The notes under the pieces: generated by a model
Seen by the model: the letters and a program-made list of their open reading frames with translations, nothing else
Told to the model about the DNA's origin: nothing
Database searches by the model: none
Made by a program: the position numbers and the translations under genes
UHGV virus genome: UHGV-0018629
Direction: 5' to 3' (one strand)
DNA: 64,000 bases
Source: a virus
In this document: positions 1 through 64,000 of the stretch, piece after piece
Layout: every line of letters begins with the position of its first letter
How positions within the stretch are numbered: the first letter of the stretch is position 1

Positions 1-248
1 CCGTGGGTAGATGAACAGTTTTCAATATACCATTTACCATTTTTCTTGAAACCGTGATTTACAAGAATTGCGAATGGTGCTTGTTCATCATTTTTAGACG
101 GAAGAAAACGAATTACTGCTTGACCGTTACCCGCATTGTCGAGTTTCAGTTTCCACTCACCTTTATCTTCAGAAGAAAAACCACCTTTATTTCCAGCCAG
201 TTTAGCCATTTGTGCAGCGAGTTCAGCAGTAGATTTACGTTTAAACAT
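1..248 (-). CDS. 32: ssDNA-binding protein gp32, N-terminal part (gene runs off the window start)
   Basis: Minus-strand ATG at 246-248; translation [50 protein letters not shown]... matches T4 gp32 N-terminus. Confidence 0.85.
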
Positions 249-282
249 TTTTATTTCCTTTTTAATTTAATTAACAGTTGGT

Positions 283-314
283 GCTATGACGATGTATGAC
301 CTCATAGCTGGTCA
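283..314 (-). promoter_or_regulatory. gene 32 mRNA leader pseudoknot (autoregulatory translational operator)
   Basis: Minus-strand RNA UGACC-AGCUAUGA-GGUCA-UACAUCG-UCAUAGC gives two interleaved stems upstream of the gene 32 AUG, followed by an A/U-rich unstructured tract. Confidence 0.6.
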
Positions 315-322
315 GTGAGATA

Positions 323-347
323 ATTATAATCTATTTATAATAAGCAA
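323..347 (-). promoter_or_regulatory. gene 32 promoter cluster: MotA box TTGCTT (342-347), late TATAAATA (332-339), -10 TATAAT (323-328)
   Basis: Motifs read on minus strand directly upstream of the gene 32 leader; MotA box to -10 spacing 13 nt. Confidence 0.45.
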
Positions 348-1001
348 TTAATACTTACACGATTTCACAGTTTCAATGAAAACACTTTTAGCTTTCTGTG
401 AATCAATATTTAAAATTTTTCTATAAGCCTTTAACTTTATAGAATAATTATTCCAGACTAAATTATCAGTCTGTTCATCATGTTTATCAATTATATTTAA
501 AAACGAATCAAGCAAGATAAACGTCTCAAACGAAATTATATTCGATTGCAGAAGTTTAAAAATATAACTTGACTGAACCTTTGGATTGTATTCAAAAATT
601 TCTTTAAAAGCAGAAACTTCAACTTTTTTACTAAAATAATAAATGTTGCGAATATCTTCTTCAAACTTAAATTTAATTTGCTTTAAGCGTCCGATATATT
701 CACGATAAAACACAAGTGCATCAGCGTCAGAGATGTCACCAATCCAAGCATCTTGGTTAGCAACCAAATTGCTTATAAAGATTAAAGCAAGTTCCTTTAA
801 TTTATATTTTTCTGATAACTTCTGGAAAAAATACTTATCCCTTCGCTTTTGATAAGCGGCATCAGACACCCGCATGCACCAATTATACTTAATTACATCA
901 TACTTTCCATTCATATGCTGTTTTATCATTAAGTATAATTTATAAACTGATTTACCATCAATGTATCTTTCACCACCAGCAGGCATGCGGAGTTTAATCA
1001 T
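348..1001 (-). CDS. 59: helicase loader gp59
   Basis: 217-aa ORF, MIKLRMPAGGERYIDGKSVYKLYLMIKQHMNGKYDV...; same length and N-terminus as T4 gp59. Confidence 0.9.
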   Translation of the reverse strand: MIKLRMPAGGERYIDGKSVYKLYLMIKQHMNGKYDVIKYNWCMRVSDAAYQKRRDKYFFQKLSEKYKLKELALIFISNLVANQDAWIGDISDADALVFYREYIGRLKQIKFKFEEDIRNIYYFSKKVEVSAFKEIFEYNPKVQSSYIFKLLQSNIISFETFILLDSFLNIIDKHDEQTDNLVWNNYSIKLKAYRKILNIDSQKAKSVFIETVKSCKY

Positions 1002-1336
1002 AGTAGAAAATCTAATGTATTAGTTTTTTCACAACGAACAACAGAAGGACGTAAAAGATTTTCGTCAATAGCTTCTGACTGAATTTTTTCAATTATACCC
1101 GAAGGAATAAATTTAGCAAATTGAGTTTCAGGAATAGAATTTTCTTCTAAGAATGCTGTTGTAGCTTCAAGATAACTCATTCCAAACTCTTCTACCATTT
1201 TTTCAATAATAAATCCATTTTCTTGACGATCAAGAAGCTTTGCAATTTCATCTTTTTCTTTCTTAATTGAAAGTTCTTTTTCTGAAAGACCGGTCTCATC
1301 GACCGGACGAATATCATTTAGAGAAAACTGTGTCAT
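998..1336 (-). CDS. 33: late transcription co-activator gp33
   Basis: ORF track gives 115 aa from 1345; T4 gp33 is 112 aa starting MTQFSLNDIRPVDE, so start placed at internal Met. Confidence 0.8.
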   Translation of the reverse strand: MTQFSLNDIRPVDETGLSEKELSIKKEKDEIAKLLDRQENGFIIEKMVEEFGMSYLEATTAFLEENSIPETQFAKFIPSGIIEKIQSEAIDENLLRPSVVRCEKTNTLDFLL

Positions 1337-1583
1337 AAAGTTCAACTACCTCTTCAGTTTCAGCTTCAAACACATCACGGTTATCTTTATGATACAAAGC
1401 TAACAGACGATTAAACATCTTGCCATCAACACCAAGTTCATCTTTGGCGCGAATTCGAATATCTTTAATCAATTCATTATAACCAGAAATTTTCAGTTTA
1501 TGATCAGATGCTTCTTTAATAAATTTAGCCAAGTCTTCGCCATGAATAGCTTCATCAAATTCAACCATTTCTTTTTTAGCCAT
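1314..1583 (-). CDS. dsbA: dsDNA-binding protein DsbA (late transcription enhancer)
   Basis: 89-aa ORF MAKKEMVEFDEAIHGEDLAKFIKEASDHKLKISGY...; matches T4 DsbA size and position between 33 and rnh. Confidence 0.85.
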   Translation of the reverse strand: MAKKEMVEFDEAIHGEDLAKFIKEASDHKLKISGYNELIKDIRIRAKDELGVDGKMFNRLLALYHKDNRDVFEAETEEVVELYDTVFSK

Positions 1584-1591
1584 TATTCACC

Positions 1592-2509
1592 TCAAAATTC
1601 ATTAATGCTATTAGTTAATTTAGAAAGACCCGCTTTTACAAAATATGAATAAATTTTGCCACGCGGTGGTAATTTATATGAATTATAGTAATTCACGATG
1701 TTTGAAGCAATATTATCAGGAATATAATCAAAATCAATTAGAACTAGATTTTCTTTATATCGATTATATTCAGATTCAGTGAGAAGCACCTTAGCTTGCT
1801 CACGGTCATTAGCAATAGCTTCAACGATTGAAGTTTTCATTGAAGGGGTTCGTTCACCATCGACTTTGGTAAACCAAAAGTCAGATCGTACTTTAACTGA
1901 AGCAACGTTATCCTTTTTGTCGCCTTTAAGGATTTTAGTCATACAGTCAATTTCAGCAGAACCGCTTTTAATTTTAACCCATTTCTTATGCATCGGTGAC
2001 CATTGCTTAACATTTGGATATTTGTGAAGTTGAGTAAAGTCACCATCCGACGAAATGATTAAAATCTTATGTCCTTCTAAAGAGAACTTTTTAACAAGAA
2101 CAGCAATATGGTCATCTGCTTCATACTTATCGATATCCATAACAATGTATGGCATATAAGCTTTCAATTCATCTATAACTTTATGACTGGATTCAAAATA
2201 ACCTTCCCAGTCCCAAGTAGATTCTTCTCGTGCTTTTCCGCGGTTTTTCTTGTAATAATATGCGAAATCACGGCGCCAATATCCAGATTTCGCATTATCA
2301 ATACACAGCACGATTTTAGTGTATCCAAGCGTTTTTGCTTTTTTGACATTAAACTTAATTGAGTTCAATATCAAATGACGAACCATTGATAAATTAATTT
2401 TTTCTTTATCTGGAAAGTTTACCAAAGCAGTTGAAAGCGCAATTTGACTAAAGTCAATAAAGCAAATTCCTTCTTTGTAATCTTCATCCAGCATCATTTC
2501 TAAATCCAT
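1592..2509 (-). CDS. rnh: RNase H / 5'-3' flap exonuclease
   Basis: ORF track 310 aa; T4 RNase H is 305 aa starting MDLEMMLDEDYKEG, so start at internal Met; FEN-family acidic motifs. Confidence 0.85.
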   Translation of the reverse strand: MDLEMMLDEDYKEGICFIDFSQIALSTALVNFPDKEKINLSMVRHLILNSIKFNVKKAKTLGYTKIVLCIDNAKSGYWRRDFAYYYKKNRGKAREESTWDWEGYFESSHKVIDELKAYMPYIVMDIDKYEADDHIAVLVKKFSLEGHKILIISSDGDFTQLHKYPNVKQWSPMHKKWVKIKSGSAEIDCMTKILKGDKKDNVASVKVRSDFWFTKVDGERTPSMKTSIVEAIANDREQAKVLLTESEYNRYKENLVLIDFDYIPDNIASNIVNYYNSYKLPPRGKIYSYFVKAGLSKLTNSINEF

Positions 2510-2571
2510 ATGAACCTCGTTCAATTAGTGAGATTTCTATTATATACCATCCAAATCTTAAAGTAAACAAG

Positions 2572-2579
2572 TATAAATA
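2572..2579 (+). promoter_or_regulatory. T4-type late promoter TATAAATA for gene 34
   Basis: Exact TATAAATA 35 nt upstream of gene 34 ATG, followed by SD AGGAG. Confidence 0.5.
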
Positions 2580-2613
2580 CTTATTATTGAAAACACAATA
2601 GGAGCCCGGGAGA

Positions 2614-5600
2614 ATGGCCGAGATTAAAAGAAAGTTCAGAGCGGAAGACGGTCTGGACGCAGGTGGCGATAAAATAATCAACGTAGCTTTAGCTGATCGT
2701 ACCGTAGGAACTGACGGTGTTAACGTTGATTACTTAATTCAAGAAAACACAGTTCAACAATATGATCCAACTCGTGGATATTTAAAAGATTTTGTAATCA
2801 TTTATGATAACCGCTTTTGGGCTGCTATAAATGATATTCCAAAACCAGCAGGAGCTTTTAATAGTGTACGATGGAGAGCGTTACGTACTGATGCAAACTG
2901 GACAACTGTTTCGTCAGGACCTTATCAATTAAAATCAGGCGAATCAATTTCAGTTAACACTGCAGCGGGTAATGACATTACATTTACTTTGCCAACTTCT
3001 CCAATTGATGGAGATACTATCGTTCTTCAAGATATTGGTGGAAAACCTGGAGTTAACCAGGTTTTAATTACAGCTCCGGTACAAAGCATTGTAAACTTCA
3101 GAGGTCAACAAGTACGCTCAGTACTAATGACTCATCCAAAATCACAGATAGTTTTAATTTTTAGTAATCGTCTGTGGCAAATGTATGTTGCTGATTATAG
3201 CAGAGAAGCGGCAGTTGTAACGCCAGCGAGTCTTTATCAAGCGCAATCAAACGATTTTATCGTGCGTAGATTTACTTCTGCTTCAGCAATTAATATTAAA
3301 CTTCCGAGATTTGCTAATCACGGGGATATCATTAATTTCGTTGATTTGGATAAATTAAATCCTCTTTATCATACAATTGTTACTACATATGATGAAACGA
3401 CTTCAGTGCAAGAAGTTGGAACTCATTCCATTGAAGGCCGTACATCTATTGATGGTTTCTTGATGTTTGATGATAATGAGAAACTGTGGAGATTGTTTGA
3501 CGGGGATAGTAAAGCCCGTTTACGTATCATAACGACTAATTCAAACATTCGTCCAAATGAAGAAGTTATGGTATTTGGTGCGAATAATGGAACAACTCAA
3601 ACGATTGAACTTCAGCTTCCGACCGATATTTCCATTGGTGATACTGTTAAAATTTCCATGAATTATATGAGAAAAGGACAAACAGTTAAAATCAAAGCTG
3701 CCGGTGAAGATAAAATTGCTTCTTCAGTTCAATTGCTGCAATTCCCAAAACGTTCAGAATATCCGCCTGAAACTAAATGGGTGACTGTTCAAGAATTAGT
3801 TTTTAATGGTGAAACCAATTATGTTCCAGTTTTACAGCTTGCTTATATCGAAGATTCTGATGGAAAATATTGGGTTGTACAGCAAAACGTTCCAACTGTA
3901 GAAAGAGTAGACTCTTTAAATAATTCTACCAGAGCAAGATTAGGCGTAATTGCTTTAGCTACACAGGCTCAAGCTAATGCAGATTTAGAAAATTCTCCAC
4001 AAAAAGAATTAGCAATTACTCCAGAAACGTTAGCTAATCGTACTGCTACAGAAACTCGTAGAGGTATTGCAAGAATAGCAACAACTGCACAAGTTAACCA
4101 GGATACTACATTCTCTTTTGCAGATGACCTTATCATCACTCCTAAAAAGCTGAATGAAAGAACTGCTACAGAAACTCGCAGGGGTGTCGCTGAAATTGCT
4201 ACGCAGCAGGAAACTAACACAGGTACTGATGATACTACAATCATCACTCCTAAAAAGCTTCAAGCTCGACAAGGTTCTGAATCATTATCTGGTATTGTAA
4301 CCTTTGTATCTACTGCAGGAGCTACTCCAGCTTCTAGTCGTGAATTAAATGGTACAAATGTTTATAATAAAAACACTAATAATTTAGTTGTTTCGCCTAA
4401 AGCACTGGATCAATATAAAGCTACTCCAACGCAACAAGGTGCGGTAATTTTAGCAGTTGAAAGTGAAGTAATTGCTGGACAAAGCCAAGAAGGATGGGCA
4501 AATGCGGTTGTAACGCCAGAAACGTTACATAAAAAGACATCAACTGATGGAAGAATTGGTTTAATTGAAATTGCTACGCAAAGTGAAGTTAATACAGGAA
4601 CTGATTATACTCGTGCAGTCACTCCTAAAACTTTAAATGACCGTAAAGCAACTGAAAGTTTAAGTGGTATAGCTGAAATTGCTACACAAGTTGAATTCGA
4701 CGCAGGCGTCGACGATACTCGTATCTCTACACCATTAAAAATTAAAACCAGATTTAATAGTACTGATCGTACTTCTGTTGTTGCTCTATCTGGATTAGTT
4801 GAATCAGGAACTCTCTGGGACCATTATACCCTTAATATTCTTGAAGCAAATGAGACACAGCGTGGTACACTTCGTGTGGCTACACAAGTTGAAGCTGCTG
4901 CAGGAACATTAGATAATGTTCTAATAACTCCTAAAAAGCTTTTAGGTACTAAATCTACTGAAGCGCAAGAAGGCGTTATTAAAGTTGCAACTCAGGTTGA
5001 AACTGTAGCTGGAACGTCAGCAAATACTGCTGTATCTCCAAAAAATTTAAAATGGATTGTACAGAGTGAACCTACTTGGGCAGCAACTACTTTGGTAAGA
5101 GGTTTTGTTAAAACTTCATCTGGTTCAATTACATTCGTTGGTAATGATACCGTTGGTTCAACACAGTCATTAGAATTATACGAAAAAAATAGCTATGCAG
5201 TATCGCCATATGAATTAAACCGTGTATTAGCAAATTATTTGCCGTTAAAAGCAAAAGCTGCAGATAGTAATTTATTAGATGGTCTAGATTCATCTCAGTT
5301 CATTCGTAGGGATATTGCGCAGACGGTTAATGGTTCACTAACCTTAACCCAACAAACGAATCTGAGTGCCCCTCTTGTATCATCTAGTACTGCTACGTTT
5401 GGTGGGTCAGTTTCAGCAAATAGTACATTAACTATTTCTAATACTGGAACAGCAACTCGATTGATTTTTGAGAAAGGACCTCAAACTGGAACAAACCCAG
5501 CTCAAACGATGACTGTTAGAGTGTGGGGAAATCAATTTAGTGGGGAATCAGACACAACACGTTCTACCGTATTTGAAGTTAGTGATGAAACATCTAGTCA

Positions 5601-6483
5601 TTTTTATTCACAGCGCAATAAAGCCGGAAATATAACATTTAATATCAACGGTACAGTAACTCCGATAAATGTTAATGCTTCAGGAACATTGAATGCAAAT
5701 GGTGCAGCAACATTTGGTAATTCAGTTACTGCAAGCGGTGAAATTATTTCTCGAAGCGCGAATGCTTTCCGTGCTATTAACGGAAATTATGGTTTCATTG
5801 TTCGCAATGACGGATCAGTAACGAATTTTATGCTTACTGCATCAGGTGATCAGACTGGTGGATTTAATGGATTACGCCCATTAGCTATTAATAATGCATC
5901 TGGTCAAGTAACGATTGGTGAAAGCTTAATAATCGCCAAAGGTGCTACTATAAATTCAGGTGGTTTGACTGTTAACTCGAGAATTCGTTCTCAAGGTACT
6001 AAAACTTCTGATTTATATACCCGTGCGCCAACATCTGATACTGTAGGATTCTGGTCAATCGATATTAACGATTCAGCCACTTATAACCAATTCCCAGGTT
6101 ATTTTAAAATGGTTGAAAAAACTAATGAAGTGACTGGGCTTCCGTACTTAGAACGTGGCGAAGAAGTTAAATCTCCTGGTACATTAACTCAGTTTGGTAA
6201 CACACTTGATTCACTTTACCAAGATTGGATTACTTATCCAATAACTCCAGAAGCACGTACCACTCGCTGGACGCGTACATGGCAGAAAACCAAAAACTCT
6301 TGGTCAAGTTTTGTTCAGGTATTTGATGGAGGTAACCCTCCACAACCATCTGATATTGGTGCTTTACCATCTGATAATGCTACAATGGGGAATCTTACTA
6401 TTCGTGATTTCTTACGAATTGGTAATGTTCGCATTATTCCTGACCCAGTGAATAAAACTGTTAAATTTGAATGGGTTGAATAA
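2614..6483 (+). CDS. 34: long tail fibre proximal subunit gp34
   Basis: 1289-aa ORF (same length as T4 gp34), ATG with SD, position after rnh; repeat-rich fibre protein. Confidence 0.92.
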   Translation: MAEIKRKFRAEDGLDAGGDKIINVALADRTVGTDGVNVDYLIQENTVQQYDPTRGYLKDFVIIYDNRFWAAINDIPKPAGAFNSVRWRALRTDANWTTVSSGPYQLKSGESISVNTAAGNDITFTLPTSPIDGDTIVLQDIGGKPGVNQVLITAPVQSIVNFRGQQVRSVLMTHPKSQIVLIFSNRLWQMYVADYSREAAVVTPASLYQAQSNDFIVRRFTSASAINIKLPRFANHGDIINFVDLDKLNPLYHTIVTTYDETTSVQEVGTHSIEGRTSIDGFLMFDDNEKLWRLFDGDSKARLRIITTNSNIRPNEEVMVFGANNGTTQTIELQLPTDISIGDTVKISMNYMRKGQTVKIKAAGEDKIASSVQLLQFPKRSEYPPETKWVTVQELVFNGETNYVPVLQLAYIEDSDGKYWVVQQNVPTVERVDSLNNSTRARLGVIALATQAQANADLENSPQKELAITPETLANRTATETRRGIARIATTAQVNQDTTFSFADDLIITPKKLNERTATETRRGVAEIATQQETNTGTDDTTIITPKKLQARQGSESLSGIVTFVSTAGATPASSRELNGTNVYNKNTNNLVVSPKALDQYKATPTQQGAVILAVESEVIAGQSQEGWANAVVTPETLHKKTSTDGRIGLIEIATQSEVNTGTDYTRAVTPKTLNDRKATESLSGIAEIATQVEFDAGVDDTRISTPLKIKTRFNSTDRTSVVALSGLVESGTLWDHYTLNILEANETQRGTLRVATQVEAAAGTLDNVLITPKKLLGTKSTEAQEGVIKVATQVETVAGTSANTAVSPKNLKWIVQSEPTWAATTLVRGFVKTSSGSITFVGNDTVGSTQSLELYEKNSYAVSPYELNRVLANYLPLKAKAADSNLLDGLDSSQFIRRDIAQTVNGSLTLTQQTNLSAPLVSSSTATFGGSVSANSTLTISNTGTATRLIFEKGPQTGTNPAQTMTVRVWGNQFSGESDTTRSTVFEVSDETSSHFYSQRNKAGNITFNINGTVTPINVNASGTLNANGAATFGNSVTASGEIISRSANAFRAINGNYGFIVRNDGSVTNFMLTASGDQTGGFNGLRPLAINNASGQVTIGESLIIAKGATINSGGLTVNSRIRSQGTKTSDLYTRAPTSDTVGFWSIDINDSATYNQFPGYFKMVEKTNEVTGLPYLERGEEVKSPGTLTQFGNTLDSLYQDWITYPITPEARTTRWTRTWQKTKNSWSSFVQVFDGGNPPQPSDIGALPSDNATMGNLTIRDFLRIGNVRIIPDPVNKTVKFEWVE
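3990..5060 (+). repeat. degenerate tandem ~35-40 aa fibre repeats inside gene 34 (ITPxxL..RTATETRRG..IATQ.E.N.GTDDT)
   Basis: At least 8 successive units visible in the gp34 translation; nucleotide copies e.g. actgctacagaaactcg at ~4040 and ~4160. Confidence 0.6.
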
Positions 6484-6491
6484 GAGGTATT

Positions 6492-7607
6492 ATGGAAAAA
6501 TTTATGGCAAAGTTTGGACAAGGATACGTCCAAACGCCATTTTTATCGGAAAGCAATTCAGTAAGATATAAAATAAGCATAGCGGGTTCTTGCCCGCTTT
6601 CTACTGCAGGACCATACGTTAAATTTCAAGATAATCCTGTAGGAAGTCAAACATTTAGTGCAGGTCTTCATTTAAGAGTTTTTGACCCTTCCACGGGAGC
6701 ATTGGTTGATAGTAAGTCATATGCTTTTTCTACTTCAAATGATACAACATCTGCTGCTTTCGTTAGTTTCATGAATTCTTTTTCAAACAATAGACTTGTT
6801 GCTATATTAACTAGCGGAAAGGTTAATTTTCCTCCTGAAGTAGTATCATGGTTAAGAACAGCAGGAACATCTGCTTTTCCATCTGATTCTATATTGTCAA
6901 GATTTGATGTATCATATGCTGCTTTTTACACTTCTTCTAAAAGAGCTATTGCATTAGAGCATGTTAAACTGAGTAACAGAAAAAGCACAGATGACTATCA
7001 AACTATATTAGATGTAGTATTTGATAGTTTAGAAGATGTTGGAGCGACAGGATTTCCTAAAAGAACATATGAAAGCGTTGAGCAATTTATGTCAGCTGTT
7101 GGTGGAACTAATAACGAAATTGCGCGTTTACCAACTTCATCCGCGATAAGTAAACTTTCTGACTACAATTTAATTCCTGGAGATGTGCTTTATCTTAAAG
7201 CACAACTATATGCTGATGCTGATTTACTTGCTCTTGGAACTACGAATATATCCATTCGATTTTATAATGCATCAAATGGATATATTTCCTCAACACATGC
7301 TGAGTTTACTGGACAAGCTGGGTCTTGGGAATTAAAAGAAGATTATGTAGTTGTTCCTGAAAATGCAGTAGGATTTACGATATACGCACAGAGAACTGCA
7401 CAAGCGGGTCAAGGCGGTATGAGAAATTTAAGCTTTTCTGAAGTGTCAAGAAATGGCGGCATTTCAAAACCTGCTGAATTTGGCGTCAATGGTATTCGAG
7501 TTAATTATATCTGCGAATCTGCTTCACCTCCGGATATAATAGTACTTCCTACGCAAGCATCGTCTAAAACTGGTAAAGTGTTTGGACAAGAATTTAGAGA
7601 AGTTTAA
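6492..7607 (+). CDS. 35: long tail fibre hinge connector gp35
   Basis: 371-aa ORF MEKFMAKFGQGYVQTPFLSESNSVRYKISIAG..., immediately after gene 34. Confidence 0.9.
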   Translation: MEKFMAKFGQGYVQTPFLSESNSVRYKISIAGSCPLSTAGPYVKFQDNPVGSQTFSAGLHLRVFDPSTGALVDSKSYAFSTSNDTTSAAFVSFMNSFSNNRLVAILTSGKVNFPPEVVSWLRTAGTSAFPSDSILSRFDVSYAAFYTSSKRAIALEHVKLSNRKSTDDYQTILDVVFDSLEDVGATGFPKRTYESVEQFMSAVGGTNNEIARLPTSSAISKLSDYNLIPGDVLYLKAQLYADADLLALGTTNISIRFYNASNGYISSTHAEFTGQAGSWELKEDYVVVPENAVGFTIYAQRTAQAGQGGMRNLSFSEVSRNGGISKPAEFGVNGIRVNYICESASPPDIIVLPTQASSKTGKVFGQEFREV

Positions 7608-7612
7608 ATTGA

Positions 7613-7639
7613 GGGAGCCTTCGGGTTCCCTTTTTCTTT
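7613..7639 (+). terminator. rho-independent terminator-like hairpin after gene 35
   Basis: GGGAGCC-TTCG-GGTTCCC stem-loop followed by TTTTTCTTT. Confidence 0.5.
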
Positions 7640-7646
7640 ATAAATA
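7639..7646 (+). promoter_or_regulatory. T4-type late promoter TATAAATA for gene 36
   Basis: Exact TATAAATA 24 nt upstream of gene 36 ATG. Confidence 0.5.
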
Positions 7647-7669
7647 CTATTAAAATAAAGGGGCATACA

Positions 7670-8326
7670 ATGGCTGATTTAAAAGTAGGTTCAACAACTG
7701 GAGGCTCTGTCATTTGGCATCAAGGAAATTTTCCATTGAATCCAGCCGGTGACGATGTACTCTATAAATCATTTAAAATATATTCAGAATACAATAAACC
7801 ACAAGCTGTTGATAACGATTTCGTTTCTAAAGCTAATGGCGGTACTTATTTAAATAAAGTAATTTTTAATAAAGGAATGACTGTTCCTGGTGCTGGGTCA
7901 GGTGACAATGGTATTTTTGCCGGTCCTGGTGATAATGCCACGTATGATACTACAAATATGGATATTGTTTCATGGTATGGTATCGGCTTTAAATCATCAC
8001 AAGGAACAGCAGGTAGAACTGTAGTAATTAACACACGAAACGGAGATATTAGCTCAAAGGGTGTAATTGAAGCATCACAAATACGCGCAACTTCATTATC
8101 CCCAGTAAATAATTATGACCTTACGAGAAAAGATTATGTTGATGGAGCAATAAATATTGTTACAACAAACGCAAACTCTAGGGTGTTACGCTCTGGAGAC
8201 ACTATGACAGGAAATTTAACTGCGCCAAACCTTTTTTCACAGAATCCTGCATCTCAACCCTCACATGTTCCGCGATTTGACCAAATCGTAATTAAGGATT
8301 CTGTTCAAGATTTCGGCTATTATTAA
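7670..8326 (+). CDS. 36: long tail fibre distal connector gp36
   Basis: 218-aa ORF between 35 and 37; T4 gp36 is ~221 aa. Confidence 0.88.
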   Translation: MADLKVGSTTGGSVIWHQGNFPLNPAGDDVLYKSFKIYSEYNKPQAVDNDFVSKANGGTYLNKVIFNKGMTVPGAGSGDNGIFAGPGDNATYDTTNMDIVSWYGIGFKSSQGTAGRTVVINTRNGDISSKGVIEASQIRATSLSPVNNYDLTRKDYVDGAINIVTTNANSRVLRSGDTMTGNLTAPNLFSQNPASQPSHVPRFDQIVIKDSVQDFGYY

Positions 8327-8334
8327 GAGGACTT

Positions 8335-12457
<4,123 letters not shown>

Positions 12458-12487
12458 TTTGAATAAATATCCTTAAAAGGAGGGTCT

Positions 12488-13144
12488 ATGGCAGCACCTA
12501 GAATATCATTTTCGCCCTCTGATATTCTGTTTGGTGTTCTAGATCGCTTGTTCAAAGATAACGCTACCGGGAAAGTTCTTGCTTCCCGGGTAGCTGTCGT
12601 AATTCTTTTGTTTATAATGGCGATTGTTTGGTATAGGGGAGATAGTTTCTTTGAGTACTATAAGCAATCAAAGTATGAAACATACAGTGAAATTATTGAA
12701 AAGGAAAGAAATGCACGCTTTGAATCTGTCGCCCTGGAACAACTCCAGATAGTTCATATATCATCTGAGGCAGACTTTAGTGCGGTGTATTCTTTCCGCC
12801 CTAAAAACTTAAACTATTTTGTTGATATTATAGCATATGAAGGAAAATTACCTTCAACAATAAGCGAAAAATCACTTGGAGGATATCCTGTTGATAAAAC
12901 TATGGATGAATATGCAGTTCATTTAAATGGACGTCATTATTATTCCAATTCAAAATTTGCTTTTTTACCAACCAAAAAGCCTACTCCCGAAATAAATTAC
13001 ATGTACAGTTGTCCATATTTTAATTTGGATAATATCTATGCTGGAACAATAACCATGTACTGGTATAGAAATGATCATATAAGTAATGACCGCCTTGAAT
13101 CAATATGTGCTCAGGCGGCCAGAATATTAGGAAGGGCTAAATAA
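12488..13144 (+). CDS. t: holin T
   Basis: 218-aa ORF MAAPRISFSPSDILFGVLDRLFKDNATGKVLASRVAVVILLFIMAIVWY...; single TMD then large periplasmic domain, as T4 holin. Confidence 0.9.
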   Translation: MAAPRISFSPSDILFGVLDRLFKDNATGKVLASRVAVVILLFIMAIVWYRGDSFFEYYKQSKYETYSEIIEKERNARFESVALEQLQIVHISSEADFSAVYSFRPKNLNYFVDIIAYEGKLPSTISEKSLGGYPVDKTMDEYAVHLNGRHYYSNSKFAFLPTKKPTPEINYMYSCPYFNLDNIYAGTITMYWYRNDHISNDRLESICAQAARILGRAK

Positions 13145-13417
13145 TTATTTGTTTGTATACATTTCTAGATATCGATATACACCTTCAAAACCCTCGTTGA
13201 ATTCGTCGATGAGGGTTTTCTTATCTTCTTGAGTTAATTCAGAAACAATTTTACGGAATGAATTCTGATTCAACTTTCTACCTTCATGCGTTACTCCAAT
13301 CTCATTCAGAAATGCAATAAAATTAGCACGATTCTCAACAATATCTTCTCGGGAAAATTTAATTAAAATAGACGCAACAGTAATAATTTCACGAATTGTA
13401 TCAATATTCTTATTCAT
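13145..13417 (-). CDS. asiA: anti-sigma70 factor AsiA
   Basis: 90-aa ORF MNKNIDTIREIITVASILIKFSREDIVENRANFIAFLNEIGV...; essentially identical to T4 AsiA. Confidence 0.9.
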   Translation of the reverse strand: MNKNIDTIREIITVASILIKFSREDIVENRANFIAFLNEIGVTHEGRKLNQNSFRKIVSELTQEDKKTLIDEFNEGFEGVYRYLEMYTNK

Positions 13418-13582
13418 TAATTATACCACTCAATTAGTTGACTTTATTATAGTATCATCAGACACTTGATTTGTAAACTGGTCTGTGTTATTTTCTTCAA
13501 AAATTTTTTCTACGAATTCCTTGAACGACTCACGTTCCTGAGCTACATTATGCTCGATTACCTTTTCAAGATTATGACTCAT
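13418..13582 (-). CDS. hypothetical 54-aa protein (asiA.1-like position)
   Basis: Unlisted short ORF MSHNLEKVIEHNVAQERESFKEF...; ATG overlaps arn stop (ATGA), stop abuts asiA ATG; contains an early promoter, so coding status uncertain. Confidence 0.35.
13449..13478 (-). promoter_or_regulatory. T4 early-type promoter (GTTTACA -35, 17-nt spacer, TACTAT -10) upstream of asiA
   Basis: Read on minus strand; A/T-rich UP-like tract further upstream. Confidence 0.5.
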
Positions 13583-13857
13583 TCGAAATAATCTTCAATT
13601 TCGTAATCATGGACGTAAATCATTATAGTTTTTAATACATCATCAATACTTTTTCCTGGAGCTGGAATTACGTAAAAATATCCCGCCTTTGAGTTATCTT
13701 TATAAGTTCCAACCAAGAAATCATTATTCTCGAGATGTAGTTCTTCAACTAATTCATTAACAATTGAGTGGTATAAATTTGGTAGTAACTTGTATAGCTT
13801 TTCTAGAATATCAATTTTGATTGTGTATTGAACCACAGACTGAGAATCAATAATCAT
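13579..13857 (-). CDS. arn: anti-restriction nuclease Arn
   Basis: 92-aa ORF MIIDSQSVVQYTIKIDILEKLYKLLPNLYHSIVNELVEELHLENNDF...; size and position match T4 Arn. Confidence 0.75.
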   Translation of the reverse strand: MIIDSQSVVQYTIKIDILEKLYKLLPNLYHSIVNELVEELHLENNDFLVGTYKDNSKAGYFYVIPAPGKSIDDVLKTIMIYVHDYEIEDYFE

Positions 13858-13940
13858 AGACCTTCCCCTTATGTTTCTGTTTGCGATTAGATTCTTTAAA
13901 CGCTTTCTTCTTATCTTTATGGACAGAAGCTTTATTAAAA

Positions 13941-14159
13941 TTATGTTTTGCGACTAAATTGTTCATAGTGCTGAATTACCTCTCTCAAACATTTGCATGT
14001 GAATGAAAACTTTTTAGCTACACCACATTCAAATATATGTTCTCTTAAATCACGTGTGTCAGTATATCCCATCTCAACAATAAAATGCCGTATTAGATTT
14101 TTATCTTTATCATTGAGAGAATTAAAATAATCGGATTTTGAATTAATTTCCCTGGCCAA
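13941..14159 (-). CDS. hypothetical protein (arn.1-like position)
   Basis: 72-aa ORF in minus-strand early operon; Cys-containing (CGVAKKFSFTCKC). Confidence 0.5.
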   Translation of the reverse strand: MAREINSKSDYFNSLNDKDKNLIRHFIVEMGYTDTRDLREHIFECGVAKKFSFTCKCLREVIQHYEQFSRKT

Positions 14160-14439
14160 ATTGAATCACCTTCAGTTGACGTTTTAGTTCTTTTATCATT
14201 TCTTCGTTCATCGCAATATAAAGATCTCGTAAAGCAGGTTTTAACATTCCATTTACTGGAGAACTAAATGGACATACATAATCTTTTCCTACGAGCTTTT
14301 TGGTGAATTCCATATTACAGAACTGAAATGCCGGTTCATTGGCATAAATTCCCCAATTAGTTGACATCATTTTATTGGCATATTCCAGTGCCTGGATTTG
14401 ATTCATAATTCCATCAATTTGAAACTTTTTAATATTCAT
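14143..14439 (-). CDS. hypothetical protein
   Basis: 98-aa ORF; stop/start overlaps with neighbours. Confidence 0.5.
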   Translation of the reverse strand: MNIKKFQIDGIMNQIQALEYANKMMSTNWGIYANEPAFQFCNMEFTKKLVGKDYVCPFSSPVNGMLKPALRDLYIAMNEEMIKELKRQLKVIQFGQGN

Positions 14440-14900
14440 TAGTAAAGGTCCTCAGAGTAAAGTTCTTTTTCACTACCACCACGTTCAATACGTACTTGTC
14501 CGGCGTAAGTTGCAATAATCATTGCTTCTTCACGTGTCCAATAATTACTATATTGGTCAATAAATCCTTGGTCATCATCACAAACTTGCTGAGTAACTAA
14601 TTGGGGTTTAACTACATCTAAAACTTCTGCCATATCTTTAGAATAATGACGAGCACCTGGAATAACAAGAGTTCGTCCATCTTTTAATTTAAAACGGTTG
14701 GCTGCGCAAACAATTCGTCGTTGATACTTTTGGTTTTCGTCCCAATATGCAGTCTGCCAACAGATTTCAGGAACTTCATCTAAAACATTTTGTTCTGTGT
14801 ATTCACCGCTGTAAGAAGCTAATTTAGCCGCCAAACTTTCTGGAGTCTCACGTGACAAAGCTTTATCTAACAGAGCTAAACGTTCTTTAAAAGTTTTCAT
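14439..14900 (-). CDS. hypothetical protein
   Basis: 153-aa ORF tightly packed (1-nt and 4-nt overlaps with neighbours). Confidence 0.5.
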
Positions 14901-15226
14901 TTAAACCATCCTTTAATACGCTGCCACAAAGTTTTCTGTTGAGCTTTGTTAACACCAATTGAGCGAATAACTGACTGAGATTCCTGGAATTCTTTATAAT
15001 CAGCAAGGTAAATTTCGTAAGCTGCATCTGTAAATGAACTTATCGCTGCCATAAAATTATTGCGAATACCTACTGGAGCATCTTTACTTTCACGAATAAT
15101 CATGTATTTACCAGTCTTAATCTTTACAATAGTTCCAAGATAAGCTCCGTGGTACCAGATGTCCCACCCCTCTTGAGTGGGTTCTGCACAACGACGAAGT
15201 TCATTAACAATTTCTAACTTGTTCAT
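14897..15226 (-). CDS. hypothetical protein (motA.1-like position)
   Basis: 109-aa ORF directly downstream of motA. Confidence 0.5.
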
Positions 15227-15236
15227 TATTTATTCC

Positions 15237-15872
15237 TCACAGTTCAGATGCTACGGTGATTACTGCTTCAATGTTTTCTGCCGAGCGTTTAATGTCAAGA
15301 TACACATTACCATTTTTAGCGATTTTACATGACATTCCGATATCAGTAAATTTCTGAATATGATGTTCCATCATTTTGTATCCAAAAATTCGCATATTTC
15401 CATTGTTGTTAATTTCAAAATTGCGAATTCCATGAGTGCGTTTTTCTAAAATAGCAAGATAGTTACTGCGGTAAGTTTCAACCTTTTTAAGAACAAATCC
15501 ATTTTCATCTAAAAGTTTTAACATGAAGTCTTTATCTTCTTCCATATCGGAAGTAATCTCACGAGCTTTACGAGTTGCTCGTTTTTTCAGCAGTTCAGGA
15601 GCATTTTCCTGCGCGTATAAAGTTGCTGCATTTGAAATAATATCCTGAGCTTCACCTGTAATGATTAATCCATCACCAGATTTCTCCACCAGGCCTTTTT
15701 TAATCAATACCCCAATATTACTATTAACTACTGCGTTACCTAAATCTGGATGCACCTCACGAACTTCTGCAGCTGTAATGAAATCTTTCTTAGCAATGGT
15801 AATTAAAATCGCAGCAGTTTTTTCATTCAGAACATCGTTAGAAGCTTTGATGATGTAAGTTACTTTAGACAT
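15237..15872 (-). CDS. motA: middle-transcription activator MotA
   Basis: 211-aa ORF MSKVTYIIKASNDVLNEKTAAILITIAKKDFITAAEVREV...; matches T4 MotA length and sequence. Confidence 0.9.
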   Translation of the reverse strand: MSKVTYIIKASNDVLNEKTAAILITIAKKDFITAAEVREVHPDLGNAVVNSNIGVLIKKGLVEKSGDGLIITGEAQDIISNAATLYAQENAPELLKKRATRKAREITSDMEEDKDFMLKLLDENGFVLKKVETYRSNYLAILEKRTHGIRNFEINNNGNMRIFGYKMMEHHIQKFTDIGMSCKIAKNGNVYLDIKRSAENIEAVITVASEL

Positions 15873-15913
15873 TTTCTAATCTCCGTAATTCTGTATCAGT
15901 AGTTGATAGTTGT

Positions 15914-15942
15914 ATAGTACCACAGTATGCTTTGGTTGTAAA
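15914..15942 (-). promoter_or_regulatory. T4 early-type promoter upstream of motA
   Basis: Minus strand GTTTACA-17nt-TGGTACTATACAACTATC, with AAAAATTTTTTCACAAAAC UP-like tract. Confidence 0.5.
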
Positions 15943-15967
15943 CCGTTTTGTGAAAAAATTTTTGAAA

Positions 15968-15994
15968 TAAAAAAGGGAGAGCCGAGGCTCTCCC
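15968..15994 (-). terminator. rho-independent terminator-like hairpin
   Basis: GGGAGAGC-CGAG-GCTCTCCC 8-bp stem followed on the minus strand by a U run. Confidence 0.5.
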
Positions 15995-15999
15995 TAAAA

Positions 16000-16149
16000 T
16001 TACTGCATGACTGTGATAACTGTCATGATAACACGTTGAATTCCGAACGCAAGAAGACCTCCTGCTACGGCTGGAACAACACCTAAACCCGCCAGTAAAA
16101 TGCTACCAGATACTAATGCAGCGCTTGTAATACCAATGAATGGACTCAT
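16000..16149 (-). CDS. hypothetical small membrane protein (49 aa)
   Basis: Unlisted ORF MSPFIGITSAALVSGSILLAGLGVVPAVAGGLLAFGIQRVIMTVITVMQ; ATG overlaps gene 52 stop (ATGA). Confidence 0.4.
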   Translation of the reverse strand: MSPFIGITSAALVSGSILLAGLGVVPAVAGGLLAFGIQRVIMTVITVMQ

Positions 16150-17474
16150 TTGATTTCCTCTAAATCTTTGGTGTATTCTGTAACTACATCAGTAGTTTTC
16201 CAATATTCGTTTTCTTCTTTTTTAGCTTTAGCTTCTTCAGCAAGTTTCTTTGCTTCGTCAGAAGTCATATGAAAAATGTTCATTCCAACTAGTTTATCAA
16301 CATAAGAAGAATACATATCAATTTTAGAAAGTTCTTCGGTCAGTTCTTTGCGAGTTTTACCTTGTACAACAATTTCACCTGAAATTACTTTCTTAATGAA
16401 ATGCGCCTTGGCAAAAGCTAAACGAAATGCTGATTCAGTTTCTTTTATTTTGTTATCAATTCGTTTTTGGACATAAGTTTTACGAACTTCAACGAAGTCT
16501 TTGATTAAATCAACTACGTTATCGTAAACTTGTAGTTTTCCTTTCTCATTAATAACGGTAATATTCTGGGAACGACGCTCAATCAACCCGAAGTCTTTCA
16601 TAATTTTTGCATGGCGTTCTTCTTCATTATCGCTCAAAGAATATTCTTTGCGGAATTTAACTTTGAATCCAAAACCATGCTCACCGCAAGCATCATCCCA
16701 TGTAATGAAGCCTTTATCTTCAAGTGGGTCTAAGATTTTACTCACATAAGTTTCACGATCATACTTATACGGAATCTCAGTGATATGCATTTGAGTTCGT
16801 GAAGTAAACTTGTACGTTCCACGAATTTCATATTGACCGTCAATTTCAACGACTTCACCACGAAATTCTGGGAATTCTACCTTCGGTTTAGTTACTTTCT
16901 TTCCTTGAAGAGCTTGTAGTACAGCTTTCTTGACAGAAGAAACACTATGAGGAAGAATGTAAGTTGCATAACCAGTTGCAATACCGGAAACACCGTTAAG
17001 AAGAACAGTAGGAATAATAGGCAAATAGAAAGCAGGCGGAATGTGTTCTTTATCTTGATGTACCGGAGCATATTCAGTATCTTTATATACGCTATAGAAA
17101 TTTTTACTTACACGAGCAAAAATATAACGACTTGCCGCTGCTTTTTGAACGGTACGAGAACCAAAGTTTCCTTGACCATCTAACAAAGGAAAGTTATTAT
17201 TCCAAGTATTAGCCATCAAAGCCCCAGCATCTTGCGCAGAGTTTTCACCATGATGATATCCAAGGTCTGCTACACCGCCTGCAATAGAAGCGAGTTTGTG
17301 AAACTTATCTTTATTTCCTCGTGCCAAATCAAGAGCTCGAGCAATAACAAATCGTTGAACTGGCTTAAATCCATCAATCATATTTGGGATAGCACGATTT
17401 TCAACCGTGTACATAGCATAAGCCAATGCTTCATTATCAATGATACTTTTTAAATCGCGATTATTCAGTTGCAT
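16146..17474 (-). CDS. 52: DNA topoisomerase II medium subunit gp52 (GyrA-like cleavage/religation domain)
   Basis: 442-aa ORF MQLNNRDLKSIIDNEALAYAMYTVENRAIPNMIDGFKPVQRFV...; same length as T4 gp52. Confidence 0.92.
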   Translation of the reverse strand: MQLNNRDLKSIIDNEALAYAMYTVENRAIPNMIDGFKPVQRFVIARALDLARGNKDKFHKLASIAGGVADLGYHHGENSAQDAGALMANTWNNNFPLLDGQGNFGSRTVQKAAASRYIFARVSKNFYSVYKDTEYAPVHQDKEHIPPAFYLPIIPTVLLNGVSGIATGYATYILPHSVSSVKKAVLQALQGKKVTKPKVEFPEFRGEVVEIDGQYEIRGTYKFTSRTQMHITEIPYKYDRETYVSKILDPLEDKGFITWDDACGEHGFGFKVKFRKEYSLSDNEEERHAKIMKDFGLIERRSQNITVINEKGKLQVYDNVVDLIKDFVEVRKTYVQKRIDNKIKETESAFRLAFAKAHFIKKVISGEIVVQGKTRKELTEELSKIDMYSSYVDKLVGMNIFHMTSDEAKKLAEEAKAKKEENEYWKTTDVVTEYTKDLEEIK

Positions 17475-17611
17475 AAATTTACCATACTAGTGAATGTAGT
17501 GCCATAATAACATCAGAAATGAAAAGCACGACTTGAATTAATCCGAACATTACTCCATAATATAGTGCTACCAATAAAGTAGCAAGGGCTAATGAATAGC
17601 CCAAGATTTTC

Positions 17612-17770
17612 TTAATCATTAGTAGATAACAACACAAATGTTAAATATGCACACATACCCTGGGCTAAAGCTTGTGAAAACACACTGCTAGCATCGATAC
17701 AGATAGTTAAAACACATGCTACTATCCAACAAATAAATGAAATAACTCCTAATAATTTTGCGATATTCAT
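17612..17770 (-). CDS. ac: small membrane protein, Ac-like (acriflavine sensitivity)
   Basis: ORF-track start is TTG at 17800; ATG at 17770 gives 52 aa MNIAKLLGVISFICWIVACVLTICIDASSVFSQALAQGMCAYLTFVLLSTND. Confidence 0.55.
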   Translation of the reverse strand: MNIAKLLGVISFICWIVACVLTICIDASSVFSQALAQGMCAYLTFVLLSTND

Positions 17771-17780
17771 AATATTCTCC

Positions 17781-17936
17781 TCAACTATTTTTAGAACCAA
17801 TGTACGCGAATAATGATAAAATCGCTAATACGCCCTGAGCTGATGCTTGCAAAAATACTGAAGTTTCTCCAGTTATTACTGTTCCGATGCATAAAAAGAA
17901 CCAACAGAAAAAGGCTATACCGTGAACAAATTTCAT
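17781..17936 (-). CDS. small membrane protein, paralog of the Ac-like protein
   Basis: Unlisted 51-aa ORF MKFVHGIAFFCWFFLCIGTVITGETSVFLQASAQGVLAILSLFAYIGSKNS; shares FxCW and VFxQAxAQG pattern with the adjacent ORF. Confidence 0.45.
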   Translation of the reverse strand: MKFVHGIAFFCWFFLCIGTVITGETSVFLQASAQGVLAILSLFAYIGSKNS

Positions 17937-17943
17937 ATTTTCC

Positions 17944-18024
17944 TCACTGGCGTCCGAAGACGCCTTTGGTTTTAAGATTGTTACGATAGAACTGCATCAC
18001 ATGTTCGTTATGGAAATTACTCAT
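17944..18024 (-). CDS. stp: Stp peptide (26 aa; activator of host PrrC anticodon nuclease)
   Basis: Unlisted [29 protein letters not shown] matches T4 Stp; ATG overlaps ndd stop (TAATG). Confidence 0.7.
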
Positions 18025-18479
18025 TAATATGCCTGCAAAACGAATTTAAAATTATCAGCCAACATACGGTTCATTTCTTCAAGTGTTTGATACTCAGAAT
18101 GATGATTACGAGTAAACGCTAAAGCTAACTGACCTTTTCCAAATCCTGTCGTCAAAGGTTTCATCTTAGAAGCAGGAAGATAAAATACTGTATATGGAAC
18201 ATTATTATTTGCAATAGTACGCGCAAGCTGAGACCGACGCTGACGAATATGACTTAGAACTGCACTGAATCCTTGCTTAGAACGCTGATTACCTACATAA
18301 AATCGTGCAGATACACACGGACTATCAAATGGACCACCAAATTTACTCACTAAAAAGTAAAATCCAGGTGTAGATAAAATGTCTTTATGTGGAGTTCCAA
18401 AAACCCATTCACCGCCCTTGATTGTACCAATAACAGTAGCACCTGCATTATTCAAATCAGTAACAGTCATGTATTTCAT
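18024..18479 (-). CDS. ndd: nucleoid disruption protein Ndd
   Basis: 151-aa [47 protein letters not shown]...; same length as T4 Ndd. Confidence 0.88.
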
Positions 18480-18538
18480 ATTAATTTCCTCTAATTATTT
18501 TCTACTCCAAGGCCGCATGAATACACACGGCCGATAAA

Positions 18539-18754
18539 TTAATCGTCGCAGTCGACGCTCAATTCCCAGAACTCTTCTACAGTATAAGTTTCAGTATCGT
18601 TTTCAATACAGAAACGTTCATTACTGTTATTTGCTAAAGTAGCATTAACTGTCATTTTCTCGCTAGTGCTCTTAAGAGGTGAAATACGAATTAACTGATC
18701 ACCACTATCCAAGCAAAAAATTTCGCCAACTTTTACATCTTTAAAAATTTTCAT
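18539..18754 (-). CDS. hypothetical protein (ndd.1-like position)
   Basis: 71-aa ORF with strong SD context. Confidence 0.5.
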   Translation of the reverse strand: MKIFKDVKVGEIFCLDSGDQLIRISPLKSTSEKMTVNATLANNSNERFCIENDTETYTVEEFWELSVDCDD

Positions 18755-18869
18755 AATTCACCTCAGGGAGTATAAAATCCAAATGCAGTTGTTGACCATC
18801 CCATCCAATACGGAAAATTTGCACCAACGTAAAACATGAGAATATAAAACCAACCACTCAGCAAATTCA

Positions 18870-19088
18870 TCATTTTACACCATTCCAAATTGTTTCAACC
18901 ACAGATTTTAAGCCATTTTGATGAATGTCCATTCCGACAACTGCCATCAAATAAATTCCAACTACAACTGAACCTAAGGCAAAAATCAGCATGAAAATGA
19001 ATAAAGCTGGAAAAATATTATCGAAAAACCATTCAATAAATGTAAAAGCACTGCGTTTACGCTTCATATTTTCCTCACATAAATCCAA
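18870..19088 (-). CDS. hypothetical membrane protein
   Basis: 72-aa ORF with one predicted TM helix (FPALFIFMLIFALGSVVVGIYLMAVVGM). Confidence 0.45.
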   Translation of the reverse strand: MDLCEENMKRKRSAFTFIEWFFDNIFPALFIFMLIFALGSVVVGIYLMAVVGMDIHQNGLKSVVETIWNGVK

Positions 19089-19323
19089 AGTAAGCGTTTA
19101 ATACATCAATCATTAAAACGATTGGGAATATACTCAAAACTACTAGTATTATAACTACATTCCATATAGCTTTAACAATCTTTTTCATTTTCTGTTCCTC
19201 CGTAGTTGATAGAGTAATAATACCACAGAGGAACAGTCTTGTAAACAACTTTTTTAAAAATATTCGTAATAAATGTGAATACCAACTACTACCGCTGAAA
19301 CTTGCGCAACCCACCATGCACAA
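19075..19323 (-). CDS. hypothetical small membrane protein (true start probably internal Met at 19188, 37 aa)
   Basis: 82-aa ORF-track call; N-terminal part overlaps an early promoter, so likely product is MKKIVKAIWNVVIILVVLSIFPIVLMIDVLNAYFGFM. Confidence 0.35.
   Translation of the reverse strand: MCMVGCASFSGSSWYSHLLRIFLKKLFTRLFLCGIITLSTTEEQKMKKIVKAIWNVVIILVVLSIFPIVLMIDVLNAYFGFM
19217..19245 (-). promoter_or_regulatory. T4 early-type promoter
   Basis: Minus strand GTTTACA-17nt-TGGTATTAT. Confidence 0.45.
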
Positions 19324-19431
19324 GCAATAAGCACAGAATTCAAAATTTTCATAATAACCTCATTACAAAAGTAAATGTTAAACAAATTACTGGAATACTA
19401 ATTAACCAAACAAAACACCACCACAATGAAC

Positions 19432-19695
19432 TCATAGTTCAATCTCAGCGATTTTCATTTCATTACTATTAATAGCCGCTTTAAGACTATCTGAAAGAAT
19501 TACATTCCAGTGGTCATTCATATGACCATTAACTAAGCGTGTAATTTCTTCGGGAGTTGAAAAATAAGGTGTATCAGACTCCCAATGCGATAGTCCCAAG
19601 CGAGTATAAATCATGCCTTCATCATCGCTAGAATATTCAACTGACACAAACTCATCAGTTATTTTATGTTTAGCGTAATAAAATTTAAATTTCAT
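19432..19695 (-). CDS. hypothetical protein (87 aa)
   Basis: ORF track extends to 19788 through a promoter; ATG at 19695 preceded by SD GGAGGAG gives MKFKFYYAKHKITDEF... Confidence 0.5.
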   Translation of the reverse strand: MKFKFYYAKHKITDEFVSVEYSSDDEGMIYTRLGLSHWESDTPYFSTPEEITRLVNGHMNDHWNVILSDSLKAAINSNEMKIAEIEL

Positions 19696-19722
19696 TTTTA
19701 CTCCTCCGTAGCTGATAGTTGT

Positions 19723-19751
19723 ATAGTACCACAGTCCTTGTGGTATGTAAA
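19723..19751 (-). promoter_or_regulatory. T4 early-type promoter
   Basis: Minus strand GTTTACA-17nt-TGGTACTATACAACTATCAGCT; near-identical copy of the motA-upstream element. Confidence 0.5.
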
Positions 19752-19769
19752 CCGTTTTGTGAAAATTTT

Positions 19770-20327
19770 TTAAATGGAAAGATACCATCCGTTGTAGTTG
19801 CTTTTTCTTACAACCTTACGAAGGTCTTCTCTATCACCGATGAACTTCGGAGTGTACTGGATGACACCTGGATGAATTTCTTTAGTGTTGAATATAATTA
19901 TACAGTCAGCGACCTGATGATTCAGAATGGGCCCTAGATTTATTCCAGAACCATATGGATACTCTCCGCTGCATCCTGTTGTTACAGAAATCCAACGTGA
20001 GTCAGTTTGATGTGTCTTAACTTCTACACGAAGCCCGCAGTATCTTGGATGCGCCAATACATCCCATGCATATGTATACGGGTCATTAACATCTTCTTGG
20101 CCTTTGTTAACATACCCACTTAGCCAATCTGCTACAAAAAATTCTGCGTACACCGCGATACGACATCTTTCAATAACTTCTGCTTTATCCTGATTTGGAT
20201 TTTGTTTTAAAGAGTATCTTGCTGTATCAGCAATTTTGACCTTCATTTCACTAGTCAAGTCACTGTTCGATAGGGTAAATGTCGGAATCTGAAATAGTCT
20301 CTGTAAACCCGGATTCGTTTTCTGCAT
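19770..20327 (-). CDS. denB: endonuclease IV DenB
   Basis: 185-aa ORF MQKTNPGLQRLFQIPTFTLSNSDLTSEMKVKIADTARYSLKQ...; T4 DenB is 185 aa. Confidence 0.8.
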   Translation of the reverse strand: MQKTNPGLQRLFQIPTFTLSNSDLTSEMKVKIADTARYSLKQNPNQDKAEVIERCRIAVYAEFFVADWLSGYVNKGQEDVNDPYTYAWDVLAHPRYCGLRVEVKTHQTDSRWISVTTGCSGEYPYGSGINLGPILNHQVADCIIIFNTKEIHPGVIQYTPKFIGDREDLRKVVRKSNYNGWYLSI

Positions 20328-20589
20328 TTAGACTTTCCTTTTTACCGCTGAGATAAGCGTTATATACTTTAAGAGTGCCGTAATAAATTCGGTCATTTTC
20401 ATCTAAAAACTCATGGTCAAGTTCATCGAGTTCCTTTTTATCCATGACTATAATATCATTGCAGTAAAGAAACCCAAGTTTTTCGTGACCAAACTCAAAT
20501 TTATTGCAGTACACAATATTAGCATGATGATTTCCGTGCAGTTTAATCTCTTTCATGTCGGAATCACCGATATTCATACAATAAATCAT
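20260..20589 (-). CDS. hypothetical protein (109 aa), 3' end overlaps denB start by 68 nt
   Basis: ORF MIYCMNIGDSDMKEIKLHGNHHANIVYCNKFEFGHEKLGF...; unusual extent of overlap. Confidence 0.45.
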   Translation of the reverse strand: MIYCMNIGDSDMKEIKLHGNHHANIVYCNKFEFGHEKLGFLYCNDIIVMDKKELDELDHEFLDENDRIYYGTLKVYNAYLSGKKESLNAENESGFTETISDSDIYPIEQ

Positions 20590-20609
20590 AATTTTTCCTT
20601 AAAACAAAA

Positions 20610-20621
20610 GGGCCGAAGCCC
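20610..20621 (-). promoter_or_regulatory. intercistronic GGGC-tetraloop-GCCC hairpin
   Basis: GC stem with UUCG loop on minus-strand RNA, flanked by U-rich tracts. Confidence 0.35.
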
Positions 20622-20627
20622 CTTATT

Positions 20628-20822
20628 TTATTTGAATTGTGCAATTCTTTTTTCTAAACAATCTGCGTAAGATTTCATTGAGATGAACTGTGAAAGCAGT
20701 AATTCTTGCTCAACTTCATTAATCGTTAGAAACTTTGTGCTTTCTAAAAATTTGCTCAGTGCATTAATTTTGAGCATTAATTGATCGTATTCTTCTTTTA
20801 CTCGTGCTTGATAACCTAACAT
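20628..20822 (-). CDS. hypothetical protein (64 aa)
   Basis: ORF MLGYQARVKEEYDQLMLKINALSKFLESTKFLTINEVEQELLLSQFISMKSYADCLEKRIAQFK downstream of rIIB. Confidence 0.45.
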   Translation of the reverse strand: MLGYQARVKEEYDQLMLKINALSKFLESTKFLTINEVEQELLLSQFISMKSYADCLEKRIAQFK

Positions 20823-20850
20823 AATTTTCCTTAGTTAAGGGCCGAAGCCC

Positions 20851-21789
20851 TTATTTAAATTGTTCAGTAACGTCTTCAACTACTTCGTATTGGCAGGTAC
20901 GCATTTTAGCATCATTGTAATCAATCGGAATTGATACTACATCGCGAGGATGTACTTTAACTTTTACAACTCGACTGGTTGAACTGCCAAAGTGACGAAT
21001 ATAAGATTTAGAACACACATGCAGACCACGAGAACAAGTTTGTGTATCATCGTCATTCACACGAGTGCGTGGCATTTTAACTACTTTACCAGGACTGTTA
21101 TCAAAAGTATTTGAATGGCAGTCAAAGTAATTACTGCGAACTACTTTCCAAGCATAGAAGTAGCCATCTTCTGTGATTTCAATATCGTTTGCTACCAAGA
21201 AATCAAAGAGTCGAGATACCGCTTTTTGGCTCGGGTTTTCCAACAGATTTTCCAAGAACGGAAAATAAAATTCAAAGTTTTCGCCTTTTTCCATCGAATC
21301 GAGAATACGATCGACTAAACCAGATCGCAATTCAATATTTTGATAGAACAAGCTTCCACCTTCAATTCGAACATCACCGGAAATATATTTTTCAACAGCG
21401 CGACGAACGTTAATTTTTTGTGCCGCTTCTTCCAATTTATCTGCAACAAGCAGATTAAGAATTTCCTGGAAGTTTGAATGAGTATTAGGAGTTGCGTTAT
21501 AAGTTACACCGTCAACAGTAATTGAAATGAATTTTTTAGAAGCATTCCAAATAATGTCAGATTTATCAACTGGAGCAATAGCTACATCGCTATTAACTTT
21601 GACCGTAATATCACCGCTAATAGTAACTTTAGAGCGTTCAGCTTCTTCAGCATTTTTCAAAACACGACGGATTGTGTCAACCGATACACCTTGCCAATCA
21701 GCCAATTCCTGTTGGGTATAATTACCACTTGAATACAGTTTGACAATTTCAGCTTGTTCGTTTTTGGTCAGGCATTTAATATTGTACAT
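20851..21789 (-). CDS. rIIB: rIIB protein (rapid lysis / exclusion-sensitivity locus)
   Basis: 312-aa ORF MYNIKCLTKNEQAEIVKLYSSGNYTQQELADWQGVSVDTIRRV...; same length as T4 rIIB. Confidence 0.92.
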   Translation of the reverse strand: MYNIKCLTKNEQAEIVKLYSSGNYTQQELADWQGVSVDTIRRVLKNAEEAERSKVTISGDITVKVNSDVAIAPVDKSDIIWNASKKFISITVDGVTYNATPNTHSNFQEILNLLVADKLEEAAQKINVRRAVEKYISGDVRIEGGSLFYQNIELRSGLVDRILDSMEKGENFEFYFPFLENLLENPSQKAVSRLFDFLVANDIEITEDGYFYAWKVVRSNYFDCHSNTFDNSPGKVVKMPRTRVNDDDTQTCSRGLHVCSKSYIRHFGSSTSRVVKVKVHPRDVVSIPIDYNDAKMRTCQYEVVEDVTEQFK

Positions 21790-21800
21790 AATTTTCCTTA

Positions 21801-23978
21801 TTAGGCCGCAAGGGCCTTCATAGTTTTAGCGATTTGAGAAACTTCATCATCACTTAAAGAGTTGCGATAACCGATGAAGTCGGAAACAATACGGAATTTC
21901 TTGGTAAACTCAGCAACCATTTTATCACTGTTTTTTGAAGCATTATTTGATAATACATCAAAAAGATTAGTTACTGTCCAGATGTCATGACCGATGGTAC
22001 CTTTTCCACCGTTGAAATATATACCCTGCAATGAACTAACCATATTACCAAGGCGAGTATATTCTTCAGAAACTTCATCTACACTGAAGTACTTCATCAT
22101 AAAATCGAGTTCAGGATACTTAATAATTTTATCAATATATCGTTTAGCTGAACTTGAATAACCTACATACTTATCATAATCTACAGCATCAAAAGCATCT
22201 ACATATAAATCACGCAGAGTTTCAAAAATACATTGGCACTGATCAAGTTCTTTTACCTTTTTCTGCAAAAGCGGACGAATAACATAAAATTCATTAATGC
22301 CAATAAGATTAGCCATACGAATCAAAATATTCATAGATGGATTACAAAGAGATGTAGTACCATCCATAGAGAAAATATCAGAACGATGCATATACGCTAC
22401 ATAACCAGTAATTTCATCTGCTTCTGATGTGAGCGTAAATAGTTCCTCTTTTTCCCAGCGCCCGTCTTTAATTTCAAACTTAAATGCAGTGGCAGCTTTA
22501 GGACGAGGAGCTTTACTTTTAACTACCTTCGGAATATAACTTTTAACTAAAGCTTCAATTTCTGACAAATAATGAATGTTAACTTCATCACTTTCAAACA
22601 TCGCCATAATATCAGGAAGTAAATCAATTTGTGATTCTACTTCTGGATTAATAAACAGAAGACGCTCATTATGATGAATATTTAAAGTGTTATTAAATTC
22701 ACTATCATCTAACGCATGCGCTAATCCACGGACAATATTAACACGATTTTTAATATTATCAATAACGATATTAATTTTTGTTGTATTAATACCGAACAGA
22801 CGATAACTTGATGCAATGGCTGAAGTTTCATGGCTTTGCTTAATGCGTTTCAGTCGAGGGTCAAGATTTACTTCATACACAACTCCTGCATTACATAACT
22901 TACTATCAGGTTCAAACATGCTCTGCATCTTCTTATATGACAGATTTTTAGTCGTGAATTTGACTGAATTACTAATCATATAATCTCGAGCAGAATATCC
23001 CATCTTCATCAATTCACGGTATGTATGACGAGGAGATGTAGATTCTTTAAATCGTTTTACATCTTCATTGAATGCTTTCTCACTAAGCTCTTTAACACGC
23101 TCAATAATATTTTTACGGGTACGATCATCTAGTGAAAGAGCTTCGCGTGATGGAGCAATATCAAGTGAACCCATTGGAAACTTAATGTAATTCACTTCAT
23201 TGCGGATGCTTAACCAGTTACGGTCTCTAATAACACCATCGATAGGATAAACAATACCACCATAGATAGCATACAATCCACCACGATCTGGCCAGTATCT
23301 TTCTGGATTTACGCCGTAATAGTCATCAAAATCCGGAAAATAATCAATTTCGCGGTCAAGACCATTAATAATAGCCAAATCTTTGAATGGTCGCATGATA
23401 TAAGAAACTTCATAAGCAAAGTTTCTAAAGTCTTTTTCTTCAACTGGAACTACAATTTCAATACCAGTTTTATCGTCTGGACCCATTTCCTTTACGAATG
23501 TAGGTTTAATCTGCGGACCATCACCATCCATGTAAGCTACATAACCACGAATTTCACCTTTATGATACGAAGTAATACTAAACGTATCAGTATAACTAAA
23601 TGGAGATTTAGAACCTAAACCAAATCCGCCAATGAAATCATTAGATTCAGCCTTAGATGAACTGAAGTATGAATTATACAGACCAGGAGAATTATCATCA
23701 CCCTGAATATCAAAATCACTCATACCCGGACCAAAATCTCGACAAACAAATCGTGGATCTAATCGTCCTGGAACTTGAATGATAAATTTTTCAGGATTTC
23801 CATTGAGAGCATGGGCATCAATCATGTTAGTAATCAATTCACGAACTACTGCGCGAATCTTGTTTGTATACAAATCAGATGACAGAATTTTAAATACTTT
23901 AGGATTTGCTGCGATGCTAAATGCTTTTGATTTAGAACCATTGCCAAGAATTGTTTCTTTTTCAGTGGTGATAATCAT
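21801..23978 (-). CDS. rIIA: rIIA protein
   Basis: 725-aa [59 protein letters not shown] (GHKL-like ATPase N-terminus); same length as T4 rIIA. Confidence 0.92.
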
Positions 23979-23988
23979 AATTTCCTCA

Positions 23989-24192
23989 TTAATTCATATT
24001 ACGTTTAATAACTTCGGCAACTTCTAGTAGTTCATCTTTAGTTGCGGTATCGGATTGAATTTTATCTCTAATATCCTTAAAGCGGTTTTTAAATTCTTCG
24101 GCTTCTCCCATATCGAAAAAGCGTTGAATGATTCTATATTCTCGATGAACTGCTTTATCAAAAAGTTCTAAATTTACTCTATATGATTTCAT
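23989..24192 (-). CDS. hypothetical protein (rIIA.1-like position)
   Basis: 67-aa [49 protein letters not shown]... with SD GAGGA. Confidence 0.55.
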
Positions 24193-24208
24193 TTCAATAT
24201 CCTCATTT

Positions 24209-24238
24209 GCCCAATTAATTGTACCACATCCTTGTGGT
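24209..24238 (-). promoter_or_regulatory. T4 early-type promoter upstream of rIIA.1/rIIA
   Basis: Minus strand GTTTAC-17/18nt-TGGTACAAT. Confidence 0.45.
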
Positions 24239-24246
24239 AAAGTAAA

Positions 24247-26064
24247 CTACTGGCTCATCCATTCTTTACGAAGGTCAGCATTATCTCCCATGAGCATTTC
24301 AAAAAGTTCTTTCCAATTCTCAGGAAGTTTAACAACATCATATACTGGATTTTGAATCATCTCACGATATTCAGATTTTTCCAAAGAGCCAAGTCCTTTA
24401 ATATAACGGATGCTATGTTTAGGTAGAGCATCTTTGGCACTCTCATATTCAGCGACTGTATAAAACCATTCTTGTTTTTTACCGACCTGAGCGATGATTA
24501 CAGGAGTTTTGACAAAGCGAATTCTTCCTTGCTCAAACAATTCTGGCCAATTACTAAAAAATCCGAGCAGAGAAGGATAAATGCTTCCTAGACCATCATG
24601 GTCAGCATCAGTCATAATAGCGATATTATGATAATTCAAGTTTTCAGCTTTTTCGCCAAGAACTAGACCAGTGATTGCGCAAATATCAAATAGTTCTTTG
24701 TTTTTAAGCATGTCAGCATATGACATACCCCAACTGTTGAGAACTTTACCACGCAATGGATAACCACCATGAAGTTCTTTATCACGAACATCAATAAGAT
24801 ATCCGATAGCAGAATCACCCTCAGTCAAGAAAAGAGTAGTGTCAGCATCTTTACCGCAAAGATTCGCTTTGATATGTTTATGAACCTTAGCTTTAGAAGC
24901 CTTTTTAGCTGCCTTTGTTTCTGCTGCTTTTTCTGCCGCCAATTTACGAGCCAAAGCAGCTTCAATAATCGGCATCAGAATTGCTTCATTATTTAGAATA
25001 GCACGTGAAATCTTTTTAGCATCAAGCTGAATATGACTACGGATTTCACCAAATGGAGAAGTCAAACGCTCTTTAGTTTGAGAATCAAATCGCATGTTTT
25101 TCATATCACGAACAAACATGACGATAGTCAAACATTCTTTAACACGTGCTTTAGTTACATCAATTTTGAACTTGCGTTTGATTTGTGGAATAAGGTCTTC
25201 ACAAATATCATCCATAACACAGTCAATGTGATGGCCACCATTCTTAGTATGAATGTTATTGACGTATGTTAATTGACGAAAACCATCCGGTGAACGACCA
25301 ACCGCAATAGAACAATTTTCTTGTTCTTGAACAATAGCATGCTCATCATATTGGCGTGCATATTTCTTAAAATTGCCCTGAACCTTTTTACCATTAAAGG
25401 TAAATTGAATATCAGGATAAACAACAGCAAGTGTCTGGAGACGATCTAATGTAATGTCAAGATAAACTTGGGACAGCTCATTAGTTTCAAATGACATAAA
25501 ATCAGGAATGAAAGTAACACGGGTTCCTTTCCATTTTCCAGGAATATCTTCCCATGATTTATTTTCCATGCCATTTGAGCAACGAACTACAATATTATTT
25601 TGACCATCGCCAGTTTCACCGACAAACATCACAGAAAAAATGTTTGTCAAACTAGAACCAACACCATTCATACCACCAGTGACGCGTTCTTTATCATCAC
25701 CGAAGTTACCACCTGCTTTTGGAATAGTCCATGCGGCAACAGGACCAGGAATTTCTTCACCGGTAGGTGTTTTAACCATCGCTTGTGGAATACCACGACC
25801 GTTATCTTCAACTGTTACTTGATTGTTTTTAATAGTAACATTAATTTTATTCGCGAATTTAAACTTAGTACGAATACCTTCATCTACTGAGTTATCGATA
25901 ATTTCATCAATAAGCTTAACAAGACCAGGTACATACTGAACACTTTCCCATTTACCAAACAGAAAGCGCTCATGCATTTCATTAGCTGAAGAGCCAATGT
26001 ACATGCCGCTACGCTTTTTGATATGTTCAATATCGCTCAGAATTTTAATTTCATTCTTAATCAT
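24247..26064 (-). CDS. 39: DNA topoisomerase II large subunit, undivided gp39 (GyrB-like ATPase + Toprim)
   Basis: ORF-track start 26067 is GTG; ATG at 26064 gives 605 aa MIKNEIKILSDIEHIKKRSGMYIGS...; one continuous ORF covers what T4 splits into genes 39 and 60. Confidence 0.9.
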   Translation of the reverse strand: MIKNEIKILSDIEHIKKRSGMYIGSSANEMHERFLFGKWESVQYVPGLVKLIDEIIDNSVDEGIRTKFKFANKINVTIKNNQVTVEDNGRGIPQAMVKTPTGEEIPGPVAAWTIPKAGGNFGDDKERVTGGMNGVGSSLTNIFSVMFVGETGDGQNNIVVRCSNGMENKSWEDIPGKWKGTRVTFIPDFMSFETNELSQVYLDITLDRLQTLAVVYPDIQFTFNGKKVQGNFKKYARQYDEHAIVQEQENCSIAVGRSPDGFRQLTYVNNIHTKNGGHHIDCVMDDICEDLIPQIKRKFKIDVTKARVKECLTIVMFVRDMKNMRFDSQTKERLTSPFGEIRSHIQLDAKKISRAILNNEAILMPIIEAALARKLAAEKAAETKAAKKASKAKVHKHIKANLCGKDADTTLFLTEGDSAIGYLIDVRDKELHGGYPLRGKVLNSWGMSYADMLKNKELFDICAITGLVLGEKAENLNYHNIAIMTDADHDGLGSIYPSLLGFFSNWPELFEQGRIRFVKTPVIIAQVGKKQEWFYTVAEYESAKDALPKHSIRYIKGLGSLEKSEYREMIQNPVYDVVKLPENWKELFEMLMGDNADLRKEWMSQ

Positions 26065-26133
26065 CACTTATCCTCGTTTGGTTTCGGGAATATTATACTC
26101 CGGCAATCATAAAGCTAAAGGCCCGAAGGCCTT

Positions 26134-26394
26134 TTATTTAAAACGAATAGTCGAATCCTTAAAGAACAGCCCAGAACACACAGTTCCTTCTACTTTCTGC
26201 CCAGTAGGTCCAATAGCACGAAATCCAGTATGTTGGAAATCATTTTCAGAGCAACCGAACCAGTTATATCCGGTGATTTCAATATTAGTAAAACCACTTG
26301 AAGACAAAACTTTAGTTGCATTATCAGCATCAGTACATCCTACTAAAGATACTGCTAATACTAATGCTGCGATAGAACGATTAATATATTTCAT
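26134..26394 (-). CDS. predicted lipoprotein (86 aa)
   Basis: ORF-track start 26406 is TTG; ATG at 26394 gives MKYINRSIAALVLAVSLVGC... (signal peptide with lipobox LVGC). Confidence 0.5.
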   Translation of the reverse strand: MKYINRSIAALVLAVSLVGCTDADNATKVLSSSGFTNIEITGYNWFGCSENDFQHTGFRAIGPTGQKVEGTVCSGLFFKDSTIRFK

Positions 26395-26398
26395 AATT

Positions 26399-26773
26399 TC
26401 ACTCAAATTTAATGGCTTGAAGAAGACTAATAATTCTCAAGCGACTTCTTTCATCTTTAACTGTAAAAGAAAGAGGGTCACCAGATTTCATAGTGATAGT
26501 GCATTCAAAATCAAAATTTTCGGGAACTTCTTCGAAGAAGTCAGATTCTTCATCATAAATTAGAACTTCACTCCGCAGACTGTGAAGAATTTTTCCAGCA
26601 TTTCTGCTAGTTGCTGTACTAATCATCGTAACATTACGACCTTTCATATCTTCAACGATAAATTCGTTTGTAGATATTACAGCATTAATAGAACCATTCC
26701 TGTAAATAGCAGACATTAGATATTTCTTTTCTTCGCCTTCGCGAATGCGATATTTCTTACCGATTTTAAACAT
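26399..26773 (-). CDS. hypothetical protein (124 aa)
   Basis: ORF MFKIGKKYRIREGEEKKYLMSAIYRNGSINAVISTNEFIVEDMKGR... Confidence 0.5.
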   Translation of the reverse strand: MFKIGKKYRIREGEEKKYLMSAIYRNGSINAVISTNEFIVEDMKGRNVTMISTATSRNAGKILHSLRSEVLIYDEESDFFEEVPENFDFECTITMKSGDPLSFTVKDERSRLRIISLLQAIKFE

Positions 26774-26775
26774 AA

Positions 26776-26952
26776 TTATCCTTTAAGTAAGTCGTAAAAT
26801 CCACCATTCACATGCTTAGGAGCAGAAGCCCGACGAGTAGACAAACGATGACATTTAGGGCAAACATCATTTTCTCGTTCAGAAATCTTTTTAATTTTTT
26901 CATATTCATGCCCGCAATCTTCGGATTGGCATTTATAATCATACATTGGCAT
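26776..26952 (-). CDS. hypothetical zinc-ribbon protein (58 aa, FmdB-like CxxC..CxxC)
   Basis: Unlisted ORF MPMYDYKCQSEDCGHEYEKIKKISERENDVCPKCHRLSTRRASAPKHVNGGFYDLLKG. Confidence 0.45.
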   Translation of the reverse strand: MPMYDYKCQSEDCGHEYEKIKKISERENDVCPKCHRLSTRRASAPKHVNGGFYDLLKG

Positions 26953-26954
26953 AA

Positions 26955-27380
26955 TTATTCCTTAAAGTGTGCTTTCAACATCTGATACAAGGACCATGCC
27001 TGTTCATTATTTTCAATAGTAACTTTCATGACAGGAAATGCTGTGAAATCTTCTATTTGTTCTTGCTCTTTCTCTTCCTGCTCTTGCTCTTCAGCTGCCT
27101 GATATGGATTTTCCACTTCATCAAAGAACCCAGCTTCGTTAGTAGAAAGCCAGATAAAGTTTTCGTCAAGGATATCCCCATGTGTTGCATATCCAACTGT
27201 GCCAGTAGATGTCACAATTTTAGTAGGACGACCAAGATGGTCAACATCTAAAATTTTAAAAGGATGCATACCTAAACGTCGTGCATAAATTCCGTTATCA
27301 GTATGGTCTTTAATAAAATTTTCTTGAGCTTGTTTATTTTTAAATTGATACCATTTATTAACTTCAAATTTAATAGCCAT
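26955..27380 (-). CDS. goF: GoF-like protein (141 aa; T4 goF position and size)
   Basis: [44 protein letters not shown]...; acidic [12 protein letters not shown] stretch. Confidence 0.5.
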
Positions 27381-27595
27381 TAATAAATTTCCTTCCAGTA
27401 AGTTGTGCCATCTTCAGTAATTTCACGAAATACACCGTAAATTGGTTGTTTATCACCAACCTTTTCATACACATAAACCGAAGTCAAGTGAGTAAACTTA
27501 GCAGTGTGTTCCTTTTGAACTACTACCAAATCTGGATCGAATAATACATCTTCAAATTCGTCGTTGGTGCAATTCTGAACAGTTTTACGTTTCAT
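27380..27595 (-). CDS. cef: Cef-like protein (71 aa; T4 cef position and size)
   Basis: [74 protein letters not shown]. Confidence 0.5.
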
Positions 27596-27608
27596 TACAA
27601 TTTCCTCA

Positions 27609-27890
27609 TTAATTGAACAGTGGAGCGATGCGTTTCAGAAGAGTAGCAGCACCTTTGGCGAATTTTACATCATGAAAAACAGTTTCTTCTTCCGTTACAA
27701 CACGAGCTTTAATGTTTTCACAATCCCAATTTTTACGAACAATCTTCAAAAGCTGCAGTAAATCTTTGCATTCAGCAATATCGATAACACATCCACGAGA
27801 ATCTTCCATTATCGCACGATAACCGTAAGCCATACCATAATCGTTGAAAGATTGTTCGATGATAATTAAGTTTTCCATTTTATTCTCCAA
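27609..27890 (-). CDS. hypothetical protein (93 aa)
   Basis: ORF MENKMENLIIIEQSFNDYGMAYGYRAIMEDSRGCVIDIAECKDLL... with early promoter upstream. Confidence 0.5.
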   Translation of the reverse strand: MENKMENLIIIEQSFNDYGMAYGYRAIMEDSRGCVIDIAECKDLLQLLKIVRKNWDCENIKARVVTEEETVFHDVKFAKGAATLLKRIAPLFN

Positions 27891-27921
27891 GTTGTTTTCT
27901 GTATCAGTAGTTGATATTGAT

Positions 27922-27950
27922 ATAGTACCATAATCAACTACTGATGTATA
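27922..27950 (-). promoter_or_regulatory. T4 early-type promoter (weaker -35 TATACA, -10 TGGTACTAT)
   Basis: Same repeat family as the other early promoters, 17-nt spacer. Confidence 0.4.
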
Positions 27951-27975
27951 TAGTTTTATGAAAAAATTTTAAACT

Positions 27976-28473
27976 TTATGCATAGCGAGCTTTGCTATAA
28001 TGTTTAATCCAGCTTTCAGGAATGACTTTGTATGTTCCTAAAAATACTGCGTTGTACAACTTAACGCCATCTTCTACCCACTGATCGGTAATGTATGCAC
28101 ACATAGCGCGAGTACGGTGTTTTTGAACAACCCCTTCCTCATCTTCAGTAAATTCGAATTCATAAGGAGCAACGAACTTAATAGCTTGACCGAGTTTCCA
28201 CTTAAAGTCTATACCTACATGTGAAGTATCAATCGTTTCAATTCCTTTAGCAGGAACAGCTTTCAAAAACGCAGATTCAAGAAATTTCGCGCGAACATAA
28301 CCAAACTGAGGTTTAGACTTTCCATCTTTAGGAATGATACGAACTTTTACTTCAGAATCTTCATCTTTAACACCATGCTTAAGCTGAATGCTTACAATTT
28401 CGACCAATTTTCCTGCTGCTTTAGAACGGGATTTATCAGATACACGAGCAATTTCACCAATATTAATAATCAT
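27976..28473 (-). CDS. hypothetical early protein (MotB-like position, 165 aa)
   Basis: ORF MIINIGEIARVSDKSRSKAAGKLVEIVSIQLKHGVKDEDSEVKVRIIPKDGK...; lysine-rich. Confidence 0.45.
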   Translation of the reverse strand: MIINIGEIARVSDKSRSKAAGKLVEIVSIQLKHGVKDEDSEVKVRIIPKDGKSKPQFGYVRAKFLESAFLKAVPAKGIETIDTSHVGIDFKWKLGQAIKFVAPYEFEFTEDEEGVVQKHRTRAMCAYITDQWVEDGVKLYNAVFLGTYKVIPESWIKHYSKARYA

Positions 28474-28517
28474 AGTTATCTCTCACTTGTTAAAAAGATT
28501 TTATACTCCACGGGACC

Positions 28518-28547
28518 ATTATACTCTGGTCCCAAGAGTTTGTAAAC
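28518..28547 (-). promoter_or_regulatory. T4 early-type promoter with consensus -10 TATAAT
   Basis: Minus strand GTTTACA-17nt-TATAAT; -10 flanked by inverted repeat GGGACC...GGTCCC. Confidence 0.5.
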
Positions 28548-28570
28548 TATTAATTCAAAATAGCTACTTT

Positions 28571-29254
28571 TTATCGTTTTGTTGGAAGAGACAGAGGATC
28601 GCACTCTTCCTCTGACGGAGCATCTTCAAGACCCATAGCATACCGCAAAGCATACTTCATCATCAGGATGTCTTTCGCACAGTCATGAATAGAATCATGT
28701 GCAACGAATCCATCTAAAGTTCCCTTTGGAAGAGGACATGTAGTCATATCACGAACAAGCAGAAGTGCTTCAATTCTGGTACGAATATCACGCTGATTCC
28801 AGAATTTACATGGTTCTAACTTAAATGTATCAAGCTCATTCTCGGAAACGCCATTAAGACGTTGAATATCACGAATGAGATCAACTAAAATTGGAAAATC
28901 AAACGACATTCCACGACACCAGCCTTGAGATTTCCAAGGATCGATATTATGCGCATTGATATAATCATTAAATTTTGCAATACCGTCGATAGTGCTTACA
29001 TCTTCATCTGATGGCGCAATATTTTTTCGAGCTTCAGGAGATTGATTTTTCCACCATTCGATAGTGCTTTTAGTAAAAAGACGATGTCCTTTTTGGCTTT
29101 TTAAATCAAACTTGATTTTAATGCCGCGTGAAACTAATTCATCAAATGTTTCAACTACTTCTGGATTAGGGTCAAAGGCAATAACAGCCAAATCAATAAC
29201 AGCTGCCTTTTCACCGCTTCCCATTGTTTCAAAATCTATAATAAAATCAAACAT
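28571..29254 (-). CDS. dexA: exonuclease A DexA (DEDDh 3'-5' exonuclease)
   Basis: 227-aa ORF MFDFIIDFETMGSGEKAAVIDLAVIAF... (Exo I motif DFET); same length as T4 DexA. Confidence 0.88.
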   Translation of the reverse strand: MFDFIIDFETMGSGEKAAVIDLAVIAFDPNPEVVETFDELVSRGIKIKFDLKSQKGHRLFTKSTIEWWKNQSPEARKNIAPSDEDVSTIDGIAKFNDYINAHNIDPWKSQGWCRGMSFDFPILVDLIRDIQRLNGVSENELDTFKLEPCKFWNQRDIRTRIEALLLVRDMTTCPLPKGTLDGFVAHDSIHDCAKDILMMKYALRYAMGLEDAPSEEECDPLSLPTKR

Positions 29255-29529
29255 TAAATTTTCCTCGCTAAATCGCGAATTTGACCTACAGTATAATCTT
29301 GGATATAAACTTTATTAATGGGCTCATCAATAAATTTTGCCATAGATTCAATATCTTTTTGTATCTCTTCAAGACTGTATACTATCTTTAAAGCTTTTTC
29401 GCGAATAGTAACATTATCAGGTCCTGAATTTTCTTGGATGACAGCTTTAACATTTGTCATAAGAGATTTAAACTGCTGCAAACTTAATTCAATCATTAAT
29501 AACCGCCTTATAAAGATGGCTAATTTCAC
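29254..29529 (-). CDS. hypothetical protein (91 aa)
   Basis: ORF between dexA and dda; ATG overlaps upstream stop. Confidence 0.5.
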   Translation of the reverse strand: MKLAIFIRRLLMIELSLQQFKSLMTNVKAVIQENSGPDNVTIREKALKIVYSLEEIQKDIESMAKFIDEPINKVYIQDYTVGQIRDLARKI

Positions 29530-29749
29530 CTAAAACATAATCACTGATTGTAACAGTTTTCACTTCGCCACAAAAGAATTCTAACGCAATCAAATCTCGT
29601 TCAATTTCTTCCAATTGAAGCATTAACTTGCCTGATTCAGTTTTCACGTTTTTGCGATTTTTACTATAAGCTATTTCATAAATTTCGCTCACTTTATCTT
29701 GAAGCAGATAAAACTGATCTTTAGTTATTTCCACGAATAGCTTCCTCAA
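29489..29749 (-). CDS. hypothetical protein (86 aa)
   Basis: ORF MRKLFVEITKDQFYLLQDKVSEIYEIAYSKNRKNVKTESGKLMLQLEEIERDL... Confidence 0.45.
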   Translation of the reverse strand: MRKLFVEITKDQFYLLQDKVSEIYEIAYSKNRKNVKTESGKLMLQLEEIERDLIALEFFCGEVKTVTISDYVLGEISHLYKAVIND

Positions 29750-29981
29750 ATTTAATCAGCAACTTACAGACACTTTCATCTAATGTAATTACCGTATCTG
29801 TATTACTGTGATATGATTGTTTTTCAATTCGTTTAATTGCTAGTATAGTATCACTTATAAGATTAAGCTTATAAAGGAGCTCAGCTCCTGTTACCATAAC
29901 ACTGAGGTTATCTTGCTTATCAGTATGCTTCTTTATACTATCTATTAGACGATTTAAATATTTTGAATTGATGTTAATCAT
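29721..29981 (-). CDS. hypothetical protein (86 aa)
   Basis: ORF MININSKYLNRLIDSIKKHTDKQDNLSVMVTGAELLYKLNLISDTILAIKRIEKQ...; resembles its downstream neighbour in size and helical character. Confidence 0.45.
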   Translation of the reverse strand: MININSKYLNRLIDSIKKHTDKQDNLSVMVTGAELLYKLNLISDTILAIKRIEKQSYHSNTDTVITLDESVCKLLIKFEEAIRGNN

Positions 29982-29987
29982 ATATCC

Positions 29988-31307
29988 TCACACATAAAAC
30001 ACATCATAACGACCACGAGTGACACCAACATAAAGAAGCTGCTGAGCCAATTCAGCATCTGCATAATGAATACAAGGCGTATAGATGAAAGCACGGTCTA
30101 CAGACATGCCCTGTGCTTTATGGAATGTTGATGCAGGAAGTGCTTTCACTTTACTAAACTGTGATTTAGCATCCCAAAAATCACTCCACGGAGCTTTTCC
30201 GCCCTTATTCCAATTTTTATAAGTTTCTGCCGTTTTACCTAAAAATAAGTTAAACTTATACAGCTCTTCATCGGATGAAATTATTTTAATCTTTTCACGA
30301 TAATATTCATCATCGCCGTAAGTTTCTACTGTTAAATCCCAATGACGAATTAAGTATTCTCCAGAAACACCACGAGCTTTAACAAATGTTGATGTATACT
30401 CTGCTTCTATAATACGAACTAATTGTCCGTTATTAAAAATAATTTCTGACACAGGCTTTCCATCAATTTTATATGTTTTAATTAATGGTTCCTGCATTAC
30501 AATAATTTCACCGACGATAAAATCTTTATCAGTTTCAAAAATCTTTTTGCGAATAATACTATTTAACTTGTCGACAGATTTATTCGTAAATGCCATTACG
30601 CGATTTTCAAACAAATCATCTAGTGATTTTACGATTGAAAAATAATTTACCATAAAATCGCGTAAAGCGGTATCACCAGTAAATCCACGTACTCCATGCC
30701 CGTCAACAACTTTATCATAAATCCACTTACCGTTACGAACATCAGTAGCTACATCAATAATAGGAGCATTACTGCGTTTAACTTCAGTGAGTTCACACTG
30801 ATAAAAATCTTTATGTGTAAAGAATGGACTGATATAAGCAGTGTTTTCTCCTGGGTCAACAGGTCTAATTTGCTTATTATCCCCTATTCCAATTATAGTA
30901 CACCATGGCGGGATAGTTGAAAGTAGAATTTTGAATAGCTTTCTATCATACATTGACACTTCGTCGCAGATTAATACTCTGCATTTAGCTAAATCCGGTA
31001 CTTCTTTTTGTTCAAAAAGAACGTTTTCTTCATATGTTACTGGGTTAATTTTAAGAATACTGTGAATAGTACTCGCTTCTTTCCCTGACAGTTTTGAAAG
31101 AATCTTTTTAGCTGCATGAGTAGGAGCTGCTAAAATAATACCAGTTTCGCCTGTAGATATTAAGGCTTCAATGATGAACTTAGTAAGAGTAGTCTTACCA
31201 GTACCAGCAGGTCCATTAATAGTTACATGATGTTTCTTTTCTTTAATAGCCCTCATAACGATGTTAAAGGCATTTTTCTGGCCTTCTGTCAAATCATCAA
31301 ATGTCAT
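29988..31307 (-). CDS. dda: Dda DNA helicase (SF1B)
   Basis: 439-aa ORF with Walker A GPAGTGKTT and DEVSM motif; same length as T4 Dda. Confidence 0.92.
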   Translation of the reverse strand: MTFDDLTEGQKNAFNIVMRAIKEKKHHVTINGPAGTGKTTLTKFIIEALISTGETGIILAAPTHAAKKILSKLSGKEASTIHSILKINPVTYEENVLFEQKEVPDLAKCRVLICDEVSMYDRKLFKILLSTIPPWCTIIGIGDNKQIRPVDPGENTAYISPFFTHKDFYQCELTEVKRSNAPIIDVATDVRNGKWIYDKVVDGHGVRGFTGDTALRDFMVNYFSIVKSLDDLFENRVMAFTNKSVDKLNSIIRKKIFETDKDFIVGEIIVMQEPLIKTYKIDGKPVSEIIFNNGQLVRIIEAEYTSTFVKARGVSGEYLIRHWDLTVETYGDDEYYREKIKIISSDEELYKFNLFLGKTAETYKNWNKGGKAPWSDFWDAKSQFSKVKALPASTFHKAQGMSVDRAFIYTPCIHYADAELAQQLLYVGVTRGRYDVFYV

Positions 31308-31615
31308 CGTAAATTCCCTGCAATTGGTATACTAACAATACGCCCAGTATCTAAAATTCGCCGATATAATCTTTGTGTGTCTACATCAGGCTTAACATGT
31401 TTAACTTCTATTTTATTAAACCAAAACTTGCGTGGAGTCTCAACTAATCTCGGAATTCCCATACCTAAAGCTAGTCGATACTGATCTTTAAGAGTGGTAA
31501 ATACTTTATCAGCAATCTCCCTTTCAAAAAATACAGCAGGGCGATGTTCATCAAGCGGAACTGGCACTGCAAATCCATCTTTGTCTCTATACACTATCGC
31601 ATATACATAAAACAT
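31304..31615 (-). CDS. hypothetical protein (dda.1-like position, 103 aa)
   Basis: ORF MFYVYAIVYRDKDGFAVPVPLDEHRPAVFFEREIADKVFTTLKDQYRLALGMGIPRL... Confidence 0.5.
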   Translation of the reverse strand: MFYVYAIVYRDKDGFAVPVPLDEHRPAVFFEREIADKVFTTLKDQYRLALGMGIPRLVETPRKFWFNKIEVKHVKPDVDTQRLYRRILDTGRIVSIPIAGNLR

Positions 31616-31616
31616 A

Positions 31617-32372
31617 TTATCCTCGGATAAGTTTAAAAATTGAACAATTTAGCGGGTATCCTCTTTTCAGTTTAAGTTTATCAATAAAAGACAAGTTTTG
31701 ATACCGCTCTACACCTTGAATAATTTTATCACACATATCATATTGCATTTCTGCTTCTGACAACTTTTTCACAGTTTTCCAATCAGAGCCTTTAAGAAGA
31801 ACGTTCAATTTAACAACTTCAGTTCCTTCTGCTATACGAGAACCATCAATACGAGCTTTGAGTGCTACAATCGTTAGCTTAATGTCAGAGGTTTGTTTTG
31901 ATTTAGAAAGCTGAGAAATGTGCTCAATTCGGTTTTCACGTTTTTTCTGTATAGCTTTAATTTGATTATAAGTCTTTTTGATTTTAGCCCATTTCTTTTC
32001 ATCTAAATTTAGTTTATGAACTTTTTTCGCAGATGAACGACCAATTCGCAAAGCAAATAAATCACGCTTTTCAATCAACTCTTCTAAAGTATAATCAGAA
32101 CGAAATGTATTGTACTTTTTCTTTACTGCAATAACATTCCCTTTAATGTATCCAACGTTATTATCAAAACGTTCTAATGATAATTTCTCTCCTTCAATAC
32201 GATTATCAAAAGGTTCTCCTGAGTAAGCGCAAACTTTCTGATCTAAAATGTTCTTAATGTAATTGAAGTCTAAGTTAAAATCTTTAGAACGTCTTTTAGC
32301 AGATGCCTGAGTGTGCTCTAGACGACGTGTAATTTTACGAATTTGATTTTTGGACATATTATGCAGTTTCAT
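31617..32372 (-). CDS. srd: Srd-like protein (251 aa; T4 srd position between dda and modA)
   Basis: Basic, lysine-rich ORF MKLHNMSKNQIRKITRRLEHTQASAKRRSKDF...; size matches T4 Srd (250 aa). Confidence 0.55.
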   Translation of the reverse strand: MKLHNMSKNQIRKITRRLEHTQASAKRRSKDFNLDFNYIKNILDQKVCAYSGEPFDNRIEGEKLSLERFDNNVGYIKGNVIAVKKKYNTFRSDYTLEELIEKRDLFALRIGRSSAKKVHKLNLDEKKWAKIKKTYNQIKAIQKKRENRIEHISQLSKSKQTSDIKLTIVALKARIDGSRIAEGTEVVKLNVLLKGSDWKTVKKLSEAEMQYDMCDKIIQGVERYQNLSFIDKLKLKRGYPLNCSIFKLIRG

Positions 32373-32402
32373 ATTTTTCTCACGGACGGGTTAACTACTT
32401 AT

Positions 32403-32431
32403 ACTATAACATTTTTACTTCAGCTTGTAAA
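32403..32431 (-). promoter_or_regulatory. T4 early-type promoter upstream of srd
   Basis: Minus strand GTTTACA-17nt-TATAGT with upstream A/T tract. Confidence 0.45.
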
Positions 32432-32488
32432 CAACTTTATGAAAAATGCTTTAAAACTTTCACGGTATAATGAATCTAAGTCCTTCCA

Positions 32489-33091
32489 TTATAGATTAAA
32501 TCCTTCAAAATCAAGAGTATAGACAGTGTATGTTGAATACTTTTTATACTCGTATCTATCCGCAATTCTAAATACACTTCCAGCTGGTATCATTACTTCT
32601 TGTTCATCTGAAACTAATTCCATATTACGATAGCGATGGCTATCCGGAAATTTAAAACTCGGGCTATATTCTTTACAACGTAAAGCTTTTATAGCATACT
32701 CCTGGAAATTAAACACCATAGGAGCTTTGAATTCAAAAATAATTTGTGTATTGTATTCTAATCCAGAAGCAAAATGTAGAGCTATATTTTTATCATATGA
32801 AGCTGATACGACTTTATCAAATGTAATAATATCAATTCCTTGATTTAACACTTGTTTAGTCTCGACTGGAACACCTCTCCAAAGAGGTTTATCGTTTGGT
32901 TCCAAACGAGATTTGATTATTTCATTTAACCAAGTATGGTCATCTGGCTTATTAGTAATACAATGAATTAAAAGTTCAATTTCAGATAAATTAAACCCTT
33001 CAGAAAGTAATTCTTCACGAATAGAAGCACGCACCGATGCATCCATTGATTTGATTTTAAAATCTTTTAATTGCATTGCTGAGTATTTCAT
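32489..33091 (-). CDS. modA: ADP-ribosyltransferase ModA
   Basis: 200-aa ORF MKYSAMQLKDFKIKSMDASVRASIREELLSEGFNL...; same length as T4 ModA; paralogous to next ORF. Confidence 0.8.
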   Translation of the reverse strand: MKYSAMQLKDFKIKSMDASVRASIREELLSEGFNLSEIELLIHCITNKPDDHTWLNEIIKSRLEPNDKPLWRGVPVETKQVLNQGIDIITFDKVVSASYDKNIALHFASGLEYNTQIIFEFKAPMVFNFQEYAIKALRCKEYSPSFKFPDSHRYRNMELVSDEQEVMIPAGSVFRIADRYEYKKYSTYTVYTLDFEGFNL

Positions 33092-33711
33092 TCAACTACC
33101 TCAATATCATACACTTTAAATGTTCCAAACGAATCGTGTAATTTTTCTTTTGAAATAGAAGTTATTTTATACTTTCCAATTGGAATCATCCATTCTTGTT
33201 CACGTACAATCATCATTAAGTTATCAGTACGTTCTGAATCTAATCCATCTGTATCTTCATATGTATACTTAAACTCAGTATTAGGAGAAGAAAGTATAAT
33301 ATCGCTAATATGGTCAGAATAATTAAAAGCTTTATCAGTTTTTAAACGAAATATTATTTCAGTGGAATATTCAACATAAGAAAAACCACATGCTGTGTGC
33401 AAACTAGTAGTAAATGAATCTACCCTGTTCGTTGAAAACACTTCTCCAACTTGTAAATCTTTAATGAGTTCTTTTGTTGATTTTGATATACCACGATATA
33501 ACTGATAAGGTGATTTAGTTAAATGCTTTTTAACGATTTTATTCAACTGCCGATGAAGAGCTTCATTCTTTTTGGCTTCCATACATTGCCAAAGAATTGA
33601 CTGTTCAAAGTCAGTAAATTTTTCACAGACCTTTTTATACATATCATATTGAAAATCGACGCTTTCAGCTTTTATAGATAACTGTTCAACATCTGCAGGA
33701 TTAATAATCAT
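33088..33711 (-). CDS. modB: ADP-ribosyltransferase ModB
   Basis: 207-aa ORF, paralog of ModA (shared ..LWRG/LYRG..., EIIF.K... pattern); same length as T4 ModB. Confidence 0.8.
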   Translation of the reverse strand: MIINPADVEQLSIKAESVDFQYDMYKKVCEKFTDFEQSILWQCMEAKKNEALHRQLNKIVKKHLTKSPYQLYRGISKSTKELIKDLQVGEVFSTNRVDSFTTSLHTACGFSYVEYSTEIIFRLKTDKAFNYSDHISDIILSSPNTEFKYTYEDTDGLDSERTDNLMMIVREQEWMIPIGKYKITSISKEKLHDSFGTFKVYDIEVVE

Positions 33712-33778
33712 GATAGCCTCCGTATACTTCAGAAGCTATCATATCATTGTTAGGAAGGAAAGTAAACAACTTTTTGAA

Positions 33779-33961
33779 TTATTTTGCCCAGGGAGCCCAG
33801 GGCGGAGGGTCAAGATGGTATGAAGCTAGTTCTTCTAGAAGAGCATCTGGGGCTTCAATTCCATAATTCTGTAATACTATACGGTACTCTTTCTTATAAT
33901 CACTAGAATCATTCTGGATATTCGTAGAATGATTATCTTCTAACATCTCAAATAAATCCAT
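33779..33961 (-). CDS. hypothetical protein (60 aa)
   Basis: Acidic ORF MDLFEMLEDNHSTNIQNDSSDYKKEYRIVLQNYGIEAPDALLEELASYHLDPPPWAPWAK. Confidence 0.4.
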   Translation of the reverse strand: MDLFEMLEDNHSTNIQNDSSDYKKEYRIVLQNYGIEAPDALLEELASYHLDPPPWAPWAK

Positions 33962-33969
33962 ATTAATTC

Positions 33970-34440
33970 CTAACGATAAAAACCAAAATGACGATTAGCT
34001 TCAATAATCTTTCTTTCTTCTTCGGACATTCTCCAGCGTAGTCCAACATCAAAATGAGCCCAGACCATCTTAACAAATGCATTTATATCTTTAATATCTT
34101 CAATAATGAATGTTTTACTTTTAGAAGGTTGACTAACTAATTTAACTTTATCGTCTTCAAACAGGTCAAAAAGACCATATTCATGAGCTCTTTTATAGCC
34201 TTTAATAGTTAAAGCTTCAGAAGAAGAAAACGGTGAATCAGTATTCTGCAAAATATCTTCAGTATGCTTTATAATTAGAATAATATTTTCTGGGTATTTT
34301 CTTTCTTTTATATCTTTAATTAAAATATCCGGATTTTCTGCTAAAGGAATAATTAATGAGCACTTTTTATCAAGTGTATTTACTGATTTACCTTCTTTAG
34401 ACATAAATTCTATTGAATAATGTTTTGCTACTTCAATCAT
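33970..34440 (-). CDS. hypothetical protein (156 aa)
   Basis: [56 protein letters not shown]... Confidence 0.5.
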
Positions 34441-34593
34441 GTGATTTCCTCTTGCCTACTAATGGGCCGTCAGGAATTTTGTTTTCCTGGATATATTTCT
34501 CATTTTCTTCCATCATTTTACTGCCAATTTTAAGAAGCAAATCCATTGCTTCATTTGCTTTAGCTTTAGCCTCTTCTAGCGTCATATCTCTGT

Positions 34594-34797
34594 TCATGAT
34601 TTATCCCCATAGATGTCTCTCATCAATTTAAGCGCTGAGCGTTCTAATTTCTTTTCTTTCTCAGCACTAATCATTGATTTCATCCATTCTTCCGATTCGT
34701 TCTGCATTTCTTTATTTGCCTGTTCAACCCAACCATCATCAATATACATTGAGTTTGGTCTACTGAACCATTCAAGCATCTTCTTCAGAACTTTCAT
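34594..34797 (-). CDS. hypothetical protein (67 aa)
   Basis: [70 protein letters not shown]. Confidence 0.4.
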
Positions 34798-35269
34798 TTG
34801 TTTTACCTAAAATAACAGTAGGAACATCATCAAATTCATGAATTTTTAGCAAATTTGGATGTAAACTATTCCATACAGAAGAAATAAAGTATGATAAAGC
34901 ATCTTCACTCGCAATTATAAATTTATTTCCTTTATCTATTTTCCAACTATATACTGAATCATACGAATAGAAAGATAAAGGATTATCATTATATTGTTCT
35001 GCGCTAACATTAATGTATTCTGATTTAGTAAATGCTTCAATTGCTCTAAATGGAATATTTGGTACAGTTTCAATAATTCCGATCTTTTTAAGTTTTATTT
35101 CAGCATCTTCTGGAACTGGCATTGAAACGAAATTTTCTACGAGATACATTGGGTCACAATAACCCTTATCAATCATTACTGCTACGGTAATTGGAACGTC
35201 TTTAGCAAACGACAAACTATTACTGCTAATATACATTTCAAACAAAATCGCTTCCATAATTTTCCTCAA
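34772..35269 (-). CDS. hypothetical protein (Mrh-like position, ~161-165 aa)
   Basis: [50 protein letters not shown]... Confidence 0.45.
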
Positions 35270-35604
35270 TCACAAGATGTAGATGAACAACTAGAATCAC
35301 AAGAACTTCCACACGAATCGCCCATCCATACATGAACAGGAACATTAGTATCATATGAATCAGAACTAGACTGTGTATTCTGCGTATTAGATGATGTAGG
35401 TATTGACCAGCGCCAAGGATTTTTATAATATTCCTGGGCTTCTTCATAAGTCATAGTAACTGCTTCTACTGTTCCATCTCCCATATAAACATATTCAACT
35501 ACAGTTAAAGGGAGGTAGTCATTTGAAATAGGAACTACACCTTCTCCGGGAGTCGTAGAGAAAAAATCCGTAAAGAAACTTTTAAACCAATTAAAGATAA
35601 ACAT
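35266..35604 (-). CDS. hypothetical protein with Ser/Cys-rich C-terminal tail (112 aa)
   Basis: ORF ends ...[20 protein letters not shown]; also a 69-codon ORF in another frame (35238..35447), judged spurious. Confidence 0.5.
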
Positions 35605-35816
35605 TACAAAAAGCCTCTTTGAAATTCGACTCTTTGAAATCCACCCCAGTCAGTGTATCGCATTTCAGCATTGAACTCGACTGAACCATCTGCATGCATC
35701 ATGAATGAATGCGTGACGATATCACAATCCCAGCTTTTCATACCCCATTTATCAGAGATAGCTTTATCAAGAACCTTCTGGAGGTCTTCATTTGGTTTAA
35801 TCCAACGATTTAACAT
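35604..35816 (-). CDS. hypothetical protein (70 aa)
   Basis: ORF MLNRWIKPNEDLQKVLDKAISDKWGMKSWDCDIVTHSFMMHADGSVEFNAEMRYTDWGGFQRVEFQRGFL. Confidence 0.5.
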   Translation of the reverse strand: MLNRWIKPNEDLQKVLDKAISDKWGMKSWDCDIVTHSFMMHADGSVEFNAEMRYTDWGGFQRVEFQRGFL

Positions 35817-35842
35817 AGTGCTCTCCTCTATAAGATAATTCT

Positions 35843-35872
35843 ATTATACCACACTTGTTTTGGAAAGTAAAC
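35843..35872 (-). promoter_or_regulatory. T4 early-type promoter
   Basis: Minus strand GTTTAC-17nt-TGGTATAAT. Confidence 0.45.
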
Positions 35873-35880
35873 CGGTAAAA

Positions 35881-35908
35881 TGAAAAAAGGACTCCCGAAG
35901 GAGTCCTT
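35881..35908 (-). terminator. rho-independent terminator after soc
   Basis: GGACTCC-UUCG-GGAGUCC stem-loop followed by UUUUUU on the minus-strand transcript. Confidence 0.55.
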
Positions 35909-35914
35909 GAATTA

Positions 35915-36160
35915 TTAACCACCAGTTACTTTCCACAAATCTTCGTTTGCAGTAATCCATGCATCACGTTGATTTTCTTCGTATACAGTAGTATATGCTG
36001 CTTTTTCTGAAGGGAATGTCTGGTAATGAGCGCCAGAAATTTTGTGAACGTCAGAATAAAGAGGGAAAGCTACAGAAATTTCCTTTCCTTCAATTTTCTT
36101 ATTTCCATCTAATTTCTGCTCAAATGTTTTAATATTAACATAACCGCGAGTACTAGCCAT
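35915..36160 (-). CDS. soc: small outer capsid protein Soc
   Basis: 81-aa ORF MASTRGYVNIKTFEQKLDGNKKIEGKEISVAFPLYSDVHKISGAHYQTFPSEKAAYTTVYEEN...; matches T4 Soc. Confidence 0.9.
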   Translation of the reverse strand: MASTRGYVNIKTFEQKLDGNKKIEGKEISVAFPLYSDVHKISGAHYQTFPSEKAAYTTVYEENQRDAWITANEDLWKVTGG

Positions 36161-36190
36161 GTAATTCTCCTTTTATTTAAATTACATGAC

Positions 36191-36198
36191 TATTTATA
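36191..36198 (-). promoter_or_regulatory. T4-type late promoter TATAAATA for soc
   Basis: Reverse complement of tatttata, about 30 nt upstream of soc ATG. Confidence 0.5.
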
Positions 36199-36232
36199 AT
36201 AAATTCTCACAGCTTTTAAGCCGTCGTTTATA

Positions 36233-36751
36233 TTAATAACCTCGGTCTTGACGAGCGAAGTTTTCAGCATTTTTCAGATAATAAAGTTTAAAGATTTCTT
36301 CAGCCGTAAGACCGAGACCTTGGAACATGTTCAGAACGAAATGAAGAATATCAATCATTTCGAATTTAATTTCCAACTGGTCTTGTGGAGACAAATCAGT
36401 AATTAAAGTTTCACGGCGTTCACCATGCTGTGACTTCCAAGGTTTCCATACAGCAGATGCATCTTTTTCACCATTGCTCATACCACCAAGAGAAGTCAGT
36501 AGTTCGCGGAATTCATCATCAATATAATCTTTCTGATTACGCAACCAATCAACAACTTCGCCTGCGGTAGCCAAATCATCAGGATGACGGTTATATTCAG
36601 GTTTATCTTTAGCTAAACGAACCTGCAGAGATTTCTGCATATCAAGCATAACCTGCAGTGGGTCTTTTTCATCACCGAGAATATCCCAGTATTCATTTTG
36701 AGCTTTATCAGCGCCTTCAATCAGTTGTGAACATTCATTAAAGTATGCCAT
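36233..36751 (-). CDS. 56: dCTPase/dCDPase gp56 (MazG-like NTP pyrophosphohydrolase)
   Basis: ORF track 203 aa; T4 gp56 is ~171 aa starting MAHFNEC, so start at internal ATG 36751 (MAYFNECSQLIEG...). Confidence 0.85.
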   Translation of the reverse strand: MAYFNECSQLIEGADKAQNEYWDILGDEKDPLQVMLDMQKSLQVRLAKDKPEYNRHPDDLATAGEVVDWLRNQKDYIDDEFRELLTSLGGMSNGEKDASAVWKPWKSQHGERRETLITDLSPQDQLEIKFEMIDILHFVLNMFQGLGLTAEEIFKLYYLKNAENFARQDRGY

Positions 36752-36822
36752 TATTTTTCCTTTCAATTCATGGGTTAGTAGATTAATTATACAATAAATA
36801 TATAAAGCAATAAGGAGGACAT

Positions 36823-37023
36823 ATGGTACAAAAATTAATGGCACTTATTAATGCCATAAAAGGTAATAAAAAACGTATAGCTTTTACTATTTCTGCTATG
36901 GTAGGAATTTTACTCTGGAACTTTATTTTATCACCAATTGCAATTGCGCATGGTGTTAATATTCCAGTAGTTACTCTTGATACATTCGTAGATTTAGCAT
37001 TTGCTTTAGTTGGGCTAATTTAA
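36823..37023 (+). CDS. hypothetical small hydrophobic protein (66 aa), plus strand, convergent with gene 61
   Basis: ATG preceded by SD AAGGAGG; stop TAA overlaps gene 61 stop in TTAA; the only plus-strand ORF with a good RBS in the minus-strand early block. Confidence 0.3.
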   Translation: MVQKLMALINAIKGNKKRIAFTISAMVGILLWNFILSPIAIAHGVNIPVVTLDTFVDLAFALVGLI

Positions 37024-38048
37024 ATCTTGGCATATTTAGATAGCCGCATTTTAGCCATTAACCCCTGGGCAATATTATTTTTCATATATTCCATAATTTG
37101 TTCAGGGGTTGCACCTTCCTTTCTAATCATATCATTAACATCTTTAGATTTCCAGGGAGATTTATCCCAAAACATAACCCTTTCTCCTGCATTGACTAAT
37201 TTAGTCATTCGCTTAATTGTATCAGGATGCCGAGGTTCATTATCTAAGACCCACACACGTCTATCTTTAAATGGAACAACTTCTAGGTCTAATTGACCAC
37301 CCGTAATGGCTATACCATTTTCAATAAAAAGTGAATCGATAGGTCCTTCTAGAACATATACATCACCATCTTTAACTCGTTCAACACCGTAAATTTTTGT
37401 TGCCTCAGGATAAGCTTTGATAGTGATATATTTTTGAGGAGCATCTTTCTTTAATGCACGTCCTTGAAAAGACTCAGCTTTTCCGTTAGCGTTATAAATT
37501 GGAATAACAAGACGAGGCTCAGGTATTTCCTTTTTGTATGTTCCTGGAGCTATGCTATTAACTAATTTAGGCCATTCAGTTGTAAACCAAAGATATTTCC
37601 ATTTATCCTTTGGAATACAACGAGCTTTTACATATTTTATAATTGGATGGTCTTCCGCCAGTTTATCTAATCTAATGCATGACGGAAGAGATTTAATTAT
37701 TTTCTTCTCAGGTTGTTTAGGAAGTTCTTTAGGTTTTTCTACTGGACGACTTTTACCTTTTTCTTTTCTTATTTCAAAGATATACTCACGATATAAATCA
37801 GGTTCAAACTCCTTTAAATATATTCCAATTGGTGCATGATAGTTACAGTTATAACAATGAATATTTCCTTCATTATTATCACCGTAATACCATCCACGGG
37901 CTTTATTTTGATCGGTTTTTGAATCTCCACAAACAGGACATCTAAACCGTAATTTAAAAGTTGAACTATTATTTACTTGTGTGAATTTAGGTAAATGAGC
38001 TAATGCACGGTATGCAAACTCATTATCAATCCAAGGTATTGATGACAT
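37020..38048 (-). CDS. 61: DNA primase gp61
   Basis: 342-aa ORF MSSIPWIDNEFAYRALAHLPKF... with zinc ribbon CPVCGDS...CYNC; same length as T4 gp61. Confidence 0.92.
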   Translation of the reverse strand: MSSIPWIDNEFAYRALAHLPKFTQVNNSSTFKLRFRCPVCGDSKTDQNKARGWYYGDNNEGNIHCYNCNYHAPIGIYLKEFEPDLYREYIFEIRKEKGKSRPVEKPKELPKQPEKKIIKSLPSCIRLDKLAEDHPIIKYVKARCIPKDKWKYLWFTTEWPKLVNSIAPGTYKKEIPEPRLVIPIYNANGKAESFQGRALKKDAPQKYITIKAYPEATKIYGVERVKDGDVYVLEGPIDSLFIENGIAITGGQLDLEVVPFKDRRVWVLDNEPRHPDTIKRMTKLVNAGERVMFWDKSPWKSKDVNDMIRKEGATPEQIMEYMKNNIAQGLMAKMRLSKYAKI

Positions 38049-38050
38049 TT

Positions 38051-38215
38051 TTACTCTTCTTTTTCTTTAGATTCCTCTTTTTTCTTTTTAGGAATCTGTT
38101 CAGGACCTTTATTTACTATAGCGCCTGACGTTGTTCCAGTGGAGATATTTTCAGGATTACCACCTGAATCTCCAGCGACCATATCTTCTTTGATAAATTC
38201 TTTATACGTTTTCAT
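38051..38215 (-). CDS. hypothetical protein (61.1-like position, 54 aa)
   Basis: Unlisted ORF MKTYKEFIKEDMVAGDSGGNPENISTGTTSGAIVNKGPEQIPKKKKEESKEKEE. Confidence 0.45.
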   Translation of the reverse strand: MKTYKEFIKEDMVAGDSGGNPENISTGTTSGAIVNKGPEQIPKKKKEESKEKEE

Positions 38216-38216
38216 A

Positions 38217-38573
38217 TTAACCTCTATTCATAAAAGCATTAAAAATTTGGTCATCAATAGATGGAATAGCAACCTTTTCTACATCATTTAACAAATCATT
38301 AATTTCATCAGATAGCATAACGCATGTACCTTTATTTCCTGTAATTGTTACTGCACAATTACGAACGTTTTCTTTATCAAATTTTAGGTTAATATTTTCG
38401 TAGTGAAAATCTTTTAATGCCGAATATATTTTTAAAATGAAATTGTCTTTTACTACAATAAACCCAACTTCACTATTAAAACGCGGTTCATGGAAACTGT
38501 AATAAACCTTTTCATCTATAAAATCGTATGAAATTTTTTCCATTTTTAAATATGAAAATTCAGAACTATACAT
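38217..38573 (-). CDS. hypothetical protein (118 aa)
   Basis: ORF MYSSEFSYLKMEKISYDFIDEKVYYSFHEPRFNSEVGFIVVKDNF... Confidence 0.5.
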   Translation of the reverse strand: MYSSEFSYLKMEKISYDFIDEKVYYSFHEPRFNSEVGFIVVKDNFILKIYSALKDFHYENINLKFDKENVRNCAVTITGNKGTCVMLSDEINDLLNDVEKVAIPSIDDQIFNAFMNRG

Positions 38574-38585
38574 ACTAACCTCTAA

Positions 38586-38879
38586 TTACTCACCTACCAC
38601 TTCAGCGATGATATTTTTATTATTAAAGTTTTTATCGCAATACAGAACATAATTATACTGCATTACTCCACCAGATTTAAGCTGTTTTTGCACTTCGGCT
38701 TTCATTTCAGGACGATCGCGCTCAACAATATTCATAATATCTGCTTCAATTTGAGTTTCAACTTCAGTCTGATCTGCAGTCATAGACCATTCACACAAAT
38801 CTTTGTCATAACCCGCCATAGCAGGCTGAGCAGCACAAGAAGATAAAGCAAAAATTGTAGCAAAGATAAATTTTTTCAT
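38586..38879 (-). CDS. sp: Spackle (Sp) periplasmic superinfection-exclusion protein
   Basis: 97-aa ORF with signal peptide MKKFIFATIFALSSCAAQPAMA; size and position match T4 sp (61.3). Confidence 0.75.
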   Translation of the reverse strand: MKKFIFATIFALSSCAAQPAMAGYDKDLCEWSMTADQTEVETQIEADIMNIVERDRPEMKAEVQKQLKSGGVMQYNYVLYCDKNFNNKNIIAEVVGE

Positions 38880-38939
38880 GATAATCTCCTCAGTAGTTTA
38901 TGTTTATATAGTATCTCAATTTCCAATAAAAGTAAACAG

Positions 38940-39239
38940 CTATTTTAAAACTTCTGCATAATCACATGTTACAAACTGTTTCTCTAACTTGACGATTTTA
39001 CGAAAGTATCTTTTGCATTGGCGAATCTGCCGCTTTGTAGGGCGCACAGCAAACTTAATAAATTCAACTCGACCAAATGGAGGGCTTTCTTCTGCCGGAA
39101 TATCTAATACTAATTCCCACGTATCTGCAATAAGTGCTTTGAATTGTGTATTTTTCCTGACGTTATACGGAGTAGGTTTAAATAAAACAATATGCATATT
39201 ATCCTCGGCAATCCACTTCACATACTTTCTTGTCATCAA
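38940..39239 (-). CDS. hypothetical protein (61.4-like position, 99 aa)
   Basis: Basic ORF MMTRKYVKWIAEDNMHIVLFKPTPYNVRKNTQFKALIADTWELVLD... Confidence 0.5.
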   Translation of the reverse strand: MMTRKYVKWIAEDNMHIVLFKPTPYNVRKNTQFKALIADTWELVLDIPAEESPPFGRVEFIKFAVRPTKRQIRQCKRYFRKIVKLEKQFVTCDYAEVLK

Positions 39240-39381
39240 TGAAAGCTTTAACTAATGCTTTATTAACTTCAGCATATTGGGTAGTAGCCCATTGAACGTC
39301 ATCTTTCATCATTGTGATTTCTTTAGTAAACATGCTTTCGTTCTTAAACCACCCCATAAAAACTACCTTTACCAATTCCAT
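39199..39381 (-). CDS. dmd: Dmd (discriminator of mRNA degradation; antitoxin against RnlA/LsoA)
   Basis: 60-aa ORF MELVKVVFMGWFKNESMFTKEITMMKDDVQWATTQYAEVNKALVKAFIDDKKVCEVDCRG; matches T4 Dmd. Confidence 0.8.
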   Translation of the reverse strand: MELVKVVFMGWFKNESMFTKEITMMKDDVQWATTQYAEVNKALVKAFIDDKKVCEVDCRG

Positions 39382-39410
39382 AACAATCTCCTCATTTAAC
39401 CAACAAGACT

Positions 39411-39439
39411 ACTATACCATAGTCTTGTCAGCTTGTAAA
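39411..39439 (-). promoter_or_regulatory. T4 early-type promoter between genes 41 and dmd
   Basis: Minus strand GTTTACA-17nt-TGGTATAGT. Confidence 0.45.
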
Positions 39440-40867
39440 CTAAAATTTTAATTCATTTGCCAAAGCATCTAACTGAGCTCGAGCGGATTCGTTTCTTTGA
39501 TAGCGGTTCTGTTCAGCTTGAATCTGCTGTGAACCTGCTACTTCATTCACTTCAGTTGGAGTAGAATCTTGTTCAATTTCTACCCATTTTTGATTTCCTT
39601 TTTGAACACCCATTAAAAACTTATTCCATTTATTCTTATCACCATATCGTGATTTGATTTGCTTAATGAGTTGCTGTTCAGCTGCTGCTAACTCCTCGGT
39701 TTCAATAACTGCAAGCATAAAATCGGCTGTCGCTGGAAGACCGGCAGATTCTGCGATATCACTCATGTTAACATCAGAAGAGTCCCAAGCTTGCTTACCA
39801 ACCTGTGCTGCAGTCCAAAGAACAGTTTCGGTTTCAACAGCCAGAGCACGTAATTCCTCTGCAATAGCTTTAACAGTTGTGTAACTATTTTCTGAATAAA
39901 CTCGGATGCGGCAAGATTTACAAATACCCAGATAGTCGACAATAATGATTGTTGGAACAAAATTCTTCTTGAGCTTCAATTCATTCAAGAGAGACCTGAA
40001 TGTGTTAGCATCTGCTCCACCAGTAGGATACTGTTTAACAATTAAACGTCCAAGAGTAGATTTCTCACGCCATTTTTCCATTTTTCCTTTATACTCAGCG
40101 TAAGAAATATGCCCATCATCAATGTCATCAAGAGAAACATCAAGCATATTAGCATCAATACGCTTAGCACAGACTTCTTCAGCCATTTCCATGGAAATGT
40201 AAAGAACATTATGTCCAAGCTGTAAATAATCCGCTGCTAGTGAACACAATCCTAATGACTTACCAACGTTAACGCCAGCCATTAAAACATTTAGTGTTCC
40301 AGTCTCAGCTCCGCCTTTAGTAATTTTGTTAAGAATTTTGAGTTTAAATGGAACCTTACGAGCTTTATTCATATAAGATAGCCAACGTGCTTCATAGTCA
40401 TCCATCCAATCATGACCAACGTAACTATCAAATGAAATTGATAATGCTTGTCGCATGATGTCAGGAATAGCACCAACATCCGGCATTTTCTTATTTCGTT
40501 TTTCCGGAGGAAGCTCAGCATTGGTTTGAATTTCAATTATTTTAGACGTAGCATTAAACATCGCCCTTTGCTGAACATATTTTTCTGTTTCTTTTACTAA
40601 CCAGCTGTGGTCTTCAGGAGAATCAGCCAGTTTTGAAATAAGTGTTTTTACACCAGAATATTCTGTTTCAGTAAATGAACTATTTTCTAATGCAACATTT
40701 AACGCATTAATAGATGGAACGCTATGATACTCATTGACATGAGATTTAATTAATTTAAACGTATTTTTAGCTGGACCACTTTCAAAATATTCTGAATCCA
40801 TATATGGCCAAACTTTTGAAAAATAAGCTTGATCAAATATGAGATGAGAAAGAATAATTTCTACCAC
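39440..40867 (-). CDS. 41: replicative DNA helicase gp41 (DnaB-like)
   Basis: 475-aa ORF with Walker A GVNVGKS; same length as T4 gp41. Confidence 0.92.
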   Translation of the reverse strand: MVEIILSHLIFDQAYFSKVWPYMDSEYFESGPAKNTFKLIKSHVNEYHSVPSINALNVALENSSFTETEYSGVKTLISKLADSPEDHSWLVKETEKYVQQRAMFNATSKIIEIQTNAELPPEKRNKKMPDVGAIPDIMRQALSISFDSYVGHDWMDDYEARWLSYMNKARKVPFKLKILNKITKGGAETGTLNVLMAGVNVGKSLGLCSLAADYLQLGHNVLYISMEMAEEVCAKRIDANMLDVSLDDIDDGHISYAEYKGKMEKWREKSTLGRLIVKQYPTGGADANTFRSLLNELKLKKNFVPTIIIVDYLGICKSCRIRVYSENSYTTVKAIAEELRALAVETETVLWTAAQVGKQAWDSSDVNMSDIAESAGLPATADFMLAVIETEELAAAEQQLIKQIKSRYGDKNKWNKFLMGVQKGNQKWVEIEQDSTPTEVNEVAGSQQIQAEQNRYQRNESARAQLDALANELKF

Positions 40868-40876
40868 ACTTACTCC

Positions 40877-41221
40877 TTAAAAGAATTTAAATTTTTTCTT
40901 TGACCTTTTATTAAATGCATCTTGTAGTTGCATTGTAATACATTTTTCTACATGAGGAGCTAACTCAGCTTTTCTTTCTTGGTCAAGAACAGCAAAGTCC
41001 ATTACAACCTTTCCATCAACCCAATCCAGTTTAGTTACATACACTATATGTGTAGAACCATCTTCTAGTTTAATGACAATCTCCTGGATAACATTTTCCA
41101 TAGCGGATTTAATTATCTTAAGAGATTCATTAAAAAGACGTTCTTTTCTTTCTTCTTCCCCCTCCGAAGAGGGGGATTCATCGATAATTTCTAGATCTAA
41201 ATCTAAATCATCTTTATTCAT
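40877..41221 (-). CDS. 40: head vertex assembly chaperone gp40
   Basis: ORF-track start 41239 is GTG; ATG at 41221 gives 114 aa MNKDDLDLDLEIIDESPSSEGEEERKERLF... Confidence 0.7.
   Translation of the reverse strand: MNKDDLDLDLEIIDESPSSEGEEERKERLFNESLKIIKSAMENVIQEIVIKLEDGSTHIVYVTKLDWVDGKVVMDFAVLDQERKAELAPHVEKCITMQLQDAFNKRSKKKFKFF
41158..41175 (-). promoter_or_regulatory. GC-rich tetraloop hairpin inside gene 40 coding sequence
   Basis: CCCCCUC-UUCG-GAGGGGG, perfect 7-bp stem, encodes ESPSSEGEE. Confidence 0.3.
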
Positions 41222-42395
41222 TAAATTCTTCCATATCACTTAACTGATCTAGGTCAGTTTCTAAATCAGCTGCTGATTTACTTTTACTTTCTGGAGATTT
41301 AAATTTTTCAACTTTTGAGTTAATCAATTCGTCAACTTCAGCTTCAATAATTTCATTACTATCAATAGCACCTAACTGATAAGCACGTTTAATAGCATCT
41401 CGGAACGGTTGATGCTTAAATAAAGGACCCCAGAATGTAGTGCAATTGGTATCTTTTGCACGCCAAGATTTTTCTTCGCGAATCATCTCGCCGGTTTCTT
41501 CATCAAGAAATTCACGAGCATACCAGCCATTTTTTGGTTTTACCACAAATCCTAATTCAAGAGCCATATCTAACAATCCAGAATAAGGATCGATACCACC
41601 GTCAAATTTAACATCAATAAAGAATTTACTTTTTTCTTTAACGGTACGAGATTTTTCTACATTTAGAACAAATTGATACCCCTGAAGATCAGAACCATCT
41701 TTAATCTGACGCTTACCGATAATGAATACAGTATCAGCCGAATACATTACGCCTGTACCACCTGTCATCACGGTTTTACTAAACATTTCAATTGTTTCAA
41801 TTGTATGGTTAACCGCAACGCATGGAATATTTTTAATGCTAAAATAAGGAGTAACAATACGGAATAATGACTTCAGCGATTTAGCACGAGTCATATCTGC
41901 CACAGATTTTTCATTCAAGGCATCTTCCGTTTCTTTCTTAGAAGCCATATTACCGATTGAGTCGATGAATACAATGACCTTTTCACCACGCTCAATAGCT
42001 TCAAGCTGATTCACCATATCAATTTTCAGTTGTTCAACTGACTGAATTGGTGTATGAATTACTCGTTCCGGGTCAACTCCCATGGATCGCAAATAAGCTG
42101 GAGTAATACCAAATTCGCTATCATAGAATAGACATACCGCGTCAGGATATTTGTTCAAATACGCCGCAACCATAGTCAAAGACATATTTGATTTAAAGTG
42201 TTTAGAAGGACCTGCAAAAATGGTTAAACCAGACTGCATACCACCATCAATCGCACCAGAAATAGCGATATTAAGCATTGGGATTTTTGTACGGATTACA
42301 TCCTTTTCATTAAAGAATTTAGATGTAGTCAGTTCAGCAGTCATTTTAGAAGTGGAAGCTTTAATCAAACGGGATTTTAAATCTGCAATAGACAT
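41214..42395 (-). CDS. uvsX: recombinase UvsX (RecA-like)
   Basis: 393-aa ORF MSIADLKSRLIKASTSKMTAELTTSKFFNEK... with Walker A GPSKHFKS; T4 UvsX is 391 aa. Confidence 0.92.
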   Translation of the reverse strand: MSIADLKSRLIKASTSKMTAELTTSKFFNEKDVIRTKIPMLNIAISGAIDGGMQSGLTIFAGPSKHFKSNMSLTMVAAYLNKYPDAVCLFYDSEFGITPAYLRSMGVDPERVIHTPIQSVEQLKIDMVNQLEAIERGEKVIVFIDSIGNMASKKETEDALNEKSVADMTRAKSLKSLFRIVTPYFSIKNIPCVAVNHTIETIEMFSKTVMTGGTGVMYSADTVFIIGKRQIKDGSDLQGYQFVLNVEKSRTVKEKSKFFIDVKFDGGIDPYSGLLDMALELGFVVKPKNGWYAREFLDEETGEMIREEKSWRAKDTNCTTFWGPLFKHQPFRDAIKRAYQLGAIDSNEIIEAEVDELINSKVEKFKSPESKSKSAADLETDLDQLSDMEEFNE

Positions 42396-42472
42396 TCATT
42401 TTTTCCATAGGCATCATTATATTTTCCTCACGGGTTAAAGATAGAGTAATTATAACACAATAAATTTAGGCA

Positions 42473-43321
42473 TTAATCAACTGCTATTGGATGAATAGCA
42501 TTAAACTTATGAAACGCTTCTGATTTTTCTTTGCGCGAAACACACATGCGAAGAACTTTTAATGGCTCGTCTTCTTCACCCAACGATTTTCTCTTTTCGA
42601 TATTCGATGTTTTCCAACGAGCTTGCTCTGGAAACTCTCTGTTGATTTGCTCAAGAGCTCTATTATGTTTTGAATTACTACGAATTGAACTACATCCGCC
42701 AGGAGCTTGCGCTTTTCCAGATACAACCAGATATTTGAACAAGGCCAAATGCGGATAACCTTGATTAATTAAATTGAGAAATGCATACATGTCTTCGCAT
42801 AAATCAATTTTTCCATACCCAATTTGTTCTGTTGTAAGTTTTCCAAGGTCATACCACGTATTCGTGAATCCATATGAATTTTCACGATAATTACCCCAAG
42901 ATGAAGTAATTTTAAAAATTGGTAGACGAGCATGGCCGTGATAATATCCACAATCCATAGCATCTTCAACGTATTGAATCAATTCGTAGAATTGTTCACG
43001 GGTTAATTGATTGACTTTATCTACACAGCGACGATCATCTTTCTTTCGCATTGAGCTCATACGAATCGTAGTATCATCGTCAATCATCCAGATTCGTTGA
43101 CCTGCATACATATCAGTAATTGCTTTACGAGTACCGGCAATTCCGTTTACATCATCAGGAATAGTTATAATTTTAGCTCTAAACCCATAGGCGTCATAAT
43201 AAGCTTTTTCTTCGTGTTCACGTACTACAATATGGGGTTCATAATCACTCGGAAACATATCAAGGGCAGAAACTGCCCCGACACGCTGATAACTTGGAAT
43301 TACGAATTGAATCATTTCCAC
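42473..43321 (-). CDS. glycosyltransferase-like protein (DxD motif) at the locus where T4 has beta-gt; candidate second-step hmC glucosyltransferase of T2/T6 type
   Basis: 282-aa ORF MEMIQFVIPSYQRVGAVSALDM...IWMIDDDTTI...; not 351 aa like T4 beta-gt. Confidence 0.55.
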   Translation of the reverse strand: MEMIQFVIPSYQRVGAVSALDMFPSDYEPHIVVREHEEKAYYDAYGFRAKIITIPDDVNGIAGTRKAITDMYAGQRIWMIDDDTTIRMSSMRKKDDRRCVDKVNQLTREQFYELIQYVEDAMDCGYYHGHARLPIFKITSSWGNYRENSYGFTNTWYDLGKLTTEQIGYGKIDLCEDMYAFLNLINQGYPHLALFKYLVVSGKAQAPGGCSSIRSNSKHNRALEQINREFPEQARWKTSNIEKRKSLGEEDEPLKVLRMCVSRKEKSEAFHKFNAIHPIAVD

Positions 43322-44052
43322 TCACCGTTATAATCTTTTTTCACAATATGAGTTTCGCCAGTATTCCACCAATGATCAACCAAGTAAAAATGACGAGAAT
43401 ATACATGAAGACTTCCAACATTCCATATAATAGAACCTGCTTTATACTGACGAGTTGAATCGCCTGCATTCAAATCAGATACTAATTTATCTAATACGTA
43501 TTTTTGCCATGCATAATCATTGCGGAATCCGAAGACCACGTCATTTGAGCGCATGCTTACTACTGCATTGACTTTCTTATCACGAACCAGGTACTGTACT
43601 GTATTCGTACACATGAAATCTGACATACCATCTTTATTGTAGTCAAACTGCATAGATGGACGAGTATAAATCATAATGCCACGTCGAGAATCAGGATTTT
43701 GACCAAGTTCAGCTAAGCACATATCATACTGGGCATAGTTATCTTCTGACCAAATAGCCCAACCATAATTCGAGTTAATTTCGCCTTTAGAAGATGCTAC
43801 TTGTTGCCAAATCTTTGGTGTTTCACCTGGAATATCTTTAACAAACAGACTTTGAGACTTGTACCATTCAAGTTCACGCTGAATGTATTCGTCATTAAGA
43901 GCACCAAAAATAAAGGGTTCATCTGCTACAAATGATGCGCCAATAATTTCAATAGTTTTAACACCAGTTTTATCAATTACGAAATCTTTTTCCTTTAATG
44001 CAAGTCCTAAATGAAGACGGATTTCTTCAACTGTCATAGAGTCATTAATCAT
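43312..44052 (-). CDS. 42: dCMP hydroxymethylase gp42
   Basis: 246-aa thymidylate-synthase-like ORF MINDSMTVEEIRLHLGLALKEKDFVIDKTGVKTIEIIGASF...; same length as T4 gp42. Confidence 0.9.
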   Translation of the reverse strand: MINDSMTVEEIRLHLGLALKEKDFVIDKTGVKTIEIIGASFVADEPFIFGALNDEYIQRELEWYKSQSLFVKDIPGETPKIWQQVASSKGEINSNYGWAIWSEDNYAQYDMCLAELGQNPDSRRGIMIYTRPSMQFDYNKDGMSDFMCTNTVQYLVRDKKVNAVVSMRSNDVVFGFRNDYAWQKYVLDKLVSDLNAGDSTRQYKAGSIIWNVGSLHVYSRHFYLVDHWWNTGETHIVKKDYNGEWK

Positions 44053-44059
44053 TTAAACC

Positions 44060-44209
44060 TCAATTGATGCATTCATATTTAAATTGTAACAGTAATAAAC
44101 CCCACCCTATAATAAGAGTTGGAATCATAACAGGAACTGTTACGCTATAGTATATACTTATTATAACCATCAGGATTAAAAGCAACACTGCTATAATTTT
44201 GCTTTTCAT
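44060..44209 (-). CDS. hypothetical small membrane protein (49 aa)
   Basis: Unlisted ORF MKSKIIAVLLLILMVIISIYYSVTVPVMIPTLIIGWGLLLLQFKYECIN; ATG overlaps imm stop (ATGA). Confidence 0.4.
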   Translation of the reverse strand: MKSKIIAVLLLILMVIISIYYSVTVPVMIPTLIIGWGLLLLQFKYECIN

Positions 44210-44457
44210 TCTTTCTCTCTGATGATAATTACTTGATTTTGCTGTGCAGATTTTTTAGTTTCACCAGCAATTGACCAAATAAAGGTAATAAACCAACCAA
44301 TAATTGACCAGTTAAACAGTAAAGATGTGAAAAAGATTCCTACTGTCGATTTTGACCCGCGCATCAAGGCGATGAACCACGGAAGCATGTATATAATAAT
44401 AGCCAACACGCCTGAAACTAAAACCATAAAAATTGAACCTGCTACTAAAGTTTCCAT
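44206..44457 (-). CDS. imm: Imm superinfection immunity membrane protein
   Basis: 83-aa ORF METLVAGSIFMVLVSGVLAIIIYMLPWFIALMRGSKSTVGIFFTSLLFNWSIIGWFITFIWS...; matches T4 Imm. Confidence 0.85.
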   Translation of the reverse strand: METLVAGSIFMVLVSGVLAIIIYMLPWFIALMRGSKSTVGIFFTSLLFNWSIIGWFITFIWSIAGETKKSAQQNQVIIIREKE

Positions 44458-44464
44458 ATTTTCC

Positions 44465-44845
44465 TCACTTAGTCAAATTTTTTACACATGAATTATAAGA
44501 ATTTACTACATACTCCATCGGAGCATTTTTACCAGTACGCCATTGGTAATTATTAGCCCAATTTGCCCAAAGTTCAGCGCAATAATTTTCAATTTTTTCT
44601 TCGCGTGTAATTACATCTGAATTACGATATGCTTGAGCAGATTCATCTGGGCGAATAGCTTCGTCAAAATTCGCCTGCATTTGTTCTACTGTCTGTTTTG
44701 GAGCTTCTTTATAACACTTAACATTAGGATTATAAAATTTGCTTGAACAGTTTACAATTTTTCCTACATCAGACTGATTTACTACCGGTCCTTGAGCTAC
44801 ACAACCAGTAAGACCTAATGTAATAACCAAAATAGCGATTTTCAT
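44465..44845 (-). CDS. predicted lipoprotein (126 aa)
   Basis: ORF track extends to 44956 through a promoter; ATG at 44845 with SD GGAG gives MKIAILVITLGLTGCVAQGPVVNQSDVGKIVNCSSKFYNPNVKCYKEAPK... Confidence 0.5.
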   Translation of the reverse strand: MKIAILVITLGLTGCVAQGPVVNQSDVGKIVNCSSKFYNPNVKCYKEAPKQTVEQMQANFDEAIRPDESAQAYRNSDVITREEKIENYCAELWANWANNYQWRTGKNAPMEYVVNSYNSCVKNLTK

Positions 44846-44879
44846 TTCATTCTCCAAATCCGTATCAGTTGATAGTTGT

Positions 44880-44908
44880 ATAGTACCATGGAAGAACAGG
44901 GATGTAAA
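44880..44908 (-). promoter_or_regulatory. T4 early-type promoter
   Basis: Minus strand GTTTACA-17nt-TGGTACTATACAACTATCAACT with AAAATTTTTTTCACAAAAC UP-like tract. Confidence 0.5.
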
Positions 44909-44991
44909 CAGTTTTGTGAAAAAAATTTTCAATGAATTCAAAGAGCCCAGAATCATCTATTTTTCATAAGTATAGATTTATATTACTTGTA

Positions 44992-45014
44992 TGAAAAAGG
45001 GACCCGGAGGTCCC
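44992..45014 (-). terminator. rho-independent terminator after gene 43
   Basis: GGGACC-UCCG-GGUCCC stem-loop followed by UUUUUC on the minus-strand transcript. Confidence 0.55.
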
Positions 45015-45027
45015 TAGATTTATTCTA

Positions 45028-47724
45028 TCAGCCAAACAGGAAGTCTAACGAAGCTTTTTCTTCATAGTCCATACCTGCCGATTCACACATACCTGCAAGC
45101 GGTTTAACAAACGATTTTTGGAACAAAGTTGAGTAGTCAATCCAAGATAGTACGTCAGAACGAATTTCCTTTGGAAGTTCTGTGCCCGATGGCCAAGCGA
45201 TGCACTTGTCACCAAATGGATTTCCTTCACGTAATGGAAGAACCATTACTTTATTTCCATCTAAAATTGGAGCTACACCTAAACCGCTAACAGCTCGACG
45301 ATAAGTTAACACACCACGAATATGGAACGGGCATTTAAATCCTGGCCAACCTTTATCATCGTATTTCGCTATATCGTTCGCAGTTTTTACTTCAGCAATA
45401 ACTTTATAGTCAAGTTGACGATATTCTTTCTCAAAGTTCTTGTAATATTCTTGGACAGACTCTTCACCTTCCTGAAGAATACGACGAATACTTTCTTCGA
45501 GAGCTTCTTGTACTGCTTTTGGCGTTGAACTCTGTTGAGTTTCCATACCCATAATTTTTAAGTGCGGTTCAGCAAATCGCTTATCTTCCATATCATAAAC
45601 ATTCAAAGCATAACGCTTTTTCGCTTTCCAAAAACCACCGACACCCTTTGAACCAAGTGGAGGACAAGAAATTGCTTCACGGTCCATATGCATCAGATGC
45701 TCGCGGTTATTCATATAATCACATAACTCACGATATGCAACATCAATCATCGGTTCCATCTTTTTCTTACCGAACTGATTCATGAATTCAACTAAATCAT
45801 TTTGTTCTTTAAAGCGGTCAAGACCTACTTTTTCAATAACTTTATCTACGCAAACATATACCGAATCGGTGTCACCAGCTGCGATGAAGTCTTCACCATT
45901 AGTTCCACACACTTTATTCAGATATTCATTAATTTTACGAGCAATCCACTGAATACCAACTTGGCCGAAAATTGTGATAGCAGTAGCATTTCGCAAATCA
46001 TAGTAACGGAAATGAATATTACCAAGAGCACCATAAAGACTGTTAATAAGAATTTTACGGTTCAGCTGATTTGTATTAGCAAGTGTAGCAGCTTTTTCAC
46101 ATTCTTCAATCAAACTATTAAGAACAGATTCGGTGTAATTCGATAGTTCATTTAAGAAATCATCATTGAACTTAACATATCGTTCAACTTCTGGTTTAGT
46201 TGAACAAGTCCCTGCGCCTTTCATAATAATTTTTTTAATAGCTTCGGCGTTCATTTCTTCGGCGAACATTTTCTTTTTCCAGTCTTTACGTTGGAAAAAT
46301 ACTTTAGCGATTTCCTTTGGAATGATACCTTCTTGATGCTTATCATACATCCATCCATTCGGAGAACAAGAATACTCATCACTTGGCTTAGGAGCTGTTC
46401 CTGCGATATATTCATGAATTGGATGAACTTTAAACTGACCACGAATAGTCTCAGGACTAATGTTAACCTGACGAATAATGCTCGGATACAGAGAAGTTAA
46501 GTCAAAACTCATAATGTATCGACGAGCAATCGGTTTAGGTTCAAACACAAATGCACCTGGAAAACTCTGTTTAACGTGCGAACCTTGTTGAGGAATAACC
46601 TTATGTTCACCTTTCAGTGAGTTAAAAATAATAGCATCCCAAGTTTTAATAGGACTCATTACACCAGAAAAAGGCATTTTAGCGTAATAAGACATACTTA
46701 AAACTAGATCGATAAACCCACGAATTTTATCAATTGCTTGAACTGATTCTACGTCAATGATGTTATAACTAATGTATCGTTGATGATTAGTCTCACGAAG
46801 TTTATTAATAGGACCATCGTACGGCAATTTACCTTTTTTGGTTTCATGTTGAGCAACTGATTCCAAAGAGAATGATGGCAAATTAGTAAATGCGAATTTC
46901 TTGTACAAATCTAAATAATCAAGAATAGATACGCCATCAATAGAATAAATTTCTTTGCTACCGTACATATTTTGAATTAGTTTAGATTTTACTCGACCGA
47001 TTGGAGAGAAGCGTTTCATACTGCGTTCACCGAGAACCATTTTAACGCGATTCATGATATACGGAACGTCAAATCCCTCAATATTCCAACCAGTAAAAAT
47101 AGCAGGTCGTTTCTGTTCCCAGAGATTAATATATTCCATGAGCATATCACGCTCATTATCGAATGGCATATAAATTACTCGATCAAGAATTTCTTGAGGA
47201 ACTTCATCACCACCTTCACAGTCAAGCTTAGCAGCTAACTTTGCATCCCATTTTGATACTGAACCGTACATTGAATTCAACAAATCAAAGACGTAAAAAC
47301 GATCGTCAATTGAATCATAATGAGTGATAGCATCAATTTCATATTCTGCTTTCATTGGGTCAGGAAATTTATCACCAGTAACCTCAATGTCACAGTTAGC
47401 TACACGAACAAATTTTCGGTCATAAACAATTTCTGAACCATATGTATCACTGATATAAGCGAGTTTAAAATCGTTCATACCAAGAGCTTCGAGACCGATG
47501 TCTTCCATTCGCTTCATCCAGTCTCGTGCATCTTTCATTGATGGAAATTTTTGAGGAGCACAATTTTTACCATAAATGTCTTTGTATTTTGACTCTTCCT
47601 TACAATGCCTAAACATAGTCGGAAGATATTCTACTTCACGAGTACGTTCCTTTCCATTTTCATCAATATAACGCTCAACAATATTATTTCCGACTGTTTC
47701 GATAGAGATATAAAATTCTTTCAT
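45028..47724 (-). CDS. 43: DNA polymerase gp43 (family B, with 3'-5' exonuclease)
   Basis: 898-aa ORF MKEFYISIETVGNNIVERYIDENGKERTREVEYLPTMFRH...; same length as T4 gp43. Confidence 0.95.
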   Translation of the reverse strand: MKEFYISIETVGNNIVERYIDENGKERTREVEYLPTMFRHCKEESKYKDIYGKNCAPQKFPSMKDARDWMKRMEDIGLEALGMNDFKLAYISDTYGSEIVYDRKFVRVANCDIEVTGDKFPDPMKAEYEIDAITHYDSIDDRFYVFDLLNSMYGSVSKWDAKLAAKLDCEGGDEVPQEILDRVIYMPFDNERDMLMEYINLWEQKRPAIFTGWNIEGFDVPYIMNRVKMVLGERSMKRFSPIGRVKSKLIQNMYGSKEIYSIDGVSILDYLDLYKKFAFTNLPSFSLESVAQHETKKGKLPYDGPINKLRETNHQRYISYNIIDVESVQAIDKIRGFIDLVLSMSYYAKMPFSGVMSPIKTWDAIIFNSLKGEHKVIPQQGSHVKQSFPGAFVFEPKPIARRYIMSFDLTSLYPSIIRQVNISPETIRGQFKVHPIHEYIAGTAPKPSDEYSCSPNGWMYDKHQEGIIPKEIAKVFFQRKDWKKKMFAEEMNAEAIKKIIMKGAGTCSTKPEVERYVKFNDDFLNELSNYTESVLNSLIEECEKAATLANTNQLNRKILINSLYGALGNIHFRYYDLRNATAITIFGQVGIQWIARKINEYLNKVCGTNGEDFIAAGDTDSVYVCVDKVIEKVGLDRFKEQNDLVEFMNQFGKKKMEPMIDVAYRELCDYMNNREHLMHMDREAISCPPLGSKGVGGFWKAKKRYALNVYDMEDKRFAEPHLKIMGMETQQSSTPKAVQEALEESIRRILQEGEESVQEYYKNFEKEYRQLDYKVIAEVKTANDIAKYDDKGWPGFKCPFHIRGVLTYRRAVSGLGVAPILDGNKVMVLPLREGNPFGDKCIAWPSGTELPKEIRSDVLSWIDYSTLFQKSFVKPLAGMCESAGMDYEEKASLDFLFG

Positions 47725-47784
47725 AGATATTCCTTAGTTTATAGCCCGAGTTATTAGGCTCTTGATATATTATACTCCAAATAA

Positions 47785-47798
47785 GGGGCCGAAGCCCC
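47785..47798 (-). promoter_or_regulatory. GGGGC-tetraloop-GCCCC hairpin between regA and gene 43
   Basis: Intercistronic stem-loop upstream of the gene 43 translation initiation region. Confidence 0.4.
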
Positions 47799-47802
47799 TT
47801 GC

Positions 47803-48171
47803 TTAATTACCAATCGTATATTTAGGAACGAGTTTCCATTCATGTTTTTGTTTAAAAGAAATAACTCGGAAATTATTGGTTAAATCTTTCATAAAAGTTC
47901 TTTGACCAGGAACGATTTCAATCAGTCCCCAATCTTCTAACAGCCACGCAATCGAATCACGACGAACTTCATCTTCTTCTGTCATTTCAACCTGACGGCC
48001 ATCCATACGAAGCATTTCTTTAAAATGAACGATATAGTATAGTCCTTTTTTCTGAAGAATGTGGCAGGACTGATACAGAACTTTATCTTTATTATTAGCA
48101 ATTCCCATACGAGTCAAAGTTTCTTTTACTTTCAGAAAATCTTCAGGTTTTTTAAGAGTAATTTCAATCAT
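47803..48171 (-). CDS. regA: translational repressor RegA
   Basis: 122-aa ORF MIEITLKKPEDFLKVKETLTRMGIANNKDKVLYQSCHILQKKGLYYIVHFKEML...; matches T4 RegA. Confidence 0.9.
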   Translation of the reverse strand: MIEITLKKPEDFLKVKETLTRMGIANNKDKVLYQSCHILQKKGLYYIVHFKEMLRMDGRQVEMTEEDEVRRDSIAWLLEDWGLIEIVPGQRTFMKDLTNNFRVISFKQKHEWKLVPKYTIGN

Positions 48172-48172
48172 T

Positions 48173-48736
48173 TTACCATTCCAATGCTAGTTTTTTGAGT
48201 TGTTTCTGTTCTTTTACGTTCTTAGTCACTTCTTTCAAAAAATCATCCGTGACTAAACCTTTTAGTTCTTTTAATACTAAAGGAAGTTTTCCATTTTTAG
48301 TAAGAATTGATTTATAGTTAATTGCATCATTCGTATTAACTTGATACCGCTTAGCAAGCAACTTAATAATCAATACTTCGGTAGAATCTTCAACTAGTTT
48401 TGCCCATTTACCATATCTTTTACCACGAGGAACCGCGGCCATCAGATAATTAAAATGAGCTTCATCACTTAATCCAGAACCTATTAAATTCATTGCATAC
48501 ACTGCCGGCATGCACTCTGGAAATTGTGATAGCGCATTTTCAACCATGAATTTTGAATAATCTTTTTGAACAATAGAGCATTTAGTTTTATTATTAATAG
48601 CTCCAATTATTTCAAAAAATTCATTTTCAGCTTTTTCTTTAAAAGAATCGGCAGCAGATTGGACAGCTGTCCAATCTTTTGAGTACCAAGCAACTTGATG
48701 CTCGTTTAATTGAATATCATCTTCAAATAAGCTCAT
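48173..48736 (-). CDS. 62: clamp loader small subunit gp62
   Basis: ORF track 194 aa; T4 gp62 is 187 aa starting MSLF, so start at ATG 48736, 1 nt after gene 44 stop. Confidence 0.88.
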
Positions 48737-48737
48737 A

Positions 48738-49697
48738 TCACTTCCACTGCATTTCACATGCTAATTGAATGAAAAGATAAGCTAAATGTAATTCTGTATT
48801 GGCTGCAATTCCATGATACTGGTTATTTTCACCGACAATTTCATACATACGAATAATACTCTGTGGAGTTACACGTGAATAAATTTCTTCGGCAAGTTTA
48901 CCAACGAACCAAGAATAATCAGCCGCATATTTTGGTGCTAAAGCTCTGAGTTGTTTAACATCTTTATTTTTGAGAGACTCAAGAACATCATCAATAGCAC
49001 CACGATCGTTAGTAACCAGTGATAAAATACCAGCATCCAAAACACCTTTAGATGAATAACTATCGAGCTCACCAATAGTTTTACGAAAATCAGGAAAATT
49101 CTTTTTAACCAAAGCTGCTACAACTTTCATATCAGCTATAGCAATTCCTTCATGCTTGCAGATTTCAGTCAATCGACGAATCATCTGCTTCATCATTTCA
49201 ATTTTATCTTCATCTGTCGGTTGACCGAACGTAATAACTCGGCATCGTGACTGAAGTGGTTTAATAATACCATCAATATTGTTAGCAGTAATAATAATAC
49301 TACAGTTTGAACTATAAGCTTCCATAAAGGAACGAAGATGTCGCTGAGACTCTGCTAACCCTGAACGGTCAAATTCATCAATAACGATTACTTTTTGACG
49401 ACCATCAAATGAAGCTGCACTGGCAAAATTAGTCAAAGGACCACGAACGAAATCAATTTTACAATCTGACCCATTCACAAACATCATATCAGCATTTACG
49501 TCATGACATAATGCTTTTGCTACAGTTGTTTTACCTGTTCCTGGAGAAGGAGAATGAAGAATAATATGTGGAATCTTACCTTTACTTGTAATAGATTTAA
49601 AGGTTTCTTTATCAAAGGCGGGAAGAATACATTCATCGATAGTAGATGGACGATATTTCTGTTCAAGAATGTGTTCTTTTTCATTTACAGTAATCAT
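48738..49697 (-). CDS. 44: clamp loader ATPase gp44 (AAA+)
   Basis: ORF-track start 49712 is TTG; ATG at 49697 gives 319 aa [17 protein letters not shown]... with Walker A GTGKTT. Confidence 0.92.
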
Positions 49698-49730
49698 AAT
49701 TTCCTCATTCAAGTTTTAGTGTAAATTATA

Positions 49731-49747
49731 AAGGGCCGAAGCCCTTT
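49731..49747 (-). promoter_or_regulatory. AAAGGGC-tetraloop-GCCCUUU hairpin between genes 45 and 44
   Basis: 7-bp stem with UUCG loop on the minus-strand RNA. Confidence 0.4.
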
Positions 49748-49748
49748 A

Positions 49749-50435
49749 TTAAAAATCGTGGGTAGAATCAGCTTCAAGAGCTACTACATAATTCGCGTGT
49801 TCACCTTCAAATTTAGCAGCACCTTGTTTACCTTTTGCCCAGAGCAGAAGTTTATAATTTCCTGGTTGCATTTTCATATTTGCCATATTGATAATGAAAT
49901 TAAATGTATTTTCACCATCATAATCACCAAGAGTCAAAGAATATTTAACACGAGTCAAAGCAGAATCTTCTACTTTATTAAAACCGTTAATTACGATTTT
50001 ACCTTCTTTTACTGTGATAGCAATTGTATCAATCTGCAGACCACGAGATACACGCAGCAGCTGTTGAAGGTCTTCAGCTTTAATTTCAGTAACAACAGAT
50101 GCTACCGGGAATGGAATTGGTTTATTAGGAGCAACTACTGTACTCGGATCGGCTGCTGGCCAAAAAATTGTTGAACGAGCATCAGCAATTTTAATATTAC
50201 CATCTTCTGACTGGGAAATTTCTGCATCATCGTTAACTAGAGACAGAATACCGAGAAAACCGTTCAAATCGTAAATTGCAACATCAAAATCAATAACGTC
50301 AGAAATATTTGCTTCTGCATAAGTTGTACCATTAACTGCGCGAGTCATAATAAATTGACCTGATTTAAGCATAATACCGGAGTTAATAGTAGCGAAATTT
50401 TTCAGCAGAGCAGTAGTATCTTTAGACAGTTTCAT
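49749..50435 (-). CDS. 45: sliding clamp gp45
   Basis: 228-aa ORF MKLSKDTTALLKNFATINSGIMLKSGQFIMTRAVNGTTYAEANISD...; same length as T4 gp45. Confidence 0.92.
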   Translation of the reverse strand: MKLSKDTTALLKNFATINSGIMLKSGQFIMTRAVNGTTYAEANISDVIDFDVAIYDLNGFLGILSLVNDDAEISQSEDGNIKIADARSTIFWPAADPSTVVAPNKPIPFPVASVVTEIKAEDLQQLLRVSRGLQIDTIAITVKEGKIVINGFNKVEDSALTRVKYSLTLGDYDGENTFNFIINMANMKMQPGNYKLLLWAKGKQGAAKFEGEHANYVVALEADSTHDF

Positions 50436-50490
50436 GTAATTTCCTTCAATTCAAATGAGATTTAATTTTATAACTAATTTAATAAAGCAA

Positions 50491-50880
50491 TTAACGATTA
50501 AAATCAGAAGCAATTGTTTCTGCAACAATTTGAGCAGCGACAATTAGACGTTCATCTGCATTACCACAATAATCATCTTCAAGGCGTTCACCACATGAAG
50601 TCATAATAAATTTAGCACCAGCATTTAGGGATTCTGCAGTATGTTTACGCATTAGTTCAATCCATTTATCACTTACTTCACGATCAATAGCTTCATAATA
50701 CGCATGACGAGCTGGAGCAGATTTAATTTTATCCTGAATAATTTCCATTGCGTTTTCAGAAAGAGACAAAACCCATGCTCGACGAATTTTATTTTGGTTT
50801 TGCGGATTTGAGTCAGAACGCACGTGTTTTGGCTGAATATCTTTTACATCAACGTTATAATTCACAGTAATTTTAGTCAT
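50491..50880 (-). CDS. rpbA: RNA polymerase-binding protein RpbA
   Basis: 129-aa [41 protein letters not shown]...; size and position as T4 RpbA. Confidence 0.8.
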
Positions 50881-50889
50881 AATACACCT

Positions 50890-51078
50890 TTAGTCATAAT
50901 AATCAGTAACAGTCCAAGCTTCATTTCTGTTGGACATTATTTTCGTATATTCTGCTTTAAATGCATTCTTAAGCATAGATTCAGTAACTATATGCTCTTC
51001 ATTAGAAAAATTATTTCTCAGAATATATCGTTTTATTTCAGGAATAGTTAATAGATGCTGTCCAGTTGAATATTCCAT
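50890..51078 (-). CDS. hypothetical protein (45.2-like position, 62 aa)
   Basis: ORF MEYSTGQHLLTIPEIKRYILRNNFSNEEHIVTESMLKNAFKAEYTKIMSNRNEAWTVTDYYD. Confidence 0.55.
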   Translation of the reverse strand: MEYSTGQHLLTIPEIKRYILRNNFSNEEHIVTESMLKNAFKAEYTKIMSNRNEAWTVTDYYD

Positions 51079-51134
51079 GTTTTTTCCTCCATAGAGATTA
51101 TACTCTAATAAATTAAAGCATAATCTCTTGTAAA

Positions 51135-52817
51135 TTAAACCATTACAGTAAATCGACCAACTTTCTTCATTTGAAGATGCTGACCATATGATTGCGGGTC
51201 ATGGTCTCTATGCGAAATAACAAAAACATTAGTATTTTTTAAACTATCTAAAATAGTTGAAATAGCTTTTACGCCTTCAACGTCGGTAGCTGAATCAAAA
51301 ACTTCATCAAGAATTAGTGTGTTTATTTTAACACCTGAAACTTTTTCAGCAATATCACGCCAAGTAAATAAAAGAGCAATATCAATTCGCGCTTTTTCGC
51401 CTTGACTAAATGAAGCATAACTAAAATCTTCGCGACCGCGGGATTTAATTGTCTCATTAAATTCTTCATCTAATGTAAACACATAATCCGCTTCCATTAT
51501 TTTAAGATAATGGTTAATCTGCTTATTGAATAATGGAATGTACTTTTTAATAATAGCACCTTTAATACCAGAATCTTTGAGCATATCAGTCAAAATTCCT
51601 CTATGGTATTTTTCCATTACTAAATTAGTTTTTGTCTTAACAATTTTATCAAGTTCTTCTTGAAGCAATGCTATTTCATCAGCATGGTCAATAAACTCGG
51701 ATGATGCTTTTTCTATAGCTGCTTTAACTTTTTTAGCTTTATCTACTGTCGTGATTAAAGATTGCTTTTTATTGCGAATATCATTTGCCAATGATTGTTG
51801 AGTTTTAATATTATCTCGGTATTCATCAACAAGAACTTTTAAATTATCACGATGTGTTGAAAGCTGTTCAAATGAATGCGTACATTCGGAAACTTTATCT
51901 TTAATTTTAGAAACAACTTTATCACCGGAACTTAATTGTGACAAACAGGTTGGACATAATCCACCTTCGTGATACATATTAATGACTTTATTATACGAGT
52001 CAATTTTTGATTTAATTAAAAATGCTTCTTGACCGATTTTATTAAATGCATCAGTCGGGTCTTCATCTAAAACAATATTAACTAATCTTTCATTAGCTTC
52101 TTCTATTTCCGATTTTAGCGTTCTAGCTTCTTTTGCCAAATCATCATACATATTTTGAAGACGAGTAAGGTTGTCACCAGTTAATTTTTTCTGACGTTCA
52201 ACGTTATCATTATATATTTTAATTTGTTGGATAATACTATCTTTTTTAACGTCAAGCACTTGGTTTTGTGAATTTAATTCACGTATTAGTGCTTTATTAA
52301 GCTTATCCATTTCAGCTAATGTTCCTACCTCGAGCAGGTCTTCCACAAGCTTTCTTCGCGCAGGGGTCGACAAACCCATGAAAGGGGTATACCCTGCTGT
52401 ACCAAGGACAACAATCTGCTTGAAACTGGCATATGACATTCCGATAAGCTGTTCAAATTCTGCTTGGAAATCTTTACTGCTGGCAGATTCATTAAGACGT
52501 GTACCGTTAACGGTGATTTCGAAAACGTTTGGTTTTTGTCCTCTTTTGATATAGCACTTTTTCTCATCATATTCCATCCACAATTCAACTAAAAGTTCTT
52601 TCTTATTTGTGCTGTTTATTAATTGACCTTTCTTTACATCACGGAATGGCTTGCCAAAAAGCCCAAACGTGATGGCTTCTAACATAGTAGACTTACCACC
52701 GCCATTTCGTCCAGTAATAAGAGTTTTTTGAACCTTATCTAGTTGAATGTCAATAGGATTTCCACCTACTGACATTATATTTTGATACCTAACTCGGTTT
52801 AGTTTAAAATTCTTCAC
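51135..52817 (-). CDS. 46: recombination nuclease subunit gp46 (Rad50/SbcC-like ATPase)
   Basis: 560-aa ORF with Walker A GRNGGGKST, coiled-coil middle with CPTC zinc hook, C-terminal signature/Walker B (LILDEVFD). Confidence 0.92.
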   Translation of the reverse strand: MKNFKLNRVRYQNIMSVGGNPIDIQLDKVQKTLITGRNGGGKSTMLEAITFGLFGKPFRDVKKGQLINSTNKKELLVELWMEYDEKKCYIKRGQKPNVFEITVNGTRLNESASSKDFQAEFEQLIGMSYASFKQIVVLGTAGYTPFMGLSTPARRKLVEDLLEVGTLAEMDKLNKALIRELNSQNQVLDVKKDSIIQQIKIYNDNVERQKKLTGDNLTRLQNMYDDLAKEARTLKSEIEEANERLVNIVLDEDPTDAFNKIGQEAFLIKSKIDSYNKVINMYHEGGLCPTCLSQLSSGDKVVSKIKDKVSECTHSFEQLSTHRDNLKVLVDEYRDNIKTQQSLANDIRNKKQSLITTVDKAKKVKAAIEKASSEFIDHADEIALLQEELDKIVKTKTNLVMEKYHRGILTDMLKDSGIKGAIIKKYIPLFNKQINHYLKIMEADYVFTLDEEFNETIKSRGREDFSYASFSQGEKARIDIALLFTWRDIAEKVSGVKINTLILDEVFDSATDVEGVKAISTILDSLKNTNVFVISHRDHDPQSYGQHLQMKKVGRFTVMV

Positions 52818-53077
52818 AAAAGATTCCTTTTAATGTATCTTTTAGACCATTCTATCATATCATCATAATCTAAAAAGTATTCATCAAATTCAGCCATGCA
52901 AACAACACCTTGTGCTGCTTTTGATGTGATATAAATTATTCCAACATATCTAGAATCTTCTTCAATATAATCAATATTTGCTATGAATTCATCATTAATG
53001 TCAAATGTCGAAAACTTCACAGTATGCATCCTTAATACAAGATACAGCCATATCTCGTAATGATTTAGGTGTATCAT
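52814..53077 (-). CDS. hypothetical protein (46.1-like position)
   Basis: 87-aa ORF-track call; overlaps upstream ORF by 77 nt, true start may be internal. Confidence 0.45.
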   Translation of the reverse strand: MIHLNHYEIWLYLVLRMHTVKFSTFDINDEFIANIDYIEEDSRYVGIIYITSKAAQGVVCMAEFDEYFLDYDDMIEWSKRYIKRNLL

Positions 53078-53264
53078 TATCTAAAATGTTGAAGTTAAAA
53101 GATACAGCCCAGTCAGTGCAGACCGTAACCTTTTTAATACAATTATCTTCAACCTCTAGCGGTTCAAACCAGTATTCAATAATATCTTTATGACCAATAT
53201 CATCTTTTACTTCGCATTCAAAATGCTGACTCATCATAACATTTTTAAATTCATCAAAAGTCAT
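53001..53264 (-). CDS. hypothetical protein (46.2-like position, 87 aa)
   Basis: ORF MTFDEFKNVMMSQHFECEVKDDIGHKDIIEYWFEPLEVEDNCIKKVTVCTDWAVSFNF... Confidence 0.45.
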   Translation of the reverse strand: MTFDEFKNVMMSQHFECEVKDDIGHKDIIEYWFEPLEVEDNCIKKVTVCTDWAVSFNFNILDNDTPKSLRDMAVSCIKDAYCEVFDI

Positions 53265-54280
53265 TGTGTTGCCTCTACATATAACTGATTTGCATATTGA
53301 ATAAGTGCTTCACGGTCAGAATCAGTGATGTCTGGAATTGCATTAATATACTCTTCCATCAACGTCTGAAGCGATTGAACTTCAACTTCTTCACTATCAT
53401 CTGACTCGACAGAGTTATCAATCTTTGACACAACTCGTAATGAATGCACAACTTTTTCTAGTTCAGATTCGAACTTCGTCAGATTTTTGTCTACCTCAGT
53501 TACTATAACACGTACTGATAGATTTGTAAAATCTTTATAGTCAATTTTTCCCTTAAATGGATATTGAATTCGACGATGCCAGGTAGTGTTGTTTGGAATA
53601 AATTCCATTCGTTCTGTTTCTGTGTCAAACATCCAGAACCCGCGAGGGTCATTCTCGTCACCTGCAGTTAGTGTCCATGGTGTCCCAATATACTTGACGT
53701 TTGCAGCCTCAGAAATAGTATGGAAGTGACCAGACCACACCTCTTTATAAGTCTTAAGGAAATCAGGCTCAAGACCGTGAGATTTCATTCCTTTATAAAA
53801 ATAAAATCCATTCAGTTCCCAGTGACCGACGCAAAAAGAAGCAGATGAAGTTTTGATATGCTCAAGAATTTCACCAGTATTTTCTTCGCACATCCAAGGA
53901 ATCAAATCAATCAAACATCCGTCAAAATCTACTGTAGTAGGCTTATCATATACTTTAACATTAGGATATTTAGCCAAAAGCTCAGTAGAAGCATTTGGAT
54001 GCATTACATTTTTGTAGTGGAGATCGTGATTTCCTACAATAGTATGTAATGTGATTCCAGCATCATCAAGCATTTGAACTATTTCACGAGCGAACTCCAT
54101 AGTTTTATGTGTGATTGCTTTTCGCACATCAAAAATATCACCATATTGAATCCATACAGTAATTCCATTTTTCTTAGAATATTCTATCGCTTGCTTAATT
54201 CCATCAATTTGAATACCGCGAATCCACTCATCATCAGCTTTAACGCCTAAATGCCAATCACCCAAGTTTAGTATTTTCAT
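53261..54280 (-). CDS. 47: recombination nuclease subunit gp47 (Mre11/SbcD-like phosphoesterase)
   Basis: 339-aa ORF MKILNLGDWHLG...GNHD...GHFH motifs; same length as T4 gp47. Confidence 0.92.
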   Translation of the reverse strand: MKILNLGDWHLGVKADDEWIRGIQIDGIKQAIEYSKKNGITVWIQYGDIFDVRKAITHKTMEFAREIVQMLDDAGITLHTIVGNHDLHYKNVMHPNASTELLAKYPNVKVYDKPTTVDFDGCLIDLIPWMCEENTGEILEHIKTSSASFCVGHWELNGFYFYKGMKSHGLEPDFLKTYKEVWSGHFHTISEAANVKYIGTPWTLTAGDENDPRGFWMFDTETERMEFIPNNTTWHRRIQYPFKGKIDYKDFTNLSVRVIVTEVDKNLTKFESELEKVVHSLRVVSKIDNSVESDDSEEVEVQSLQTLMEEYINAIPDITDSDREALIQYANQLYVEATQ

Positions 54281-54881
54281 GGTGTCTTTTCCATCCTAAT
54301 TTAGCTGCTTTTGAAACCAGTTCTTTAATTTTTCCTTTTGTCCATTCAGGACCAGGAGGTTCATGACATAACAATTGCTTAACTCCGTTATTATACCATT
54401 TTTTACCTTTATTATGTGATGAAGCTTTAAATTTATTTGACCTTCCTTTTACATAACCTTCTGGAATATAAGGCAAAAAGGCAGATTTTCCTGTTAATGG
54501 ATCATGTGAATGTATATTTCCTTTACAATTATGAGAACCATATAATGGATGATTTTGTCCTTTATTATCTCTTCCAAATGAACCTTTTGGAGCAGCATAT
54601 GACATATTAAAGAATAATGGATTTTTAACTGCATCATGCAATCGTTGATAATATAACTCGCATTTAATAGCTTCTTCACGCGTATCAAATTCAGCTAAAA
54701 TGCATGAATCAAATAAGTGAGGATTATCTAAAAGCTCTTTATTATAAATTTTCTTATACTTTTTAGATAAAACTGAACCATGATATCCAGCTAAATGCCT
54801 ATCTAAAGACGTAGATCCAATATAAAAAGGAGGAAGTTTATCTCCACTATATATTGTTAAATAAGTTATATATTTTTTCAT
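54258..54881 (-). CDS. GIY-YIG homing endonuclease-like protein with NUMOD-like C-terminal DNA-binding repeats
   Basis: 207-aa ORF MKKYITYLTIYSGDKLPPFYIGSTS...SCILAEF...E...; C-terminal GQNHPLYGSHN and KGKKWYNNG repeats; I-TevI/Seg-like architecture. Confidence 0.6.
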   Translation of the reverse strand: MKKYITYLTIYSGDKLPPFYIGSTSLDRHLAGYHGSVLSKKYKKIYNKELLDNPHLFDSCILAEFDTREEAIKCELYYQRLHDAVKNPLFFNMSYAAPKGSFGRDNKGQNHPLYGSHNCKGNIHSHDPLTGKSAFLPYIPEGYVKGRSNKFKASSHNKGKKWYNNGVKQLLCHEPPGPEWTKGKIKELVSKAAKLGWKRHHENTKLG

Positions 54882-55018
54882 ATATCAAGAACCGTCATTG
54901 AAATGCAAAATAAAATTATTGAAATAAATCCATCTGGAGTGCTAAAGAACCCAATCCAACATGCTCTAGCAAATAGATAAAATGCGAGAAAAAGTATCAC
55001 ATATCCAAGAAATATCAT
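54878..55018 (-). CDS. hypothetical small membrane protein (46 aa) translationally coupled to the GIY-YIG ORF
   Basis: Unlisted ORF MIFLGYVILFLAFYLFARACWIGFFSTPDGFISIILFCISMTVLDI; its TGA overlaps the endonuclease ATG (ATGA). Confidence 0.3.
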   Translation of the reverse strand: MIFLGYVILFLAFYLFARACWIGFFSTPDGFISIILFCISMTVLDI

Positions 55019-55057
55019 TATATCAAACTCCGTATAAAGCTAAAGGGCCGAAGCCCT

Positions 55058-56260
55058 TTATTTTGTAATAATGTCAAACTGTTCTTTAAAGCAGAAGCTT
55101 GAATCTTGATGCTGATACAAAAATTCATAAGCTTTTTCACGTTCACGGTCATAAAGAGCTCGGTCAGATGACAGTTCTTTAATTCGTTCAAATGTTGATT
55201 CCATGTCGTTTTCATCAAACCAAACGATACCGCTATCATGCGAAATTAACGGAGTATTATCAACACGGAATTTTAAATTTTCGCCAGTAGATTTCCAAAA
55301 TACCGGAATTGTTCCGCATGCGCCAAGCTCGAGATGAGTATATTCTAAAGAACGTTGTAGATATTTTTTGTCCAACTTACTCAACTGATAGCCAAATCCG
55401 GATTTACTCATGCGTTCAAGCATTTCGCTATTTACATAACGGTCAAGAATTTGCGTTGGCAAATTAGGAGCAATTTTAATTTGGTCTACTTGATGAAGAC
55501 GATAATATTCGTATGGAATTCCTTTTTCTTTAATAGGAATGAACGCTGGAGAACGTTCCAGACCTTCCATAATAGTACTTAGCCCAGCAGGTTTAAGATG
55601 TTTTTCGTGGAAATCAAACATCTGATAAAAACCTTTCCATGTAGTCGTACGACCAATCCAACGGTTGATATTCATGTTAATTTCAGAAACATCTTTCCAG
55701 TAGGTTGATCGAACCTTCGCAATATCCATAGGAGGCTGAAAGTTGTATACGGTCGGTGCTTCTTCAATATCATCAAACAGAGAAACAGTTTCTGGATACC
55801 ACTCTTTCATCAGAACTTTATTAAAATCACCATTATCAGAATGACTAAAAATAACATCAGCTCGACGAACAGTTTCTTCTAATCCCAAATTTCGACGCAA
55901 AGAAAGAGAAGAATGGTCATGTTGATAAACTACAACACGAACCGAAGGTTTAATGTTATCAATAATTTTTTTATAGTTATTAATCGTATCTTCTTCAACT
56001 GAAGTAGCAGGAACTGAATTGATAATTAGAATATCACAATCATTTACCAGCTTAAGTGTTTTATCATATTCTTTTGCCAATAAAACCGGAATTGAAAATG
56101 ATTTATAATCATGCGCACAGTTACGAGTAAATGATTTATCTTTAGCATAAACCAAAGTTACTTCATGACCATTTTTAATAAACCAATCACGTTGCTCAAG
56201 AGAAAATTTAGTTACACCGCAACCTTCAAGACCCCGAGCCATAAAAATGCATACTTTCAT
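55058..56260 (-). CDS. a-gt: DNA alpha-glucosyltransferase
   Basis: 400-aa ORF MKVCIFMARGLEGCGVTKFSLEQRDWFIKNGHEVTLVYAKDK...; same length as T4 alpha-gt. Confidence 0.9.
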   Translation of the reverse strand: MKVCIFMARGLEGCGVTKFSLEQRDWFIKNGHEVTLVYAKDKSFTRNCAHDYKSFSIPVLLAKEYDKTLKLVNDCDILIINSVPATSVEEDTINNYKKIIDNIKPSVRVVVYQHDHSSLSLRRNLGLEETVRRADVIFSHSDNGDFNKVLMKEWYPETVSLFDDIEEAPTVYNFQPPMDIAKVRSTYWKDVSEINMNINRWIGRTTTWKGFYQMFDFHEKHLKPAGLSTIMEGLERSPAFIPIKEKGIPYEYYRLHQVDQIKIAPNLPTQILDRYVNSEMLERMSKSGFGYQLSKLDKKYLQRSLEYTHLELGACGTIPVFWKSTGENLKFRVDNTPLISHDSGIVWFDENDMESTFERIKELSSDRALYDREREKAYEFLYQHQDSSFCFKEQFDIITK

Positions 56261-56503
56261 TTAATATCCTCATTGTTTTGGTTTATTTTACCAAAAATTT
56301 ATAAAGCAATATAGGAGCCGAAGCTCCTATCCGCATAATACACCATACAGAGGCTCATTAGAGCTTCTAAATTTTATACGTTTATGTGTTATAGTTCCTT
56401 CTGCTTTAGCTTTATCATGAGACTCTTTAAAGCGCCTCATCATTTCTACTTTAGAGGAACGAATTTTATTATAATCTATTTCAGAAGTCTGGGTGTTCAT
56501 CTT

Positions 56504-56710
56504 TCACAGTTGCCACCATTTTTTGACTTGATAAGAATCAACCCACACTTTCATATTAGGGTCTGCTCTTACAATAGGAGGATTAACTTCTTTAATTGAA
56601 CTGTCATGGTATTCTTTTTCAGAAATTTTCACACAAAGATGACCATTCAAAGATTCAGTAAATCCTGCATTAATTTTAAGACGCTTGAATTTTACATGTG
56701 TAAGCATCAA
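56504..56710 (-). CDS. hypothetical protein (68 aa)
   Basis: ORF MMLTHVKFKRLKINAGFTESLNGHLCVKISEKEYHDSSIKEVNPPIVRADPNMKVWVDSYQVKKWWQL. Confidence 0.45.
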   Translation of the reverse strand: MMLTHVKFKRLKINAGFTESLNGHLCVKISEKEYHDSSIKEVNPPIVRADPNMKVWVDSYQVKKWWQL

Positions 56711-56993
56711 TCATATCCTCAATCTGTGATCTAGTAGTCTTCCAAAGAATACTAATGAGTTCATCGTTATATGGCTGTTTTAGAATATCCCGACTTTTCT
56801 TGATAGCATATTCGTACTGAGCAAAATTATTATTTTCAGCTGCAATCTGAGCGTGCTTGTAAAGACGATTCAGTTCGCGTTTGTTTTTAGACAATAACTT
56901 ATTTGCTTTTCTTTCTGCTTCAAGACGGTTCTTTTCTTCAATAGAAGAAATAAGCTTTTCCACTTCATCATTAATTTCGGGTTTATCAGTCAT
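56676..56993 (-). CDS. hypothetical protein (105 aa)
   Basis: Helical, charged ORF MTDKPEINDEVEKLISSIEEKNRLEAERKANKLLSKNKRELNRLYKH... Confidence 0.45.
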   Translation of the reverse strand: MTDKPEINDEVEKLISSIEEKNRLEAERKANKLLSKNKRELNRLYKHAQIAAENNNFAQYEYAIKKSRDILKQPYNDELISILWKTTRSQIEDMIDAYTCKIQAS

Positions 56994-56994
56994 A

Positions 56995-57213
56995 TTATTT
57001 CTCTAATATAAAATAAAAATCATCATCTGTTAAATGATACCGATAGTTTAATTCTACACCATTAGATTTAAAAGCGGTATCATACGGATTTTCTGGATCA
57101 ATATCAATGTCAAGAGCTAAAACTTCCCTGAGATACATTTTAAGTAAATAGGGAATAGCTTCAACTTCAGGTATTTCTTCCAGGAATCCGGAGAGGTTAA
57201 TCGTTAGCCTCAT
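56995..57213 (-). CDS. hypothetical protein (72 aa)
   Basis: [75 protein letters not shown]. Confidence 0.45.
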
Positions 57214-57754
57214 ATAAAAAATCCAAACTAGGAGAATCGTCTACAACACTTTTCTTTTCAGCCCCCGGTGTTCTATAGGTTGATTCTTCGTAATGCGTCA
57301 TTTTATCGTAGATATCTTGAATAAAAGTTTCATCTACTAACGCAACCATATCGTCGTCACGACTGTCATAGACATTGTGAACGAAGTAACTATATTTCTT
57401 TGCAACTTCCTTACGTTCTTTTTTAATACGTTGGACGAATGCATTAAAACAAGCTTGAGTTATATATGCATGTGGGTTTTTATATTTCGTTTCATCAAAA
57501 TTGTGAAGCCCCTTAATAGAAGCTTCTATACCATCTGCAATCATTTCTTGTTTCCAAGACTGGGTGTATCCTGAAAAGTTGAAACGTTTAGATAAGCCTT
57601 CTGCAATAAGCATAATGGCTAATCCGATAGTATCATTCTGACGAACTACTTTATTTGGGTCTTTATTATTTGCTAATTCTGTTTTCCAATCAATAATAGC
57701 TTGTAAAAGCTCTTTATTGTTTACGTAATTATATTTAGGCTTAGTTTCTGACAT
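57197..57754 (-). CDS. 55: late-transcription sigma factor gp55
   Basis: ORF-track start 57760 is GTG; ATG at 57754 gives 185 aa [36 protein letters not shown]...; matches T4 gp55. Confidence 0.9.
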
Positions 57755-57832
57755 TTTCACCTCTTAGCTCAATTCATAGATCTATTATATCATAATATTT
57801 GAAGACCTATCTTAAAGCACAGAGGATATCAG

Positions 57833-58102
57833 TTATCTAAGTAAACAGTATGCTTGGAACACTTTCTCCATCATCTTTTTAAATTCATGAATATCTATAT
57901 AATGACTAGTTAAATCAGCATGATATAAAAAGTCTAAAAACTTTTCATGCGTGCTAACATATTCGCTTTCATTTAATTCAGAAACATGGCTTTCCCAATA
58001 TCCAACACCAGTCTTATTTGGGAAAAATGAAATTTTCATGTATTGATCAACATAGAAAATGCCATAATTTTCAATAGTAATAGAAATATTAATAAATTTC
58101 AT
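57833..58102 (-). CDS. hypothetical protein (89 aa)
   Basis: ORF in the early cluster between 55 and nrdH. Confidence 0.45.
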   Translation of the reverse strand: MKFINISITIENYGIFYVDQYMKISFFPNKTGVGYWESHVSELNESEYVSTHEKFLDFLYHADLTSHYIDIHEFKKMMEKVFQAYCLLR

Positions 58103-58320
58103 GCATTCATCAACTTAGCCGCTTCAAGAGCTGCATCTAGTGAATCAAACTGGTCAACGTATTCAATCAATTCGCCATAATTAGCATATAACCACCATTG
58201 GCTAAATTCATACTCAAGGATGAATCCGTTTCCTTCAATTTGGGTTAAACCAATACCATTTGTATTTACTTCATATCCAGCAAGGCGTAAATCGTTAATA
58301 AGAGCTTCGTTCATATTCAT
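58099..58320 (-). CDS. hypothetical protein (73 aa)
   Basis: ORF MNMNEALINDLRLAGYEVNTNGIGLTQIEGNGFILEYEFSQWWLYANYGELIEYVDQFDSLDAALEAAKLMNA. Confidence 0.45.
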   Translation of the reverse strand: MNMNEALINDLRLAGYEVNTNGIGLTQIEGNGFILEYEFSQWWLYANYGELIEYVDQFDSLDAALEAAKLMNA

Positions 58321-58643
58321 ACCTTAGCAAATTTCAGGTCTGCAAATTTTTTCTTGCGTTGATTTTTCATGCGACGAATAGTTTTATCGGAAATTTCGTG
58401 CTTTTGATAAGCTTTCGATTCTACACCAAAGGCTTTAACATCAAATTCTGACAAGATATATTGAACCAGCAATTCACGGACAGTATTGCGTCCAATTTTC
58501 TGATCATTCTGTTTCATCGTCTGATGAAGCTCTTTTTCCCAGTTATCCAAAATTTGAGGAGTTACAATATCGCCTTTTTCTAGCAAAGAAACTACTTTAT
58601 CATATGCATAAGAATTAATGGCGTTTTTAATTTGAATAGTCAT
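58317..58643 (-). CDS. hypothetical protein (108 aa)
   Basis: ORF with basic C-terminus (RRMKNQRKKKFADLKFAKV). Confidence 0.45.
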   Translation of the reverse strand: MTIQIKNAINSYAYDKVVSLLEKGDIVTPQILDNWEKELHQTMKQNDQKIGRNTVRELLVQYILSEFDVKAFGVESKAYQKHEISDKTIRRMKNQRKKKFADLKFAKV

Positions 58644-58695
58644 ACATTATCCTCAATTACGTTAAAATTTTATTATCCAAAAAGGGCCGAAGCCC

Positions 58696-58896
58696 TTAGC
58701 TAAACTTTTTGGCACCCTTCCAGCCTTCATACATCATTGCGGCTGATATTAATATTGCTCCTGAGCAACTTGAATATTTGTGATTCCAAAACCAGTTTAG
58801 AAAAACTTCGTCATCAATACCTTGGGCTATCATATTTTCAAAGAACTGACGACGAGCTTCGACAATTCGTTGTGATAATTTAGATTCAGGATTCAT
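58696..58896 (-). CDS. hypothetical protein (66 aa)
   Basis: ORF MNPESKLSQRIVEARRQFFENMIAQGIDDEVFLNWFWNHKYSSCSGAILISAAMMYEGWKGAKKFS. Confidence 0.45.
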   Translation of the reverse strand: MNPESKLSQRIVEARRQFFENMIAQGIDDEVFLNWFWNHKYSSCSGAILISAAMMYEGWKGAKKFS

Positions 58897-59112
58897 TTAA
58901 ATTTTCCAGTTACCGTTTTCATCAATAAATTTAATCCAGTCATTTACTGACCACTTAGTGGTATCACCTTTTGGAGTAACATTTAAAGTGTATAACCCCT
59001 GCTTAAAAAGCATACGTTTGATATTCATATTTTCCTCAGCTGTAACGATAACACTCGTTTGATTTACGTTTAGCAACTCGTTGAGAAGTATTATAATCAA
59101 AATCATCATCAA
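58897..59112 (-). CDS. hypothetical protein (start uncertain; probably internal Met)
   Basis: ORF-track call overlaps the upstream ORF by 77 nt; likely product MNIKRMLFKQGLYTLNVTPKGDTTKWSVNDWIKFIDENGNWKI. Confidence 0.35.
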   Translation of the reverse strand: MMMILIIILLNELLNVNQTSVIVTAEENMNIKRMLFKQGLYTLNVTPKGDTTKWSVNDWIKFIDENGNWKI

Positions 59113-59329
59113 TGTAAACTGATTTTTTCAACTTTCTTACTTCACCACGCAATTGGCGATTTAGCTCATCTTTAACTTCTGAATCAATGCCTTTCATTCT
59201 ACGCCATTTATCTGAGCGAAAAATGTTTTCAACCATATCTTTATGACTTACACCATCAGGAGCTTTACGCTTTCCGAAATAGTCATAATCACGAACTTTC
59301 AAGTCTTTACGACGATATGTTTTACCCAT
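59036..59329 (-). CDS. hypothetical basic protein (about 97 aa)
   Basis: ORF track starts at 59374; internal ATG at 59329 gives MGKTYRRKDLKVRDYDYFGKRKAPDGVSHKDMVENIF... Confidence 0.4.
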   Translation of the reverse strand: MGKTYRRKDLKVRDYDYFGKRKAPDGVSHKDMVENIFRSDKWRRMKGIDSEVKDELNRQLRGEVRKLKKSVYIDDDFDYNTSQRVAKRKSNECYRYS

Positions 59330-59498
59330 GGAGTTTAATTTCCTTAGCAACTGAACTAAATACAGCACGATCACAAATCATATGTTTGTTCCATTTAAGT
59401 ACAGTATAATGAACATCTAGATTATCGACTGCTGTAACAATAACGATATGTCCGTTAACACGATAATACTGATCTCTTTTAATCTCTTTATCAACCAT
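59322..59498 (-). CDS. hypothetical protein (58 aa)
   Basis: Unlisted ORF MVDKEIKRDQYYRVNGHIVIVTAVDNLDVHYTVLKWNKHMICDRAVFSSVAKEIKLHG downstream of an early promoter. Confidence 0.35.
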   Translation of the reverse strand: MVDKEIKRDQYYRVNGHIVIVTAVDNLDVHYTVLKWNKHMICDRAVFSSVAKEIKLHG

Positions 59499-59528
59499 AT
59501 CAATTCCTCAAAGGCAATTCATATGTTA

Positions 59529-59557
59529 ATAATACCACGGTTTGAACTCGTTGTAAA
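59529..59557 (-). promoter_or_regulatory. T4 early-type promoter
   Basis: Minus strand GTTTACA-17nt-TGGTATTAT with upstream A/T tract. Confidence 0.45.
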
Positions 59558-59630
59558 CAACTTTGTGAAAATTTTTAGGGAATGATAAGAAGGGAACGAT
59601 AGCTTAGAATGGTAATATACAGAATGTGAG

Positions 59631-59651
59631 AAAGAAAGGCCCAGAGGGCCC
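59631..59651 (-). terminator. rho-independent terminator after nrdH
   Basis: GGGCC-loop-GGGCC hairpin followed by UUUCUUUC on the minus-strand transcript. Confidence 0.5.
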
Positions 59652-59654
59652 GTC

Positions 59655-59963
59655 TTAGTCTTCTATGATATCTCTATCATATCCAAGTGAAATGAGTGTT
59701 TCTTTGAAGTGTTTAATGTTCTTTTGTCTAGAATCATTGATGAAAATGACTGGATAACGAATGTTAAGAGATGTGAATCCAGCACGTTTAGCAAGAGATA
59801 CAATCAGCGGGCGATCATACTCAATCTTACCATTATTTGTAAGAACTTTATAGAAAGTAAAAGGAGCATTAAGCTCCTTTAGAAGTTTTGTAACTGATTG
59901 ACATCCAGGACAACGACCTACTTCATCTGGAATTCCATAGACTTCAATCTTGTTTTGTTTCAC
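59655..59963 (-). CDS. nrdH: glutaredoxin-like protein NrdH
   Basis: 102-aa ORF with redox motif CPGC (MKQNKIEVYGIPDEVGRCPGCQSV...); position next to nrdG. Confidence 0.7.
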   Translation of the reverse strand: MKQNKIEVYGIPDEVGRCPGCQSVTKLLKELNAPFTFYKVLTNNGKIEYDRPLIVSLAKRAGFTSLNIRYPVIFINDSRQKNIKHFKETLISLGYDRDIIED

Positions 59964-59965
59964 AA

Positions 59966-60178
59966 CTATTCCTTACTAAGAGCAGCATTCAACTTATTAG
60001 TAATTTTATCCAGACGCTCATTGAACTCACTAGAAGATAGTCCTTTTTCTGGAGAAATCAAACTAATCACGAAAAATATAACAATAAAAGGAATAAGGAA
60101 AATAGCTCCAACTGCCATAAACAGAAAGAATGTTACGGTTGTAAGAAAATCAGCTAAACCTTTACGAAATTTATACAT
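59966..60178 (-). CDS. hypothetical membrane protein (70 aa)
   Basis: ORF MYKFRKGLADFLTTVTFFLFMAVGAIFLIPFIVIFFVISLISPEKGLSSSEFNERLDKITNKLNAALSKE; one or two TM helices. Confidence 0.5.
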   Translation of the reverse strand: MYKFRKGLADFLTTVTFFLFMAVGAIFLIPFIVIFFVISLISPEKGLSSSEFNERLDKITNKLNAALSKE

Positions 60179-60293
60179 ATTTTACCCTTAATTGATTAAC
60201 CAAGCATTGATAAGCACTAAACTATATTGCGAATAAAATTCTGGACCAAAATGAAAAATCATATCATTTATAGTGTCCATAATATAATTCAAT

Positions 60294-60764
60294 TTAATCA
60301 TGTTTCCACACCCCATCGGTATTTGACCAAAGTCGCTGATTATCTGATCCTCGCCACAGCTTTTTGGTCGGAAGATTTTTCTCATACTTCCCATCAATAA
60401 TAACATCAACATATTTAAGCATTTCTAGTTGTTTAATATCTTCAAACTTATATCCTGTCCACAACCAAATGCTTTTATTGGGATAAAGATTTTTAATAGT
60501 TTGTACCACAGAGTGAATCACGTCTCTGTTATCAGGATAAAGAGGGTCACCTCCTGTTATAGTTAATCCTTCTATATAATCATTATTCAAACATTCAATG
60601 AGTAATTCTAAAGTTTCACCAGTGAATGGAATACCGTTTCTAGCATTCCATGTTGATTTATTATAACAACCTTCGCATTTATGCAAACACCCAGTAACAA
60701 AAAGAACGGTCCTGCACCCAGGACCATTAACAAAATCACAAGGATAAATTCTATCGTAATTCAT
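60294..60764 (-). CDS. nrdG: anaerobic ribonucleotide reductase activating protein NrdG (radical SAM)
   Basis: 156-aa ORF with Cx3Cx2C cluster motif (GCLHKCEGCYN); same length as T4 NrdG. Confidence 0.9.
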   Translation of the reverse strand: MNYDRIYPCDFVNGPGCRTVLFVTGCLHKCEGCYNKSTWNARNGIPFTGETLELLIECLNNDYIEGLTITGGDPLYPDNRDVIHSVVQTIKNLYPNKSIWLWTGYKFEDIKQLEMLKYVDVIIDGKYEKNLPTKKLWRGSDNQRLWSNTDGVWKHD

Positions 60765-62578
60765 TGATGCTTAACCCTATGCATGATTTCTTTATTTTTA
60801 CCGAGATTAAATCCGCGTTCGTTCGGATTCCCCAAATAGCCACATGTTCTTCTTATGGTATTCATCTTTTTAGGATCAGTTTCTCCACAAATAGAACAAA
60901 CAAATCCATTTTCAGTCGGAGTCATTTCATGGGTACTTCCACATGTAAAACACTTATCTACCGGCATGTTAACACCAAAATAATCTAAATGCTGTGCAGC
61001 ATAATCCCATACAGCCTCAAGACCTTTTAGGTTGTTTTTCATATCAGGAAGTTCAACATAAGAAATGTGACCACCTGTCGCAATGAAATGATATGGTGCT
61101 TCACGAGAAATTTTTTCAAACGGAGTAATATTTTCTTCTACTGAAACGTGGAAACTGTTAGTGTACCAGCCTTTATCGGTAACATCTTTTACACTTCCAT
61201 ATTTTTCTGTATCAAGTTTACAGAAGCGATAACAAAGGTTTTCAGCAGGAGTCGAATATAAACTAAAAGCAAATCCGGTTCTTTCAGTCCACTGTTTAAG
61301 ATGAGCATTCATTTTAGTTAAAATTTCTTGTCCAATATCACGACCGACAAGAATATTCAATTCGTGAATACCAATGTATCCTAGGGACACTGAACTTCTA
61401 CCGTTTTTAAATAACTCAATTATATCGTCATCGGGTTTAAGACGAACCCCGAATGCACCTTCTTGGTAAAGAATAGGAGCAACAGTCGCTTTAACTCCTT
61501 TTAAGGAACTAATTCTACACATCAATGCTTCAAAACACAAATCCATTCGTTCATTGAATAATTCAGCAAATTTCTGTTCGTTAAATTGTGTTCCAATATA
61601 AGAATCTAACGCAATGCGTGGAAGATTCAGCGTTACAACACCGAGATTATTACGTCCATCAAGAATTTCATTACCAGTCGAATCTTTCCATACACCCAAG
61701 AAACTACGGCAACCCATTGGAGAAACAGGAATAGATGAACCAGTGATAGCTTTATTATTCTTAGCTGAAATGATATCAGGATACATTCTTTTGCTTGCAC
61801 ACTCTAGAGCAAGCTGTTTAATATCATAGTTCGGATCGTCTTTGTAAAGATTAACGCCTTCTTCAACGAACATAACAAGCTTAGGAAAAATAGGAGTTAT
61901 TCCGTCACGACCAAGACCTTTAATGCGGTTTTTAAGAATTGCCTTCTGAATCATTCGTTCGGTCCAATCGGTTCCTGTTCCAAATGTTATAGTAACAAAA
62001 GGCGTTTGCCCGTTTGAACTAAAGAGAGTATTTACTTCATACTCATAAGCTTGGAATGCATCATATACGTCTTTTTCTGTTTTAGATTGAGCATAATTCA
62101 GTGCATCAGCGATTTGCCATTTTTCTGCATCCTCGATATGTTTTGCATAGGTGCGTTTAACATAAGGAGAAAGTACTTTATCTACATTCGCAAAAGTCGT
62201 TCCGCCATATTGATGAGAAGCAACCTGTGCAGTAATTTGTGCCATAATTGCAGTAGCAACGCCGATTGATTTAGGAGTTTCAATCTGCGCATTACCGAGC
62301 TTAAATCCGTTCTCAAGCATTCCTTTTAAATCTACTAAACAGCAATTAGTAAATGGAAGAGCAGGGGAATAATCAATATCATGGAAATGGATAATTCCGC
62401 TTTCATGCGCTTTCATAATAAAAGACGGGACCATATTTTTGGCAATGTGTTTAGACACAATACCAGCCATAAGGTCCCGTTGAGTTGGAAAAACACGAGA
62501 ATCTTTATTAGCATTCTCGTTTAAAAGGTCTTTATTAGTTTTATGAATCAATCCTTCAATTTCTTTTTCAATTGTCAT
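60761..62578 (-). CDS. nrdD: anaerobic ribonucleoside-triphosphate reductase NrdD (glycyl radical enzyme), uninterrupted
   Basis: 605-aa continuous ORF; C-terminal glycyl radical motif RRTCGYLG; same length as spliced T4 NrdD. Confidence 0.92.
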   Translation of the reverse strand: MTIEKEIEGLIHKTNKDLLNENANKDSRVFPTQRDLMAGIVSKHIAKNMVPSFIMKAHESGIIHFHDIDYSPALPFTNCCLVDLKGMLENGFKLGNAQIETPKSIGVATAIMAQITAQVASHQYGGTTFANVDKVLSPYVKRTYAKHIEDAEKWQIADALNYAQSKTEKDVYDAFQAYEYEVNTLFSSNGQTPFVTITFGTGTDWTERMIQKAILKNRIKGLGRDGITPIFPKLVMFVEEGVNLYKDDPNYDIKQLALECASKRMYPDIISAKNNKAITGSSIPVSPMGCRSFLGVWKDSTGNEILDGRNNLGVVTLNLPRIALDSYIGTQFNEQKFAELFNERMDLCFEALMCRISSLKGVKATVAPILYQEGAFGVRLKPDDDIIELFKNGRSSVSLGYIGIHELNILVGRDIGQEILTKMNAHLKQWTERTGFAFSLYSTPAENLCYRFCKLDTEKYGSVKDVTDKGWYTNSFHVSVEENITPFEKISREAPYHFIATGGHISYVELPDMKNNLKGLEAVWDYAAQHLDYFGVNMPVDKCFTCGSTHEMTPTENGFVCSICGETDPKKMNTIRRTCGYLGNPNERGFNLGKNKEIMHRVKHQ

Positions 62579-63048
62579 TTTAAACTCTTTCTAAGCTGCT
62601 TCTTAAATGAAGCTATTAATTGTGTTTTAGTGTCAGATTCATTATATTCAAATCCTCTTTGAAGCATCTCAGCCATCATTTCCTCTTTTCCTAAACGAGA
62701 AAATTCCTTTGATTTATCTCCAACAAAGTTAGGGTGAATATTATTTTGGGTGTAATCGGATTTTAAATAAGTAAGTAAATTTTCTAACCATTCAAGATAA
62801 TCGACTCCTTGCCCCTTTAAGCCAGAACGATTAAATTTGTGCTTCATTTGACCTTCTGCAGCATTGCACAGATTACATAGCAATCCACGTACCTTTCCTG
62901 CTTTCGGTCCATTTAATTCATGGTCATGATCGAGGTGATTAGCTTGAACATCAGGATTTAATTCTCGTTGGCAAATTAAGCATTTACCATTTTGTGCATT
63001 ATAAAATTTTTGTTTTTCTTCTTTGTATAATTTGCCAGTCAATAACAT
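62575..63048 (-). CDS. 49: endonuclease VII gp49 (Holliday junction resolvase)
   Basis: 157-aa ORF MLLTGKLYKEEKQKFYNAQNGKCLICQRELNPDVQANHLDHDHELNGPKAGKVRGLLCNLCNAAEG...; essentially identical to T4 endo VII. Confidence 0.9.
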   Translation of the reverse strand: MLLTGKLYKEEKQKFYNAQNGKCLICQRELNPDVQANHLDHDHELNGPKAGKVRGLLCNLCNAAEGQMKHKFNRSGLKGQGVDYLEWLENLLTYLKSDYTQNNIHPNFVGDKSKEFSRLGKEEMMAEMLQRGFEYNESDTKTQLIASFKKQLRKSLK

Positions 63049-63266
63049 AATAAAACCCTTACCTTAAATAGATAAGGGTATTTATTATTTTCAAGTATTG
63101 TAAAACATTCGATGCAATCGTTTGTATTGACGAATCATCTTTTTAGTAGGACGAGAATAAGTTCCTACACAAGTGGTCATATTAAGGTCGGTAGGGCTTC
63201 CTTTAATGAAAAATTTCCAGACCTTACCACCATTTAACTTTTCAGTATAAACCAATTCTGTTTTCA

Positions 63267-63713
63267 TTAAAACGCTCGGTCAGAAAAAGAAATTTGAGTT
63301 TCAAGCCAGTCAATGTATTCTGCGGCAGCTTGCATCAAATTTCCTTCATAGCCATCGTTATTTTCTTGTGAAGCTAATTTAGCTAATGCATATGAAATAC
63401 GTTCACCTTGAAAAGCAGATTTAGGCTTCTGGACAGCTTGATTAGTTCGTTCTACGACTTCTTCAATTTCGCCATTTTCTACTGATTCAGTATTCCATAA
63501 GCACCAATACGTAATTGGCTTATCATAGATGTTAATAATCTTTCCATCAGAAAGTTCAATTTCAATAATTCCAGTATCAGGTTCTATATCATCTTCACAT
63601 TCCTTTGCAAGTTCACGAACTTTAAAGACAGTACCTGCACTAAGTTCCGGCCAGTAATTACACAGCCCTTTATCAGCACGATTAATTCTAAACCACTTAT
63701 CTACTGTAATCAT
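63267..63713 (-). CDS. hypothetical protein (about 148 aa)
   Basis: ORF-track start 63731 is TTG; internal ATG at 63713 gives MITVDKWFRINRADKGLCNYWPELSAGTVFKV... Confidence 0.45.
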   Translation of the reverse strand: MITVDKWFRINRADKGLCNYWPELSAGTVFKVRELAKECEDDIEPDTGIIEIELSDGKIINIYDKPITYWCLWNTESVENGEIEEVVERTNQAVQKPKSAFQGERISYALAKLASQENNDGYEGNLMQAAAEYIDWLETQISFSDRAF

Positions 63714-63852
63714 GTCCCATCTCCATATCAATTAAGTCATTTATCGTTGGTTCATTATATACTGTTTCTTCATCAGTGTAAACCGGTTCTTCCGGCTCTG
63801 GCTCTACAGTTTCCCATCTAGCCGCCCACCAAGGTTTTATAGCGTAATCCAT
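63697..63852 (-). CDS. hypothetical protein (51 aa)
   Basis: Unlisted acidic ORF MDYAIKPWWAARWETVEPEPEEPVYTDEETVYNEPTINDLIDMEMGHDYSR. Confidence 0.3.
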   Translation of the reverse strand: MDYAIKPWWAARWETVEPEPEEPVYTDEETVYNEPTINDLIDMEMGHDYSR

Positions 63853-64000
63853 TCTCGTACTGTCTGAATTACTACACGTTCTCGAAGCTCAACCAGTTCA
63901 ACAGTAGGAACTGCATAATACCAGTCAGAATGGTAAGAACCTGAGCGAGATTCATTTACGGAAACATATACGTGGTGTTTTGTGCTAAAGTAAATTACTC
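63837..64000 (-). CDS. 3' end of an unidentified gene running off the window end
   Basis: Open minus-strand frame ...HSDWYYAVPTVELVELRERVVIQTVREWITL stop; N-terminus outside window. Confidence 0.3.
   Translation of the reverse strand, partial: VIYFSTKHHVYVSVNESRSGSYHSDWYYAVPTVELVELRERVVIQTVREWITL

Follow-up and report, generated by a model that had tools for sequence, protein, structure and literature searches.

A compact soc-56-orf66-61 locus in a Tequatrovirus, with two apparently empty insertion slots beside gene 56

The window analysed here is a 64,000-nucleotide stretch of the virus genome UHGV-0018629, or 64 kb of a genome of ~165 kb. In the collection, which contains no exact match, its closest relative is ~97% identical. 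The region described carries soc, gene 56 and gene 61 on the minus strand and, tucked between the last two, a 66-codon frame on the plus strand that we refer to as orf66. Coordinates of genes and regulatory features are collected in Table 1.

Table 1. Genes, signals and proposed insertion slots of the soc to gene 61 region (positions in the window).
Feature	Position	Strand	Basis and details
soc intrinsic terminator	35887-35908	-	3' of soc; stem of 9 bp rich in G+C, followed by a T run
soc, small outer capsid protein, 81 aa	35915-36160	-	Pfam PF16855, E 4e-52
soc late promoter, exact T4-type TATAAATA	36191-36198	-	Motif match; 30 nt before ATG
Slot 1, empty, 71 nt	36199-36269	.	blastn breakpoints against T4; annotated T4, T2 and T6 loci
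Gene 56, dCTPase/dUTPase (gp56), 172 aa	36233-36751	-	Gene call and protein comparison
Position equivalent to the T4 oriA point	36729	-	RefSeq rep_origin at T4 16763, mapped by alignment; equivalence by position
Gene 56 middle promoter	36786-36810	-	MotA box TTGCTTTA (36810-36803), 11-nt spacer, -10 TATAAT (36791-36786)
Slot 2, empty, 20 nt	36792-36811	.	blastn breakpoints against T4; T2 and WL-3 loci
Late-promoter-like motif of orf66, AATAAATA	36793-36800	+	7 of 8 positions match; 22 nt before ATG; putative function
Shine-Dalgarno sequence of orf66, AAGGAGG	36812-36818	+	2 nt from the opposite-strand MotA box; conserved
orf66 (RB32ORF030w, 'similar to RB69ORF029w', phrog_2024), 66 aa, predicted membrane protein	36823-37023	+	PHROG, E 1e-31
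Terminator-like hairpin and T run	36838-36857	-	Within orf66 codons 6-12; ~165 nt downstream of the gene 61 stop
Gene 61, DNA primase (gp61), 342 aa	37020-38048	-	Gene call

Soc shares 95% of its amino acids with T4 Soc and is 100% identical to Soc of EC121. Taking an exact TATAAATA some 20-40 nt upstream of a start codon as the mark of a T4 late promoter, soc has such a promoter, one of only four exact copies across the 64-kb window. The spacer between soc and gene 56 measures 72 bp and carries this one exact late promoter, much as an earlier note on this DNA had described it (about 70 bp with a late promoter only). In blastn, homology to T4 on the soc side (35785-36198 against T4 15201-15610, 94.7% identity) stops exactly at the end of the late promoter and is taken up again within gene 56 (36270-36791 against T4 16307-16825). 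The counterpart of the intervening slot in T4 is 696 bp long (15611-16306) and comprises segF and a diverged 3' end of gene 56; in T2 and T6, soc.1 and soc.2 are found at this place. The earlier note had reported that the locus holds no segF homing endonuclease, and a tblastn search with T4 SegF returned no match at E <= 0.01 anywhere in the window.

The gene 56 product is 100% identical to gp56 of RB32, RB51 and EC121, with which it forms a shared allele class, 80% identical to the Mosigvirus protein and 71-74% identical to the alleles of T4, T2 and T6. Gene 56 falls into three deeply diverged, mosaic allele classes inside one genus. A longer, GTG-started version of the gene in the list of open reading frames, reaching 36844, is an artefact. 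By sequence comparison, the MotA box and -10 element upstream of gene 56 match those of T4 and T2 in position and architecture. According to RefSeq, the oriA primer of T4 is the gene 56 transcript, whose MotA-dependent middle promoter is retained here, and the annotated oriA point lies 22 nt inside gene 56. The expectation of an origin unlike T4 oriA is not supported as it stands: across the origin region segF (gene 69) is missing and gene 56 DNA is only 76.4% identical to that of T4 in blastn, but the primer promoter has been kept at the same position. The promoters of this locus would fire as they do in T4.

Gene 56 and gene 61 lie 268 bp apart, close to the ~270 bp given previously. However, this spacer had been treated as non-coding, whereas 201 bp of it correspond to the conserved orf66, which converges with gene 61 such that the two stop codons overlap tail to tail by 4 nt (TTAA). 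Homology to T4 is interrupted a second time at slot 2 and resumes at 36812 (36812-37084 against T4 17725-17999, 96% in blastn). The 20 nt of the slot correspond to 899 bp in T4 (16826-17724), which hold dam and its upstream region, and to dam and T2_31 in T2; WL-3 carries an HNH/NUMOD3 homing endonuclease between the gene 56 promoter and gene 56. The earlier note's placing of segF by gene 56 and of dam nearby in T4 proved accurate: the T4 order is soc-segF-56-oriA(16763)-dam-61, and T2 dam adjoins gene 56. T2_31, which lies next to dam in T2, may be a DpnII-like nuclease, a lead only, from a sub-threshold Pfam match (E 0.0096, 15.7 bits against a 23-bit cut-off); PDB and NCBIfam gave no match for it. 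No homologue of T2 soc.1, soc.2 or T2_31, or of the WL-3 homing endonuclease, was found within the 64-kb window. An Rfam search of 35500-37400 returned just two chance-level matches, each below its gathering score.

We consider it highly probable that this phage is a Tequatrovirus with a minimal, probably basal, modular locus soc-56-orf66-61, in which gene 56 has an insertion slot on either side, both of them empty here, and that it most likely has no Dam. Slot 1 would take optional cargo between soc and gene 56, either the GIY-YIG homing endonuclease gene segF (T4) or soc.1 and soc.2 (T2, T6). Slot 2, on the orf66 side of gene 56, would take a dam cassette (T4, T2) or an HNH homing endonuclease (WL-3). 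The soc late promoter and terminator, the gene 56 middle promoter and, along with its ribosome-binding site, orf66 are all retained. Counting against this model, the slot 2 junction sequences show no clean target-site signature.

A compact locus devoid of segF and dam is nothing unusual and can be seen in genomes already published. The uninterrupted 56-orf66-61 junction occurs in ~324 phage records, including RB32, RB51, EC121, T6 and the outgroup genus Mosigvirus, compared with ~182 records that have a T4-type dam, and the rarity implied by the earlier note is therefore not upheld. The compact layout is that of the majority in Tequatrovirus and of its sister genus Mosigvirus. We infer that the empty state is ancestral and not the result of a deletion. 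The alternative, a T4/T2-type ancestor from which dam, together with segF or soc.1/soc.2, was subsequently lost by precise deletion, appears rather unlikely. It draws on the wide occurrence of Dam-family genes, 45-58% identical to T4 Dam, in several further genera of T4-like phages, with which an ancient dam and repeated losses would be compatible. In addition, slot 2 of the window resembles the T4 dam cassette at both of its edges (left, AAGCAAT; right, ATAAATAT...AAGGAGG), a pattern that could arise by deletion between short similar stretches. However, such losses are hard to reconcile with the compact order of the outgroup, with the prevalence of the compact junction in Tequatrovirus and with a gene 56 allele that is nearer to Mosigvirus than to T4 or T2. 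Nor does the window hold any remnant of Dam, SegF, soc.1, soc.2 or T2_31. In Krischvirus ECD7, dam is located at a different locus, adjoining nrdC and gp49, which fits dam as movable cargo.

The phrog_2024 profile covers residues 2-66 of the 66 residues of orf66. The gene is annotated in RB51, EC121 and T2, and is present at the same position in T4, T6 and ST0. The T4 copy (NC_000866 17738-17938) differs from that of the window by 3 amino acids and is absent from the RefSeq table. Homologues were found in 693 phage records, 503 of them at >=80% identity (Tequatrovirus). Counterparts of the late-promoter-like motif upstream of orf66, each at 21 nt, are GATAAATA in T4 and AATAAATA in Mosigvirus ST0. 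An AlphaFold2 model of the protein has three helices at a pLDDT of 75. Searches of Pfam, NCBIfam and PADLOC gave no match, and a word-indexed search of 5.8 billion proteins recovered close relatives only, one of which bears the UniRef label 'Holin' without evidence. Among 1.84 billion representatives, searched exhaustively with HMMER, the only additions were homologues of the Mosigvirus type and long repetitive proteins that are spurious matches. Foldseek against BFVD retrieved the protein's own family and one weak look-alike of 31% identity from Enterobacter phage CIP9. The names RB32ORF030w and RB69ORF029w were not found in a literature search, no expression data were found for orf66, and the literature on T4 small proteins or Ribo-seq yielded nothing relevant.

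We think it probable that orf66 is a genuine membrane-protein gene, probably late-transcribed, conserved next to the primase gene throughout the Tequatro- and Mosigviruses and left out of the T4 reference annotation. Its product would be a late-expressed inner-membrane protein. It is unlikely that orf66 is no gene at all and that the conservation of these 200 bp by gene 61 reflects regulatory DNA (gene 61 terminator, promoters) with an incidental open frame. A regulatory role would account for the terminator-like hairpin inside the 5' end of orf66, whose inverted repeat is shared by T4, and would agree with the missing RefSeq annotation. However, 687 of the 693 records, from two genera whose proteins are only ~55% identical, have the frame intact and at nearly full length, and it is preceded by a strong, conserved AAGGAGG ribosome-binding site. 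Selection on the protein is indicated by dN/dS values of 0.07-0.3 (~0.19 between the window and ST0) and by a pN/pS that, between Tequatrovirus and ST0, is the lowest of all six reading frames. Within the genus the discrimination is weak, with a pN/pS of 0.23 in the orf66 frame against 0.33 in the +1 frame, the only other frame computed, and this favours the regulatory reading. One antisense frame across orf66 is likewise free of stops. Its openness is explained by the composition of the orf66 protein, which lacks Tyr and has a single His and a single Gln; lacking a start codon, this frame was rejected as a coding frame. In T6 an ATT replaces the ATG of orf66, which also speaks for incidental openness and suggests that the gene may be dispensable or start elsewhere in some phages. 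Finally, a coherent transmembrane helix protein is predicted, as would be expected of a real gene. If orf66 is indeed a gene, T4 has an uncharacterised gene within a spacer long regarded as non-coding, with a possible role, for instance, in the timing of lysis, in superinfection exclusion or in membrane-linked assembly.

The earlier note was also right that the interval holds no dam methyltransferase. No Dam homologue was detected in the 64-kb window by tblastn with T4 Dam (best E 0.3). A scan of its ORFs of >=100 aa for the (D/N/S)PP(Y/F/W/H) motif found a single instance, SPPF, in a 103-aa ORF at 38940-39251 that occupies the position of a gp61.4-like gene. The PF02086 profile, run on T4 Dam as a positive control, matches it at E 7e-51. 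Since only 64 kb of the genome are in hand, the absence of Dam from the remainder rests on relatives. In the close relative EC121, positions 1-135,000 gave no hit at E <= 1 in tblastn with T4 Dam and an E. coli Dam sequence, and the annotation of the whole genome lists no methyltransferase; 135-147 kb were checked by annotation only, and 135-168.8 kb were judged from the annotation together with the window's own coverage. Moreover, records with T4-type Dam at >=90% identity (182) and those with the compact junction (324) sum to 506, close to the 503 Tequatrovirus records with orf66, and thus form complementary sets. The likeliest reading is that the phage encodes no Dam methyltransferase, and hence there would probably be no phage-directed GATC adenine methylation of its DNA. 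The earlier suggestion that adenine methylation, if any, is encoded elsewhere, by a Dam or other adenine methyltransferase outside the window, is very improbable: ~100 kb of the genome lie there and other genera have Dam at other loci, but neither the EC121 results nor the record counts, which leave no excess over the Tequatrovirus total, point to such a gene.

GATC is strongly depleted in the window (observed/expected 0.32), in EC121 (0.36) and in the dam-positive T2 (0.34). We rejected this depletion as an indicator of dam, because T2 is equally depleted. The C of GATC in T-even DNA is glucosyl-hydroxymethylcytosine, which blocks most restriction enzymes.

By itself, the compact locus matters little. 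For annotators, the phage belongs to the dam-less, segF-less Tequatrovirus majority, like RB32, RB51 and T6. Modestly useful are the conserved small gene absent from T4 RefSeq, the two slots flanking gene 56 and the finding that a single genus has three gene 56 alleles. The gene 56 region might undergo SegF-driven marker exclusion when T4 infects the same cell, a prediction that draws on the work of Belle et al. (2002).

When comparing the locus with those of known phages, the closest correspondence is seen with RB32, RB51 and EC121, which have identical gene order and spacing (soc-56-ORF030w-61). Their DNA is 92-97% identical across the locus, with point substitutions as the only differences; RB51 Soc is a longer allele of 85 aa, 86% identical to Soc of the window. 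T4 shares the flanking genes, the soc late promoter, a MotA-type promoter upstream of gene 56 and orf66, which sits there in the 309-bp 'intergenic' dam-61 spacer. Unlike the window, T4 has an extra 696 bp (segF) and 899 bp (dam cassette), and its gene 56 shares only 76% of its DNA sequence and 74% of its protein sequence with that of the window.

T6 (soc-soc.1-soc.2-56-orf66-61) lacks segF and, like the window, dam. T2 has the order soc-soc.1-soc.2-56-dam-T2_31-orf66-61 and also lacks segF; PMC5931544, citing Belle et al. 2002, likewise describes T2 as lacking segF, with soc.1 and soc.2 in its stead. Both phages differ from the window in having soc.1 and soc.2 and a third gene 56 allele class. 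Mosigvirus (RB69/JS09 group), exemplified by ST0, has soc-56-orf65-61 (ORF029w), like the window with neither segF nor dam. Its orf66 homologue of 65 aa is convergent with and abuts the primase gene and is ~55% identical to that of the window, compared with ~49% for Soc.

The compact arrangement of soc, gene 56 and primase gene 61 in the window is what published genomes show for most Tequatroviruses, an ordinary state that does not set this genome apart. All large genes surrounding the interval lie on the minus strand and are homologues of T4 genes. Soc and gene 56 are separated by 72 bp, and gene 56 and gene 61 by 268 bp, in agreement with the sizes estimated in an earlier note on this DNA. 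The late promoter in the shorter spacer is one of only four exact copies in the 64-kb window. A mechanical ORF list extended gene 56 from a GTG codon to 203 aa; we judged this form an artefact, since the gp56 proteins annotated in the close relatives RB51 and EC121 match the 172-aa form exactly.

Features of the soc-56-61 interval in the window and in T4 (gene positions from the RefSeq T4 record), followed by the blastn alignment blocks between the two with their identity
Feature	Window	Window strand	T4	Remark
mrh.2	35604-35816	-		T4 homologue
Strong terminator	35908-35887	-		3' of soc
soc	35915-36160	-	15331-15573	Pfam Soc, E 4e-52
Late promoter TATAAATA	36191-36198	-		soc-56 spacer, exact match
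segF			15606-16280	
Gene 56 (dCTPase)	36233-36751	-	16270-16785	172 aa; T4 oriA annotated at 16763
dam			16846-17625	
orf66	36823-37023	+	NC_000866 17738-17938 (+), i.e. 5239-5439 of retrieved T4 locus L002	66 codons, AAGGAGG upstream
Gene 61 (primase)	37020-38048	-	17935-18963	T4 homologue
Block 1	35785-36198		15201-15610	94.7%
Block 2	36270-36791		16307-16825	76.4%
Block 3	36812-37084		17725-17999	96.0%

Neither segF nor dam is present, and this observation of the earlier note is confirmed because the searches of the window for both proteins were empty. In a tblastn search of the whole window, T4 Dam reached an E value of 0.3 at best, and homologues of T4 SegF, of T2 soc.1, soc.2 and T2_31, and of the WL-3 homing endonuclease were found nowhere in it. 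Among window ORFs of at least 100 aa, the sole instance of the motif (D/N/S)PP(Y/F/W/H) is an SPPF in a 103-aa ORF (38940-39251) at a gp61.4-like gene position. The proposal that adenine methylation is encoded elsewhere found no support. In EC121, a tblastn search of positions 1-135,000 with the Dam proteins of T4 and E. coli gave nothing at E ≤ 1, and the whole record lacks an annotated methyltransferase. Judged by annotation alone, EC121 135-147 kb is filled by conserved core genes, with no gap or hypothetical ORF big enough for Dam. The ~22 kb at the end of EC121 (about 147-168.8 kb) seems, from its position and gene order, to be the counterpart of the window's first 21.8 kb, where Dam is absent. 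From these 64 kb of the genome and from EC121, the phage is very probably devoid of Dam. GATC is depleted about three-fold in the window (observed/expected 0.32) and in dam-less EC121 (0.36; retrieved loci L003, L004 and L007). Dam-positive T2 (locus L012) is equally depleted (0.34), so the scarcity of GATC belongs to the lineage and has nothing to do with carrying dam. As to other modification, window ~42470-43317 aligns at ~96.7% to an EC121 gene annotated beta-glucosyl-HMC-alpha-glucosyltransferase, which is of the T2/T6 type and not T4 beta-gt; the phage DNA probably carries T2/T6-style glucosylated hydroxymethylcytosine.

To gauge how common the compact layout is, we utilised window 35700-37300 as a megablast query, which matched 743 phage records. 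The best matches were Shigella phage Sfk20 (97.3%), EC121 (96.9%) and the RB51/RB32 group (about 92.5%), each of them unbroken and of equal length. A 301-nt probe across the junction of gene 56 and the small gene orf66 was uninterrupted in 324 records, and T4-type Dam at 90% identity or more occurs in 182. The sum of 506 matches the 503 Tequatrovirus records with orf66; thus the two states seem complementary, and about 64% of the genus would be without dam. The classical phage T6 is one of those that lack it, with the order soc-soc.1-soc.2-56-orf66-61. This agrees with biochemistry of the 1960s, in which a DNA methylase was induced by T2 and T4 but reportedly not by T6.

Combining the locus maps reveals that gene 56 is flanked by two insertion slots. 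The first, between soc and gene 56, is empty in the window, RB32, RB51, EC121 and ST0 (sister genus Mosigvirus), and holds segF in T4 and soc.1 plus soc.2 in T2 and T6; a passage of PMC5931544, citing Belle et al. 2002, likewise states that T2 lacks segF and carries soc.1 and soc.2 in its place. The second, between gene 56 and orf66, is empty in the window and holds dam in T4 and dam plus T2_31 in T2. According to its annotation, Yersinia phage fPS-90 also carries a homing endonuclease in the second slot. In WL-3 (locus L013, 1264-1914), an HNH/NUMOD3 homing endonuclease separates the middle promoter/RBS of gene 56 precisely from its start codon, and the N-terminus of gp56 reads MPHF in place of MAYF. 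Another variable slot is the 61.1-sp stretch, which lies directly downstream of gene 61. There, a 118-aa minus-strand ORF (38217-38573), apparently RB32ORF033c-like by size and position, occupies the place of gene 61.2 in T4 and EC121; RB51 carries both, and window 38261-38585 has no EC121 match.

Within the genus, the alleles of gene 56 itself form three classes, one shared by the window, RB51 and EC121, one by T2 and T6, and one in T4, with protein identities of only 70-74%, versus 84-100% for Soc and about 94-98% for orf66 in the same phages. The window gp56 has the same protein sequence as the RB51 and EC121 alleles, and the Mosigvirus allele is otherwise closest (80%). Which class a phage has goes with the cassette that it carries in the neighbouring slot. 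Against T4, identity is 95% over nt ~30-150, 83-88% over a short central stretch and 62-77% over most of the remainder; against T2, it is 98% over the final 60 nt. The alleles are mosaics, a pattern consistent with repeated cutting by homing endonucleases, and co-conversion, in the surroundings of gene 56. SegF reportedly cleaves T2 gene 56, driving marker exclusion.

We favour empty slots as the basal state, with dam and segF probably inserted later. The outgroup Mosigvirus is compact, the compact layout is in the majority, the window's gene 56 allele is nearer to Mosigvirus than to T4 or T2, and no remnant of dam, SegF, soc.1, soc.2 or T2_31 persists in the window. Moreover, in Krischvirus ECD7 dam adjoins nrdC and gp49, a locus other than the gene 56 region, and therefore dam behaves as movable accessory cargo among T4-like phages. 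These points speak against secondary loss of dam and segF from a T4/T2-like ancestor, which is unlikely but keeps a small share of the probability because other T4-like genera widely carry Dam homologues and the slot-2 junction has no clean signature. As for the origin of the inserted cassette, T2_31 (181 aa; T2 locus L010, 1642-2187), between dam and orf66 in T2, has a PD-(D/E)xK-like motif, FDIV...EIK. Its Pfam match to DpnII, a GATC-specific restriction endonuclease, is sub-threshold (E 0.0096; 15.7 bits versus a 23-bit cut-off), and PDB and NCBIfam searches gave no support. As a weak lead, a true likeness would make the dam cassette the remnant of a GATC restriction-modification module.

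The most interesting residue of the analysis is a conserved small gene missing from the T4 reference annotation. The 56-61 gap, for which the earlier note lists no gene, holds orf66, whose stop codon overlaps that of gene 61 tail to tail within TTAA. The phrog_2024 profile spans it fully (E 1e-31); the RB51 and T2 records name it RB32ORF030w ('similar to RB69ORF029w'), and that of EC121 lists a hypothetical protein. In T4, it is intact (66 aa, three substitutions) within a 309-bp dam-61 spacer that is featureless in the RefSeq table; some newer T4 records label it a hypothetical protein. By tblastn it matched 693 phage records, near full length in 687; of the 693, 503 share at least 80% identity (Tequatrovirus) and 190 less than 60% (46-57% in the examples listed, mostly Mosigvirus). 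Among the matches listed, it abuts the primase gene in nearly every annotated one. In pairwise comparisons dN/dS ranges over 0.07-0.30 among Tequatroviruses and comes to about 0.19 with ST0, and between Tequatrovirus and ST0 its frame has the lowest pN/pS of all six, sequence-based evidence that orf66 is a real gene. One antisense frame is likewise stop-free, as follows from a protein that lacks Tyr and contains a single His and a single Gln; this frame has no start codon.

Hydropathy and an AlphaFold2 model (pLDDT 75) indicate a basic amphipathic N-terminal helix (2-12), a single transmembrane helix of some length (16-42) and, at the C-terminus, a short helix (52-62). Searches of Pfam, NCBIfam, PADLOC, large protein collections and Foldseek assigned no function. 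A late-promoter-like (A/G)ATAAATA (7/8 match) lies 21-22 nt 5' of the ATG in the window, T4 and ST0, and the gene points the same way as late transcription in T4. We infer that its predicted product would be a late-expressed small inner-membrane protein. In T6 (locus L011, about 2501-2503), ATT replaces the ATG start codon, and the annotated ORF is a shorter one from Met6; expression of orf66 may be weak there, or the gene dispensable. Antisense within codons 6-12, a terminator-like hairpin (36838-36857, minus strand; ATGGCA...TGCCAT, then a T run) lies ~165 nt beyond the stop codon of gene 61, with the same inverted repeat in T4. It could stop early gene 61 transcripts ahead of the gene 56 promoter.

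When comparing the window with T4, the RefSeq order soc-segF-56-dam-61 bears out the earlier note's placement of segF and dam near gene 56; dam adjoins gene 56 in T2 as in T4, and a different locus in either phage is not seen. Its interpretation is partly right, for the T4 map and the absences; methylation encoded elsewhere and a changed origin found no support. The T4 oriA primer is, per RefSeq, the transcript of genes 56 and segF, and relative to T4 the segF (gene 69) segment is missing and the gene 56 5' region diverged. However, upstream of gene 56 the window reads, on the minus strand, TTGCTTTA, 11 nt, TATAAT, 34 nt, ATG, and T4 and T2 have TTGCTTAC, about 12 nt, TATAAT, with a nearly identical leader, GAATTGAAAGGAAAA(A/C)TAATG. 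This matching architecture shows that the MotA-type middle promoter is retained in place. Between the three alignment blocks, the T4 segF segment measures 696 bp versus 71 nt at the equivalent window position, and dam with its upstream region 899 bp versus 20 nt. Mosigvirus ST0 has the same minimal order as the window, soc-56-orf65-61.

Follow-up and report, generated by a model that had tools for sequence, protein, structure and literature searches.

In T-even phages, gp42 makes hydroxymethyl-dCMP, hydroxymethylcytosine (hmC) replaces cytosine in the DNA, and the enzyme alpha-gt adds alpha-linked glucose to it. Between uvsX and gene 42, T4 carries the 351-aa beta-glucosyltransferase beta-gt. 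The locus described here, part of a 64,000-nucleotide stretch of a virus genome (the window), raises the question of which enzyme takes this slot in its place. An open reading frame on the minus strand was confirmed there at 42473..43321, encoding 282 aa when counted from the first possible start (GTG, 43321), and its protein contains the sequence IWMIDDDTTI. The original prediction had interpreted this protein as a GT-A type glycosyltransferase with a DxD motif and, together with an alpha-gt gene downstream, as part of a T2/T6-style hmC modification system.

The comparison with sequence collections leaves us highly confident that the gene encodes a T2/T6-type beta-glucosyl-HMC-alpha-glucosyltransferase (ba-gt, also ggt or TAGT). 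Of its 280 residues, 275 are identical to T2 ba-gt over the full length (98%), and the full-length identity to the T6 protein is likewise 98%. PHROG 842, 'beta-glucosyl-HMC-alpha-glucosyltransferase', is matched with an E-value of 2.5e-88 over residues 2-277. The Pfam family PF20691 (TAGT, TET-associated glycosyltransferase) is matched with 37.9 bits at a curated gathering threshold of 27.5 bits, residues 5-209 aligning to profile positions 2-205 of 205, while NCBIfam offers no model for the protein. A tblastn search of 50,697 phage records identified a homologue in 689 of them, 472 with at least 95% identity; the latter are nearly all Tequatrovirus, and very often the gene is annotated there as beta-glucosyl-HMC-alpha-glucosyltransferase. 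The DNA of the surrounding 4 kb shows 96.4% identity to that of phage T6, in which the gene goes by the name ggt; the window as a whole reaches ~96% with many Tequatrovirus genomes, and no genome of the collection matches it exactly. The codon differences from T2 ba-gt, 42 synonymous and only five non-synonymous, show purifying selection on the gene.

The surroundings of the gene are in agreement with this assignment (Table 1). The order uvsX, ba-gt, gene 42 is common to the window, T6, T2, EL, Geo, Solly, and RB33. The gene 42 product is ~97% identical to T4/T6 gp42, and 420 phage records contain the alpha-gt of the window at 99% identity or above. With full-length orthology to the T2/T6 proteins, the location between uvsX and gene 42, and the co-occurrence with alpha-gt and dCMP hydroxymethylase, the gene belongs to the ba-gt orthologues, and both the T2/T6-style system and the downstream alpha-gt of the original prediction are borne out. 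Between gene 47 (53261..54280) and alpha-gt lies a 207-aa HNH homing-endonuclease ORF at 54258..54881 on the minus strand (PHROG 10820, E 8e-94), which shares ~20 nt with the beginning of gene 47 and probably represents an inserted mobile element of a kind common in T-even genomes.

Table 1. Coordinates of the ba-gt gene, its sequence motifs, and associated genes in the window.
Feature	Position	Strand	Remarks
uvsX, synteny-defining flank	41214..42395	-	PF21134 / PF00154 (RecA)
ba-gt / ggt / TAGT CDS	42473..43315	-	280 aa + stop; PHROG 842, PF20691, identity to T2 ba-gt
E174-D175	42791..42796	-	D175 in 65/65, E174 in 50/65 sequences; start of helix 174-184
DDD (DxD motif), residues 79-81	43073..43081	-	conserved; directly after strand 74-78 of the model
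IPSYQR, residues 6-11	43283..43300	-	R11 in 65/65 sequences; corresponds to 'IPTYNR', the nucleotide-binding signature of GT2
ATGA, overlap of gene 42 stop and ba-gt start	43312..43315	-	GGTGAG 8 nt upstream
gene 42, dCMP hydroxymethylase, hmC precursor	43312..44052	-	PF00303, thymidylate-synthase fold
alpha-gt, DNA alpha-glucosyltransferase, supplies the alpha-glucosyl-hmC acceptor	55058..56260	-	PF11440, E 2.4e-236

The length of the protein had to be corrected, as the ATG at 43315 is more likely to be the start codon than GTG 43321, which leads to a product of 280 aa. This ATG is located two codons 3' of the GTG, follows the GGTGAG sequence at a distance of 8 nt, and matches the annotated start in T2, RB33, EL, Geo, and Solly (843 nt, 280 aa). 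It shares the tetranucleotide ATGA with the stop codon of gene 42, an arrangement likewise annotated in these five phages, and the overlap is a probable translational coupling of gene 42 and ba-gt. Scans of the region 42300..44300 returned 11 promoter-like sites with 9.2 expected in shuffled sequence and one terminator-like site with 0.8 expected, in neither case an excess; a search of the whole 64-kb window with Rfam at gathering thresholds gave no match. The sole terminator-like match of the region, at chance level, is a GC-rich hairpin of 7 bp (GGGGCAG TTT CTGCCCT), ahead of a T-rich stretch, at 43263..43279 on the minus strand, within codons 13-18 of ba-gt; it is kept in T2 and T6. Two antisense ORFs within ba-gt, at 42531..42758 and 43097..43333 on the plus strand, are without support.

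To identify the residues that define the family, we used an alignment of 65 diverse TAGT representatives with a mean column identity of 23%. Residues R11, D80, D175, G186, and G207 are invariant, and D79 (63 of 65 sequences), D81 (64 of 65), I6, P7, R63, G206, and R212 are nearly so. The window copy keeps all five invariant residues and also D79, D81, R63, and R212. A DDD triplet by itself is weak evidence, as it arises by chance in 7% of shuffles of the ba-gt protein, and in 0.2% if four hydrophobic residues are to precede it; its meaning comes from the conservation of the three aspartates across the family. The family profile aligns IPSY-x-R...DDD to IPTYNR...LDDDD of the GT2-type enzyme AvpGT (9jma). 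Based on this conservation and by analogy to GT2 enzymes, we infer that DDD binds a divalent metal and the diphosphate of UDP-glucose. The IPSYxR loop and DDD would together hold the UDP-sugar via a divalent cation, the DxD motif being the one indication of this metal dependence. In the reaction of an inverting GT-A enzyme, D175, found where helix 174-184 starts, would presumably serve as the general base in catalysis.

The fold was predicted with AlphaFold2 from 11 homologues, yielding a model with a mean pLDDT of 77.9 and a pTM of 0.81 that is poor in the loops 89-101 and 132-149. In this model, DDD follows strand beta4, formed by residues 74-78. A Foldseek search against the PDB resulted in 215 matches at E ≤1e-3; the top ones were all of GT-A/GT2-type or nucleotidyltransferase fold, and GT-B enzymes were absent among them. 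WrtF, AvpGT, the chondroitin polymerase K4CP, RmlT, TarP, and TarS were the best matches with E-values of 4e-7 to 5e-5, the TM-scores to solved GT-A enzymes being only ~0.5. Among the predicted viral structures of BFVD, the best match was ba-gt of the Klebsiella phage PKO111 with a TM-score of 0.87, followed by TAGT proteins. Sequence searches of the PDB, both with the single protein and with the 65-sequence profile, revealed no solved family member; the profile gave nothing beyond a weak match of the N-terminal part to AvpGT (E 0.038), consistent with the fold search. Model and sequence support ba-gt as a GT-A fold glycosyltransferase, a single Rossmann-like alpha/beta/alpha domain with the DxD motif after beta4, in line with the original prediction. 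The published description, in which ba-gt is equated with the Pfam family TAGT, likewise gives a GT-A fold by AlphaFold3, finds no similarity to alpha-gt and beta-gt, and treats TAGT as a separate phage family that is sister to GT2 (PMC13216743).

The resemblance to bacterial GT2-type GT-A enzymes, namely AvpGT (9jma/9jn3), WrtF (9om*), TarP (6h4m), and K4CP (2z86), comprises the Rossmann-like fold, the inverting mechanism, the N-terminal IP(S/T)Y-x-R sequence, and the DxD motif after beta4. However, the identity to these proteins amounts to 10-14% at a TM-score of ~0.5, and their acceptors are lipid-linked or wall glycans, whereas ba-gt acts on a sugar on duplex DNA.

In the proposed pathway, gp42 would make hydroxymethyl-dCMP, leading to phage DNA with hmC for C, and the GT-B enzyme alpha-gt would move glucose from UDP-glucose onto hmC in alpha linkage. 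The 280-aa GT-A enzyme ba-gt would then use UDP-glucose once more to attach another glucose at the 6-OH of the alpha-linked one. This transfer would proceed with inversion, since UDP-alpha-D-glucose is the donor and the product contains a beta linkage. The product would be beta-1,6-glucosyl-alpha-glucosyl-hmC, or gentiobiosyl-hmC, the same modification that ba-gt forms in T2 and T6 by adding the second glucose in beta-1,6 linkage (PMC6024577, PMC13216743). Based on our analysis, the virion DNA of the window phage should almost certainly be T6-like, containing hmC, alpha-glucosyl-hmC, and gentiobiosyl-hmC, and no beta-glucosyl-hmC. Bare hmC would be expected to account for roughly one quarter to one third, with the remainder mostly gentiobiosyl-hmC. 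The exact diglucosylation ratio of this phage cannot be predicted from the gene sequence, because the extent varies among phages with near-identical ba-gt genes, from 5% in T2 over ~40% in EL and Geo to ~70% in T6 and Solly.

Published experiments on close relatives define what such a gene does. Cloning and sequencing of ba-gt from T2 and T6 go back to Winkler and Rueger (1993, as cited in PMC11946311). In T6 with a deletion of ba-gt, gentiobiosyl-hmC is gone and alpha-glucosyl-hmC alone is present; the phage becomes more sensitive to Brig1, and its DNA is now a Brig1 substrate (PMC11078745). In a further study, BapA treatment freed glucose from T6 delta-g-gt DNA, but not from wild-type T6 DNA (bioRxiv 10.64898/2026.02.25.707755). 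Diglucosylation protects the DNA against enzymes that read mono-alpha-glucosyl-hmC, such as the Brig1 glycosylase. In natural Tequatrovirus isolates with alpha-gt and TAGT, HPLC-MS detected hmdC, alpha-glucosyl-hmdC, and alpha-gentiobiosyl-hmdC, and no beta-glucosyl-hmdC; in phage Solly, gentiobiosyl-hmC made up about two thirds (PMC13390438). The combination of alpha-gt and TAGT is the majority state in Tequatrovirus, while the combination of alpha-gt and beta-gt found in T4 is rare (PMC13216743).

The location of the gene could also point to a diverged T4 beta-glucosyltransferase (GT-B, PF09198), which would put a single beta-glucose directly on hmC, but the shared slot between uvsX and gene 42 is all that speaks for it. 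The best BLASTP E-value against T4 beta-gt is 2.2, PF09198 is not matched, the protein has 280 instead of 351 aa, and the model resembles GT-A and not GT-B enzymes. A tblastn search with T4 beta-gt against the 64-kb window, taken from a genome of ~167 kb, reached a best E-value of 3.0, and the syntenic slot in it is taken by ba-gt. Moreover, the HPLC-MS data on related phages with ba-gt show no beta-glucosyl-hmC (PMC13390438). Sequence and fold matches refute a T4-type identity, as the original prediction had anticipated, and we assign it virtually no probability. The two enzymes do have the slot in the genome, the UDP-glucose donor, the inverting beta linkage, and a role in DNA hypermodification in common, and the synteny of ba-gt with T4 beta-gt has already been described (PMC13390438). 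Yet they are unrelated in sequence and fold (T4 beta-gt, PDB 1JG7), and differ in their acceptor, which is hmC itself for T4 beta-gt and the glucose of alpha-glucosyl-hmC for ba-gt.

Within the TAGT family, an enzyme with a chemistry unlike that of T2/T6 ba-gt, using another sugar donor or acting directly on hmC, is conceivable, as the family is large and functionally unexplored, with 2263 representatives at E ≤1e-3 in an exhaustive profile search. In many phages, a TAGT occurs with neither alpha-gt nor beta-gt beside it (PMC13216743), and such 'solitary' TAGTs may act on hmC; in addition, the window allele carries three private substitutions. These, however, are located at variable columns of the family alignment, and they are the only residues that differ from ba-gt of Solly, whose DNA has been measured. 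Together with the high identity to the T2/T6 enzyme, which has been characterised genetically, and the presence of the acceptor-making alpha-gt, conserved almost without change in hundreds of relatives, this makes a different chemistry very unlikely. An inactive, decaying gene, which would leave the DNA with only mono-alpha-glucosyl-hmC, could be suspected in view of the ba-gt lesions in sequenced phage stocks that are detailed below. But the reading frame of the window copy is intact, all invariant residues are kept, and synonymous changes far outnumber non-synonymous ones in the comparison with T2, so that a remnant appears extremely improbable. A functional ba-gt of the T2/T6 type is hence the reading that we retain.

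The window copy and the genes of T2 and T6 agree in length, in the uvsX-gene 42 locus, in the ATGA coupling, in the alpha-gt partner, and in the invariant motifs, while T2 and T6 lack the private substitutions of the window, T23S, S45F, and R92K, which are regarded as conservative. In the records of these two classical reference phages, each ba-gt is changed at an invariant or nearly invariant position of the family. T2 ba-gt (NC_054931; 4260-5102 of the compared segment) contains R11H, a change of CGT to CAT at the codon corresponding to 43283..43285 of the window; Arg11 is kept in the window and in natural isolates. The exact T2 allele of the 5' segment, including R11H, was found in only 8 of the 443 records that carry this segment, namely all T2 records, seven in number, and SV76. 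A single base separates T2 from the nearest alleles in this segment; in RB33, the one that was checked, it is the base that turns CGT into CAT. In the T6 record MH550421 (1974-2816 of the compared segment), codon 10 is changed from CAG to the amber codon TAG, and the annotated ORF restarts at Met20 with 261 aa. In the second T6 record, NC_054907 (GenBank parent AP018814; 1674-2513 of the compared segment), the DDD motif is short of one Asp codon, resulting in 279 aa; its protein YP_010067197.1 served as the TAGT reference in PMC13216743. Neither the amber codon nor the shortened DDD is present in the window, and both could have arisen by mutation in the stocks or by error in sequencing. In the record of T4 strain 147, an unannotated 225-aa ORF resembling GIY-YIG-type homing endonucleases was observed between uvsX and beta-gt (4185-4862 of the compared segment), and the beta-gt CDS is also missing from its feature table.

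The R11H exchange could be related to the low gentiobiosyl-hmC content of T2 (5% vs 72% in T6); in the literature cited here, we found no statement of R11H as its cause. EL and Geo (3760-4602 and 5869-6711 of the compared segments) have seven ba-gt substitutions in common, I50V, M89I, R95K, C97R, V101I, A202S, and Q203H, that are absent from the window and from Solly, whose pattern is T6-like. Their diglucosylation is intermediate, with a hmC : glucosyl : gentiobiosyl ratio of ~1:2:2 by HPLC-MS. It is tempting to assume that allelic variation of ba-gt sets the diglucosylated share of Tequatrovirus genomes, with R11H and the EL/Geo haplotype as causal changes and the window in the high-activity class of T6 and Solly; we regard this as a tentative and rather doubtful proposal. 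If true, it would concern the gene family, and would not make the window itself unusual.

The gene is thus an ordinary and fully described feature of these phages, and nothing about it is biologically new, since the T6 deletion, the GT-A prediction, the synteny with T4, and the HPLC-MS analysis of near-identical isolates have all been published. The original prediction was a correct re-discovery of a gene that had already been named, cloned, and genetically tested, and published work bears out the relevance for host defence that it raised (PMC11078745, PMC13216743). The expected T6-like hypermodification of hmC predicts how the phage would respond to McrBC, to type IV restriction of the GmrSD/BrxU type, to Brig1, and to CRISPR-Cas, and this prediction is useful for host-range prediction and for the choice of phages in therapy.

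Follow-up and report, generated by a model that had tools for sequence, protein, structure and literature searches.

A Seg-like GIY-YIG endonuclease gene, probably a free-standing homing element, at the 47.1/47 junction of Tequatrovirus genomes

The window, the whole 64,000-nt stretch of viral genome UHGV-0018629 analysed here, carries a 207-codon endonuclease gene between genes 47.1 and 47 of a T4-like phage. The locus is laid out as follows:

53261–54280, minus strand: gene 47, the Mre11/SbcD-like recombination nuclease subunit, downstream of the insert (Pfam Metallophos, E 2.6e-8, and annotations)
54258–54881 (stop codon included), minus strand: Seg-like GIY-YIG endonuclease ORF, 207 codons, ATG start (ORF list; PHROG 10820, phrog_314, Pfam GIY-YIG and pN/pS)
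54258–54280, minus strand: 23-nt overlap of the endonuclease ORF and gene 47 (ORF list and sequence)
54878–55018, minus strand: gene 47.1, encoding a 46-aa hydrophobic protein; its stop overlaps the endonuclease start (PHROG 6693, E 6e-31)
55058–56260, minus strand: a-gt (ORF list)

The coordinates agree exactly with the 207-aa reading frame and the 23-nt gene 47 overlap described in an earlier note on this DNA. Within the overlap, the last seven endonuclease codons and the TGA stop coincide with gene 47 codons 1–8, the stop sitting in GGTGAT, which encodes Gly7-Asp8 of the gene 47 phosphoesterase motif GDWH. At its other end, the ORF meets the small upstream ORF in a 4-nt ATGA junction (54878–54881, 'tcat' on the plus strand), precisely where the earlier note had placed it. 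This junction is not special to the endonuclease ORF, however: in phages that lack the insert, 47.1 and gene 47 meet in the same ATGA, and the endonuclease ATG takes over this stop/start overlap. The small ORF is annotated as 47.1 in RB27, RB59 and RB14 and as 'predicted membrane protein' in T4T, and it is found without the insert in several genera; it is a conserved resident gene outside the mobile element. With the 46-codon ORF identified as conserved T4 gene 47.1, the earlier placement of the insertion between 47 and alpha-gt was correct for the region, but the exact site is between 47.1 and 47.

Judging from a PHROG 10820 match at E 8e-94, 171 homologues in the protein database and a pN/pS of 0.05–0.09 between two Tequatrovirus haplogroups, the endonuclease ORF is not a chance reading frame. 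The rest of the 64-kb window contains no paralogue of it. RNA hairpins sequester the start codon of some T4 endonuclease genes; here, folding of 101-nt segments around both start codons (endonuclease and gene 47) and around the junction of insert-free phages indicated no such structure (z +0.4 to +1.8). A generic sigma-70 promoter scan found 7 sites against 7.0 expected in shuffled sequence, and thus no excess.

The protein falls into two parts:

54597–54881, minus strand: predicted GIY-YIG catalytic domain, residues 1–95, with TIY 9–11, YIG 20–22, R28, Y33, E75 and N92 (motifs and AlphaFold model)
54261–54596, minus strand: presumed DNA-binding region, residues 96–207 (secondary structure and pLDDT of the model, homologue alignment)

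The identification of the N-terminal part combines profile matches, conserved residues and predicted fold. The protein matches phrog_314, 'homing endonuclease', at E 1.7e-17, and 13 of 40 homologues match Pfam GIY-YIG at E<=0.01. The window protein itself hits PF01541 at E 3e-4, but its 21.4 bits stay under the gathering cutoff of 22.6, so that the Pfam search proposed earlier gave a match without a threshold-passing hit; this sub-threshold score is a shortfall in sensitivity, compatible with the fold evidence. NCBIfam returned nothing meaningful. Across 40 aligned homologues, Y11, Y20, I21 and G22 are nearly invariant (at least 90% conserved), as is K40, and E75 and N92 are invariant in 40/40. 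The window protein has R28; its close relatives have R or K at this position, and some of the more distant ones N or Q. We take E75, the catalytic metal-binding Glu, and N90, a conserved Asn, to be the I-TevI counterparts of E75 and N92. R28 may correspond to I-TevI R27, the conserved Arg shortly after YIG, to judge from the extent of the Pfam alignment, in which residues 4–84 correspond to profile positions 2–74; K40 is the other candidate for this position.

A single-sequence search of the PDB produced spurious matches only, a search with a 40-sequence profile gave no match at E<=1, and an hhalign comparison of the endonuclease family with I-TevI residues 1–97 (I-TevI sequence checked against 1MK0/1LN0) was not significant; fold comparison was therefore used instead. 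The AlphaFold (AF2) model of the N-domain has a pLDDT >94 and matches I-TevI, UvrC, Eco29kI and T4 EndoII. It predicts a three-stranded sheet with flanking helices, the GIY-YIG alpha/beta fold, in which strands at residues 4–11 and 19–25 form the first beta-hairpin and carry T9-I10-Y11 and Y20-I21-G22. A BFVD search gave 54 matches at E<1e-3; those that carry a name are for the most part GIY-YIG, Seg-like or intron endonucleases. On the predicted model, the N-terminal 95 residues are a GIY-YIG nuclease domain with its catalytic residues in place. Fold and motifs thus agree with the GIY-YIG assignment of the earlier note, and the motifs that it quoted are present in the translation.

The C-terminal region of the model comprises a low-confidence linker containing GQNHPLYG, beta-hairpins at 123–136 and 161–172, and a helix at 186–203. 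The NUMOD-like repeats reported earlier for this region are only partly borne out: the quoted motifs are present and GxNHPLYG, alone in the window protein, aligns with the start of the homologues' NUMOD3 region, which was detected in 17/40 of them, but the window protein matches none of Pfam NUMOD1–4 even at E<=1. GQNHPLYG is presumably a NUMOD3-like remnant. Pfam likewise detected no I-TevI-type zinc finger or helix-turn-helix in the protein.

Comparison with insert-free RB27 and RB59 defines the insertion. The insert measures 601 bp and sits exactly at the 47.1/47 junction, with both genes intact; the records span 1501 nt with it and 900 nt without. Its boundaries are ambiguous inside a 7-bp ATGAAAA repeat:

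54875–54881, minus strand: left ATGAAAA copy, 7 bp, with the endonuclease start codon and overlapping the 47.1 stop (alignment with RB27 and RB59)
54274–54280, minus strand: right ATGAAAA copy, 7 bp, with the gene 47 start (alignment)

The insert is present in 69/522 Tequatrovirus records (about 1 in 8) and absent from T4, T2, T6 and RB27. The interval between genes 47 and alpha-gt is therefore polymorphic among relatives, the ORF being found in some and not all of them. This polymorphism and the exact 601-bp insert support the free-standing homing endonuclease insertion that had been proposed.

The insert is accompanied by a small signature in gene 47:

54263–54272, minus strand: four synonymous differences in gene 47 codons 3–6 (sequence comparison)

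These codons read ATA CTA AAC TTG in the window and ATT TTA AAT TTA in T4-type phages. The four changes accompany the insert in 68/69 records, and T4-type codons occur in 1/69, ERS-1. The ERS-1 assembly contains frameshifts in gene 47, a-gt and the endonuclease gene, so it carries little weight in either direction, and we set it aside as a counter-example to the association. The four changes may give target immunity, or they may only mark a mosaic boundary or the end of an imported cassette. Insert-free phages of another lineage vary at codons 3–4 along with the upstream cassette, as would fit a mosaic boundary; at two insert-free loci that differ at these codons (L009 and L010), a search upstream of gene 47 for another endonuclease class found small unrelated ORFs only.

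Flanking sequence appears to have moved together with the gene:

54111–54928, minus strand: minimal near-identical tract, 0–3 differences (pairwise difference maps)

The window, PaulHMueller, fPS-90 and vB_SsoM_113 share a tract of 818–865 nt, comprising the gene and short flanks, with 0–3 differences, its length being the span between the nearest flanking differences in these four sampled carriers. Around this tract, their backbones differ by approximately 2–15%. Between the window and fPS-90, for instance, 0/624 nt of the gene differ, compared with 73/482 in the segment of the intergenic spacer and a-gt 3' end. We interpret the shared tract as a mobile cassette with co-converted flanks; the pattern is compatible with co-conversion and is no proof of it, as ordinary recombination in a mosaic region could yield such a tract with no nuclease needed.

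Selection and decay are both visible. The two haplogroups are separated by 14–18 synonymous and 3–6 non-synonymous changes, and dN/dS between genera is 0.10–0.16. The GEP001 copy has acquired a nonsense change, G183*, and in KNP1, 99 nt stand in place of 223 nt of the gene, with the same shortened span in KNP5. Seven insert-free phages have the window-type gene 47 codons, an arrangement found in SHFML-26 and UGKSEcP1, and precise losses apparently exist. Taken from sequence comparison, these population data fit the life cycle of a homing endonuclease: spread on diverged backbones, purifying selection as long as the gene is mobile, occasional decay, and precise loss via the 7-bp repeat.

Same-site homologues, located just before gene 47, occur in other Tevenvirinae lineages at 59–80% aa identity, and the 207-aa architecture is kept at 55–80% identity across genera. 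Gp0054 of Gelderlandvirus Salmonella phage SEA1 shares 79–80% aa identity, the site and the 23-nt overlap. Escherichia phage QL01 and relatives carry a homologue before gene 47 in 8/106 records; the SEA1 and QL01 proteins are some 205 aa long, and in both the start of gene 47 supplies the tail and the stop codon. The (H/N)EN tails of homologues P0002–P0025 suggest the same gene 47-encoded ending, and further same-site homologues are found in Escherichia phage IME08, vB_EcoM_005 and Klebsiella phages KP185, SmallBear and HMGUkp2. Whereas the window gene follows 47.1, the upstream neighbour of same-site homologues is a-gt.2-like or consists of other small genes. When 5' sequences were compared across genera, the gene 47 5' end was the only flank common to all of them. 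Unlike the window protein, the vB_EcoM_005 homologue has an unrelated 70-aa C-terminus. Paralogous proteins of HX01, Bp7, IME281 and TG1 are 45–71% identical to the window protein over the N-terminal ~110 residues, but differ in their NUMOD3 C-terminal modules and, by record coordinates and annotated neighbours, in their genomic sites; such shuffling of domains is typical of GIY-YIG homing endonucleases.

The closest known systems are T4 SegA–SegG, free-standing GIY-YIG homing endonucleases that spread by 'intronless homing' with co-conversion of flanks (PMC2988022). Like these, the window gene is a free-standing ORF between conserved T-even genes, encodes an N-terminal GIY-YIG domain with a C-terminal extension (about 200–220 aa), varies in presence among close relatives, and has flanking sequence that travels with it. 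It differs from T4 Seg genes in its 47.1/47 locus, in being absent from T4, in lacking a Pfam NUMOD3 match, and in its ORF, which starts on the upstream stop codon and takes its end from the initial 23 nt of gene 47. The td intron endonuclease I-TevI (1LN0 and 1MK0, catalytic domain) is intron-encoded, which the window gene is not, and the two proteins are 17–21% identical over structural alignments. Our literature search yielded no paper naming or characterising the window gene and no cleavage or homing experiment on its protein.

We therefore regard the window gene, at a probability of roughly 80%, as a free-standing Seg-kind GIY-YIG homing endonuclease gene inserted exactly at the Tequatrovirus 47.1/47 junction. 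We infer that the endonuclease would be translated by coupling to 47.1. During mixed infection with an insert-free relative, the protein would bind via its C-terminal hairpin/helix region and cut at or near the 47.1/47 junction of the insert-free genome. The conserved start of gene 47 would be the most likely target, because all same-site homologues share this flank and no other. After resection, repair of the break with the insert-bearing genome as template would copy the gene and about 50–190 nt of each flank. The site in carriers could be protected by the insert that splits it, by the four synonymous changes in codons 3–6, or by both.

The gene could instead be an accessory GIY-YIG nuclease gene that does not home, or no longer does so, and is kept because it benefits the phage, for example by excluding competitors, attacking satellites or defence loci, or stimulating recombination; it would then be inherited vertically and by ordinary recombination, with sporadic loss. 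SegD reportedly does not home its own gene. SegB is reported to amplify anti-defence loci and in this way to help the phage evade immunity (PMC13096335), and Seg-type proteins can accordingly have other roles. The strong purifying selection expressed in the low pN/pS shows that the protein is maintained, as expected of a useful gene, and in several genera the sequence in front of gene 47 is mosaic even where no nuclease gene is present. We nevertheless consider a purely accessory role unlikely, given the near-identical cassette on backbones that differ by 2–15%, the identical insertion site in several genera, and the decayed and apparently excised copies, a pattern expected of a selfish element; a benefit to the host phage would, besides, be compatible with homing.

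Two further readings carry considerably less weight. That the ORF has lost its activity and is the decaying remnant of a homing endonuclease gene, still open by chance, would fit the damaged copies in GEP001 (nonsense codon) and KNP1 (partial replacement), the sub-threshold Pfam score, and a C-terminal region without the NUMOD3 repeats of many homologues. The window copy is full length with intact catalytic residues, however, and the excess of synonymous over non-synonymous changes between haplogroups and the conservation of its architecture across genera make such a relic very improbable. The label 'HNH endonuclease', which stands in many RefSeq records and in the PHROG 10820 description, consists of annotation strings only. 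We rejected an HNH identity: no Pfam HNH family matches at E<=1, the top-scoring structure matches include no HNH nuclease and are led by GIY-YIG nucleases, the homologues carry GIY-YIG or NUMOD3 names, and the N-terminal motifs and predicted fold are GIY-YIG. By sequence and modelled fold, the HNH reading is already refuted and retains practically no probability.

Beyond the homing endonuclease assignment, we tentatively propose a wider reading, which we hold to be rather doubtful at present: a lineage of GIY-YIG homing endonucleases may, in several Tevenvirinae lineages, have stayed faithful to one target, the ~25 nt at the start of the Mre11-like gene 47. It would have become structurally interlocked with gene 47, whose first codons complete its ORF, and would capture the translational coupling of that gene, with the codon 3–6 changes as self-immunity determinant. 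From T4 break repair, the gene 47 nuclease is expected to process such breaks. If the interlocking reading were true, the element would control, at the level of translation, the same recombination nuclease that is expected to process its own break.

The gene belongs to a known class, of which it is a fairly ordinary new example, and it leaves the concepts of the field unchanged. It adds an uncharacterised, well-delimited Seg-like element to the mobile gene repertoire of T-even phages, and its analysis corrects a widespread mis-annotation as "HNH endonuclease". The empty, filled, decayed and apparently excised sites in sequenced phages provide a convenient natural system for the homing-endonuclease life cycle. 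Furthermore, the 47.1/47 junction is a likely marker-exclusion hotspot in crosses of T4-like phages, which bears on the engineering of therapeutic phage cocktails and on mosaicism around genes 46 and 47.

We consider it likely, with a probability of about 80%, that the 207-codon ORF at 54258-54881 is a Seg-like, free-standing GIY-YIG homing endonuclease gene located at the junction of genes 47.1 and 47. The window belongs to a T4-like (Tequatrovirus) genome, and every gene of the region from gene 46 to a-gt lies on the minus strand:

51135-52817, minus strand: gene 46
52814-53077, minus strand: small ORF; 46.1/46.2 annotated at this place in relatives
53001-53264, minus strand: small ORF; 46.1/46.2 annotated at this place in relatives
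53261-54280, minus strand: gene 47 (Pfam Metallophos)
54258-54881, minus strand: endonuclease ORF of 207 codons (ORF list)
54878-55018, minus strand: hydrophobic ORF of 46 codons, gene 47.1 (PHROG 6693, E 6e-31)
55058-56260, minus strand: a-gt (Pfam AGT)
54875-54881 and 54274-54280: 7-bp direct repeat ATGAAAA, flanking the insert

ORF coordinates and sequence bear out exactly two claims of an earlier note: the endonuclease ORF overlaps gene 47 by 23 nt, and its start shares an ATGA with the stop of the 46-codon ORF. The latter corresponds to 47.1, a conserved gene of T4, and is annotated as such in RB27, RB59 and RB14 and, for its counterpart in T4T, as "predicted membrane protein". The insert does lie between core genes, but its site, previously described as between 47 and alpha-gt, is more exactly between 47.1 and 47.

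The presence/absence check proposed in that note revealed a polymorphism. A megablast search of 50,697 phage records with window 53900-55400 gave 522 matching records, some of them GenBank/RefSeq duplicates and nearly all Tequatrovirus; the whole stretch including the endonuclease gene is found in 69, while the remaining records, including T4, T2, T6, RB27 and RB59, give a two-piece match spanning 900 nt versus 1501 nt. In the alignment with RB27 and RB59, 601 bp are inserted after ...GATATATGAAAA, ahead of the remainder of gene 47. Phages without the insert have the 47.1 stop overlapping the gene 47 ATG (ATGA); in the window, the same ATGA links 47.1 to the endonuclease ORF, and the gene 47 ATGAAAA recurs 601 bp downstream, so that the insert is flanked by the 7-bp direct repeat. 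The junction formerly read as translational coupling to the small ORF is thus present, but it goes back to the resident 47.1/47 junction and does not mark a mobile unit of two genes.

The GIY-YIG domain itself is well supported. GIY-YIG was the only Pfam family matched by the 207-aa protein (residues 4-84, E 3e-4), at 21.4 bits and hence below the 22.6 cutoff; the NUMOD search detected no NUMOD3 match in the window protein, to which the earlier note had ascribed NUMOD-like C-terminal repeats. We found 171 homologues, and in an alignment of 40 sequences conservation is strong over the N-terminal ~105 residues, with Y33, G35, S39, L56, F57, A71, E75 and N92 invariant and Y7, T9, Y11, G13, Y20, I21, G22, S23, K40 and R68 nearly so; 13 of these 40 match Pfam GIY-YIG and 17 match NUMOD3. 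One caveat concerns R28, the probable counterpart of the canonical Arg in the window protein: the close subfamily carries R or K at this position, some distant members N or Q. Since PDB sequence searches gave no usable match, folds were compared: the AlphaFold2 model (mean pLDDT 84; 93-98 over residues 1-90) has the N-terminal order beta-beta-alpha-alpha-beta-alpha, and the sole confident Foldseek matches in the PDB were the I-TevI catalytic domain structures 1LN0 and 1MK0 (probability 0.99). Among BFVD viral models, 54 matched at E<1e-3, the named ones being mostly GIY-YIG, Seg-like or intron endonucleases. Pfam, conserved residues and predicted fold all point to a GIY-YIG catalytic domain. 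In the C-terminal half, presumably DNA-binding, a low-confidence linker carrying GQNHPLYG, which aligns to the start of the homologues' NUMOD3 region, is modelled before two beta-hairpins and a terminal helix.

Matches to PHROG 10820, labelled "HNH endonuclease" (E 8e-94), and to phrog_314, "homing endonuclease" (E 1.7e-17), were also obtained. Fold and motifs are those of GIY-YIG, and the HNH label of RefSeq and PHROG 10820 is therefore wrong; this mis-annotation of the ORF has been propagated, for example in RefSeq NC_054924 and NC_055723.

Sampled carriers fall into two haplogroups, A (the window, PaulHMueller, fPS-90 and vB_SsoM_113) and B (Killian, GEP001 and LYE-01). Group A members differ at 0-3 of 624 nt in the endonuclease gene and at 0-1 of the 157 nt that follow in gene 47; between the window and the other three, 3-7 of 137 nt differ in 47.1, 9-13 of 340 nt in the middle of gene 47, and 10-73 of 482 nt in the segment of intergenic spacer and a-gt 3' end (73 of 482, or 15%, for fPS-90). 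The group A tract between the nearest flanking differences measures 818-865 nt (~54093/54111 to 54928/54969) and comprises the endonuclease gene flanked by 148-190 nt from gene 47 and 47-88 nt from 47.1. Right beside this cassette, a-gt alleles are strongly mosaic (fPS-90 versus window 55019-56260). The fPS-90 endonuclease gene (locus L037) is that of the window, with 0 of 624 differences.

Groups B and A differ at 19-25 nt in the endonuclease gene, with 14-18 synonymous and 3-6 non-synonymous differences (pN/pS 0.05-0.09), and dN/dS against same-site homologues is 0.10 for SEA1 and 0.16 for QL01. Decay is seen in GEP001 (locus L039, 2001-2621), which carries a nonsense codon, G183* (GGA-to-TGA), and in KNP1 (locus L035, 1224-1322), a record marked unverified, where 99 nt replace 223 nt of the gene; KNP5 has the same shortened span. 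ERS-1 (locus L033, PP337211.1), flagged 'UNVERIFIED_ORG', has frameshifts in a-gt, the endonuclease gene and gene 47; its assembly is probably error-rich and therefore unfit as pseudogene evidence. Presence/absence, the cassette, selection, and decay or loss are sequence-based evidence that the gene is mobile now or was until recently.

The start of gene 47 reads ATG AAA ATA CTA AAC TTG GGT in insert-bearing phages and ATG AAA ATT TTA AAT TTA GGT in T4-type phages. The two versions are set apart by four synonymous changes packed into 10 nt (54263-54272), after which ~70-150 nt are invariant; over the initial 170 nt of gene 47, the insert-free locus L006 departs from the window at these four positions only. 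Synthetic junction queries found the T4-type codons in one of the 69 insert-bearing records (ERS-1), and the insert-type codons in only a handful of the ~435 insert-free records. QL01 shows an analogous cluster, with three to five changes in codons 3-6 against the insert-free loci L022, L023, L024 and L031. Such changes could shield a carrier's junction from the enzyme that it encodes. They may also mark a mosaic boundary, with the first ~18 nt of gene 47 travelling with the upstream cassette, a reading supported by loci L009 and L010, which have no endonuclease gene, yet vary at codons 3-4 along with upstream genes. The two readings are compatible. Seven insert-free phages combine an empty junction with insert-type codons, read directly in UGKSEcP1, BCPEco_001 and SHFML-26 and assigned to PBM-1 and EPIMAM01 from an identical match profile; the others are BCPSen_003 and Ec_YwIITB1. 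SHFML-26 and the window have further rare variants in common (54986 C and 54155-54157), which fits precise excision through the 7-bp repeat; an ancestral resistant allele is a possible alternative for such junctions.

Homologues of 59-80% identity occur directly before gene 47 in other phages: in Salmonella phage SEA1 (Gelderlandvirus; 79-80%, same 23-nt overlap), in QL01 and IME08, which have no a-gt (61%), in vB_EcoM_005, and in Klebsiella phages SmallBear and HMGUkp2. Of 106 matching records, 8 hold the QL01-type version; in JS10 the site is occupied by 47.1 instead. The upstream neighbour varies (47.1 or an a-gt.2-like gene), gene 47 being the only common flank. The C-terminal tails of close homologues (HENTKLG, HENSPHG, HENSSHR, NENS, NENSNDR and others) are the -1 frame of the gene 47 start ATGAAAAT..., and their TGA stop lies mostly in GGTGA(T/C), which encodes Gly7-Asp8 in the phosphoesterase motif GDWH. 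Distant paralogues, which have NUMOD3 tails and only the catalytic domain in common, lie at other loci as judged by record coordinates and the annotation of neighbouring genes; this is typical domain shuffling. The 251-aa vB_EcoM_005 homologue (locus L028, 1749-2504) has unrelated C-terminal ~70 residues and overlaps gene 47 by 4 nt (ATGA), not 23 nt.

Other features of the region were noted. Directly upstream of 47.1, TTAGCTTTA-N12-TATAAT (~55017-55042, minus strand) is similar to T4 middle (MotA-box) promoters, and phage Lutter has a 'promoter' annotation over the equivalent stretch. The ATG of 47.1 is overlapped by the -10 element of this candidate; its transcripts would lack the 47.1 start, and ATGA coupling could therefore not operate on them. 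Between a-gt and 47.1, a GC-rich tetraloop hairpin, AAAGGGCTTCGGCCCTTT (gene sense, 55041-55060), corresponds to an annotated terminator in fPS-90. The HNH homing endonuclease gene mobB (a-gt.1), just upstream of a-gt in T4-type RB59, is missing from the window (56261-56330 set against RB59 locus L002, 3319-3896), a further polymorphism of this kind within 1.5 kb of the insert. In the T4-labelled record KJ477685.1 (match H98), the match takes in gene 47 and 47.1 but only 38% of the 1.5-kb query; the record has a 'hypothetical protein' at the expected a-gt place and could hold a rearrangement or deletion there.

We propose that the endonuclease is translated by coupling to 47.1; no Shine-Dalgarno sequence precedes its ATG, and folding around the start gave no significant RNA structure. 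The enzyme would bind and cleave insert-free genomes at or near the conserved gene 47 start, with about an even chance that the target is its first ~25 nt. The break would then be resected and repaired by recombination with the carrier genome, short flanks being co-converted, as in the intronless homing described for Seg enzymes (PMC2988022). The carrier could be protected by the splitting of the site, the four synonymous changes, or both, and gene 47 would presumably be translated by reinitiation from the overlapping ORF or from a weak GGA 9 nt upstream.

By analogy, the element would work like the T4 Seg endonucleases, and its modelled fold and catalytic residues place the protein in the GIY-YIG superfamily, although it narrowly misses the Pfam gathering score and lacks detectable NUMOD modules. 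Variable Seg-like genes are well documented among T4 relatives (PMC2993671, Table 5), and the insert thus appears to be a known kind of element. We found no name or characterisation of this gene in the literature; database labels are "hypothetical", "putative homing endonuclease" (BASEL phages), "homing endonuclease" and the erroneous HNH one. The insert is a specialist matter and no surprise; at the 47.1/47 junction, empty, filled, decayed and apparently excised sites together form a neat natural series.
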